DNA of 63,658 nt, filler included, from Reticulomyxa filosa (GCA_000512085.1; 18 parts of 18 records of this genome joined end to end with filler, not necessarily neighbours in it), one strand, 5' to 3'. Shown: positions 1 to 63,658, counted from the first letter of the whole stretch. The notes: generated by a model from the letters alone, not told the origin. Translations and numbers: made by a program.

Positions 1-1339
1 GGAGTTATGGAAATTTTCATTAGCTTCCTTTGTTTAATCTTATTTTCAAAGTATGTTAGTGCAGTTCCGTTTATCTAATTTGTCTTCAATAAAAAACTGT
101 AAAAGAGTAATATATGGTATATTTGCCCAGTTTTTAATGATAATGAGATATATCAAACAAAGGTCACTTTTTGCGGTGTTATTTGCAACTCCTGATAAAA
201 GACTTCGTTACGTAGCAGTCAAGTTTACTGTACTTACCATGGCGTCTGCGTTGTCGACAGCTATTTCTATTGTATGCGTAGCAGTGGGGACAAAATTTTG
301 GCATATTGTTCGTGTTGATGATGTTTGTCACAATTGTTCTTTTTGATTCATTATGTTAAAAAAAAATAACAAAAAAAAATAAAATAAAGGTCATTGAGTG
401 TACATGTTTACTGTTAATGGGAAAGACATACACAAAATCTTATGAACGTTTATGCTTTTGTTGCATCCAGTGTTGCACATATCCTATTCAAAAAATTGAA
501 AAGCTTGGTTTTCTTCAATCTTCAGACAATAAAAATGTTCAAACCTCACCCCAAATTCTGTCATTTACAACTGGCTCTCAGCCTAACATTGTTGTAAGTT
601 CGGACAAAAAATGATTGTACAAAAAGATTGATGGAGATGCATCCATCAATTCTCTTTGCTGTTATTGCTGGCTTTCATTGTCGTTCTTTTTTTTTAGGTT
701 TTGTTGTGATTTTCGACATTATTTGTCACTGTTGATATGACATATTGACTTAATGAACAAGTCTTTGTAATTTCTCGGAAAAATTAGCACTTTTAAGTTT
801 GTTGCTCTTGGTGTTGTCCTGGTCCTTTGAATAAAGTTAGAAGTTTTATTGATCTTACTTTTCTCTGCAAATATTTGTTGTACAAATTAGATTAGTACTT
901 CAGGTGGATGGATATACGTGGGCATTCTTTTCTTTATAATGGCGACAGCACAATATGTCTTTCAAAGTCAGAAGGACCACATCGTCAGAAAATGAAATAG
1001 TGTTTCCCAAACAAAGAAAATAGAAACGACAGCGATCAATTAGTAAAACTGTATAATCTTTTTTTAAAGATATCGATTTAATCAAAATCCACATTGGAAT
1101 TAACAATGTTAGAATAATGTACTCATTTTTTATGTATAAGTATACATTAAGTAATATATTATTATTTTTCTTTACTTTTGATTTGTTTGCCGACAAATTG
1201 AAAATGAAATGTGTATGATAAACAGGGTGGAAATGATATTAATATTTTCGTAACAAACATAGCTAAAATAAAATAAGTGGTTAAATAAATGATAACTAAT
1301 TTTGTGATCGAAATGAAAAATAAAAACAAATTTTTCTTC

Positions 1340-4028
1340 TTAGTCCAACAGCTTCATTAGAACGTACCTTCGTCCAATATATTGTCTGTTCAATTGTTTT
1401 ACCGCCCAAGAGGCATCTGTTTTGTTGTCAAATTCAATAATTGCTTGCCCTGTTTTTCTGCCATCCGACTCATCAAATAAAAAACGAATGGATCTGCGAT
1501 CCACCGTAATTCGCGCATTTTTAAAAAACGTGTAAACGTCTTCCTCCGTCAGTTCATATGCCAATCCAGTCAAGTGAACTCTAAAGTTGTTTTTTTTGTC
1601 AAAGGTTTGCGATTTTCTTTTTCGTTCGTTTCAGAGCTATGACGCGACGAAGAAGACTGACTTCTGCTTTCGCTTTGATCTTGATAATCTCCTTGATGAT
1701 CTTGTCGTTCTTGTTCAGCTATTCTTTTATTACTTGCATGAACACTTTTGGATATGGATATGTTCGTATACTGCTTTGTGGTCTCGGCCGACGCAACTGG
1801 ATGGCCGACAGTAGTATACAATTCCGTTCGTGAGACTGGAGACATATGGACCTCTTTCCCTTCTATAAATTGCTTTTTAGTCAGTATTTTTTTATTTACA
1901 AAGTTGCTTCTTTTCCGTGAAAAAACAGCAAAGCACAGTAATTGCAAAAAAAAAAACTAAAACAAAAGTAAATCAAATGTACCAAGTTTCGCGTCATTGC
2001 CAATTCACAATCAAATGCACAAAAAAATTCTACGTACGCAGTGTTGTAAGATGGGTTTATGTGCAATCGCTTGGGACATACGTATATATCTAGTTCATTC
2101 AAGTTTTTTTTGTTTTAATCGAGAAAAATAAAAAATAAAATCGAATAAGCAAACAGATATTTTTATGTTTTTGCAATGACAAAAAAAATTGCTCACACTC
2201 ACCGTCAAACAACCCAACAATAAAAGAATGATCACAGTTGCCCGGCAAGTTTTCGATTCTTAACACGTCACAGTATTTTGGAAACGAAGATGGATAACGA
2301 TACCCAATCATTTGGGCAACGCATAACCGTAACTCCTCCAAGGAGCATTGTTCCACTTTAACAGTGTTTTTATTTTCAGAGAACGGTCCACTTAATGTCA
2401 GCAGGTGATTGACCTCGTTTTTGTTTCTACTTCTACGTATGCAATATTTAATGGTCGACCATCGTCGTTATAAATTGTGTGCAGTGCCACTATACAAAAA
2501 AAAAAAAATTAATTTTTTTCTATGTCTGATAATTGACTCAAACACTCTTCCTCAAAAAAAAAAAAAAAAAACCATAGATTACCTGGCCGAACCCGCTTTT
2601 CACAAAATCGCAACAATGACTCCCGGTTCATGTCTTCTCCAAACCCTTGCATTTTCACAATGCAACTCTTTACACTTCGTGAAATCCTGTTTTTTGTGAT
2701 AACATATCGTTGACAAAATACTCAGAATTTTACAGAAACAGTGTATACGTTTTCAAAAAAAAAAAAATAACGTACGGTAAAATATTGAACGCAAGGTGCA
2801 TTGCATCTTCCAATCGAGTCCTTGGTACCGAACACATAGTTACAGGAAAACCTTCACAAATTGTGGTTAGATGTTTTCGTAAAGCTTCATCTCTGTGTGC
2901 TTTATTGGCAAAAGTGACATAAGCGTTGCCAGTCGTTTTTCCGCGTGCATTCAATTCTAAAAACACATCGCTTTCCTTGATCATTACTATCTCGGAGTCT
3001 TTCCTTAAAAACTGAACAATCTCTGGTGCGGTAATATGGAAAGGCAGCTTTTCCATTACCAAATGATAGGCATTGATAGGGATAACATATTGTGAAGTAC
3101 GAGTGGATTGGAATTGGGACGATGGAAGGCACTTTGGGGGTACATTTTGTGTAGATTCTTTCGAGGTAAAGTTCGGAGCGGATACGTTAGAACTGAAACC
3201 AAATCTCTCACATTCCGTGGCAGGCTGTGGAGCCAGTAATCTGATGGAGCGAGTCATGCCCTTATTGGCTGGTATTGAAATAACACCATTAATCAGTGTA
3301 TTGTTTTGTTTGTCATCCACATCTGTTTTTTTTTTGTCACCGAAGTATGAAGATACGATTGTACTCGCTGGCATTGAAAGTTTTGGAGTCACCTTTTTAT
3401 CACTCTTGGTGGAGGTGTGAAAAACAGTAGAGGAGAGGGACGGTTGAGAAGGGCATTCTGTATCACATTGTTGCAATTTAGATGACATTTCATCATTGCT
3501 ATAAAATGCTGTTGCTGGGCTGCTGCCGTTGTTTGTGTGGCTTGCGACTTGACTATTCTTAAATTCTGAAAATGGCCTCTTTTTTTTGATGGAATCTGTC
3601 TTGGGGTCAGTAATGTCCCTCTCATTTTTGAACAAGGTATGCTCACTATTTAGTTTCGCTTTTGAAATTTCTTTGTCGCTGCGTTGTTCTTTGGAGCTGG
3701 TTGCTGTTGACGAAGATACGTTGTTTTCAGATACAGGGACACATGATGCTGGTTCCGAGTTGTTTGGACAAGATGAAGTATTGTTATATCTTATGTCAAT
3801 CACTACACCATTGTATAATTGTGAACATTCCTCCAATTGAAACTCAATTCCAAATTCCTTGTCCAAAATATAACATTGGAAACATAAACGCGAAAAAACA
3901 ATCAACGGAAATTTTTCTTGGACCAACATGTGCAAATCCGTTAATGTTGATCGAGGTGAAATCGTTACTCTTTTCACTATTTCATCTTTTTTCAAGAAAA
4001 CTATCAAAGATTTTGCTAGCTCTGACAT
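1340..4028 (-). CDS. Multi-exon RNA-binding protein with several hnRNP F/H/ESRP-type quasi-RRMs and an N-terminal Aip3/Bud6-N-like domain
   Basis: qRRM motifs: LVMEKLPFHITAPEIVQFL..GKTTGNAYVTF; SCIVKMQGFGEDMNRESLLRF; VLRIENLP..NTAYVEF; VHLTGLAYELTEEDVYTFF..DGRKTGQAIIEF..RQYIGRRYV. One 1-nt frameshift near 1590-1603. Confidence 0.85.
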
Positions 4029-4605
4029 TATATTCTATTTTTAAGAAACTTTCTGTAGTTGAGTTTTTTTCACGACATTACACCCAACTACGTTTAAAAT
4101 ACTCTATTCAAAGATTAGTTTTTTTTAATCATTTACAAACAAAAATTATAACAGTGCCTCCACAGGATTATAATAACATATATTATTATAAAATTCTTTT
4201 TATTCGTGTGTTTTTATTTACATACTGCAAAGAGAAAAAAAACTATTTGTTCACTTATCGAAAGTTGAAAATCACAAAAGTGTAAGTCTATATTTGTTTA
4301 AAATTTTTATTGTTACGATTATACTTTTTTAAGTTCGAAAATATTTTTTTTAAGGGTTCTAACTTTTTTTTTTTTGTTACTTTTGTTTTTTGTACACTCG
4401 CAATAATTTGCGGTTACCTTTCGCTTTGGATGAAAGGTAACTCGAAAAGTTGCGAAGATAAATTGCTTCGGGGTTATTCACTTAACTCTGAATCGCACAA
4501 ATTTACGAAGTTACTTTCGTTTTTGATGAAAGACACTTCGTTTTAGATAAAAATAATGTAATGTGCGAAAAAAAATTTGCTTAGTGGTTATTCGAGCAAC
4601 TCTGA

Positions 4606-4705
4606 NNNNNNNNNNNNNNNNNNNNNNNNNNNNNNNNNNNNNNNNNNNNTTAATTAATTAANNNNNNNNNNNNNNNNNNNNNNNNNNNNNNNNNNNNNNN
4701 NNNNN
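4606..4705. other. Artificial contig-joining linker (first of 17)
   Basis: 44 N + TTAATTAATTAA (stops in all six frames) + 44 N. Identical linkers start at 6978, 8357, 9798, 12036, 24923, 26203, 27494, 31481, 34529, 36150, 44512, 47010, 48115, 54696, 55806 and 57328. Confidence 0.98.
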
Positions 4706-4812
4706 AAAAAAAAAAAAAAGAGGAAAAACAATAAAAAAAAAAAAAAGAGCTTTTGACAAAAAGTATAGAATAGCAAACGAGAATAAACGATGGCATGAAA
4801 TAAGTGTCAAAG

Positions 4813-5589
4813 TTAATGAGAATCGTGTGTGAATGATGGACAGGCGACAGGGACATCAGGGTATTTTCGGAGTTTGATTTGAGTCCATTGGTCAATACAA
4901 TTGGCATGAAAATAGCAACCACAAAACGGAAGACGCTTGACAGTCTCACCGGCATGGAGCGCATAAAAGCACACGGAGCATCTATTGGAATTGTGATCTT
5001 GCTCCAATTGCTCGACCTTAAGAATTATCGGATCGGATGGCATATTTAACTCGTTTCTTTTCTGCTGTTCATCTAACATGACTTGTTTTTGTTTATTCGA
5101 CGATTTGTCATCTGACAGTTGTCGTTCATTGTTATTCCTCTTCTCTTTCGGATGGAAACTTCTACTGCGTCTTTTTGACGCCATCTGCTTCTTACACTTA
5201 ACAATAGAGTCCTTTTTGTTGCTAGTTTCAACTGACTCCAACTTTTTTCGAGAATGTTCACTTTTTTGCTGTTTAATCGAATCCCTTGCAAGAGGTGTGG
5301 AGAAAGCAGACTTGCTGCACTCCCTTTTCATTGCGTCGCCATTTTCACTCTGACTACTATTCCTAGCTTTTTCCAGCTTTTTGATTGCTGATACCAACTT
5401 CAGTCTTACTGAAGGCAGAAATTGGCACTCGTTAGACAGGTCTCGAACGTCGGCTTCCGACGCGCACGTTATTGTACTTAATGTTATCTGATGCTCTTGT
5501 AGTCTTTCAAATACCTCTGATTCGACCAAGTTATTCTTACTTAGCCACTTTTTCAGCGCGGGCACCTCATTCTCGAAATAGTCGCTCAT
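4813..5589 (-). CDS. SAM-domain + RING-H2-like zinc finger protein (putative E3 ligase)
   Basis: N-terminal SAM-like pattern LKKWLSKNNL..FERLQEHQITL..DVRDL..VRLKLVSAIKKL; C-terminal CSVC..VKRLPFCGCYFHANCIDQW..CP. Confidence 0.8.
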   Translation of the reverse strand: MSDYFENEVPALKKWLSKNNLVESEVFERLQEHQITLSTITCASEADVRDLSNECQFLPSVRLKLVSAIKKLEKARNSSQSENGDAMKRECSKSAFSTPLARDSIKQQKSEHSRKKLESVETSNKKDSIVKCKKQMASKRRSRSFHPKEKRNNNERQLSDDKSSNKQKQVMLDEQQKRNELNMPSDPIILKVEQLEQDHNSNRCSVCFYALHAGETVKRLPFCGCYFHANCIDQWTQIKLRKYPDVPVACPSFTHDSH

Positions 5590-6213
5590 TGTAACCCAGA
5601 TTTCTTGCTGAGCTTAGGGGATTAGCTCTTTTTTTTTTTAAAGTAACACTGTTTTTCTTGTTCTATGTGGAAATAACAATTTTCATAATATAATATTTTC
5701 TATCTATTATCTTAATTACCTGTTTGCCATTTTTCATTAACCCGTGTGATTTTTTCCTTTGTACTACTTTTACGTTCGATTCAACAAAACATTTACAAAA
5801 AGTGTTGACATACGCAATATACATCTTTTTGTCAAATTTAAAGAGTTTTATATCGAATAGCGACACCTTTGAAAAGTATATGCCACATTGAATCAATTTC
5901 TATTTGTTTCCATAAAAAAAATCATATATTTGCTAAGTTATTCAAACTCCACAAATCACAATTATATCCCTCAAATTGGAAAAAATTTATGAGCAATTAT
6001 TGTTAACACTACTACACTGAAGAAACTGACAGCTCAGCTTTTTTTTAATAGCTGAAGGTTTATCATTGCTTATGCGAAAAAAACCAAAATGAAGACAGTG
6101 AAATGTTCCATCACATGATCCCCCCCCCCATCTACATCTCCCAATAAAAAATGTTGAACACTGAGGAGACGCGAAAACAAGCTAGCAAATTTAAAAAAAG
6201 AAAGATAATAGTC

Positions 6214-6938
6214 TTAAAGTAGTGGACCATATAGCCTTGCCCAGTGCTCAGAGAGCAATGCAAAATCTTGAGGATGGTTGTAGGCCATGGAAGATGGATC
6301 TTCTGCCCAGCAAACAAATACTGTGACAACAGCTGATCGGACAACCATAATCACAGCAGCACACAAAAAGTATCCAATGACAAACCCTGTTACAAGGTAG
6401 CTTACGCGCAAGTCTGGATTGATGCTTTCAAATAAACTGCTCAATACAAAACCGACAGTAGATGTCAGCAATGCACTCACCAATGCACCACAACCCAGCG
6501 CAAAGCCTGTCTGCTTGTTATTAATGAGGGATCACATCAAAAAAAAAAAGGCGTTAACACAAAAAAAAGACTTAAAAAAAATGCACAACAAAACTAAATC
6601 GTCATTTATCCATGCATCCACTCCTTTATTTGTCAATAAGTTCCAAGTGCGTTTGGACGACTCCACAAATGCTAGAATGTGTGAAAATCACACATTGATG
6701 CAATTCCATAAGTCAACCAAATCAAACAAAAAACGAACAAAAAAACCACTCAACAAGTTCCATAAATGGCAACTTGAGCGTATGCATAAGTGTTAAAAAA
6801 TCGAATCAACGATTCTAAACATAGCAATAAACACTGAGCAAAACACAGCACAATCGAATTGCCTCGGTGGTTGTTTTGGGCTGTTTTCACAAATGCTCGA
6901 ATGGTCTGAATGATAGCCACCAAAAGTGATCCACAACA

Positions 6939-6940
<2 letters not shown>
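6214..6940 (-). CDS. Choline transporter-like (CTL/SLC44/PNS1) protein, 3' exons
   Basis: Spliced translation GSLLVAIIQTIR..CLESLIRFFNTYAYAQVAIYG..SKRTWNL..VRSAVVTVFVCWAEDP; 5' part lost at the contig edge. Confidence 0.88.
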
Positions 6941-6977
<37 letters not shown>

Positions 6978-8559
6978 NNNNNNNNNNNNNNNNNNNNNNN
7001 NNNNNNNNNNNNNNNNNNNNNTTAATTAATTAANNNNNNNNNNNNNNNNNNNNNNNNNNNNNNNNNNNNNNNNNNNNAAAAAAAAAAACAAGGTCACTTA
7101 AAACGCTCACCTTTTTGTTACTTCATTTTTTTTTTTTTTTTGAAAAAAAAGAAGGCACAACAACTGTTCCAAAAAAAATGTATGGTGCTGAACCATTTTT
7201 GGATCGGAGCTCAAATGACCAATCTTCAGCTGCAGATGAAACTTTTGACCCTTTGCGAGGGATGTGGGTGCACCTACTGAACAAAACGTTGAATCATACA
7301 CACTACAAATGAACCGGAATGTCATTCTATCTATCCTTCCAAATTTCTCTGTCGGCGGTTTTTTTTTTTTAGAGGAAAAAAAAGTTTTGTCAACATTACA
7401 GCATCAACATCTAAATTGTATTGGCAATACTGTCACTCTTTTTGTTTTGTTACACTTCGTATTTGCACGATAGTATTATTTTATGTTTTCCTCTCTTTTA
7501 AAACTGAAAAAAAAAAAAAGTTAATTGTTGCAAATGACATTTCAATAAAACCAATACTTGCATCAAAGTTCCATTTCTATTCTCAAGAGAACTTTTCTAA
7601 AGAGGGAAAACTTTTCTCTTAAACAGAAAAAGCATTACCAAAGAAAAATATTACAATTGTAGAAATTTTAATAATTATTTTTTTAAATTTTTTTGTAAAA
7701 AATGTCATCTTTTTTAATAAACATTTATGAGTTGTGAATTTACTTACGTCAATGAAAAAAAGGTCTTTTTTTGTGTTGTTTCTTTACACAGCTCACAATT
7801 AGGGTGATACATTATTGTAAAAAATTTCTAAATTTTAATATTCAAATCTAAAAGAAAGCTAAAAATATGTGAATTAAAGAAAAAGAGTAAGTAGGGTCTG
7901 AATCCAATAAAGCCAATGAACAAAAATAACAGTAATATTGGTGATTGGAAGTTGGGAAAATGTGCAAGTTCTTTGGCCATGAAAATGAACAAAGGACTCT
8001 AAAGTTTCAAAAGAGCAGAAGAAGATGATGATAAAATATGAACAATGAAACAAGCGATGCTTATACTTTTGAAATTCCACTTTGTAGGCCATATTATTTT
8101 ACTGATGATGGTAATATAGTTCAAATAATTTGAATTATTTAATATTTCTTCGTATTTATTTAGTGTTCGATCATTATTATTACTAATCTTTTTCTTATTT
8201 CTAGATTGCATTTGCTGTTTTGTAAATGGCCATAAGTGCATCATTGATTTATTATTTTGGTTCATACCAATTAAATTATTTTTAATACCATCATCATTCA
8301 ATATTATGTAAGACTTTTATTTTCTAATTCTTGTGTCTTATTCTCTGCATTTGCATNNNNNNNNNNNNNNNNNNNNNNNNNNNNNNNNNNNNNNNNNNNN
8401 TTAATTAATTAANNNNNNNNNNNNNNNNNNNNNNNNNNNNNNNNNNNNNNNNNNNNTCTTCTTCTTCTCACTCTACTTCTCCATCTTTCTCTTGCTTTCA
8501 GTACAAACCTGGAATACATCATTCTACAATGAAAAAGTCCACGCTAACATTGGTTTGAT

Positions 8560-9740
8560 TAAGACATTATTACAACATCTGAAAATATTATATAAATAAT
8601 ATATACCTTCAAATAGAGCACGTTACATTGTCATCTACTGTGGTTACTCGTGGAATGGTTATCTTTTAAGATCGGCAGTTTAATTGTTGACATATGCCAA
8701 TAGAGAAATATGCAAAGCCATTCCAAGATTGTCGAGCGCGATCCGAATATTTGTATTTTCTGGACGTTATGAAATGCCCATGTAATCGAACCTATTTCCA
8801 GATTTGACAACTGCGGCATTCATAAATTGGAAGATGTGTTCACAAATTAACTAGTCATGCCCGGTGTTTGATCGTTCTCCAACTACGACTTGAAGAGAAG
8901 ACAATTTGAGCACACTATAATCGGAGGGCGGAGGTTCATGTGGCTAATAAACAGTGCCAATATCATCTGCCAATGAGAAAAGGCGCTCAATACATCTAAT
9001 TCGGCCAAACATTATCAGCAGCGGAATACGTACTATATGCCAACCACGCTATGAATAAATTGTTAATAATATCTAACTTCTTCGCTGGGATATCATTTTC
9101 TGTTTCAAATCTATACACACACAGTCACATATTAATTGGAGATTATTGGAAAAAAAAAAGAAAGTTAACTATTTGGTTATAATTCACTTCAACTTGTTTG
9201 TCTTCACATTACACCAGTGTTCTTTTTGATAATGATATTGAAAACATAGGACTTGGGGCTGCATGATTCAGTGTGGTATCTTGAAGGCATGTTCAATTCT
9301 TAACCATGCAAATATCACACTTTTATCAATAGAGCTGGATTGTACGACTATTGCCACTAGTGAATGTGTTTTTGTTTTTTTTAGCATACATCGATTTCAG
9401 GAATATCTTGTATGTCTAATATCGAGTTTTGGACGCTGTCTGAAGCGTATTATTGGTAATTTAAAATGCGAGCAGATTGGATTCATATGTGTCAATAGAA
9501 GCATCATACAAACGACGGATACATGTTTATTCATATACACTAATATGTTCAAGGCGCTGCCTCCATCAAATAAAGTGGAAAGAATGATACAGTAGCTGAA
9601 TTGAATTTAATAATGAAAAATGTGCTTTGTTGGAGTCTAGTGCAATGCTTGCTTCTTGCCGATAATCAGCTTTATATCTTCACCACATCTCTTCAAGTTC
9701 GCATTTGATTACGCGAGCGATCGAGTCCAATGCCAATTCT
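8560..9740 (-). pseudogene. Decayed coding sequence of unknown family
   Basis: One minus-strand frame reads protein-like (ELALDSIARVIKCELEEMW*RYKADYRQEASIALDSNKAHFSLLNSIQLLYHSFHFI*WRQRLEH...) with scattered stops; GC content is above intergenic level. Confidence 0.45.
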
Positions 9741-9897
9741 ATTATGTTATAAGTATGTTCTTAAATTTTTTTTAATACATAAACACAAACAAACAAANNN
9801 NNNNNNNNNNNNNNNNNNNNNNNNNNNNNNNNNNNNNNNNNTTAATTAATTAANNNNNNNNNNNNNNNNNNNNNNNNNNNNNNNNNNNNNNNNNNNN

Positions 9898-9929
<32 letters not shown>

Positions 9930-10235
9930 GTTATTGTGATTGTCATTACTTGCGCTCCTTTGCACAGCATTGTCTGTGTTTGTTACAGCGTTGACATTTG
10001 GACTGTCGATGACGTCGACGTCGTCATTGTGATTCTCATCGAGAAGAACACCCATTTGTTCTTGCAACTTCTGGAGCGTGTCAACGTGGCGAGTGTGCTT
10101 TTGCACATTCTCCTCGAAGAACAGCTGCTTCATGCTCTCCGCTTTGTTGTGCAATTCGGCTTCAACGTTGTCCAGCCAAATCTCCAAAGACGATTTGATG
10201 TTTTCTTTCAATTGTCTCTTTTTTGGATTGTGTTT

Positions 10236-10273
<38 letters not shown>

Positions 10274-11439
10274 TCAAAAATTGTTTGTCTTTTATATACA
10301 TATATACATATATGATATGTGATATTGTTTTTTATTTACAAAACAATTTGCTGTTGCAATTGTTGTTTCATCGTCGTTTCAAAAATTTTTTGCTGGCGTT
10401 GACTGTTTTGATAAATGCATTTTTTTAATTCATTCAACTTGTGATGCATTGTTTTGACAGTGTTGTCTTTTGCACTTTTCAAACTTTCATTTTCGTCTTC
10501 ATTGTCATTGTCATTGTCATTGTCATTGTCATTGTCATTCGTGTATTCATGGTCATCCTCAGTATCCTCGTTTTCAATATCTTTATCTTTATCTTGATTT
10601 TTATCTTTGTCATTATCATTATCATTATCATTATCATTATCATTATCATTATCATTGTCACTGTCATTGTTATCATCGTCGAGTTGAACAGACACTGGAG
10701 CGCAAGTGGTGTTGTTACCATTTATCGTTTGTTATGTTTCTCTAATGATTTTTTCGTTTCTTTGTGTTCTTGTTCAGCTCCTGTCTCTTCTTCTTCTTCT
10801 TCTTTTTCCTCTTCCTCTGCCTCTTCCATTTCTTCCTCTTTCATTTCTTTCTCTTTCTCTTCCACTTCTTCCTCTTCTTCCATTTCTTCTATTTCTTCTA
10901 CTTCTTCTACTTCTTCCACTTTTTCCTCTTCTTCTTCTTCTTCCTCCTCCTCTTTATCATTGTCACTACTCAAAATCATCCGATCATTTAAACTTTGTTT
11001 TTTATCATTGCCATTATCATTATCATCGCTGTCATTATGGCCGATGTCAGAGTCTTCATAATCTTGTTCTTTATCATCACCCTGTTGATAGGGCTGAAAA
11101 TCGATTAAATATTGCGCGAATTCGCGACAACATACTTCCTTTTCCATTCGCTCGGCGTGTCTTTGTTCGAATTGGTTTTCACAATCGACAAACTTGTCGT
11201 GTCGCTCCCAATACCACTTTCCGTATGCCGCCTTGATCTCTTCGCCCTTTTTGATGTCGTACGTCGAGCGAATCAACATGTGTGGCCACATATCACACGT
11301 TATTTCAAAAAACCCACAATTCGCATAGTTGTCGTCGTTCGAGTCATTTATTCCTAGGAGTTTGTCTTTCGGATCTATTTTCAATTGTCATCGTGCATAC
11401 ACATGATTTATGTACCTACACATATTAATACGTATATAC

Positions 11440-11478
<39 letters not shown>

Positions 11479-12000
11479 CCATTAATAAACACAGCTTCAT
11501 TGGAATAAAAAGAGGCATCAACTCGTACGTGTTGGGACTCATCCATTGGTCTAAATGTGTCTAATGAATGAAACCGACTTTTATTATTATTTATGTATTT
11601 ATTTTTTTGACTTGTTTGATTATCTATGCACATATACATATGTACACATATATATGTATATATGTATATATGTACATAAAAGGAAGAGAGCTGAAACAAA
11701 ACAGAATATCTTGTTTACAATTGCGATTGCGCTTTTTCAGAAGACAGTTGAATGGCCATATCGCACTCGCCCTGGAATTTGACTTCTCCCACATATTCTA
11801 AAATCCACGTTTTTTTGGGGATATCTTGTTTTGCAAACAAGCCGAAGGCAGGCATACGAAAGTGTGATATGTTTCGGTCATACTTGCGACAGGGATGGCT
11901 GTCGTCTAAGATTTCGCGAATTTCCACAAATGGGTTTTCGTTGTAATGGCCATTCAAATGTTTGCGAATTGCCTCTTTGTCTTTTTCATTGAATTCTTTC
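9898..12000 (-). CDS. SET-domain (lysine methyltransferase-like) protein with acidic/ND low-complexity region and coiled-coil tail, partial
   Basis: FGLFAKQDIPKKTWILEYVGEV, VDASFYSNEAVFIN and IKKGEEIKAAYGKWYW motifs. The splice near 11390 is not cleanly resolvable; 1-nt frameshift near 10728. Confidence 0.82.
10495..10960. repeat. Coding microsatellites (ATTGTC)n/(ATTATC)n and (TCT)n encoding Asn-Asp and poly-Glu tracts
   Basis: Direct inspection; these repeats generate many spurious overlapping ORFs. Confidence 0.9.
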
Positions 12001-13206
12001 TAATGCACATCACATATATACATATATATATATATNNNNNNNNNNNNNNNNNNNNNNNNNNNNNNNNNNNNNNNNNNNNTTAATTAATTAANNNNNNNNN
12101 NNNNNNNNNNNNNNNNNNNNNNNNNNNNNNNNNNNATCAAGTCCGAATTGATAAGTGCCTGAGAGGATGAAGAAAAGAACACTGGTGAAGTGCCACAAAA
12201 ATTTCAATCCAAATCTCGGTCCCTGTCTGAGCCTCAATCTTATCGAATTCCACATGATGCAATACACACGGTGTATAAAAAGTTGGTAAATTGCGAGCCA
12301 AGAATATACGATAAAGACACCAATTTTGAAATTCTGCAAGAGGAAACGAAGACTTGGCAGACAGAGAGAGTATGAAAATGTCTCGGCTCACTAAGGAGGA
12401 CAGAAAAATCACTCGAAAACAACAAGGACTCATTATAGCGTTGGAAGAATCTAAAGGTTGTGTGACGGTTTCCATGCTTGACAAGATTTTGAACGGGCTT
12501 CTAAAAAAAAAGCAAACAGTTTCTTTCCAAAAGAATTCTAACATTGTTTTTACAAAGATTACATTAATTGTCGTAAAAACCGGCCAAGGGGTCGTGAGAA
12601 AGGATTTTTTACGACATTTGCAAACTTTGGACAAAAACTTCGTTCACGAAAGCAAAAGAACTTTCGAAAGCAAGGAATGGAAAGTAAACACTTTTTTTCA
12701 CAACTCATCTTCTCGTTGGAAGTGTGGTTCATATTTTCAGATTTTTTCTCGATTTTATAGTTGAAAGGAACTTACATTATCTTGTATCAGCATTCAAACA
12801 CATTTCGGTTTTATATATTTTTCGATGCACGACAAACGCAAAATTGAAAAAAACATTGTTTCCAGCAACTGGTAGAATTACGACAACTTAGCCCCTAATG
12901 ATAATTTGCGCTCTAAGCTTTGTGTGATTTTTTTGGACAGCAAGCGAGCAATCTGACACTTGGAATGTGCACATTCTAAAATATAGTACGCTCCAATGTA
13001 AAACATACCTCAGCAAAAAAAAGACGGAACATAAAAAATTAAAATATTTGTATTTTATATCAGCTAGCGTTAAAGACAATTTTTTCTGTATGTATTTAAA
13101 ATCTGTTTGCTTTGTAAACCTGTAGTGAGCATTTCAAATGAAGTTTGGTAATTGTATTGAGTTTTTTTTGTTTTTTATTTCTCCTCTTACGTCTTTTGCA
13201 TATTCG

Positions 13207-15520
13207 ATGTCAACAGCTCCTTTACCAACGACATTAAATGCTCCTTTGCCTTGTGGCATTCCATCCGTAGTTCCAATTCATGCTTCGTTGCCACAAATTC
13301 GAGAAAAAGACAACACAAAAGAAATGTTTTATATCCAATTTAAATACCGAAGTCATGGAAAGCAATTTATTGCAGGCCACTTGCAAGACAAGTACAACTT
13401 GGAGGAGATTCCGTTTCATCACTTACCAAACAAAAGAGTAATATTTTATTGGCTGCAACGAGAATATCAATATAATGAAGAGCAAGTGTTTGATCTGAAG
13501 AGTATGGAAGAGGTCATGCCATGCATTGCTTACATTCCCTCCCAAGGACTGTTATGCGAAAAAGCGAAGATGGCAAAGGTGTTATACCAATATCATGGCG
13601 ATTACGCTTGGACATTTGTGCCAAGAACCTATTACATTAAATATGATTTCCACACAAAAGCATGGGATGTATCATCTATCAAGAAACTATTTCAAGTTGC
13701 AATTAAACAAAACAAAAAATAAAAATAAAAATTAAAAAAAGAAAAGATACCAACAGTATGTATAAGTTGTAATGTCAATGTTGTATTATTTTGACGAACG
13801 AATAGGAAAAATCGGAGAAAGATGTGTGGATCGTTAAGTCCAGCTTAGGTGCTCTTGGTTATGAAGTTCATTTGTTTGAAGGAAATGACATCGAAAAATT
13901 GCACACGTTGTTGAAAGAGAAATACGTCCCAGAAAACTGGCGTGACATTGTCCAGCAGTTTTCTAAAGAATTGATGGTCGAAACGGTTATCATTCAAGAA
14001 TACATTACGTTTTGAAATAATGCAAACACAATACATACATAAAAATATATAATATATAGTTTACAATATATAATTTACAATATATATATATGTATACGTA
14101 TTGCACATTTTCAAAATTGAAAAAAAAAAATTATTCAATGAACCAATAAATCAATAAACCAAAATGAACATACAGAAAACCATTGCTGTTTAAAAAGCAT
14201 TACAAGTTTGACTTGAGAATGTATGTGTTGACGGCGTCAACGAATCCGACAGTGGTGTTTTATCACTCCGGGAAAATGAGGATCTGTGGTGTGAAATACA
14301 CGGAAGACTTTTCTGAAAATGCAAAATGGGGGCACATCACCAATTGCAAAATTCAACGGGAGCATGAGAATTTTGAGCACACAAAGCAAAGCATTGACGG
14401 ACAGGAAATGTTGTCCGATTGGGAGGGATTTGTCAAGTTTATGCATGAATTGTGTGTCGAGGAAGACCACTTTGGTATTGAGTGGTATGAAGACAAGAAA
14501 ACTAAGAAAGTTGAGTTATTCTTGTTGCTGTTGTTTTTTTTTTCCTTGAGATATACTTATTCATTGTGATAAAGTATTGTAAATGCCGAATTGAGTAATT
14601 GAACTCATATGTAACAACTTACCAAAAAAAAAAAGGAACAAGGTACATTGACTGTTGAGGATGTGGGTGAATTGATCGACATAAAATGCAAACGGATCAT
14701 TCGAGACTTGTGCGACAGCGTGGGCAGGCTGAATGACAAGGAAAGCATTGAGCTGCGACGACCTTGTCAATTTACCTTTCACGGGATCGATGTGATTATG
14801 GACGACAGTGGCAACATGTGGCTGCTGGAGGTCAATCGATGCGCAAGTATTTCTTTGGTCGGGTTTGAAAACATCCGCGAAATGACAAAGAGGATGCTGG
14901 CCGAAATGGTCGACATTTGTTTCGAAATTCGAAATATCAAAAAATCGGGGCGAGTCTTTGATCAAGACACTCCGCTTTCCTCACAAAAGTGTTGGCAAAG
15001 AGTCCCTTTGACCTATTTACAAAAAGAACCTTTTTCGATTGTTGATGAAAAGTTTTGTCGCTGCATTCTCGTTCATTTAATTTATATTTATTCGTTATCT
15101 ATTACTCTTTATTATTTTGTCACTCTTTCGTAGAACAATGGAGTTGGACGTGCAAATCCAAGAAACAGAACAGAAGGTCGACGACTCAAACAAAGTTGAC
15201 TCTATCTTTTTTTTTTTTGATACATGCTCATTCATCCAAAAATAATTTGCTCTTTGTTGAATCACAAATTTAACAACTTGTGTCCCAAATGAATAAGACT
15301 TCCAAGGTAAACTCGTCGTATATGGATAAACTCGAAGCGACTCAAGAAATGCTTAAACAGGACTACGCCAAACTCCAGGAAGAGTTTGCAAAACTTCAGG
15401 TTTTTGTTTTGTACTTTTATTAGATATTGCAAAAAATAGACTTTTTACTAATCTTATTATCGCTTTGTTTGTTGCTTGCTTTCAACAGAAAAGTGGCGGA
15501 AAAACAGGAAAATGAAAAAT
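13207..15520 (+). CDS. Tubulin-tyrosine ligase-like (TTLL) protein
   Basis: FVPRTY, WIVKS, IIQEYITKPLL..KFDLRMYVL, HITN, FHGIDVIMDDSGNMWLLEVN. Phase-consistent introns at 13696-13805, 14009-14175, 14510-14635 and 15052-15133; C-terminal coiled coil; exact 3' end uncertain. Confidence 0.9.
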
Positions 15521-15967
15521 TTTACAAAAGAAATAATTCTATTTTGTATGCAATTGATTTGGTTGTTTGTGGAAGTCTTTTTGGAAGTGTTTTCATTGTT
15601 TTTTGTTTTGTGTTTTTTTGTTTTGGCACGGGTCAGTAAAAGTGCTTTTTGGTGTGATGTATTGGGGTGAAACACCGTTTGGAGAATACAAATTTTGTTG
15701 ATTGTTGTGATATCCAAGGTATTTCCACAACAACTATTCAAGGCAGACCGTTAGTTTGACGGGTCAATTCCCCAAATTGACCTAAATACAAGATTTATTT
15801 TGCAAATGTGTCCCACAAATATATTTATTTCAGTTGAAACAAAGGGCAACTATTGACATCAAATATCTTTGTTTTCTTTTGCTAAGATAAGAACCAGGTC
15901 ATACAGCTGCACGAAACCTTGGGTGGCGTCTTTGAAAAAAATATTGGTTGCCCGAAATAATAGAGAA

Positions 15968-17012
15968 ATGTCTAAAGCAGAAACCAAATCCCATAATTAC
16001 ACGAATCTTGACTATATTATCAAACCAAAGAGTACTCATACTGCTACTGTCAGTTATGTGGCACTTGACAACGACTGTGTTTTTTCTGCGTTTGATGAAA
16101 AATATGGCTGTGGAACACTGAACTTGACATAAAAAATTTCATGTGAATAGTATTCATGCATGGATTAGGTGACACTCCAAAAGGCGGGTGGTCACGTGAA
16201 TTTGACGGCATAGCCAAGACATACTCACACGTGAAGTTTATATTGCCATGTGCTCCAATTCAAAGTGTAACACTAAACGGAGGTGCCAAAATGACATCGT
16301 GGCACGATATCCAATCGTTGACCAAATTATTAAATAACGATTTTAAAGGAAAAAACGAATCATTAAAATTGATCTCGTCAATAATCGATGACGAAATTAC
16401 AAGCCACAGTATTTCGGCTGATCGTATCTTGTTGGCTGGATTTTCGCAAGGTTTTTAAGTTTGTTTTTATGTTATTAAAGTAATTGCTTAAGCATATGTT
16501 CTCTTTGTCCGTCATATGCAAAAAAATTTTTATAACATATTTGTATATGTACATAATTCGTAATAATATGAAATGTAATAGGTGGTGCAATGAGCATATT
16601 TACAGGGCTACAATATCCAAAAAAATTGGCAGGGATTATTTCACTAAGTGGCTATTTGTGTGATTTCAGTATGGAAAAGTTGATTCATGAACAGAATAAA
16701 AAAACGCCAATATTCCTATTTCACGCTGAGCACGATAATGTAGTGCGAAAAGAATTTGGTATGATCAACGTGCAGGGTCATGTTCATTCATTTATGTTGG
16801 TTTTTTTTTTGTTTGCTTTGTTTTGGGTTTCAGGGGAAAAGACGTCCGAATATTTGAAAAAAGTTGGATGCACTGTAACGTGGAAAACGTATAATATTTT
16901 TTACCATGGCTGCGATGAGGAAGAAATGCGAGACATGATCACAGAAATCGGAAAATTGTTACCCAATGATAAAAAGCAAGATACAAAGAGCACTGAAAAA
17001 AGTAAAGAGTAA
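15968..17012 (+). CDS. Acyl-protein thioesterase / lysophospholipase (APT1/LYPLA family)
   Basis: TATVIFMHGLGDT, APIQSVTLNGG..SWHDI, GFSQGGAM (Ser), HDNVV (Asp), YHGC (His). Introns at 16053-16150, 16451-16581 and ~16759-16833. Confidence 0.93.
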
Positions 17013-18138
17013 AAACAACTCTATTAACTTTTACATAAACTCCAAGCTATGCGATCAACAATTAATTTTTTTGTGCTAGTAAGAAATACATTTATCTGAA
17101 AAATGATTTCTCAATTTATTCTTGTTAAGAACAAAATTTACTGTGTTTGAATGTTTGTCTTCTTGTTCAAAATCAATTTTCAAGTAAGAAAATTAAGCAA
17201 TTGCATGGTTTACATGTCACTTTAAAAAAATTTCAAAAAAAGCTTTTTTACGCATGTTTTATGATTGATTTGAGGACATATTTTTTGTAATCGATTAATA
17301 CGATAAAGTGTCGCCAACAGTATAATATCAATATTTCTTGGTCTTTGTTCAAGCTATTTCAATATAATATCACAAACAAATCAAATTTTATAAAGAATTA
17401 AAACATAAAAAAATATAACATAAATATAAAAGTGATGAAATGCTTGCATGCTGCACGCATTCAAATATATGGCACCAACTAACGTCTCTATTAGAACAAA
17501 CCATATGCCAAGAGACTTGTGGCCATACCAGTGGCAGGTTATATTGCAAACATGCGCTGAAGCTACAACACATTGGTCGCAGCTCACAAAAAAGACATAA
17601 CACATAGTACGCTACTTTATGAAAATAATCGATTTTCCAGAAAAATACACCAATATTTTCAAAAATATTTACAAATGTTGTAGTTTTCAAATATGAAATT
17701 GTATTAAAACCAGTATTTACATAAAAGATCTAAAAAAACAAAGTCGCATATCTCGGCTTACTTCTTTTATTTCTGGTGTTGTGCTTTAATAATAGTATTT
17801 ATTGTACATGGATCATAATTGGGCTACCATAAGATTTTATTTAAATATTACAAAACTTTTGATACTCTTGACTAAAAAAATTATGCTAAATATCATCTTG
17901 CTAAATTTTAAAATTCTATTTTAATTAGATCTTGTAACTATTTCTCAACACTCAATTGTTAATAAAAAATAAAATTTGCGCTTTTGAAAAAAGTACAATG
18001 AAAGCATAAAGATGAATTGTTTGAGGTACAAAAAACGACTTTGCTGTTGCTGGATAGTCCCTTTCGTTGCTGTGAACATTTAATATAAATTTTTTAAGCT
18101 TATTCCATAAATCCTACAAAACTAAAAAAGATATTGGG

Positions 18139-21100
18139 ATGCAAGGTTTTTCAACATCCTCATTCAGCATACTAAAAGAAGCCCGTTCAAGTGTAAACGC
18201 CCCTGTTTTGTTCACCAAAGAGTATCAGCAAATCGTCTCGACCAATATTCAACAAAAATATCAATATCCGCCAACAGACGATCCTACACAGGTGCCATTT
18301 CATTAATTTCCAAATAATTAACAATACTATGTAGTACAAACCTTTACAAAAAAACAAAAAAACGGCAATGGTAAGAAGGTCGAACGATCGTTTGAAAATG
18401 GAATTTTGCCTGTTGAGTCATTCCAAGAGAATTTATTTGAATGTTTGATGTGTGACCCTTGAAACTAAAAAAAAATTTTTTGGTAAATTTTTTGAAATCA
18501 ACACAAATCAAAAAAAAAAAGATATACTTACCAGAAATTCCAATAAAACAAAAAATTGAAGCAATGTATTTTTCGAGTTTAGCAAAAATCCTATGCACAA
18601 CTTTTTTTTCTATCTTTGCAAAAAAAAAAAAAAAAAAAAAAAAGTGAAATAATACGTATACACATAACATACACGAATATGCACAAGAATGAACATTGTG
18701 TTTGAATGGATCAGGAAAGTCGAACCATGACTGTCCGGCGTGTGACAAAAAATATAACTGTTGGCCGACTAATAGCGGCTGTAAGTCACAGCATTGGATG
18801 GTCGATCCTTGCGATGACAACAAGCCGACGACAACGACAATGACAACAACGATGACAGCGACGACGACGACGACAGCGACGACAACAACGACGAAGACGA
18901 AGAAGAAAAAGATGAAAAGCCACAAATGCGTGGAGACAGATGCGACATGTGCACTTGGAATGGGGTTTGATGTCAACATGGATCTGGACTTGGACTTGAA
19001 TTTGAATCAGCCACAAAACGGTAACAAAGACAAGCCGGACCACGAAAAGGCATCAAAAAGCTGCCATGGCATTTGTAAACTGCCGCCGCTCTTGTCCGAA
19101 GACAAATGTGTCCACACACAGTCCGCCAATCAGAAGGTCATGCATGGAGTCATGATCCGTGCCGATAATCGAAATAATGCTGCCAATTGTCATAATTGCA
19201 AGGAAAGATCTGTTGATCGATCTGGTAAAATTAAATATAAACATATATGTATATGTGTGTGTGTGTATAATGTGTTTTAAAAGATAAAATAAAGAAAATT
19301 CTTTTTTTTACAAAAAAAAAAAAAAAAAAACAAAACAATACAATAAGACGTGGTCACGTTGAGTCCATTGAAAATAATGGCGACAAGCAAAGCGGATAAC
19401 TCGCTCAGCTTGGAATGGAAGAAAGAAAGTACGGAAGCTCCAACTGCGGCGAACGCGGAAGGTGAGCATGTCAGTGACGAATACACGATTGAAATGAGCG
19501 TCCAGTCGGGACACTTGCATGTCCCTTGGACTGTCATTTACAAAGGCGTCACTCTGAAATACACCATTCCGAATTTGCTGCCTGGGGTGAGGTACTCCTT
19601 TCGCGGCAAATATGCGTCCTGGTCCGGCATCAGCAAGTGGTCGTCCGTCGTGCATTTCAAGACGAATGGATTACAAAGTTTTGTTGCAATTTTCACTACT
19701 ATTATGCCGATATGTGCAGTTTTTGTTTTTTTTTTTTTTTAAACATGCATTTTTAATGTAAATAAATAAATGCGTGTACATATATGTATATATGCATACA
19801 TGTACATACATATATGTTATATTATTATCTTTTTTTTTTTGTAAAGAAAATGACCCAAAGAAAAAGCATCCACCAGTGCACTCGAATTTGGAAATAATCG
19901 AATTACAAAAAAACTTGAAAAAACAACAACAGAAACGTCGAAAAGAACTGGAGTTACAAAAGCAACGCCAGCAACACATTGAAAATGAAAAAAACAAACA
20001 AATGCAAAAGCATAAGCAAGAACAAGAAGAAAAGCAGAGAGAATTGGAAAAAAAGCAACGCGAAGAGATGCTCAAAAAAGCCGAGGATGATGCCTACGAA
20101 GAAGTTTTGAGTTCACTGAATTATTTTTTTTAATTATTTTATTCTGCTTTGTTTTATTATTATTATTATTATTTTTTTTTAAAGTTATTGTTTCAATTGA
20201 TCCAACGTTTTGTCGTTGGAATAATGGATATGTATGATGACTTAGGCATTGCGACTTCGGAAGGAAGAGTTGGAGCGAATGTCGCAGTCCAAGTGGGACG
20301 TGACCGACCAAATAGGCAAAAAATCCAACACACAAAAAGATGAAAAAGACGGAACGAAAAAACCCGATGAGCATGTGACATCCCTTGACGTCAATAAACG
20401 TTGTTCGAAAAAAACATCCAATGCGAAGGTCCATTCAAATGGCACTCTGCACAGTGCCAAAGTGGAGGGACGGAAGACCAATGACTCGGGGCTCCCATCT
20501 GCGCTGCCAAGCCAAAAAAAGAAGCACGTGCACACTTCTGTCGTGCTTTCTCAATCGCAAAACGGACATTCACACAAATCATTACCGGCAATGCCTAAGA
20601 AGCCACAGCCGTCCGCTATGCCCTCCAAAGAAGACGCTGGCTCTTTGCAACAAAAGCGGACGCAACGAGAACCGTCCAGCCACCACAAAAAACACACAGG
20701 AGCGGACGTGACTCTTCACAATAAATCCGTCACTTCGTTCAAAAATGAAAGTGTCCATTCCATTTCTCACAATGTTGATGCTACCAATAATAATAATAAT
20801 AATAATAACAAATTCAATGGCAAAACCACGAATGGCACACGCAATCATCACAACTCGAGCACTAAAAACACAGATCAGCAAAACAACAAAAAAAAACGCA
20901 AACGAAAAAACAAGCAAAAAAAAAGTAACCAAATGTCGATAGCAAAGCCATAATTGGAGCATCATCTTCAAACACGGCTCACTCCTCCGACAGGAAACAG
21001 GCCTCTCCCTCCCTTTCCCCTCCGCCCATTTTCCCCCATCCTAAGCTCTTGTTTGTTTGGAATCTACTTCGCGGTGATGAAAGTCACTGTCCTGTTACAG

Positions 21101-23311
21101 CCGATGCTGAACACAGTGTCAATGAAAAAGAGCAACACCATCATCAACCCGTTGGCGTACATTATCACTACAACGATAATAATAATAATAATAATAATAA
21201 TAAAAGATTTCATGCCAATCCTATCAATACAAAGATACCTCAAAATGAACCCTATTTTGTCCCTTCTTTTTCACGCGCTCATCACAGCAATGGCGAGACA
21301 AAGACAAAGACATCTCCATTCAATTGCCCCTCTGGCGTCGAATACTGGCCGCATTTGAATTCTTTTGAATTGGAAAGGAAGGAACTCGATCAAACTTGGA
21401 TAGATCACACATTGTCGTATGTTCCGAGAAAAGGAGACGTCCAACACAAGCAAAACGACGGCTCTTTGTGTGCGACCATGGAACAACCTGCGCTTCCTTC
21501 ACACGTTTGTGCACTACCGTTCAACAGTTCTCACGACGTAGAGTTTCCAGACAATGACTATCACTCTCCTCATCTCTCCATACGAAATGACCCCAATTCG
21601 ACGGCGCCATCCGACTGGACGGCCTTGTCCGCACTCACGGCCACAACAACAGCAACCAACATCGACAATCGTGACGATCAGGTCCACTTGCAGTACTATT
21701 TGCTTAACGGGTCCGACATAAATCATATTCGTCAAAATTCGAGCTCTGGGACAGTTGTTGGTGAAAAAAAAAAAAAAAAAAAAAAAGATACACACATTCC
21801 CGCACATGCATACAAATGAGTTCATTTGTTGTTGTTTGAACAGCAAGCAACAAGGTGTGTTGGGCTGTTTGGTGCATGCTCAGACGACAAGCAACAGACG
21901 AGTCAAGGCATTTCAAGAGGAGAGGAGGATGAGGAAGAAGAAGAAGAAGACGAAGGAGATTTTGATGACGATGACGAGAATCATGAAACTGATGATGATG
22001 AAGATATAATGAACCAAACCCTTCACGATGTCTTAAACACAGCATTGTGGCGTCAGTTTGAAATGAACGACAGCGAACACAACCCTCTGCCTTTGCCAAA
22101 GGAGCTGGATGTGGATGACGTTTCCGCTGACAAATGTCCATTTGTGGTGCCAACAACAACGGGTCAAACGTTTAATCCATCCATGAATTTGCTTCATGTC
22201 AATAACAACAATAATAATGATAACGAGGACGAAGAAAATGAATATGATGACGATGATAATGTCAACGATATGGCCATGCTAAATATCGACGGCATCCTCT
22301 GCGACGAGAATAATACCACTGTGGCTGCTTTAAACGCATTGTGGGACGAAACTTCTGAAGGGGACACTTTCGTGCACTATGACAATGACAATGACAATGA
22401 CAATGGCAATGGCAATGATAATGACAACGATAACAACAACAACAACGACTTGCACGGGGTCAAAGGTGATGTCAATCACAACAACAACAACGACAACAAC
22501 GACAACAATGCCCACCCTTTTGCTGTCGCTAATATCAATGCCAATGTCAATGGCTCTTGCCACGACGAAGGTGTACAACACTTGCTGCCTCAATCGTTGT
22601 GGGACATGCTATCCGCGGACCACAGCAGCAAAGAAGTGTCGCCGTCTCCCGGACAAAAGGAATCTCTCTCATCTTCCCGAAATCCATGCCAAGAAAAGCC
22701 TTCCCAGCAGCTACATATGGAAGCCCTCAATGGCAATTGCAGTTCTTTTGTCGTTGGACGTGAACAAAACATTCGAGGTATGTAAATCAAACATGTCGCA
22801 CTCACTCTTGAAGATTTGTGTGATGATCCAATTTGAAGGGAAGAGGGAAAATTTTGCCTCCATTTTTTACATCTATATGTCCATGTGTTGTGTACGAGAT
22901 TCCCGAAAAGGTGATGGTGATCTCTCATCGCCCGACTCACACGATCTTAGCCACCCATCGCAAGTGTCTTGTTGCAGTCCTCAAAAAAAGGATCTCAATA
23001 ATACTGCTTTCACTGACGACTGTTGGAACGCATTTGATCAGTCGGGTGGCTATCACGTTTTCAACAATTACAGTCACACGAACCAAACTTACATCACACA
23101 ACATAAAAACAATTCTTCTGGTGGCGCCGTAGCTGTCAAAAAAGCACAAATGCTGCCATCCCAACTACCTATGCAATCCTCGTTTCATCGCTCCTCACCT
23201 CCTCGCATCACTCACGAGCCCTACTCTGATGGCCACCAGAGTGCCTCTTTTCATAACGATGGAAAATACACTGTCCTTCAAAACTCAAAAAAAACAAAAA
23301 GAAAGGAGTGA
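18139..23311 (+). CDS. Large multi-exon protein: fibronectin type III domain, coiled coil, long low-complexity C-terminus
   Basis: FN3 at 19350-19670 (SLSLEW..YTIEM..WTVIYKG..YTIPNLLPGVRYSFR..GISKWS); Q/K/E coiled coil at 19850-20100. Exon chaining is inferred and boundaries are uncertain. Confidence 0.6.
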
Positions 23312-23959
23312 CATTTTATAAATAAAAAAAAAGACAACAACAATAAATAACAATGAAGTAAATAAATGCGCATTAAAAAAAATTCCATTATTTTTTTTCC
23401 AGTTTCAGCCTATAGCTAAAAAATGTTTTCAAGATAGAAATCACAATCCATTGTGAAATGAAAAATGAAGGTATTTTCTAATTTGGATGACAATGGATCC
23501 AAAGACAACAAAAATTTAAAAATATAACATGCGTGCTTTTTTATTTTGAAACAGTGCAAAGTGGTTGTAATTTTTTTTTGGATTGTTTTCCAATTACTGA
23601 CCACTTTATTTGTTCCTTTTTCTCAGAACATTCTAGTTTTTGTCGTTTGTTTTGTTTTGTTCATTTTTCCAAAACATTGTCATTTGGTAAATAAATGTCT
23701 TACGACGAAGGATTACAAAAGTTTCTTGATCCGTATTCTATTTGCATTTTACGACGGTCAAGTTGAATTAGTGATACGCTCAAGAAAGTATATCCCAACC
23801 AACGTCAATATAATAACTACATCTATTCATATTATAGTAGTTTGTGATAACAAAGGCGTTGTGTGCCCGAGCAATTGAACGTGTTGGTTGCCGGATTAAT
23901 GTGTACCTCTTTCCCTAGGATATAAAAAAAACGTTGATTGTGCATATATTCGAAAAGAT

Positions 23960-24880
23960 ATGGGTGCCAAACCGTCAAAACCATATCCTCCTTTAGATGG
24001 TCGTGAATTCGAAGATCGAGCAGGAATCCCGCAGACATACAGAGAGTGGCTGGAGTTGAAAAAGAAGAATGACCAGAACAGATACGGATTCGGACCACAC
24101 TTGTGGTGTATTCACAACAAGCTGTACGACTTGCGTGGATTTTTGGCATCTCATCCGGGTGGTGAACAATGGTTGAAATTGACGCAAGGAACAGAGTGCA
24201 CAGCAGGTGACAACTGCAAAGACCTCTCTTTGTCCGTGGTACCTTTTTTTTTTTGGAAAAAAAAAAAGGGGGGTACTAAATCGAACAATCAAATAAACAA
24301 AAAAATTTTTTAAAAAAACATAGCATTTGAAACGCATCATCTCGACATAAAAAAAGTGTCAGCAATATTAGAAAAATATTACGTTGGTGAAAGCCTGAAA
24401 GTGGAAAGTGAGTTCGATTGGGACAATTCCAACAAGAAGAATTTCTTTGTGAGCCTGCGCGAAGAAGTGTTGGAGCACTTGCAAAAGAAGTATCCGAAAA
24501 ATGAATGGAAATATCCCCGTCTCCGAATGCATGTGTTGTCGGCGTGTGCATTTGCGTTGTGGAGCTATTCATTTTGGCTTTTGATCCGAAAGCCAAGTCT
24601 GAAAACGAGTACTTTTGCCGGACTATGTCTGCACCCCTTTCTCGGCGTGGGACATAACTTTTTCCATCAGGCCGATTTCAAGTCACGATTGGCGAATAAA
24701 AAGTGGCCCGTTCTGTCCAGCATTAGCGAGACTTGGTGGAGATATCTCTTTGATTTCACTGGATTCAGCTGGCGCGATTGGAGAATCTCTCACGTCTTAA
24801 GTCATCATGTCTTCATCAATTTAGATTCTGATTACGAAGTCAGTGCTCTTGAGCCCCTCATTCGTTTTATGGCTAATCAA
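23960..24880 (+). CDS. Cytochrome b5-fused fatty-acid-desaturase-like protein (Cyt-b5-related type), 3'-truncated
   Basis: LWCIHNKLYDL..HPGG heme motif; AFETHH after intron 24207-24323; His boxes GHNFFHQ and SHVLSHH. Confidence 0.9.
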
Positions 24881-25279
24881 GTTTTTTTTTTTTTTTTTTT
24901 TTTTTTTCTTTTTTTTTTTTTTNNNNNNNNNNNNNNNNNNNNNNNNNNNNNNNNNNNNNNNNNNNNTTAATTAATTAANNNNNNNNNNNNNNNNNNNNNN
25001 NNNNNNNNNNNNNNNNNNNNNNATAAGTAATAATGACTTTGTTTTGCATATATTTATTTACAAATAATAATAAACAGTCAAAAAATGAAATAAAATATAT
25101 TGTTATTGATTATTTTAACAAAATTATTACAAAATGCATTAAAATATTTGTTAAATATTGTTTTATTTTATAATCATCAAATTTATCAATTTTTTTTTTT
25201 TTTTTTAAAGTATTTTCGCAATAAATATTTTATGAATGTTAAATAAAATTATCATTGAAATCCTTAATTCAATTATATT

Positions 25280-25690
25280 TCTTGTTTTATAGATCAAATT
25301 ACTTGTCATTGAATCAAAAGAACCAATTGAATATAATAATTATTGATAAATTATCCAGAGTCATCAAATAATGGAATATATTCCTTTTAATTTTGAAAAA
25401 AAGTATAGATATTTGTAATGAACATTTTTTATTCACTTCAATTGCAAACAAGTATTGTAAAATAAAACTTATTCCAACTGAAATGTTTTTTTCAAATTAA
25501 AAATAAATTGAAAAAATATGATAGAATAATGAAAAATATGTATTGAATAATTTAGATAATGAACAAAATGTATCAAATAAAGATTATAGTTATCTATGTT
25601 AAATTAGATTATGTATGTCAAAATCATAAATCCATCCCATATTGAATAATTCAATGAATCTCTTTTTCTTTTCATTTCTTTAATCATAAA
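25280..25690 (-). pseudogene. Heavily degenerate WD40-family 5' remnant
   Basis: Minus strand gives ..FNMGWIYDFD.. and LFDTFCSLSKLFNT, matching GWIKDFD and MFDTFRSSKLINT of the gene at 55906-56275. Confidence 0.55.
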
Positions 25691-26302
25691 TTACAACAAA
25701 TACAATCAAAATCTGAAAACTTGAAAAAAAGTTTACAATTTCTAAATATATTGAATTTGTTTTTCATTGTTTTTAATTTTTTTTGTTTAGTTCGTTTAAT
25801 GTTGTTGTCTTTACTGATGAAATGGAAAATATTTTTTATAAAGATATTTAAAATCAATGTTTAAATAAGTTATAATAATATACTCACACTTCAACTAGGA
25901 TGCATGGATACAAATTTGTGTTATCCATTTTATCGATACACAGCAAATAATCACTTTTCATCCAATGGATATTCATTTGGAAAAGGAAAAAAAAAAATTA
26001 ATAACATTAATCTGTTTTATGGATTTGACAAAGGTATCATTAGTTTCGTTTTTAACATAAAAATTTTTTTTAATAGTAATATTAACATAAAGGATTAAAT
26101 ATTTTTAATTTTGATGATCTAAAACAACTAAACATAGAATAGGATCTCCTTAAATTTATGAATCTGGTTTTGAATAAGAATTTGTGTTCTGACTAAGAAA
26201 CTNNNNNNNNNNNNNNNNNNNNNNNNNNNNNNNNNNNNNNNNNNNNTTAATTAATTAANNNNNNNNNNNNNNNNNNNNNNNNNNNNNNNNNNNNNNNNNN
26301 NN

Positions 26303-27477
26303 TGGTCGATATTCGTTGAAACTACGATTATTCCTTGTTGTTTATTGTTAATCATTTCATTCATTATTTCGTGAGCTTTTTTATTTGCTTTAATCCACAA
26401 ATGATTTTGATCAATTTCAATATTTGCATTTGATAAATGGTTTCTATTGTAAAGGAAAACATGTCGATCACTAGTTGTAATGCATTGAATATTTTGTTCA
26501 GACAATGCTTTTTGTTTAACCATTTTTGAAACTAACATTAAGTTATCATTGAATAATTTTAATGATGTAATATTTTGTGACATAACATTACAAAAGCATT
26601 CAGTAAAATAACTTCCTTCAGAATCAAATCTTAATTTTTCAAGGATTGTTGAAGATATTATAAAAGTATCAGATGCATAATTATGCCATTGTTCATTTTT
26701 TACTATTTTTCTTTGTTGGGATTGTTTATTTCCTCGACACGCATTTTTAATAAATATTTTTGGTTTATTTAAAAATACATCTGTATCATTTGCAAATAAT
26801 TCTTGCACTTTTTTAAAAAGTTTATATTTGTCATTGTCCGATGTTATTAATGTATCTCCTTCTTCTGCTGTATTGCCATGGCCACACCATACAAATATTA
26901 ATGAATCATAATTATTGTCATTAATCAAATTAGAATAATGCTTATTTAAAAAAATATTTAATTCATTCAATGTTAATGATTCAGTTTCAGGTTTATTTGG
27001 ATCATAAGTACAATACACTTTATATCCATATTTTCCTTCAAATAAATTTCGAAACATCATTAGATCTACTTTCACTCCAGGCAAATAATCTAAACTGTTA
27101 TATCTTGCAGCTCCAGTTAACAACACTAATGGATTCATAATTTTGTGATATTCATCTTCACTTTCTTTTTTTTCATTCTCTGTTTTATTAATCAACTGTT
27201 ACTTTGATTTGAATTTTTTAAATAAATAAACAAAACTGTGAATGAAATGAATAAAAAAGAAAACAGATCGCGCTCTAAATGCAATTTCTAATTGTTGATC
27301 ATTGGTAATTTCTTGTCCGTTATTATCAATAATTTTAAAATGAGATGTAGGGTCTCTTGTTTTATTGTTTGTTTTGAGCAACTCCAATATTCTTTCTTCC
27401 AAACTTTTTAAGTTTATTGAAGCAAGTGTCACCTCATGCATTTTCTTTTCAAGACAAAGAAAAGTCTTGTAAGACAT
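26303..27477 (-). CDS. Caspase-like (peptidase C14) protein with N-terminal PB1-like domain, 3'-truncated
   Basis: Catalytic His in DSLIFVWCGHG and catalytic Cys in KPKIFIKNACRG (cf. caspase KPK.F..QACRG); GSYFTECFCNVM small-subunit-like motif. Confidence 0.88.
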
Positions 27478-29798
27478 TCTTTTGTTTAAGTAANNNNNNN
27501 NNNNNNNNNNNNNNNNNNNNNNNNNNNNNNNNNNNNNTTAATTAATTAANNNNNNNNNNNNNNNNNNNNNNNNNNNNNNNNNNNNNNNNNNNNTTTATTT
27601 ATGCTATTCGAAACAGAAAAGGAGTACCACAGTTTTCTTGCACTGCAAAAAGAAAAAAAATCAGAAAGCTACAGACAGCAAGGAGCAATAACGCGACATT
27701 AGTTTCATTGGAGGACTAGTTTTCATTGTAAAGGTCTTATTCAAACGTTCAAGTTTTAGATCTTTCTTAAAATAAACTTTTTTTAGTTAAAAACTTTTTT
27801 TCCCTGTTTGTCGTAAAAAGGATTGACAAGTTGTCTTAATAAAATGTGTTATTAAAAAGCAAGTTGTTTTGTTCAAATATGTTGATTAGGATTACAAATT
27901 TACAATTTCTCTATATGAAAGTTGTGCAGGATAGTAGTTACGCTTTTTCCTTTTTTTTGGCGAGGTTTGGAGTCTCAGGATTGTATACACGGTCACGCCA
28001 TTTCAATTGCGCTCATTGCGCGTTGCAATCGAAGCGACGCTATACTTCTGGAGGCCCATCCAAGTCAAAGCATCATCCAATGAGCATTACCGCAATGCCA
28101 ACAATATCACATCTGCCATTACTACATCAACATCACGCTGATCACAACAACATTAACAGCGAATATCAATATATACATACAAACTTGTGTAAACTTCAGT
28201 TAAGTTTGATATATCTTTCTTTCAATTATGAAAACAATAAACAATAAAAAGGGAAAGAGAAGTGGTGAAAAAACTTTGACAAAAAATGATAATAATGATA
28301 TATTTACATTCCAAATATATATTTAAAAAATGATAGTTGGAAGTATACTTTGTTGTTATGCATATATGTTATAAAATTTAGCACAATTATGACAACGCCG
28401 ACGACAACAAATATGTGTGTTGATGTCTGTATTGCAATGACCATAAATCGGGTAACGTTTTTTTTATTTGCTTTCAACATATAAATGATATTGTGTGTTT
28501 TTATAACATTGTAACAGATCAATAAAAAAAAATCGGTGTATAGCAATACTGTATACGAAAGGAGTCAAAAAGTTTTTATTGGTTTTTTTTAAATAATAAC
28601 ATGTTATGTGTAATATATTAATATACAGTACATACGTTATATTTGTTTCCAATCACTACAAAAAAAAATAAATTATAGTGTTGAATGCTAACACAAATAC
28701 GAAATGACGACTAATTGTATGTTATATATGTATATTTTCTTTTGTTAAATAAAGTGCTTGTGTGTGATAATAGTAATTCCACAGTCAAAATTTTATATTT
28801 TTTTTTCAGCACATAATAATATATAAATCAAAAAAAAAATGTTTGAGTGTTTGCACCATATGAAAAAAAATTAATGGATTCGAGTCATACATTATATATA
28901 TATTTTGTTGTTCTTTAAAAATATATATAATTTTGTTTGTGTGTACATAGATGCACAAAGGTAGTTCTTTTTTTAATCAATACTTTTCAACTTCGCTTTT
29001 CTTAAAAAAAATAAAATAATTAATAAAAATGATGAAAAAAAAGTGAATAATAAGACAAAAAATAGTGAAAAAAAAGAATAATAATGATACAAAAAAGTTA
29101 AAATAAAAAAAAGAAATTAAAAAATTTTTTTTTTGAAAAATGAAAGAAAATAAAAAGATAAATGAAAAAAAAGTATAAAAAAAGAATAAAATAAAAAAAT
29201 TAAGTATGAATGCGCACAAATTGAAAATTAAAAAAAGTTATACATTATTATCATTACTTTCGATAATATACTTATGTGTTCTACTTTTTTTTTGCAACAC
29301 TAAAAAAGCATTTTTTTTAAATATAGGAAGCAATGAAAGACGAACGTATATGTGGTCGTCATTGTGTGAAAACCTAAAAAGAAGAGAGCTGGTGCAGCAC
29401 AAGATATTGTTTATCGTCCGATATGCATTTGTGTAGTTGTTATTGAACAGATCCAGAAACAATACGTATGATTACATTGTATTTCATTTTAATTTGAAAA
29501 AACAAATTGAAAATAAAAACAAAAAGTTGTTATCAAAATAAAAATTTGTTTGTGATATAATTTATATTTTAATGAAAAAGTATATTCTTGTAAATATTAT
29601 CTACACATCATGTTGAATCTGAAGACGTCTTTATAAAAGCATGGTCTTTTTCTTTTTTGAAAATTTGATGCTTCGTTTAGCTTAATGTTCATCTTTTTAT
29701 TTTGTTTTTTCCATTAAGTCGGCAAAATAAATTTAAACAAAAGTCAAACATGCAAAAAAGAAAAGTCCAAACAAATGCACATGCAAGCGAGGTAAAGA

Positions 29799-30305
29799 TC
29801 AACTAGTTTCAATGAAACTGCTGGCCTTTGATCTGTCTAAAAATCCCGACATATCTTTTTTTTCAAAGTTGGCAGTTTGAAATATCTCTCTTCCATGTTG
29901 GTCAATATAATCAAGCCATTCTTGAAGTTTGTATTTCCTATCAGACGGTGATTTTGGCCGCAGCCCTTTCGCAATCAACTTTTCTCGACACCTTAGACTA
30001 TCCAAATACCCCTGTTCGAATTGTTTACTTATCATTTCTAAATTTGGGAATATGAACGTGTATATCCAACCTTTTGATATTTGCACATGTGTATATGTTA
30101 TATCACATTGACGATATAACAAAAAAAGAAAATCAACTCCATCTATTATCAGGATCATAAGGATCAGGGCAGATATCTGCATTGACAATACGACAGTCTG
30201 GAGTAATTCGAATAATTTTCTCTTCTGGAATGTTCTTTGGAATGCAAAAATTGTTTGACAAGCCACCATCTGCCACGTAATTACCCCGATATTTTCCTAT
30301 ATTCC
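29799..30305 (-). CDS. Patatin-like phospholipase (PNPLA-type), 3' exons; upstream part appears disrupted
   Basis: GKYRGNYVADGGLSNNF (catalytic DGG motif) and FP..QFEQGYLDSLR C-terminal motif. No intact GxSxG exon is readable at 30300-31280. Confidence 0.7.
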
Positions 30306-33300
30306 TTTATTAAAAAAAATGTGACAAAAAAAAAAAAAAAAAAAAAAACTAAAACGATATATCGACATCACGACTGGACGGATCGAAGAAATGGAAGACA
30401 AAGAAAAAAATAGGATGCGCGTTACAAAAAATAATCACATATGGTGTCAAAGTAAGCCATCTCACATGGGGTCATCTTTCGATGTTGTGATACTCAAGCC
30501 AAGATCATTATCAAATACGAATGGAAGAAGATTAGAAAAAGATTATTCAAGGCCATACCGTCGTTAGATTTGTTTTGTCTTTTTTTTTTTTTTTTTTTTT
30601 TAAAAAAGACAGTCTGTCAACTTCACTTTGGTTAGAAATGGTTCTTTGCATCCACAGTAGCGACTTTGCGCATCTTAACATGGACTAATTTCACATAGTA
30701 CGTCCCCTCAATAGAAGCTACTGGACGGTGTGTGATAACGTCAAGCGCAGTCCAATGATAATAGCGACGACAACGATAACGCAGTCCATGTCACTTCCAT
30801 CATTTGTCAATTACTTCAAGACATTGGACTGGTGTTGTGTGCGCCAATATTGGGTCCGCTGCTGTTGGTGTCGCGGAAGAGAGGTAATGTTGTTGCATCA
30901 TTTATTACAAAAAGCAACAAGCTGTGCCAATCGATAATGGATCGATTATTCAAAAGTCGCTCCGTTATTTGCCAAACAAAACAAAGCTTGGATATTTGCA
31001 ATGTATTAGTGGCGCTGGGCCCTGCTGAGTACAATATTGTATGTCAGCAGTTTAGCCCCCCCTCTCTATACTATCTCCTCTATCTAATCTCTCATCTCAA
31101 AGACGCCGTCGCTGTGGATATGGACGAATTGTTCGGTTACCAAAAGACCGAATCACTCGAGTTTAAAAAGTAGAATGGTCGGCCATTGACAAGACCGCTA
31201 CTCAAAAAAAAATGGTAGCTCTAGGGGAAGAACATTTCAGTGCTAATATCTTCTTTCAAGTCAGGTCAATTGCTCATACTTGATGAAGCATTATCATTTA
31301 AAGCAAAGTGCGCAATCCAACACAAGAACTCAAGATATTTGATTGGTAATTTGTGCGCCTGTCCTCTTTCCTGTTACCTGATGCTATAATTCGTGCTTGG
31401 GCCCCATTACTTGAAAGGTTTTTTTTTTTATCTGTACATATTTAATATAAAACATCTTTATAACGTATACTAATTATTTANNNNNNNNNNNNNNNNNNNN
31501 NNNNNNNNNNNNNNNNNNNNNNNNTTAATTAATTAANNNNNNNNNNNNNNNNNNNNNNNNNNNNNNNNNNNNNNNNNNNNATAGGCTATCTTTCCAACAA
31601 AAAATAAAATCTCAACTGGTCAATAAGCCCACTTACTATTTTCATTAAGTTTATATACGTTGTTGCATCCTCCGATGGAAGACTTGCTAATGGACACTCG
31701 TGGAATAGTTCGTTATCATGTTAAATCCTTCAAATAGTCCTGCATTTCAGATACATTGGATGAGTAGAAGTCTTTGCCCAATTCAAAAATTCGAAGATCT
31801 GCCTTTTCTGTTTCTGTTTGTAATAAACTTTTCATTGAGCACAGTATAGGCAGTGCACTTTTGTAAACATTACAACGGGTGCTGATACAATCACTTCGTC
31901 GACCAATGTTTTTGTGTTGAACTCGTAAAAAAATCACTAGTTCCAAATTTTGATGGGATCGTGTTTTTTCTGTGGATAAAGGAACATGGTCATCTCTTTT
32001 CTTCAACAATCTAAGAAATCGCAAATGGAGCTTTTAAAATAATAATCAAGTTTCTTTTTTTCAAAACTAGAGTTTTTTAAAATAAAAATCACGATGTTTA
32101 TCATTATTAATACTTTATAAAAAAGCTCAAGTTTTAGTCATTAAAAAATAATTCAAATTTTTTTTAGCAGCAAAGTCTTTTCCGAAAAGAAAGAGTGTGT
32201 TAATCAACAAAACTAAATGCTGCAATTATGAAAAAATACATCTTGTATTGAAAAAAAATAAAATTGCATAATTTCAACATAGAAAAAATTGTAAACCTGA
32301 AATTCTACACTTTTGCCCGATAATCCGGTTTCCTCCTGAAAAAAATTCTTTATAAAAAGGATATGAACAGAGAATGTATGAAAAAGGCTAACAAAGACTT
32401 GAGAAAGCCTAAGTTTTGGTGCCACTTCACGAGGCAAAAGTATGAATCAGAAATTAAATTTCGGTTTCCAGTAAACCCGAAGACAGTCCCTATTCAGTCA
32501 AAAGAATTGTGTTTTTTTTTGGCCGAAAAAGGAATCTTGAATACATTGCGGTCCTATTTATTGGCTGAAGAAGCTAAAGTTATTTTTTGTTGGTATTTTA
32601 CGTAAGCAAATGTGCATTTGCATATATTTTCCTTTCTGGAGACCAGCTCTTTGGCCTGGCTGCATGTGCTTTCTCGTTATTTTCATCAATTGTTTATTTC
32701 CAACCCTTTCGTGTACAAATCAATTTTGAACAAACACCACCATTTCTATTTCCATTATTATTATTATTAATTAATTAATTTATTTATTTTTATCAATACA
32801 ATCAAATGGTGCATGTACGCATGTGCAATGTGTTTGTGATAGACGTCAAATAAAAAGTTTGCATTGAAGGTAACAGAGACAACACCCGATAGAGAGAAAG
32901 AGGTCTTTGATGGAAATATTAAAGTTTTTGAGAAATCAACACATGTCAATGGAGAAATTTTCCTGGCATCGTCTGCAGAAATGGACGCTGTGCAAGGGTC
33001 GTCACTTGTGCGCGTATCCGACACGCGTAGTACAGACAAAGTCGCTGCCGATGTACCGATCACACTTTGATCCTAGTATCAACTAGCAATAAAGACACGT
33101 GGTGTCATTTTGGAAATGATATATATATATATATAAACAACAAAAACGACAACTACAAGTACTTGAAGCAGCTGATATCGATCCTCGACCCACAACAACG
33201 ACGTTATCCCAATAACGCTTTGGAGGGACGGTATGTTAGTTGGCAGAAACCAAGATTTTGTGGACTACACGCGTGTGTGTGTGTTGTCGTCGCAGCAGCT

Positions 33301-35103
33301 TCGAAGCTTATGGAGACGACGGATCACAGCCACTATCTGTACCAGGCCAAGTTCATCGTCCATGTCATCGCCGAGCTGAAACAAGAAAGCAGCAATGTAC
33401 TCCGAAAACGACCGTATCCAAACGGGTCCAATGTTTGGGGGCAATGACCAAAGCCAGTTGCCAGCATTACCATAAACATCACCAATAGCAATAGTAATGG
33501 GAATATGTTATGCGAATGCCATGCAATAACAGGCTTTGTAGTGTACTACGCATGGACAATCTTACCATTTTCTGCTCTTTTTTGGTGGCACTGAGATCAC
33601 GTCACAGCCAGTCACTTCACTTATAGTTACTTTGCCCCTTGCTGACACTTTTTTTTTTAATTTTGAATTAGCTTTGTCTTATATACATATTCCAAGTGAT
33701 TAATGATTTGTGTGTATCTTTTTACATTTTTGTACATTGTTCGAAACATGTTAACTTATTGTTGGTCTCATTTGTTCATCCTTTTTTTCTCAAATGTTTT
33801 TAAATCAGTTGGATCACATTGACGAACAGCTTGCATTTGGTTATCTTTTCACTTTTTTGTTATTTTTAAAAAGAAAAGAATTTTTCAAGTAATATTGCTC
33901 GTCGCAAAAGTTTAGTGAAATTGAAAAACTAATTCACAAACGAACTCTCCAAGGAAGAAACACTTGGAGATTAGATGTTTTGGACTGCAGAAACAGAAGA
34001 TTGCAAGAAAGGATTGATTTAACTTTATTTGGGTTGCTTATTTCAATCAACTGGTTCAGATATCTGATGAGAATAAAGAATGACGAGAAAATATATCAAA
34101 AAATAACTATATTGAAAAACATCAACAATTCGAGCAAGCACGTTCCAATCACACAATAAAACTAAAAAGAAAAAAAAAACAAATAACGATGAGTCAACGT
34201 GCTTTGTATTTCACTATGGAGTGAATTGGACGGACAACATTGCACAATTTTGGATATTGTGACAGTGTTGTTTTTCATTTCCGCGTTGTTTGTGCGTATT
34301 CCAAGTCCGTGGTGGTAAGTGGATTTGCTTTGCTTCGACTAATGCAGCAACAGCACACGTTTTGCAATGCATTGTATCATCATCGCCATCATTGAGACTC
34401 GATCGAAAGCGTCTTTGGCAGCATCCAAATGCAAGAGCGAAGAAGAAGAAGAAGAAAGAGGATATACATTGATACAACTGTGATCCCAAGATTAGACCAT
34501 GATATCAACGTCCATCTCAAGTGCCAATNNNNNNNNNNNNNNNNNNNNNNNNNNNNNNNNNNNNNNNNNNNNTTAATTAATTAANNNNNNNNNNNNNNNN
34601 NNNNNNNNNNNNNNNNNNNNNNNNNNNNTTTTTTTTTTTTTTTTTAAAGTGTTTGGTCTTTTTTTTTGTTCACACTGTCTTTTTCTTTGAATATAAAAAA
34701 TAGCTGCCGTTTGAAGCAGCACGAGCGCAACTAGCACAGAATTTTTAGCCTTTCATCTTGTGGATGATCAAAAGTAAAGATCGCTAATTCAGTGAACTGT
34801 ACTTGTTCTGTTACTTTTTTCCCCTAACTATTTTTCTGTTCGCTTTTCTTTTCCTTTTTTTTCAGCCTTTTTAATTTTTTTTTTTTTTCCAATATATAAG
34901 TGTGGATCACTTTATTTTGTAAAAGGTTTGATTGCTTCTTTGTTTCGATTGTACATTTGATTAGTTCAACATAAAAGAGGCAAAAGGATCTAATCTTTAT
35001 TACTAAATGTGTCCAAGGTTGGAACATTATACAGTACTATGACTTGATTTATAATCGTTTCATAATACTTTTTTGTATATTCAAAAAACATTCATTATTG
35101 GCC

Positions 35104-35620
35104 ATGTTTACCAAATTAGCTAGCAATATTCACCTCCCCACCTTCACAACGGGCGCAGGTCTCGTTACAGGCACACTCAGTGGCAAGGGAAGTCGCCCTA
35201 TTTCGGCAGGGGACATCCAGGAAGTTGAGACTGCATATCGGGTAGCAATCAACACAACACAAGTGTCGGTTGCACAAGCCACGAACAATAAGAACCCTGC
35301 GCAGAAAGAGGATATGTTGAAACAATAATCGACTCAGCCAAATGTTGTGGACGACTTGCCGCAACAGCAAGTGACAGCTGGTCATCATACATCACGTACT
35401 CAGCGTCTAACACCATACTAACAATTGCTGATGGACTAACGTAAGCACATAAACAACTACTGACGCCGCTACAATAGCAGTTGTCGTATTTGCAACGAAT
35501 ATCGCTAACTGTTCGGCTGTACAAACAGTAATATATAATGTCATATGACAGTGATAAAATATGCTGTTGTGATCGCATATGCGACTATGCTGATGTGATT
35601 ATAACAATCAATTAAATCAA
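35104..35620 (+). pseudogene. Probable decayed gene of unknown family
   Basis: MFTKLASNIHLPTFTTGAG.. runs for ~75 aa, then stops and frameshifts while coding-like composition continues. Confidence 0.35.
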
Positions 35621-36249
35621 AATACTCTCAAAGAGTACTTCAAGCATATGAAGATTTTTATATAAATTATTAAAATATTGATTCATGTACATGTATCTAT
35701 AGAAGACACTTTCCAAGTATTTGTAAATAAGTATTATAGGGCAAGTCCCTATTACACATGGCTGAACCCTTATGGAATTGATGATTTTATCAATTATCAG
35801 TTCCTTTAAACAATTTTAGTATCACTTATACGTGAATTTTGCACAATGTGCAATTATATCTATTTCTTACGACTAATTTCGCACTACTGCATGCAAATGG
35901 ACTGATGCTTTCAACCAAAAATTATGCATCACATTGAAGCATCATCTGGATATACAGTAGGTTGCAAAGAAAACTGAACGCCTAAAACATATCTTATGAT
36001 GATAATTGATTTTATCAATGAAAAATCAACATTTAGACCTAATTTTTTTTTAAAAAATATCTATAAGTCCTGTAGTTTTTAAATATGATATTGATTTTTT
36101 AATAAGTTTTTTTTTGTTGGATGAAATCAACATTCTTTCAAATGATTTTNNNNNNNNNNNNNNNNNNNNNNNNNNNNNNNNNNNNNNNNNNNNTTAATTA
36201 ATTAANNNNNNNNNNNNNNNNNNNNNNNNNNNNNNNNNNNNNNNNNNNN

Positions 36250-37100
36250 AAAAAAAAAAAAAAAAAAAAGTGGGTCGAATGCATTTTCAACATTCCAAGG
36301 AAATGAGAACACAAAGTATTCAACCACAACAAAACCAAGCGGAACTTTCGGAACACCTCCGAGTAATTATGTCTGCTACAAGTGCGGAATCGAAGGGCAC
36401 TACGTAAACAACTGTCCAAATGTCGTTGGCAAAGGCTCTCCGCCGGGCGATTACATTTGCCGCAAATGCAACATTCAAGGTTTTTCATTTGTCTTTTTTT
36501 TTTTTTTTTTTTTTTTTTTTTCCCAACAACAACAACAAAACAACAAGCAATACAAATACGAAGTACAAGCATATACATACATATATATAAATATATATAT
36601 TTTTTTTTTTGTATACATATGTGTATAAATATGAATTTGTATGTGTGTATCTATGTATATGACGATAACGATAACAATGTTACGAATACAAATATGAATG
36701 TACAAATTAAGGCCATTGGATTGAAGAATGTCCGTTGGGAAATCAACAAGATTACAGCAAACCACCGCCTTTGGGGTATTGTTGCCACCGCTGTGGTGTG
36801 CCTGGCCATTGGATAAAAAACTGTCCGACCAACACGAATTCTTGGGACGTGACCAGAGAAAGGGGGCGCTCCAAAGAAGAAAAATACTCATCCAATCATC
36901 GATACAACCAAAAAACTTCAAATCGCAATTCCATTGTAACCACTCGCAATGACGACTTTTCCAATTATGGAGATTTTCATAAACTTCCCGATTTCAATCG
37001 AGACGCCAATTGTATGTTGTTGTTTGTTTTTCTAGCCTCTCTTTTCTCTTTTCTAAATCATTCACATTTTTTGGTTGTGTTTGTTATGCCCACATAGACA
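36250..37100 (+). CDS. Triple CCHC zinc-knuckle protein (PPxxYxCxxCxxxGH[WY]xxxCP type), partial
   Basis: PPSNYVCYKCGIEGHYVNNCP; PPGDYICRKCNIQ|GHWIEECP (intron 36480-36711); PPLGYCCHRCGVPGHWIKNCP. Confidence 0.9.
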
Positions 37101-38338
37101 CTAAAAAAAAGCGCAATGTTAATGAAATTTTTTAATTCCAATTTGCCTTTTTTTTCCTCCAATTCAATCGAATCAATCAATGATCACATACGAACATAGC
37201 TTTTCACGGCAACTTTAACTTGGTTTGGGTTGATTTGATCTCTTTGTTTTGTTTGCTTTATTTCGTTTTTTTTGTTTGCTTTATTTGTTTTGTTTTGTTT
37301 TGCTTTATTTTTATTTGCTATGAACTGCACAAACAAATTTGGTTTTTTTTTCTTTTTTTTTTTTTGTTTTCCTTTCAGTTCTTGTTTATTTATTCTTTTT
37401 TTTCCCCATTTTATTTTAAAATGTGGTGCAAATTATCTTGATTTCACAATAACTTTGATGACGTTCTGGCATTGACAAAATTAAGTTGAATTTATTTTGA
37501 TTCAAAAACAAGAGAGATTTATCCTTTGCACTTTGTTGAAATGTGGTTTTGGTAATTTTTTGTCGGGATGTTTTTGTCTGGGAAACACTTTAAGGATAGT
37601 AGACAAACAAACGAATTATTTCCTATTGAAAGTATCATTTTACAAATTGAGTACATTTGCAAATGTACACAACCTCTGATGAAATTCCACTTGCTAAATT
37701 GATAAAGAAAATTTTTGACAGTCTAAAAAAGAAGTCAAACTGAGTAAAAAAGAGTGCAGAAACTTCGATAAACTGAAAGTTTCTGTAATAAACCAATCAC
37801 AGCGATAAGATTAACTGATTATTTCTGCTCTGATCCATTTTAACGTAAGCTCTTGAATAATAAAGGGTATTGCGGAACAATTCGCATGCTCAGAGAAAAT
37901 GACCAAAAAGTTTTTTTGGTTAACTATACAATACAGAAAAATGGTACAACAAGAATTGTCAAAAAAAAGCAAATTCTAACAATTGCCATCTTTTTCTTGA
38001 AATTATTTGTCATTAACTTTTTTTTGCTCTTTTAATGTTAAATGATATTATGATGGGCATCTGTCGTGTTATTTGTATTTTTTTCATAGGTAAAATACAT
38101 GAGGCATGAACAACGGACAACAATAAAAACAATTCTCATTGTTACAAAATCTGTTTTGACTCTTTTTGTACGTGAAAGGTGCAGACTACAAGTTTTTTTT
38201 AATTAAAAACGGTGGATTGCCTCAAATGATAGTAAGTTTTTTATTTTATTATTGAATTGTTGGTTATGTTTTTTTGAATAATTTGTCTTTCTGTTAACAA
38301 ATTTTGACAAGTGACGCTTATTCTTTTCTAAAATCTAG

Positions 38339-39599
38339 GAGCAGCTTCCTTTTAGACGTCACAGTTGTTCACCTTATAAAAGACAAAAAAATGAGCGCAG
38401 CCCTTCGCCATCAGTAGATGTATTTGAAGTACTTCCATCTTTACCTGAACCAATGAAATGCTGCCAATGTGTGCAATTTTATGATGAGATATTAATCTGT
38501 GGAAGTAACAAAAATGACAAATGCTATTCATATCACGTTGTATCCCAAACATATAAACCGATATGCAAGTACCCCGATGATGTGTCATTGTTGATCGGAC
38601 ATAATGTCGTTGCTTATAAAAGTAGCTCAAATAAGGAAATGATATTGCTATCCTTTGGTGGGCTGTTTAAACATACACTGATGATGAGATATAGAAGCGT
38701 TTGGGATGAAACAAATATAACTCCAAATCAATGGATGACTCTAAAAAATAAAGTGATAATTGGAGAATCAGTAACGGATGAAGAGGAAGATGAATACAAT
38801 TTGGAAGGTTGTCGAGGGATAATAAGTGGAATAAATCAAAATCTGTTGTTTGTGGTACACCCTCCAAACCGAATACTTGTTATTGAATTGGATTTCTTTG
38901 GTTATGCCACTACTATTGTGCACGATAGTATGCCTACGGATAGCACATGCATTGAATACCCTTGCTTTGTGCCATTGACAAAAAATGGCAAGCCATTGAC
39001 TAATCAATTTTTATGTGTTTGCAAAGATAAAAGTATTTTGATCTGCTATAACGAATATCTCCGGACATTTTGCTATGAGTTTTTGTCTGTTCCTTCTTTC
39101 ATTCAATATCATTTCGGCTATGCATTTGTGACGGTCAATGATCGTGTGATTCTATTTGGAGGGTACACCGAAAACGAAAACGAAGTCACTTTCATTCACA
39201 TTTATACAATATCCGAAAATCAATGGATACTGTGTGACTATAATTTGCCTCCAAGCATTTCCATGGCTTCTGCAATCTGGTGCAATGTCGATAACAGCAT
39301 TCATATCATCGGAGGGCCTTTGTTAAATGATATCAGAATGCTGTCAGCCCATCTCAAAATTGATGCAAGAGAACTGATAGGAGTTGAGAAAGGAAAAAAC
39401 AAAGCAAGAAAATAATAATAGGAATAGCAAAGCGAAATAAAATACGAAACAACATTTTTATTTGTTTTATGTTGTTTTTTTGTAGTGGAAAGAAACGGAG
39501 GCTAATTCAATTGTCAATTATTGGGTCCAAGTTAGTGAATTAACATGGCGAGGATGGATCAAAGAATTTAATCGGATCATTTTCAATTTTTTGAAATAA
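38339..39599 (+). CDS. Kelch-repeat beta-propeller protein with terminal 'GWI' module exon
   Basis: FEVLPSLPEP..EILICG, LLSFGG, VILFGG..IHIYTISENQW, IHIIGG. Intron 39383-39485, then last exon WKETEANSIVNYW..GWIKEFNRIIFNFLK*. The start exon lies upstream and is uncertain. Confidence 0.85.
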
Positions 39600-39681
39600 T
39601 GTGAATAATTTTAAAAAATTATTTTATGCATTTTTTTTTTTTTTGTGTCTTTGTATGTATGCTCTTATAATAAAAAAAAAA

Positions 39682-41032
39682 TTAAATTGATGAAGGGAAA
39701 AAAGATTTTATTTTTTCAATGCTCTGTTCGATGTCCAACACTCCAACATCTTTGAACTCAATGCATTGACTATGCAAACCTTTGAGTTCCTTCTTCAAAA
39801 AAAAGAAACAATCAATGTATTTGTATCTTTCATTCAAATCTTTGGTTCCCTTTGGAATGTATAAAACACACAATTTATTTGGCACTCCATCACATTTCAA
39901 AATGGCCACACGGCAAGCCTTCCTCTTTTCCTTATCGTTACTTTCAAACAATCCGTTGAATTCACGGATGAGTCTTTCAATTGGAAACTCTCTAATTTCT
40001 GGTGGCAATGGTTTGGATGCTTTCTGATTCACATTTTCTGGTTTTTTTGAAACGCTTTTTGGTTTTATGCCACTGTCCGAATTGTTGATTAAAATTACGC
40101 CTTTGGAGGCTCTTAACACTGTTGTGTCTTTGATTTGAAAAGTGATATAATACGTATTTGACTCCTTGCACAATTCTTGGTAGGCATCCTTGACACCTTG
40201 GTGAATAGTCAACGGAATACGTTGCCGCGTTTTTTTGGGCATATTTTTGTCTGTCTCTACTTTGTTTGTAGTGTTTTCAACACTTTCATTTGCACTCTTT
40301 TTCTCCTCTTCTTTGGCTCTGTTCAATTATGTGTATACGTACTTTGTTTTTTCTTATGTGTATTATATACATATATACAAATATATGTGTATATAGTTCT
40401 CTTTGATTATTGCATTAAAACTGATGATTAGATGGAACTGGGAGATTGTCGGAGGCTGTGTTTGGCTCTGTAACATTGCTTTGCTGGCTTTGATTGATGG
40501 CTTGCTCTGTTGTTATTGACGTCGCTTTATCTTGTGGAGCCACTTTGGGAGTGTCGTTTTGTTGACTCAGTTGTTGTTTGATGAGCCCCACTGTTTTATT
40601 TATATCCAGTTTACTCTTTCCGATCAACTCGATTGTAGCGTCAATTTTAATTTTGCCCAGTTTTTTAATTACTGCCATGACCGCATATTTCATCGTGGAT
40701 TCAATCTTGTCAATCTCATCCTTTCTCATATATTTGATATCCTTTTTGTTTGGAACGAAGGTTATACATACTATCTTTTTAGCAACTCTCACCAAAGCCA
40801 ATCGAGGCTCTGGTGAGTAGTTCAAGTCGTGGAGTAGTGCTTGGATGTGCGTGTCGTCTGCAGATTCCGTTTTTGTTGGATCATCGTACATGCCCGCTTT
40901 GCAGTTCAAAAGCCGGTTGCCTGACACTTTCAAAATTAAATATCCATATTCTTTTCGCCTTGCGAGATCCTTCATAGAATTGAAAGCAAGCTCGTGGACT
41001 TCAATATCTTTTTCTTCACTTTCGGCCATCAT
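39682..41032 (-). CDS. Protein with two divergent ADF-H (cofilin-like) domains
   Basis: Both halves follow the ADF-H pattern (EV/TI..A/Y.EL..YLILKV/YITFQI..R[LV]A[LI]..[IT]FVP/LYIP..KY..[IL]KK.L). The in-frame intron 40421-40319 joins the two ORFs (CA|A = Gln). Confidence 0.7.
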
Positions 41033-41437
41033 TCAAAATTTTTTTTAAAAACTTGTCTTTCCCCTAATTTTAGCTAGCTATGAAGAAACAAAAATAGACC
41101 TTTGGACACTCAAATTCTCAACAACCCAAACACGAAATAGTGAAATTATTATCAAATGCAAAGTCTTGATTGAAATAACATAAAAGTCGCACAACAAAAT
41201 CCTAAAGTTGCGGCTTGGCTCCCTTTTCGTCGAGCCTTTCCCTCGCTTGCGAATCAAAGTAAATTGTTGTTTGTGCACCAGATACGAAAGTGATATACAA
41301 AAGAGGAAGGAAAGGTAAGAAGGAAAAAAAAAAGAAAAGAAATACACAAATCACGTAAAAAAAAGATCAACATCACAAAAAAAAAAAATAGAGACGCCAA
41401 GAGGAAAAAAAAAAAAAAAGAAAAAAGATATCAAGTT

Positions 41438-44400
41438 TTATGATTGTGAGATGATTTCTTGATGATACTCCATGATCCAACCACCCAACACAGTGGTGAA
41501 TTCTGATTTTTGAATCGACTCTTTGTCAACCATTTTGCACTCTACAATCCAATCCCTCATTGGTTTCAGTTCATCTTTCATTGCTTTTTTATCAATTTTC
41601 GGAGCCTCTTGTTTGTTTGTCTATTTATTTATTTATTTGTTTGTTTGTTTGTTTGTTTTTTAAATGAAAAGACAATAAATTGGAAGAGAGAATGAGATAT
41701 ATCACATAACTTTGGCAACAAAGGCTTGATAAAGCACACAAGTGAAGACAAGCAACGAGAGGAGCTCTTCTTTTTCAATTTCGCCACTGTTGTCCGCATC
41801 CAAGTGTGCCCAAATTTTGTTGACTGTGGCATCATTCATACGCTTTTGAACAAAGGATGCAAATTCATCAACCTTGAAGGTAAGCGGAGAACGAAGAATA
41901 CTGCCACTCTTTTTCGACTCCTCCAAACTCTTTCGTGGCGTTTCGGCGTCTGTGTCGTAGGAAGGCTGTGGACTTTGTTCCGTGCCGTAGCTGGTGGACA
42001 AAGGAATGGTCTTTGACGTGTCTGACGTATGATCATTTTCTTCGTCTTCCGTCATCCCGTCATGAGTCACCTCCGTCGTTGTGGCCCGATTTCGGACGAC
42101 TGTGGAATATTCGGTGTCACTATCGTTGGCATGGGCTTTCGTGGAGTGCAATCCGGACAAACGCAAACAGGTCGCCAAGAAACTGCCACTCAAATCGTCA
42201 GTCAGCCATTGCAACAAGGTTTTGTTGTTCGTTTGGTCGGGGCTTTTGTCAAACTCTTGCTGGATCTCACCCATATCTATCTCACTTCGGAACACTAGCA
42301 CACGTGTCAACATATCCGCTTTATAGCCCACGCCTTTCATCGAGTCTCTTAACTATGTATGTTTTATCAAACCCAAATCAACAAATGGACGAATGAATGA
42401 ATAAATAAATAAATAAATAAATATTTATTTATTTATTCATTCATTCATTCATTTGACACATCCGTTTAAAGGAATCTCTTCACACAACAACAATCTTTGC
42501 ACAAAACTTTAATTGCAAAGAATGCAAAGCGATTTGTGGCCATTTGGAAAATGGTATCAGCAGCAATGAATGAGTTGTTTCCAAGAACTTTATGTGCCAC
42601 TGTCATTATCCTGTAGTGCAACATATGATATAATGATAGTAGCATATACGTATATAAATACATATACATGTACATATATATATAATATATACATATATAT
42701 GTTTATTATTTATTTATTTATTTATTTACTATCATAAAAAAAACGAAACGTAAGTTCGGAAATTTTAGCATAAAATTCGGCAGTCTTTTTGATATGAGTC
42801 AAGCTCTTGCAAGCAAAGAAATGTTCCCACAGACTGGCGTCGATCTTTCCAGTTTCTCCTTTGTCTTTCAGGTCTTTGGCGCTTTTTCAGCCTGAACGGC
42901 GTCAGCACGCAGTGTTTCCGGCCGTTGTGCCTTAAGAATTTCCATGAGCATCGAGTTCAAGTTTTTCTTGCTCTTTGTGGCCTTGTTGATGTCCCCGACC
43001 ATGTCGCCTTTGTACAGAACATTGTATGCCTGAATGGTATCCTTCAGTTGTTTGTTGGTGCACGTGCAAATGGCTTCGATGAGCACGGGCAGGTGCTTCA
43101 GGCCTTCGTGAATAATCTGAGCGCGATATTGTGCGATGGGCGTGAGTAGCACCAATGTAATGGCAGTGGTTTTGCCGCGCTTGCCCAAGATTTGAGCAAT
43201 GACATCTTCCAATGAGGTTTTTTTGGAGTTGGAAGGGGCACTTTGGAACTTGAGCTTCAATTCTTGTCTCTGCTCGTTGTTGATCGACGTCATGACCTCA
43301 ATCAGCTCTTTTTTGAACTTTTTGATGTTGGGTTTCTTCTCCGCAGCCAGCTCGGCCAGCAGGCGTGCACTGACGTCAATGTCCACATCATCATTGAACC
43401 GAACAGTAGGCGAAGTGACACAATAGTCATCCCAGCTTTCCACATCTTTGGTTTCTTCTGTCGTTGCTGTTACTATTGCTGCTGCTGTGCTGTTGCTGCT
43501 GCTGGTGTTGTTGGTGATTTTGCATTATTTCTATCATTGCTATTACTGTTCTGTTACTGTCTACTTTCGCTTCGATATCATGCACACGGTGAGTCGCACT
43601 ATTTCCACCCAAGTTGCCAACGTCAAACCCACAAAGACCCATCAGCATCTTGCGATATGCGCCCGACGTGTCGTCTCTCAGCCACTGTAACAGCGTCTTG
43701 CCTTCACCGAATTTCATGTTAAATATCGCAATGATCTCTTGCAAGTCGATCTCACTTCGGCCCACAATGCATCGCACCAACAACTCGTCATCTGTTCCAA
43801 GTCCTTTCATTGACTTTTTCAACTGAAAAAAAAAAAAAAAAAGTATATACGTGTATATGTATATAATCAATTGAATTGTTGTTATTTGTTATTATTATTA
43901 TTTTTTTTTTTTTGTTCAAAAGAATATCGTGTAATACATGTAATGCCCAATATGCATGACGTTGCTGAGCTATGTCGATCATGATTTGGAAGGCGGTGCC
44001 CACTCGGCCACCGATTTTCTTTTCCATGACACTTCTGGCATTGACCTTGGAGAACTTGTTAAACTCGATCAGGACTTGGTCGAGATGTCCCCAGCTTCGA
44101 TGAGTGAAAATATCGTAAATGGCTTCCATGCCCAGCGTTTTGCCTCCTTCCAGTGCGTTTTTCAGCGCTTCATAGTCTTTCGCCACACGTCGCTCGTCAA
44201 CGATGCGAGGGTCTGTTTCTTCGCGTTTCAGCGTCAACGCGTGGTCCACGAGCAAGTGGTAGTCATCCTCGGACTTTTTCACTTTGGCCACCAGTACGGA
44301 ATTCAGATCGCCATCATACATTTTTTGGTACGCCTGTTTTATTCGCTCAATTTCTGTGTTGGTCCTACAAGGAGGACATACATAACGAGAGGAGGGGGTG

Positions 44401-44511
44401 GGGGGGGGGGGGGGGAGGAGGGTTCCAACAACCCACAAAACACAACATCTTTCTATTTGTTAATTTGTGCACATATATCGTCAAACTAACTTAGTGAAAA
44501 TGATTTCACCG
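41438..44511 (-). CDS. Double-core annexin (at least 7 repeats visible) with C-terminal EF-hand region, 5'-truncated
   Basis: MKGLGTDDELLVRCIVGRSEIDL..DDTSG, MKGVGYK..RSEIDM..DDLSG, EIIFTKTNTEIERIKQAY, LIEAICTCTNKQL; EF loop DADNSGEIEKEE; 1-nt frameshift at ~42881. Confidence 0.9.
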
Positions 44512-44685
44512 NNNNNNNNNNNNNNNNNNNNNNNNNNNNNNNNNNNNNNNNNNNNTTAATTAATTAANNNNNNNNNNNNNNNNNNNNNNNNNNNNNNNNN
44601 NNNNNNNNNNNATATATGTATATATACATATATATATGTGTAAATATATGTGCATATGTATTTGTATGTGTATAATTGTTTTCAG

Positions 44686-46534
44686 AGGGCAAATGAAAAT
44701 GACAATATGATAGAAGGGATGACTACGGTGATGTATCCTCCGAAGAATGGTCCTCGCGCTTTGGCGAAGCGACTCGACATAGACGAGAGCCATCTACCTG
44801 ACATTGACGTGAACGACGAGCTCACTGACTCGTTGATTGAAGCATGTCGTCAAAACTATGGCGAAGAAATGACCACATTGAATATCATGGGATATATGGA
44901 CGAGCTCCGCAATATCCGCAGTCTGCTGCGTCACAAAGGCAATGTCGATCTCGTCGTGCAAGAGTTCTCCGTAGAAACCAACGATGGTGTCTGCATCGCG
45001 GACAGCATTTACATTGGAGATCACGTGACGAGAGGGCCGGACTGGAAGTGGGGGAATCAAGACGGACAAGCGGGTCTCGTCGGTACTGTCCGCGCTTTGC
45101 GACAGTGGCATCCCAAAGATCCCGACACTTGCACCACCGAAGTCATCGTGTTCTGGGACATTGGCGTCTATGGCAATTACCGCTTTGGATATCGCGGCGC
45201 TTATGATGTCAAGGTCGTCGAGCGATGCGCCAAATATCAATTTCCGAACAGCGATGGAATATTGCTCGAATATTTGGCCGTTGGGGACATTGTCAAACGA
45301 GCCAAGCCTAATTGGCGTTGGGATAAGTTTGGTACTTGTTTTTTTTTCACTCGCTTGTCTTTGTAGTGGAAAACAAAGACTATATATTGTTTAGATATAA
45401 AAAGGAGTCCATTTATGTGTTTTTTTTTTTGTTCTGAATTCATCTCAAAATGCGAACATCAAAAAGACAAGATGGTGGAACCACGCTAAGCTATGGAACC
45501 GTCATTGAAGTGATGCATCTCCTGCTCCACTCGCCAACGGGATTCGAGTGGGCGTCCTTTGGGACAAGGACAAGGAAGAATGGCAAAAAATTACGACGCA
45601 GTACAAAGAAAAAAAGCGACAAAGAGCAATGAATGAAGACAATGAAAATAGTGAAGATATCTCGGTGGATTTTTCCAATGAGAAATGTGATTTGGACAAG
45701 AAAGAGGATAGCAATGATCACACTCGAATCGAACAAGAATTCATTGCCAAGTGCCAGACCCTACCCTTTGATCCTCACTGCACCAATTTCAAATCTAACA
45801 AACGCGATGTCAGTCCTTGGGAACCCACTGAAAATCTTAGCGTTTGGGAGGAAATGGACTTTGAAGATGTCTTGGCACAACCTCTCCCCCGTTATCGATG
45901 GGGACTTGAAGACTCGTACGATTTGACTGTTATCAAACCTGTATCTTCGAATGAATGCGAGTATCTCATGGTAGATGATCGTATCAAAAAGGGACCTGAC
46001 TTTAAGTTCATTAAAAATTTGACAACGAACATCTTGTGAGTATGATATCAATATATATATTGTGTGTGTGTGTTATTTTTTTTTTTGAATAGACAACCAC
46101 CAAGTGGTGACTATTCAGATCAAATGGCGGTGGTTTTAAGAGTAGAACAATGGGACGTAAGTCGTGTGGAACCACGCTATATTCGAGGTGATAAAGTTTT
46201 CACACAATGGAGTAGTCGTCATGGATTTCGATTTCATCACAATGGAAACATGGATGTCATATTTGTAAGACGTGGACAACTATTCCGACAACAATCTGTC
46301 CGGATTCGAGTTGGGGATCGTGTGCAAAGATCTATGTTTTGGGATGAACGCCTTTATGGACAAGAAGATGGAGGGGATTCTGCCCAAGGAACTGTTGCCG
46401 TTTTACAATTTGTTTTAGAGACATCGGGAATTTTGGCTAAAGTACGGTGGCATAAGAATAGCCATGTAAACTTATATTCATGGGGCTTTAGCAATATTTA
46501 TGACATTGCCAAAGTTGATCCAGGATCTTCATAA
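44686..46534 (+). CDS. UBA domain + four MIB/HERC2 repeats, 5'-truncated
   Basis: UBA: LNIMGYMDELRNIRSLLRHKGNVDLVV. MIB/HERC2: GDHVTRGPDWKWGNQDG..GTV..VFWD.G..NYRFG..GAYDV plus three further copies; 1-nt frameshift at ~45511. Confidence 0.88.
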
Positions 46535-49019
46535 CTTTGCATTGTCTTTTTATAACTTAGATATTCTTCTTTGGTTGAGTAATCGATCAGGGTAATTCTT
46601 TTTTAACCAAAAATTTTCCTTATCTTTTTTTGGCCACGTATCAATTAAAGCATCACCAATAAAATTTATTAAATAATGCGCTTTCAATGTCAATTTGATC
46701 AAATATTATATCTGTGTATCACACACTGTTTTACCATATGATCAAGAACAATTAATATATTTTTTTCAAAATATTACATCAAAACCGAATACTAATTTAA
46801 CTTCAATTAAATTATTTTCGAATCCGGATACACAAAAGTGTCAAATGAAGGACATTCTGTAAACTTATCACTTTTTTCTAGTGATATCATTGTCATATGA
46901 TTTGCTGAGAAAATATGAAATTTTTTCCAAAATTCAGAACGAATTAGTTTCGTTTCATCCATGCACTCATTCAAAAAATCATAAGAACTAAAATCTTTGC
47001 CATTGCCCANNNNNNNNNNNNNNNNNNNNNNNNNNNNNNNNNNNNNNNNNNNNTTAATTAATTAANNNNNNNNNNNNNNNNNNNNNNNNNNNNNNNNNNN
47101 NNNNNNNNNCGCTCATGATGCTATCTTCGCTATTTTGGTATGTCGCACGAATGTGGCACCATTTCGAGTCCGTCACAAGGCGTGACCCAAACTACTTTGA
47201 AATTGCAAATCTTCCGCACTATATAATAGATTACATATGGATAAACTTGGTCTGATGCCTTTGTATGAACATAAGTATGTCAAATATCCAAGTTTCCTTG
47301 CTGCTTTGCCATAGATGTAATTAATACGCTTGGAATAAGTCATGTGAGAATCAAAGATACTTTACATGATCGCATTCTTTCAGATTTGAGTGCTGCAATG
47401 TCAATTGAATCTTTGGAATTTTATCTTATTTTGATGTCTGAATGTGATTCACTGTAAGTAGCATCTTCCATTTATTCGACAAAATGGATACTTTATCCAA
47501 ACAACAGGTGGTAAATCGATTGGCGATTCATTATTATCATTGCATAATCATATTAATGATAATATGCAGTAGAAACAAAAGACCAACATTTTACAAAGGG
47601 GTTTGATGATTGTTCCAAATCTATCCGAAAATAAGGAAGAGGAGGAACTGAACGATGAAAATATATGGAAGGAAAGCAAAAAAACAAGAAAAGATTATTT
47701 CTGCAAGACAAGTCCAACATGGAAAAGAATTGGTGTCGCAAAAATAAATTCTGAAATTCATTGGAGTAAAAGAGAAGGCATTTGTGAAGAAATTGAAAGC
47801 ACAAACGTTTTCGCAATGATGGAAAACGTTGTTTGTGCATTTTCAAAGTCAAGTTTTTTTTTTAGATGGGTTGCAGTGGGGGCGTCAAGTGTCGGACTAC
47901 TCTATCGCTTCATCCTCAAATTACACTTCTTTTTGCACTCTCTACATGCACAAACTCAGGTCTTTCAAGTTAAGAGAGCACCTCGTTCTAAGAAATAGAA
48001 CACAGTACTCAAAAGAAAACACAAAAACACCAGAAAGATACACAAATCTTACAACGACCAAAGGTCCATTCAAAAATAGTTAAAGAAAAACAATAAAGTT
48101 AATCTGTTGAGATTNNNNNNNNNNNNNNNNNNNNNNNNNNNNNNNNNNNNNNNNNNNNTTAATTAATTAANNNNNNNNNNNNNNNNNNNNNNNNNNNNNN
48201 NNNNNNNNNNNNNNAAAAAGGTAAATATTTTGATGTGTAAACGATGCAGCTTGCAATAACAAATTATTACTTGTAGGGAGGATCTACTGATTCATTACTT
48301 TATTGTTTACTTTTACTTTTCTGACATAAAGTTAATGCGAAAGCATCAGAGTAAAGTTTTTTGACACTATATAAGACAGGGAAGCGATGTTCCAAAGGGA
48401 TCTTGAAACTCCCTCTCCGAAACTTGACTTGTTTCCCTCTCAAACTTGTTTTTTTGCTTCTACTTTTTAAAAATTTACACTTTTACACATTTAGACAATC
48501 ACATGAGGGACCTACAAACACAGCGTGAGTACGTGACGAACGCTTGTCAAGAATTTTATGAAACAGTACTAGTAACAAAATCAAAAATGTGTTGCTCGAA
48601 ACGATAGCAATCTTTACTTTCACAAAAACGTCCTTTTCGTTTGTTCTTATAGTGCCGCAATTCCGAGTTTTTTAAATTTCGTTTTTCTAGATGAATTGTT
48701 TTTATTACATTGATAACGAAATTACCATTGAAATACGCAAGGATTTACAATTGCTTGCAAAAAAACAAAGAAAGATTGATCCGGTTCAACTATTAAGATA
48801 TGTCACATCGACTTATTCGTCTTCTGACTAAAGTAAAATTTTAATGGATTTCTATATAGAGCACATATTCTATACTCTTTTCAAATATTTTTAAAAATCA
48901 TTAAAACGAAAAGTCTTAAAATGAGATTAAGCAAAAAAACAGGAAGATACAAAAATTCAGTCTATTTAATCATTGAATTAAGTTATCATCTTTATAATAA
49001 GCAAAGAAAAAAGTAGAAA

Positions 49020-50192
49020 ATGGATACTATTATCAAAGAAAAAGAAACTATAATACCACACTTGGTAGGCCTATCTCATTTACAAATCTTTGTTATTCAA
49101 CACTGAGCTACTGTTGAATTGATAAATCAACAAACAGTTGGAGAAAGATATGAAAATAATAATTCAAAATTGGCTCCGAATTTTAAATGTGAAATTAGGG
49201 TGGATAAATGATTTTGACAGACTTGTTGTTAAATATGTTAAGAATTTGTTGTATTTCTTGCAAATTAGTTTGATAATGTTTTATTACCGTCTTGTTTCAT
49301 AAAATAGGCTAAATATTTTGAATTAGCAAGAGTTTTAAAAGGACATGGCCAAGAAATAAATAGCGTACAATTTTCACCAGACGGTCGGATGATTGTTTCG
49401 TCTTCTGATGATGAAACAATCAGATTATGGGATGTGGCCTCAGGTGAGCTCATCCAAACTTTTCTCGGTCACTCGGATTGGGTTAATTATGCAGAATTTT
49501 CACCAGATGGAAATACTATTGTGTCTTGCTCACACGATAAAACAATTCGATTATGGGATGTGAAATCAGGAAAAGAGTTAATGAAATTTGAAGAGAATAG
49601 CTTTGTAATATGGTATATAAATATTTCTTCAGATGGCAACATGATTGTATCAGGTTCAGGTGATGGAACAGTACGAATATATAATATCAGTTCTGGACAA
49701 GATACCAGAGATATAATACATTGTCCACGTCCTGTACGGGGCGTACAATTTTCATCCAATGGTGAAGTAATTTTATCATCGTCTGTTGATGCTACAATTA
49801 CTCTGTGCAATGCAAAATCAGGTGAAATATTGCAAAAATTTGAAGGACATACGAAAACGGTGAAAGGCGCAAAATTTTCTCCAAATAATAAATTTATTGT
49901 GTCAGGTTCATTTGACAAAACAATTCGAATATGGGATATTGAATCAGGAAAATCTTTGAAAAAATTAGAAGGACATGAAAGTGATGTGAATGATGTAAAA
50001 TATTTTCCAGATGGTCAAACTATTGTGTCTTGCTCTGATGATAAAACAATTTGTTTATGGGATGTAAAATCAGGACAAAAAATACAGGAATTAAAAGGTC
50101 ATTCTAATCGTATACTAGGGATAGATATTTCACCAGATGGTAGTACAATTGTATCAGGTTCTAAGGATCTTACAATTTGCATTTGGAGATAA
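49020..50192 (+). CDS. WD40-repeat protein (7 repeats) with N-terminal 'GWI' module
   Basis: Exons 49020-49064, 49138-49236 and 49308-50192; repeated GH..V..V.FSPDG..IVS.S.D.TIRLWD. Confidence 0.95.
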
Positions 50193-51837
50193 AAGTAAAA
50201 TCTATTTAAAATAATTTATTGTTATATTTTATACATGCACATTAAGTTTGAAATATGATGTTTATCTTTCATTATTATTCCTTTCATTGACTATCACATA
50301 CACACAAATTGTACTATATTGAATTTGTGGTTTGTCGAAGAAATATCAGGTGAATGACAACACATGTACATTCAATTATACTTTCGTGCATTTAAATAAA
50401 TACCATGTACCAAAAATGAGCACATCCATAATACATTTAAAATTTTTTTTGTTCAAAAGTAATTTACTTATTGCGAGAGGAGTTTTGCCATTAATAATTT
50501 AAAAGTAATATTTGACATATAAAATTTAAATGTTATGTAAAACTCTTTTTGTTCCGTTGTGTAATGATTAATATTTGCAAAGTTTACTATTTAGAATATC
50601 ATTAAATGTAATTTTTTAAAAAAGTTAAACCACTTAAAAATTTAGCGTTATTGATCTTTTTATTTTATTTTGACAAAAATTAAATCTGTCAATGCTATTT
50701 CTTTATACACAAAGTATAACAATTTCAAGTATAATAGAAGACAAGGTTTATTATTTCGACATTTTAAATTATCAAATTGATCTTCACATTATCTGACAAA
50801 GGATGTTATCTTTGTAATTAAATTGTAATAAACATGAAAATGCAAACAAGTTTATTGGGTAGGAAAAAAATATCTACAAATGCATTTGAAGAAAAACAAT
50901 GGAAAATAAACTACATTTCCAAAAATGCCCCTTTTATTTATTGCTTTTTCGTCAAAAAAAAATAGGTGAAAATAAAGTTTATATTTACGAACAGAATTTT
51001 TGCGAGATGATAGAATGTTTAGATTTTTTAATTTGTCGATGCAAAATTTATTATTTTAAAATACTTGTAATTTTAAAAAAATAAAGGAAATAAGTCAGTT
51101 GACCATTGTAATTTTAAAGACAAAATTCAAGATGTAAATAGACACTTGGAAAATAATCGCTGTTTGCCAATGGTTACATCTTATTTTAGAACATTTAGAT
51201 GTAACCATTGATGTTTAAAACGCGAAATCAATGAACATATAATAAGTTGATTATCCAAATTAATAAGGTATTATTAATTTCATATTTGAATAAAAGGCTA
51301 TCTTATTCAAACTTTTTAAAATTTGTTTCAATAACAAGTTAAACATTCAAAGATAAAAATGAGTTTGGTTAAAATAAATTTGCAAAAAAATTTGAACTAT
51401 GAATTTGCTAAACAATCAAATGAAATAGAATATAAACAGGAGAATAATAATTAATTCATTAAATTTGAAAAAAACAAAAATTTCTGTTTTAAATCACATT
51501 CACAAACATTGGCTCTCAATGGTATAAATTGTCCAGATTGATCATACCTGCTGCGTGTTTTATAACATTTTTTATAATGCTTCAAGTCTCACAAAAATTA
51601 AACTTTGAGTTTTTTTTAAAAAGCAAATTCAAACATTATTATATCTTATCTTTATTTATCTCTTTTTCTCTTGTTCTATTTTAATATCATTTATATTCGT
51701 CATTAAAATATGCAATCTTTTCATTTTTATATTGCACAGCTGAACTTTTGTCAAAATGTTTTCGCTTTTTCGTTCATTTGAAATCGTATGTAACTGTCCA
51801 CAGCTTGAACTATTGAACGTCAGTCGAAAAAATTTTT

Positions 51838-53420
51838 ATGGAAAACCTCCCCGTGGCAAATTTCGTTATTAAAATGACAGAAAGCATAAAAGAGAATGAC
51901 GAGGAAAAAGAGCAAATATTTAGATTTTTGGAAAATGCGGTCAAAATAGATGGTGAAGAAGCCTCAACGCTCGCCTCTTATTTGTGTCGAGAGGAAAAAA
52001 CAACACAAGGAGAAGATATTGCAATGTTGGAGCCACAACAATGGAAAAAAGTATTTACACGCGTACAATTGGCTCTTATTTCAAAGAAGAAGCTATTGAA
52101 AATAGTGAATAGAATGTGTGAGAGTGAGAATGAGAAATCATTGAATATTGACGAAATAGTAAATATATGATCATCCATACGGCAAATGTATATGTCAATA
52201 TATATTTTTGTGTTGACAACAATGAGAAAAGAGAACTAGTTGTATTCTATTGATACAGACGACAAGAGTACACACAAATTTTGCACATCAATGACAATAT
52301 GGCGAATATTATTTTGGAAGTATGTGTAAAAAAAAAAAAAAATAATGTATCCTTTTTTCAAATGTATGAATCAACAACAAACATAATTAAAAAAAAAGAA
52401 TAAATTGGTGAGATTCAACGTAAATGATGAAAGATGGAAACATTTTGATTTAAAGAGCGGAGATGAAATGCTTTGCGAATATTCACCTGAATCAACTTCA
52501 AATGTACCAGGTTATGGGTTGAATGTGAACAACCTGTCTTAATTACTTGGCCTTGTCAAAGTGGGTCACTCAACAAAAAGAATGTATGAGTTTATGTAAG
52601 ATGTTGATTTTTAAGCTGATGAATCACAAATAATCGACGAAAATGCCTCCAAACAAAAATATTTTGATTTCATTCAAGATTTACTCATCACAATCAATGA
52701 TGTGGAAAGAATTAAGAATAATGCAGATACACGTAAGATATATATTTCAATTTTGCCAAAGTTGTATTCCAAAATGCAAATTTTGAAAGAAATGGTATTA
52801 CATGGATATTTGAGTAATAATCTTGCTTTGTACTCGGATGAAGCAACACGATTGAATTGTTGTTTGGAATTAATGCTTTTGAAGAAAGAAGTGAATGAGA
52901 ATAGCAAAGACTGGAAAAAGTTATGCAATAAAAATAATACCTCTGATCTCGGCTGCGTTGTAAAATTTCAAAGGTGAAAGTGGATATTATCAACATTATT
53001 TCCAACATGGTTTGTGAGGATATTGATCTGTCACAACTTGAGGAAAATCAAAGTTTATTTAATTCACTGGAAAAAATAAATTATTGTTGTTATAAACAGT
53101 ATGAGCGTGCTTTGTACATGTGGTTTTTGAAACAACTTTATATGTGGAAAGGGATTCATTGGATTGATATCATATTCACGCAACCCAATGTTGGCATGAA
53201 ATATCTTTTTGGAAAATTAAAGACAAATAATATTATTCTGTTTGTGAAGTTATTTAAAAAAAATGAAAATATATTACTGTATCTGAAAAGACACTGATGT
53301 TTATCAAAAAGTAGAAATATCTTATGATCATTGAAACTAACAGACTCTGTTGTGTTAACTATGCACATGTTGAAATTTGATAGATAGGTAGCCTCCTTAT
53401 TCAAAGCATTTTCAACAAGT
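51838..53420 (+). pseudogene. Disrupted multi-exon gene of unknown family
   Basis: Protein-like segments (MTESIKEND.., VPGYGLNVNNLS*LLG.., MERIKNNAD..) are broken by in-frame stops and frameshifts. Confidence 0.55.
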
Positions 53421-54796
53421 TTATGTTATTTATTTGACAGGCATCAAAGATTTGTTAATACAAATAAAAAACCCGCAATTTGAGTGCTTGGTACGCTGAG
53501 CCTGGCAAATGCAACGTTTTTCATTGCGTCACCTTGTTTGCTTTGTTTGTTCGTCTGTTTTTAAGTGACAACTTGAATGGGACTTAGTTACAACAAAATG
53601 CCTTTCTTGCAACTGTGTTAGGATTAATAGCTTGTCTTCTTTTTTTTAACTTTGTGCATGCACAATTGTTATTTTTTCTCTCACTTTGCACAGATTATTT
53701 AAATTGTGAGTTGCTGTCTTTCATTGAACATACTCTTATTTTAGAAGTTTGAATAAAAAACTGCTTTCATTAAGTTCTCTTTTTATTTTTAAAAAATAAC
53801 CTTTTTTCGGATTTAACCTGCCGACTGTAAAGCGGAAACTAGGAAATTCAGTTCAACTATGCAAGCCCCATTTTATTGCATGTCCAATTTATTAACTTTG
53901 AAGTTTGAATGCTTATCTTCGTTGATACTAATTTGCAACCGAAAGAACATGACCAAAGATTCGTCGTTTTATTCTGTATATCTTATCTCAGAGTATCCGC
54001 TCAAGTCATGAATCTTATTGCAATGTTCGCCTTGCCTGGTCAGTGTGTACAACGCTGGTCAAATCCGCATGTGTTCACAAGATGGAAAGAAGCACTTAAT
54101 TTTTTAATTTAAAAAGAAAAGTAGACTAAAGCATCATTGATACTTTTTGCAATTGTTTAAATTAAAGATGTGGAGGATGTAATAAATAAAAAGGATGGTA
54201 AGGATGTAAACAATTATTTGTGTGCGTGTGGAAAGAAAAGTTGTACCAATGCATAATGTACAATGTATGTTAAGAACAAACAAACAAAAAAAAGAGGCAG
54301 TTGAAGCAATCGAGAGCGAGATACGTGAAGAAAAAGTATAAGCGAATATAGCGATCTGATCCTTTCTGCAAACATGCATGCACGCAAAAAAAAAAAAAAA
54401 AAAAAGAAAAATTCCAGGAAAAAGTGTGTGAGTAATATTGATAGTGATATTTAACGGCAAATGCAAGAAAAGCGTGTCAATGTTGTCGCAATCATGTTTT
54501 CATTTAATTGTTCAATGTATGGTTCCATTACGTTTATCGGCACAAATGAAATTTGTCCCAAGCAATGTCTCAGCGGATACACACACACACACACACGAAA
54601 AGTGCAATGGATTAAAGTTTTGGGTATGTATGTTTATCTGTTAGTGCACCTCCTTTTCTTATTCTTCTTTTCTGCTTGAAACATTCATAGACCCANNNNN
54701 NNNNNNNNNNNNNNNNNNNNNNNNNNNNNNNNNNNNNNNTTAATTAATTAANNNNNNNNNNNNNNNNNNNNNNNNNNNNNNNNNNNNNNNNNNNNT

Positions 54797-55592
54797 CCAA
54801 GAATGGAATCAATTACAAGGATACATTGCCAACAATTGTCTGGAACTTGCTGTCAAATACAAAATGACAGATTACGAAAGAATTGTGGTACTGGCCAACG
54901 ATGCCTTTATCACCTTGTATGGGCCTCGTATACTCGTTTACAAAAATGCGTTGTCGAGACCTGATATTATTGAATTGAACAAGCAGACAAAGCGCATGTG
55001 CTTAAGTTTGGACTGTCATTATATTGTCTCGGAAGAAACAGAAGTAAATCTCGCAACGTCCAAAAAAAAAATAACCAAACATACTGACAAATTGCCGATC
55101 GTTGGAAAAATTGGTGTCAATGACGTGAGTTATGTGTATCAACTTGCTGATGACTCCAATAATGGGTCTGCTAACATATCACAGACTGGTCACTTTTTAC
55201 ATGGCTATCCTCCATCCTTTTTCAATGCCATTGCAAACAATAAATCCCTTATTCATCAACTATTCATAATAGCCTTGAAGCCACAATCATTTGTTAATTC
55301 AAATCCTCCCTTTTTCCGATCAAGCCTCGGATACCTCTCCTTCTGTTTCTTCGTCATCAAACCACGCCTTTCTAGTGACGTCCCTGTATTTGTAGCTGCT
55401 CAAATGTCGGAAGAGTCCATCCATTGGGTCGAATCGAAACAACTTATTGGCTCAAACATTGAAGCTTCTGCAAAGGTCAAATTAGAAATGGAACTTCAAT
55501 CCTTGGAAGAAATATTATATGGCATTGACGAAACAACAAAAGATATGAACATGCAATACATTTCACAATTGCATAAACTTTGTGAGATTTGA
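54797..55592 (+). CDS. Hypothetical protein fragment (no family recognised)
   Basis: Open frame of ~265 codons from the contig edge with protein-like composition; coding-like sequence continues past the stop, so it may be a pseudogene. Confidence 0.5.
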
Positions 55593-55905
55593 TATATTCA
55601 AGGAATCTACAAATCATCACAAGAAAGTATTACATGTTCGTATCTTTAGTAGGAGTATATACAAGTGAAACAAGCAACGTCCAACTATTTATATCAACTG
55701 TAAATAGTGAACAATGCTTTATATCAATTGCCAATATGTCAGTATCGTTTTTTTTAAAGTATTGAGATTTAATGTTAAGTAATGTGTGTTATATACTCTT
55801 TATTTNNNNNNNNNNNNNNNNNNNNNNNNNNNNNNNNNNNNNNNNNNNNTTAATTAATTAANNNNNNNNNNNNNNNNNNNNNNNNNNNNNNNNNNNNNNN
55901 NNNNN

Positions 55906-56275
55906 CATCAAATGTTGAATAATCAATACTATACACCCAATCAGTATGTCCAGTGAATGTATTGATTAATTTGGATGAACGAAATGTGTCAAACATGAAT
56001 ACAGTAGATGCCTATGTTAAATAAACATTTGAATATTTTTGTTAGTATTTAAAAAAAGAAAAAACAAATGAGCTGACATAATTGACAACGAGTTTGTCAA
56101 AATCTTTGATCCATCCTAATTGAACGTTTAATGTTCGAATCCAATGATGAATAATGATTTGGATCTCTTCTTCTTCTTTTGACTTTTTTAATTACATGTA
56201 ATAACGCTAAATAAAAGAAATAATAAAACGTAAAGACAACTTAGACTTAACTTTGATTGATAAGTTTAAGTTCAT
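55906..56275 (-). CDS. WD40-repeat gene, 5' exons only
   Basis: Exon 56182-56078 SKEEEEIQIIIHHWIRTLNVQLGWIKDFDKLVVNY; next exon from 56011 ASTVFMFDTFRSSKLINTFTGHTDWVYSIDYSTFD. Confidence 0.85.
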
Positions 56276-56786
56276 TCTTGAGCTTTTTTTAGTTTTTCTT
56301 GATATGTTTTTTGATGACGCAAGATGAAAAAAATGGAACTCTTGTTTAAAAAAGGAAAAACTGAACTAAGATGTACACAAGAAAAATTTTGAAATGAAAA
56401 ACATATCTTATTTGTTTTTTTTAAAAATAGGATTGTTAATAAATAAAATTACAAATGTTGTGGGAATCATTTCGGGGAATCTTTTGTGTTGGTTGCTTGA
56501 TTTTTGATGATGTTAACGCATTTGTAATCGAACACGATCAAACAAAAGAAAAAAAAGTCAATTATCGGAGAGGAATAAGAACACCCAAAAAAAAAAAAAA
56601 AATTGTTCACAAAAGACTTGAAAGCGCAGAATAAAACGAAACAAAACAACAGTAACAACACACAAAAAGCACTGTTACAAACCTCAACTTTGTTTCTTTT
56701 TTTTTTTTTTCCTCTTTTGAGGGAAGCAAGACCACCCCCTTATGACGAAAAGACTGTACAATTGCATCATAAATGGGAAAGAAAAA

Positions 56787-57188
56787 TCATTTGGACTCGG
56801 CAGGTTTGGTTGCTTCAGCATCAGAAGGGAACAGCTTTGCCAAAACAGCACCAGTGCCATTCTTTTGATTGGCTTTCAAGGAAGAGTAATAAGCAGCTTT
56901 TTTTCCATCTTTGTTTGGAGTATTAACAATTTTGCCACGAATGTGTTCTGGCATGGCTTCCAACAAATCAGTAAGCGACAAATGAGCGTCTTCATTTTCA
57001 TTTTGGCAAATACAATGCAACACATGCAGCCCTTTGTTACTTGCATTTTGCCACAAGGATGGATCTTTCGGGATAAAGGGGATCATTGCCTTGATGCTGG
57101 GATAGGTCTGATAACGAGCTGCGAGCATCACCGGAGTCCATCCATCATTATTTTTTTCTTTTAGCAATTCACTGAAATTATTATACAT
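56787..57188 (-). CDS. Ankyrin-repeat protein, 3' exon
   Basis: NNDGWTPVMLAARY, NKGLHVLHCIC, VNTPNKDGKKA. Confidence 0.78.
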   Translation of the reverse strand: MYNNFSELLKEKNNDGWTPVMLAARYQTYPSIKAMIPFIPKDPSLWQNASNKGLHVLHCICQNENEDAHLSLTDLLEAMPEHIRGKIVNTPNKDGKKAAYYSSLKANQKNGTGAVLAKLFPSDAEATKPAESK

Positions 57189-57446
57189 TATATTTATTAC
57201 AAAGTATATTTAATACCCACTCTTTCCTTAACAAATGACCAAAGATATACCATTATATATGAATATATATGTATATATATATATATATAGACAAAACTCT
57301 CTCAAATAATTAGGAATGCCCTCAAGANNNNNNNNNNNNNNNNNNNNNNNNNNNNNNNNNNNNNNNNNNNNTTAATTAATTAANNNNNNNNNNNNNNNNN
57401 NNNNNNNNNNNNNNNNNNNNNNNNNNNAAAAAAAAAAAGGGTTAGT

Positions 57447-57707
57447 AACTGCAGCGGGAACGAGAGGACAAATTTGAAAACACCTGACACATAAAATCCT
57501 TGATGAGGAAATATAACACCGTGCCACTCGCGTACATTATCTGCGCTTGGTACAATGTAAATGCCTGAAATTGGTTTCTCAATTAAAACTTTGCTGTAGT
57601 ATAGTGTTGTTGTGTGTCGACACAAGCCCAAGCTATTTTAATTAAAGTTTACTGAACTACTCAATGATAAAGCGCAGATTCTTGATTTCATCGATAGAAC
57701 GTGCCAT
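57447..57707 (-). CDS. Ubiquitin-conjugating enzyme variant, AKTIP/FTS-like, 5' part
   Basis: MARSIDEIKNLRFIIE|YSKV..SGIYIVPSADNVREWHGVIF.HQG.Y..GVFKFVLSFP. Confidence 0.8.
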
Positions 57708-58085
57708 TTGTCGAATGTATTGTTAGTCAAATATAGAAAAATCAAACAACAACGTTCAAGTGAACGCGCATTTCCTTTTTCTTCTTAAATAATGTTAACC
57801 CGTTAATCGCTCTTTTCATATAGTTGATCAGACAAAAATTGAAACAAGTTTCTTTTTGAGTTTATTGTAAGCTAATTTGTTAAACAACTTGAGGATATTG
57901 AATGAATTTTGATAGTGGTCGAACATTTAGGACCCGGATATAGCAAGAAAAGTAAACCTTGACAAATATTACTTTTGTACATTACATTTTTGGACATGCA
58001 AGTCCAACAAGAGAAAAAAAATACTACTGCACAGAATTAAGCAGTTACCATTAATAATATCACAGTATTTTACAACAAAAAGTTC

Positions 58086-61000
58086 TTAAAATCTTGATTT
58101 CTGAACCCAACTAAATAAACAATCTTGAAAACATGATAGGCGATCATCATGACACTGAAAAACGCAGAAACGTATCCGACAGTAGTGAAAGAATTCGACA
58201 ATTGCGAGTTTGCAATATTCAACATTAATTGTGGTAGAGATTCTATTGCACAAAAAAAAATAACAACTAGTAAATATATTCAAAAAAAAAAAAAAACATA
58301 CCGCAAATGAGTTCACTGGTCGAATTTGAAGAGAAGTGATAAAATATGTATCAAGCAACACAAAATGATTAAGAGCAATTCTTTTTATGATGTAAAGAAA
58401 AAAAAAAAGTGTTTGTTGTAGAAAGAACCTGACAAAAAAGGAGTTATAAAGCTCCGTGGAAATGGTCAAGTTCTTAATGCATTGCGGCGCTAATCCATCG
58501 ATCCAAGAATATGTTCTGTTAAGCCAAAACGACTCATCCTTTTCTTCCATAATGAACACTGAGACTTTATGTTTTGGTGATGAAGACGGTTTATCTTCGG
58601 CAGCGGATCCTTGAGATTTCTCTGCATTGGAAATATCTTCAAGTTTGTCTTTGCCTTTTTTGCTGTCTTGGCGATTGAGTGAGCCCTTTTTCTCCAAATG
58701 CAATTCAATTTCGGCCTGAACACTGAGTACGATATCGCTCGGTTTATTTTCTTCGGTGTGTAGTCCATCGTAGTCTACAACCATTAAGCTCATCCACCAG
58801 TATCTTTTTGTTTATTTATTCATCTGCCGTTTGACTGTATCGATAATTCAAAACAGAGAAAAAAAAGTTGGACTGAACTGGATTTGTTTGATTGCAATAA
58901 GCTTGGTAAGTGCCAGGAAGGTTGATATACCAATGATAACTGAATAGTAAAATAACATGCAAATCGGCCACAAGATACACCGTAAATAGTAGCATGATTC
59001 TTCTAATCGCAGCCAGACATACTTGTAGACGTTTGGAGAGCCTAGTCAATAGGGACAAAGAAAACTTTAAATAAGCTATTCACGACAAAAAAAAAAAAAA
59101 AAAAAAATTGAAATTAACCAAATTGCTTCTGCAGTTGGCGTACTGCCGCGAATAAGGACCACAGCAATACAAGCGTTTCAGCAGCAAAGACCACGATGAC
59201 ACTCACTTGGACCAAAGGTGTGTACGAGGGATTTGCAAAGGCATAGACTGCGTCGGAGATGTAATCAAACATGCTATTATCCAAAAGCACATGGTACTCA
59301 CAATAATGCATTTATCAGAGGACATATGTATATAGGTATGAGTTACACAGATGGAAAGATACCCGAAAAAAAATGCAATACTGGTCAACAAGCCCTTTAT
59401 ATTTCCGTATACATTATCCATACACACACATAAGATTCTCTCCAATTAAAAAAATAAAAAAAATAAGGACACGCAATCTCTCAATGAAAAATAATCATAC
59501 CATATTTGTTTCCAAATTAGTCGGAGCACTTTTTGCAGCGACAGCGGGTTGTGACCGCAAAATAGCTTTTTTGTTTCTTAAATAGGTACATGACAGTCCA
59601 CTACCGGCCAAAAATATGGAAAATACAACTAATGCAATCAAAATTAAGGAGGTCTGATTCCAATCGGTGGAATACTCTTTACCAAAGGCACGTATGGCCC
59701 TGTGTCCCACTTGTGAACCTCTAACAAGCAAGGGAACAAACAATGCTGCACATGCGCATACTAAATGGCTAATACCAAACGTGATCGGTGTACGGTAAAA
59801 CAAATAGCCAAGAGTAGGGAAATAATACATGACACTGGTGAGCCCTCCCAAACATAATATCGACGATTGTGTCCACTCATACAAGTTTGATTTTATTTGT
59901 GCACCGTTGAAAAAGTTTGCAAAATAATCGTACTTTTGGTTGAGATGTGTGTGTGTTTTGGTTATGAATCTTCCGGTCACATAATATCCCAACAACCCCA
60001 ATTCCGCCAAACCCACACAAACACCAAATATCAAATACGTCCAAAACACAAACTTGCCCAATTGCGTGCGAAGATTATATCTTGCCACGGAATAGTATGT
60101 TTTTTTTTTTTTTTTTTTTGAACCATTTGTGCAAAGGGGTGAGAATTTAAAAAAAACCTTTTTCTTTTGCGTACAAGCAACGAATAATCATCAAGAAGAG
60201 ATCAAGAGAAAAAAGGAGGGAGAGAGGGAAAGAAGCCTTTTTATTTTTATAAAAAAAAAGTATAGATATAACTTGGATTCCACCATGTGGACACAACAGT
60301 AAAAACGACAACAGTGAACAAGACATAGTCGATGTCGGGAACAAGCAATAAACAGGTCCAAATACTCCAAAAGGTCAATGCACTTAAAATAGATTGAATA
60401 TTGAAGAATGTTTGTAATCTGACCATTCGACAGCAGCATTTTGTTCGTGTCATTTTAATGCGTCTTTTAATTTTCCTTTTTTTTTTTTTTTTTTTTTGCA
60501 ACGTGACGTATACTCAGGTTACAGTACATTTTGTTGCAACTAAAATAAAAAAAAAAAAAAAAAAGCCAATTTTGAAGAATAACGTACACTTTTTTGTGTT
60601 GGCTTTGCAAATTGGCCACATCTTCGGCAGAAGGAGCAATATCAGCATCGGCACCAACAATCAAATCTTTCTCTTTTGCAGCACCGAGCGGCGGAGCTGA
60701 AGGTGCGACAGTGACTGAGGGTGCGGCTGGTGCAGCGACAGCAGCAGGGGAATCATGTTGAGAAACTTCCATTTCCACTTCGACGACATCATTGAACAAG
60801 CCATCCATACCGGGACCTCCACGCAATCCACCCGTCAGAAAGCCTTCACCTTCGTCATTCCCCTCCATTAATAGCCAAGGCTCGTCACTCTGCTGTCTTT
60901 ATAAGACCTGTTCTCAGAACGTGGGGATATTGGCACACCACCAAAGCCAAGATCATCAAAGTACTGAGAAGTTCGAGGGTTGGAACTGGGATTGGGATTA

Positions 61001-63136
61001 TTGGGATTGGAATTGCTAGGCTGCAGCTCCAAGATCGGTACCACATTAACATCTTCTTTGGGTGGTATTGAGGATTGCGGTTGCAAGTGGTTCAATGCAA
61101 CTTTTGGATGATCCGCCGGCTGTTGCGAGCGAAGACGCGCGGCAATGGAACGTATCAATTTACGTCGAGTTGCATTTTTTCGGGTGTGGACATCTTTCTT
61201 GATTACCACAGTGATTACCATATACAACAATAAGCACCCGAAACCAAACGAAACAGTGTACAACATTCGAGGATCAACGACACGTCCAAGAGTGGCCCAA
61301 GTAAGTATTACAATGCCAATAAAAAACAATATCCATGCGACTTGATATGATCCATAATTTTGTGTATTTACACATACAAAAAAATGTATATACACCACTA
61401 ACATTTATGTACACACTACGCATACAAACACAAAAAAAAAAAGTCGTATTTAAATTAAACTTAAAGTGTATCGAATAAAAAAACCCAAGTGATAAGCCAT
61501 CAAATGCCCCCCTGACAATATGGCCATGAAAGCGCTGACCCCGGTAGGAATTAACAAACTACTCAAAGCGACGTGTTGCGAAAACATGTACCAAGTGTAA
61601 AACGCACAGCCACCAAGCATTATGCTTATCCAAATAATGCGACGAAACCCAACGCAAAACGTATCTACTTTGTAAACATCCACTTGTTCACCAGTCACGT
61701 TATCGTATTTTGGGTTCGATTTGTCACTTCCACATAATTGTGGACAACAGTGAGATTCATGCTGTATTAATCGTTGGTCTATTATTATTATTATTGTTAG
61801 TGTTATTATTTATTATCGTTATGTTATTATTGCCATTATTCACTCTTTTTTTCTTTCCCTTTCCAAAAAAAAAAAAAAACGTACCGCTGATCGGTGGAGC
61901 ATGGATCTCATCTTTGCCTTTCCTCCATAGGTTATTCCAATACATTGGGTTCAATACCAAGTGGTACCACATAAAAATCTGCAGACCAACTTGCAACGCA
62001 AGAAGACTATTATTGAGGTAGTAATAGACCAATAGAAATCCGAATAGCCAAAACATGGTAATACTTGTGCACATTAGCACCTGCGCTTGGACTAAGAATT
62101 GCGTGGAGTTTTCTCCAAATGTTATGTACTGTGACGGGTCGATCGCCGCATTCTTCGAACTTGCATTGATATTTAGACTTAGACTACTCGGCACTTGAAG
62201 CAGATTGGAAGCATTACCTCCAGCACTTTTGCTCCGGTCATTATGCAAAGATAGCGGCGTTTTCTTATTGCTGGAATCTTCATTTTCGTTACTTACCTGC
62301 AAATTATTGGCATGTGCTGCATTGCTATCGTGTTTGTTATCACTGTCATTATCGCCATTGTTTTCATTGCCGTTGTCTTTATTATTGTCATCATCATCAT
62401 CATCATCATCATTGCTATTGTTGTTATTTCCGACGTCATTATTCAAAAATGGCCTGTCTTGTATTTCCTCCTTTGGAAGATTTTGCAGTTGAAGTGCTGG
62501 TAGTCCTTCTGCTGGTCCCATGGAGCCTCCGATCTCTTTGTTTTGATTGCCCAAAGGTCTGTTCAGGTCACCCGCTGCCTGGGATACCTCCTCGCTTGCT
62601 ATACTTGTTTCCATCCTCACACTTGCCGGTAGTGCTATTGCTTCACCGACATAAGGACTTGTTTCTGGTAACTCTTCCATTTTTTGTGGTTGTGGTTGTG
62701 GCTGTGGCTCTGGCTGTGGCTCTGGCTGTTGTGGCTGTGCTTGTTGTTGTGGTCTGTGCTTGTTGTTGTGGCTGTGACTCTGACTCTACTCTGATTCTCG
62801 CTCAGGCTGTGGCTGCGGCTCTGGTTGTGGTATTTCTTTTTCTGGTTGATCTATTTGCACATCTTTTAAAGTATCACTTTTTTTTAGCAAATTTTCTATC
62901 GAGTCGTCGTCACTGCTCTCGTTTTCATGTTTTTTGTGTCGATCTTTTGCTTGACCACTAGCCTTGTCTTCCAAAGCAGGTTCCTTGCCTTTTGGTTCCT
63001 TATTTGCTTCTTCCCAGAAGCGTTGCAGAGATTCTTTATGTTCATGCTCTGCCTCTTGATGAGTCGCTGAGCTTTCACGAGACACTCGCGTATCTTCTTT
63101 ATCCACTTCTATTGCAGTGCTGGATTCTGACCTCAT
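58086..63136 (-). CDS. Large multi-exon polytopic membrane protein of unknown family with acidic/QP-rich N-terminus
   Basis: Chain of co-oriented exons with many hydrophobic segments; frame continuity is restored by single-base indels at ~62787/62754 and ~60899. It could be more than one gene. Confidence 0.6.
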
Positions 63137-63658
63137 TTTTGATGATAATCGTCACTTTCAAGTTCAAAACAAAAATGATTCCTCCTTTAATAAAACACAA
63201 AAGCCGTTTGCTCTGCTTTTCTTTAGTTCAAGCACACAAAGCAGAAATAAGAAAAATGTTTGCTCTTTTTGCTAACAAAAGAGAAATGATTTCGTGATGT
63301 GACAGATGATAAAAAGTCACCAATACGATATAAGGGAAAAAACAGGTTTGGAGATAGAAAAACCCAAACCTCAATAATACTTTTTGTGAAACACATAACC
63401 TTTTGACTGACACTTTTCAACATCAAAGTTAAAAAAATTTGGAGAAACGACTCACACAAAACGCATTTGTGATATTCATTGGCGCACTTCAAATTTTTCC
63501 AACTGCAGTTGTAACGTTATAAATAGCAGCCTGCAAAGATGAGGAAAATATATAATATATTTTTTTGTTTGCTTGTTTTGTGTTGTTTTACCTGAACATT
63601 TCGGATGGTATACTTGATATGATACTTTTTTGTTTTTTTGTTGTTTTTTTTTTTTTTT

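What the first reader, a model, noticed from the sequence alone, without database searches (positions are those of the whole stretch)
39486..56182. A mobile ~33-aa 'GWI box' exon caps both WD40 (N-terminal) and Kelch (C-terminal) propellers: candidate novel adaptor module
Seen: the same motif occurs in unrelated beta-propeller genes on different contigs. 49138-49236(+) LEKDMKIIIQNWLRILNVKLGWINDFDRLVVKY and 56182-56078(-) SKEEEEIQIIIHHWIRTLNVQLGWIKDFDKLVVNY both precede WD40 repeats. 39486-39599(+) WKETEANSIVNYWVQVSELTWRGWIKEFNRIIFNFLK* follows Kelch repeats. A decayed copy (MGWIYDFD) lies at ~25615-25640(-). Each intact copy is its own exon with phase-0 junctions, the signature of a shuffled module. 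Established: F-box (usually N-terminal) and SOCS/BC-box (C-terminal) motifs are short helical tags that link WD40, Kelch and other substrate-binding repeats to cullin E3 ligases. Inference: this two-helix motif, whose tail 'xDFxxhhxxY' parallels F-box 'PxEhxxxIxxY', may be a lineage-specific cullin-adaptor box underlying a large family of substrate receptors.
Basis: partly seen in the sequence, partly recalled or inferred. Interest (0 to 1): 0.85.

Follow-up and report, generated by a model that had tools for sequence, protein, structure and literature searches.

The report
Shared docking tag on foraminiferan propellers
A 33-amino-acid tag with no known family match is shared by about 190 clusters of WD40 and Kelch propeller proteins, all named ones from one foraminiferan (Reticulomyxa filosa), and likely docks them onto one common partner, possibly a ubiquitin-ligase adaptor, though that partner is untested.

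Summary
The window looks like Reticulomyxa filosa. An exhaustive search found 194 clusters; 19 of 19 looked up are R. filosa. Architectures among 158 boxes: box-WD40 95, Kelch-box-WD40 11, Kelch-box without WD40 24, no neighbour seen 28. The box is more conserved than the adjacent WD40 (51% vs 33%), has no Pfam or PDB match, and is predicted as helix-loop-helix outside both propellers. It fails the BC-box, Cul5-box and F-box patterns (0 of 161 each; Cul2-box 3 of 161), so it is not one of these. Best guess (0.3): a DCAF-like helix-loop-helix that docks on DDB1. Rivals: a non-E3 hub partner, a LisH-like dimer, a non-canonical Skp1/Elongin C binder. No binding was shown and DDB1 could not be tested. 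The 11 Kelch-box-WD40 models suggest the box reached Kelch genes by fusion with a box-WD40 cassette, not as a free exon.

The parts
49020..49064 (+). Gene A exon 1 (ATG, 15 codons)
   Evidence: GT donor at 49065
49138..49236 (+). Box copy A, internal phase 0-0 exon, 33 aa
49308..50192 (+). Gene A exon 3: seven-repeat WD40 propeller (class II) to stop
   Evidence: PF00400, 7 stretches
56252..56275 (-). Gene B exon 1 (ATG, 8 codons)
56078..56182 (-). Box copy B, internal phase 0-0 exon, 35 aa
55906..56011 (-). Gene B exon 3 start: linker and partial first WD40 repeat (class I), cut by contig gap
   Evidence: PF00400 E 0.004
38339..39382 (+). Divergent Kelch propeller exon (33-37% identical to 11 named R. 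filosa Kelch proteins)
39383..39485 (+). Inferred phase-0 GT-AG intron joining Kelch to box; the database model of this gene reads into it and omits the box
   Evidence: no RNA support
39486..39599 (+). Box copy C, terminal exon to stop, most divergent copy (one extra loop residue)
25612..25720 (-). Decayed box relic with upstream intron remnant; stop, deletion and frame change

Best explanation
The box is a conserved 33-residue module, predicted to be helix-loop-helix, that likely docks a large, variable family of WD40 and Kelch propellers onto one shared partner, most likely DDB1 in the way DCAF substrate receptors do. Shown: the module, its exon layout in the window, its spread and its conservation. 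Predicted: two helices broken at the invariant Gly-Trp, outside both propellers and poorly ordered alone. Inferred: the propeller picks the substrate, the box plugs into the adaptor, and the family would be a lineage-specific set of CRL4-type receptors. Inferred history: the box is the N-terminal cap of a box-WD40 cassette; Kelch genes gained it by fusion, and some then lost the WD40 but kept the box.
For: Box identity exceeds WD40 identity: class I vs II 51% vs 33%, within class II 51% vs 41%, within class I 64% vs 53%; between copies A and B third codon positions match 16 of 33 against 27 and 30 of 33. W13, G22, W23, I24, F27, Y34 are 94-99% and R15 88% conserved in 161 boxes, and helix 1 has conserved residues on two faces, more than a 33-residue hairpin can bury alone (inference). 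AlphaFold2 of a Kelch-box-WD40 model gives helices 432-447 and 454-464 at pLDDT about 50 between propellers at about 90. Size and place match the DCAF1 helix-loop-helix (aa 1050-1079, N-terminal to the WD40; PMC6821201 passages); such motifs share very low sequence similarity (PMC13061254 passages). The first WD40 Gly-His lies 10-13 residues after the box in 10 of 14 class II models and 20-25 in 15 of 15 class I models. WDxR occurs in 12 of 16 long class I models. The box is kept at the C-terminus of 14 of 24 Kelch models without WD40.
Against: No sequence match to any DCAF in Pfam or PDB. WDxR is rare in class II (2 of 22; 0 of 7 Kelch-box-WD40; none in gene A) and is said not to contact DDB1 directly. 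Against recalled H-box sequences the fit is partial in either register (recalled, no call). Kelch-domain DCAFs are not a class I know (recalled). Known receptor expansions mostly use Skp1, BTB or Elongin C adaptors (recalled). The box alone folds as one long helix, so the hairpin rests on one low-confidence model and on the conserved Gly. R. filosa DDB1 and CUL4 were not checked.
Confidence: 0.3

Rival explanations
1. The box docks the propellers on a shared partner that is not a cullin adaptor (a lineage-specific hub, for example in signalling, innate-immune-like recognition or reticulopodial transport).
For: The same conservation data. The box also appears after a NACHT-like domain (P0125, E 0.005), a TRAF zinc finger (P0126) and Arg/Asn-rich tails. 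All 19 named hits come from one species.
Against: The pattern of a fixed short box plus variable propeller at either end is the usual anatomy of cullin receptors (inference). The NACHT and TRAF cases are single partial gene models and may be mis-joined neighbours.
Confidence: 0.28
2. The box is a diverged LisH-like motif that dimerises the propellers through a four-helix bundle, giving homo- and hetero-pairs of Kelch and WD40 modules.
For: LisH is a motif of about 34 residues that mediates dimerisation and occurs in LIS1, TBL1X and muskelin (PMC12648486 passages). Length, two helices and a Gly-aromatic turn fit the recalled LisH pattern if four loop residues are inserted (recalled, no call).
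Against: No LisH family hit for the 3 window copies at E 1, for 150 members at E 0.001 or for 41 members at E 10 (filters drop most hits above 0.1). The shared pattern is a generic amphipathic one. LisH usually sits well away from the propeller (recalled).
Confidence: 0.2
3. The box is a non-canonical Skp1- or Elongin C-binding motif: helix 2 acts like F-box helix 1, or the whole like a BC-box plus Cul2-box.
For: Helix 2 spacing (acidic-aromatic, then hydrophobic, then Tyr) parallels the recalled F-box helix 1. BC-box plus Cul2-box motifs are used by Kelch proteins such as KLHDC2 and have similar length.
Against: BC-box consensus 0 of 161, Cul5-box 0 of 161, Cul2-box 3 of 161, F-box Leu-Pro pattern 0 of 161; only 10 of 161 boxes hold any Pro (consensus, F-box pattern recalled). 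No room for F-box helices 2 and 3 before the WD40 or the stop.
Confidence: 0.15
4. The box is only a structural cap or a passenger copied along in a recent gene expansion.
For: Many models are fragments and the window holds a decayed copy; no RNA cover was found.
Against: It is more conserved than the propeller beside it and shows third-position excess; it sits beside two unrelated propellers and is not packed on either in the model.
Confidence: 0.07

Closest known systems
DCAF helix-loop-helix / H-box (DCAF1 1050-1079, DDB2, CSA, DCAF12; CRL4-DDB1)
   Same: About 30 residues, helix-loop-helix, directly N-terminal to a WD40 propeller; low sequence similarity among known members.
   Different: No sequence match; also C-terminal to Kelch and between two propellers; strongly conserved across the family; DDB1 binding untested.
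LisH motif (LIS1, TBL1X, muskelin)
   Same: About 34 residues, two helices, found in WD40 and Kelch proteins.
   Different: No Pfam hit; longer loop; abuts the propeller; dimer not shown.
BC-box plus Cul2-box / SOCS box (KLHDC2, VHL, WSB, ASB)
   Same: Short helical tag at either end of repeat domains, including C-terminal to Kelch.
   Different: Lacks the small residue at Leu+4 and the Cul-box Pro.
F-box (FBXW7, beta-TrCP) and C-terminal F-box-like PRANC (recalled)
   Same: Helix 2 spacing resembles F-box helix 1; N-terminal to WD40.
   Different: No Leu-Pro, no helices 2-3, no Pfam hit.

Membership tests
DCAF helix-loop-helix | Helix-loop-helix of about 30 aa N-terminal to WD40 | tested here: inconclusive
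   Position met; hairpin predicted at pLDDT about 50 but single helix when folded alone
DCAF helix-loop-helix | Inserts in the DDB1 BPA-BPC cleft | not testable with these tools
   No DDB1 sequence could be fetched
DCAF helix-loop-helix | WDxR motifs in the propeller (associated, not universal) | tested here: inconclusive
   12 of 16 class I, 2 of 22 class II, 0 of 7 Kelch-box-WD40
F-box | Pfam F-box match or Leu-Pro-x-Glu start with three helices | tested here: not met
   No Pfam hit listed over the box; pattern 0 of 161
F-box | Binds Skp1 | not tested
   Only stand-in Skp1 from giant-virus contigs was at hand; the one job went elsewhere
BC-box (SOCS/VHL box) | (S,T,P)Lxxx(C,S,A)xxx-hydrophobic | tested here: not met
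   0 of 161 (consensus from PMC4878042)
Cul2-box / Cul5-box | Proline-containing cullin box | tested here: not met
   Cul2 pattern 3 of 161, Cul5 0 of 161 (consensus)
LisH | Pfam LisH match | tested here: not met
LisH | Dimerises | tested here: inconclusive
   See Tried and rejected
Part of the propeller fold | Supplies a closing strand or packs on the blades | tested here: not met
   Kelch strands end at 421, WD40 strands start after the box; box is helical and low confidence

The most novel reading that the evidence does not exclude
R. filosa has built several hundred substrate receptors on a new adaptor-binding box that belongs to none of the F-box, SOCS/VHL, BTB or known H-box classes, including two-headed Kelch-box-WD40 receptors that bring two different propellers to one ligase through a central box.
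Probability: 0.25. Interest if true: 0.8.

Novelty: new variant of a known kind. Interest (0 to 1): 0.55.

Why it matters
Foraminifera have almost no characterised protein modules. A single conserved tag on a family of at least 194 clusters gives one testable handle (find the partner) for a large block of 'hypothetical' and 'WD-40 repeat' genes. If the partner is a cullin adaptor, this is an independent, large receptor expansion in Rhizaria with a new box and a two-propeller architecture. If it is not, it still names a lineage-specific hub. The profile also corrects gene models: 73 of 146 run into the intron after the box.

Tried and rejected
Homodimer prediction of copy B: no answer, score 0.02 against a mark of 0.32, alignment not used; no evidence either way. 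Box folded alone: one long helix, uninformative, so no fold search was run on it. Fold search of the Kelch-box-WD40 model: only propeller matches. PDB sequence searches with copy B and the 10-row profile: 0 hits at E 10; with the 69-row whole-protein profile: WD40 hits only among the 60 shown. ESM Atlas: no feature hit; nearest model a 55-member all-Foraminifera WD40 cluster at TM 0.52, under the tool's bar. Metagenome scan: 1 of 99 candidates confirmed, which reads as a bacterial glycosyltransferase-like gene (my reading), rejected as chance. RNA: no RNA holder listed; the one run laid nothing on the Kelch gene. DDB1: six pattern scans gave no DDB1 (the 7 loci are unrelated). Elongin C search: no R. 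filosa entry among the 120 of 575 listed. Kelch tree (quick method, 24 rows): fused and stop forms interleave (3 changes forced), no order of events. Box tree (122 of 161 rows, 33 columns): no branch at 95; it placed copy C with a divergent class II group, but BLOSUM ranking did not, so independent capture is unresolved. A recalled broader foraminiferan motif pattern matched nothing in the window or fetched proteins. Earlier findings: none returned. The genome paper was not held.

Full report
Setting. The window is a string of short contigs joined by N spacers (17 joins); no whole genome is held. Every named homologue of the genes in question is from Reticulomyxa filosa, so the window is most likely that foraminiferan (inference).

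Observation. The three translations match the finding. Copies A and B are internal exons with GT-AG introns in phase 0 on both sides, each intron holding stops. A is followed by seven WD40 repeats; B by part of one repeat before a gap. Copy C is a terminal exon after an inferred 103-base phase-0 intron behind a divergent Kelch frame. The database model of that gene (P0005) reads into the intron and lacks the box, and no RNA covered the gene, so this join is inferred; 6 of 11 other Kelch homologues carry the box in their models. C is the weak one: 1.2 bits from a profile of A and B alone (20 shuffles at most -1.4), 24.1 bits from the 161-box profile, which includes it. The relic at 25.6 kb has both halves in different frames with the middle deleted.

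Family. A 10-row profile read against 1.84 billion representatives gave 194 clusters at E 0.001 or better, 66 at 1e-10; 150 were listed. These are clusters at 50% identity, so the gene count is likely higher. I looked up 19 different ones of the 150, half chosen among the weaker hits; all 19 are R. filosa. The 44 unlisted hits and the other 131 were not named, so restriction to this species is likely but not shown. Among 158 non-window boxes in 157 proteins, profiles built from the family itself sorted them as box-WD40 95 (class I 60, class II 35; two with WD40 upstream too), Kelch-box-WD40 11 (all class II; in 5 a charged helical stretch lies between Kelch and box), Kelch-box with no WD40 24 (one, P0073, looks misassigned; 14 end within four residues of the box), and no partner seen 28, mostly short fragments. 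Single models put the box after a NACHT-like domain or a TRAF zinc finger; these may be mis-joined. After the final Tyr, 73 of 146 models have Val (background 5.8%), which is what read-through of a GT donor gives; in the Kelch-stop class it is Ser in 11 of 21 and Val in 1. So the 3' phase-0 intron is a family trait of the WD40-linked boxes and absent from the Kelch-stop class.

History. The 11 Kelch-box-WD40 models are the missing link. The simplest path is a box-WD40 cassette, fusion behind Kelch genes, then loss of the WD40 with the box kept. The trees do not prove it: fused and stop forms interleave in the Kelch tree, and in the box tree 19 Kelch-stop and 5 fused boxes group within class II at support 84. 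Free exon shuffling is not excluded. Gene models of this draft are poor and I could not read their DNA.

Constraint and shape. In 161 boxes W13, G22, W23, I24, F27 and Y34 are 94-99% conserved and R15 88%. The box is more conserved than the first 160 residues of the propeller beside it in every comparison, and A versus B differ mostly at third positions. AlphaFold2 on a Kelch-box-WD40 model (46 rows) builds both propellers well and leaves the box as two helices at pLDDT about 50; alone it gives one long helix. It is therefore not a propeller strand, and a conserved, hydrophobic, poorly ordered tag most likely folds on a partner (inference).

What it is not. No Pfam family covers the box in 3 window copies, 150 members (best 5 shown each) or 41 members at a loose cut-off; no PDB sequence matches. 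Published BC-box, Cul2-box and Cul5-box patterns (PMC4878042 and PMC13061254, passages seen) and a recalled F-box start match 0, 3, 0 and 0 of 161. It is not a member of those families, though it may work like them.

Mechanism. I commit to a DCAF-like helix-loop-helix docking on DDB1 (0.3). Its size and position match the DCAF1 motif (PMC6821201, passages seen), and that class tolerates very low sequence similarity, so the lack of a profile hit costs little. WDxR is common only in class I and is weak evidence. I could not fetch DDB1, so the key step is untested. A non-E3 hub (0.28), a LisH-like dimer (0.2; PMC12648486, passages seen), a non-canonical Skp1/Elongin C binder (0.15) and a passenger (0.07) remain. 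Taken together, a cullin-adaptor role has about 0.45.

Literature. Searches for Reticulomyxa with WD40 (7 papers), with Kelch (0), with F-box (2), with WD repeat expansion (0), foraminifera with WD40 and Kelch (1), and foraminifera with gene family expansion or ubiquitin ligase (20 of 365 listed) showed no description of this motif (listings only, plus passages of PMC12475580, where the species is only a table entry). The genome paper is not held; its text and supplements may mention the WD40 and Kelch expansions.

Verdict. A real, selected, unnamed module on a large lineage-restricted propeller family; function inferred. New variant of a known kind; interest 0.55.

Noticed in passing
window 26251-27198 (-): Open frame with a caspase-type peptidase domain (PF00656, E 2.3e-19) on the contig next to the relic.
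   Followed up: partly
window 38339-39599 (+), protein P0005: The database model of the Kelch gene reads into the intron and omits the box exon; P0008 and P0010 appear to do the same.
   Followed up: partly
P0017, P0127, P0148, P0156, P0161: Kelch, then a charged helical stretch, then box and WD40: a longer two-propeller architecture.
   Followed up: partly
P0144, P0154, P0155, P0160, P0162: Class II box-WD40 models with long Arg/Asn/Tyr-rich low-complexity N-termini and divergent boxes.
   Followed up: no
P0125 and P0126: Box after a NACHT-like domain and after a TRAF zinc finger, each in one partial model.
   Followed up: no
L018:36-536 (+): A giant-virus contig encodes an Elongin C homologue about 70% identical to animal Elongin C, with a short N-terminal repeat.
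   Followed up: partly
L004, L010, L016: Intronless Skp1 homologues on viral-collection contigs.
   Followed up: partly
window 51817-53297 (+): Several open frames in an AT-rich stretch downstream of gene A; not identified.
   Followed up: no
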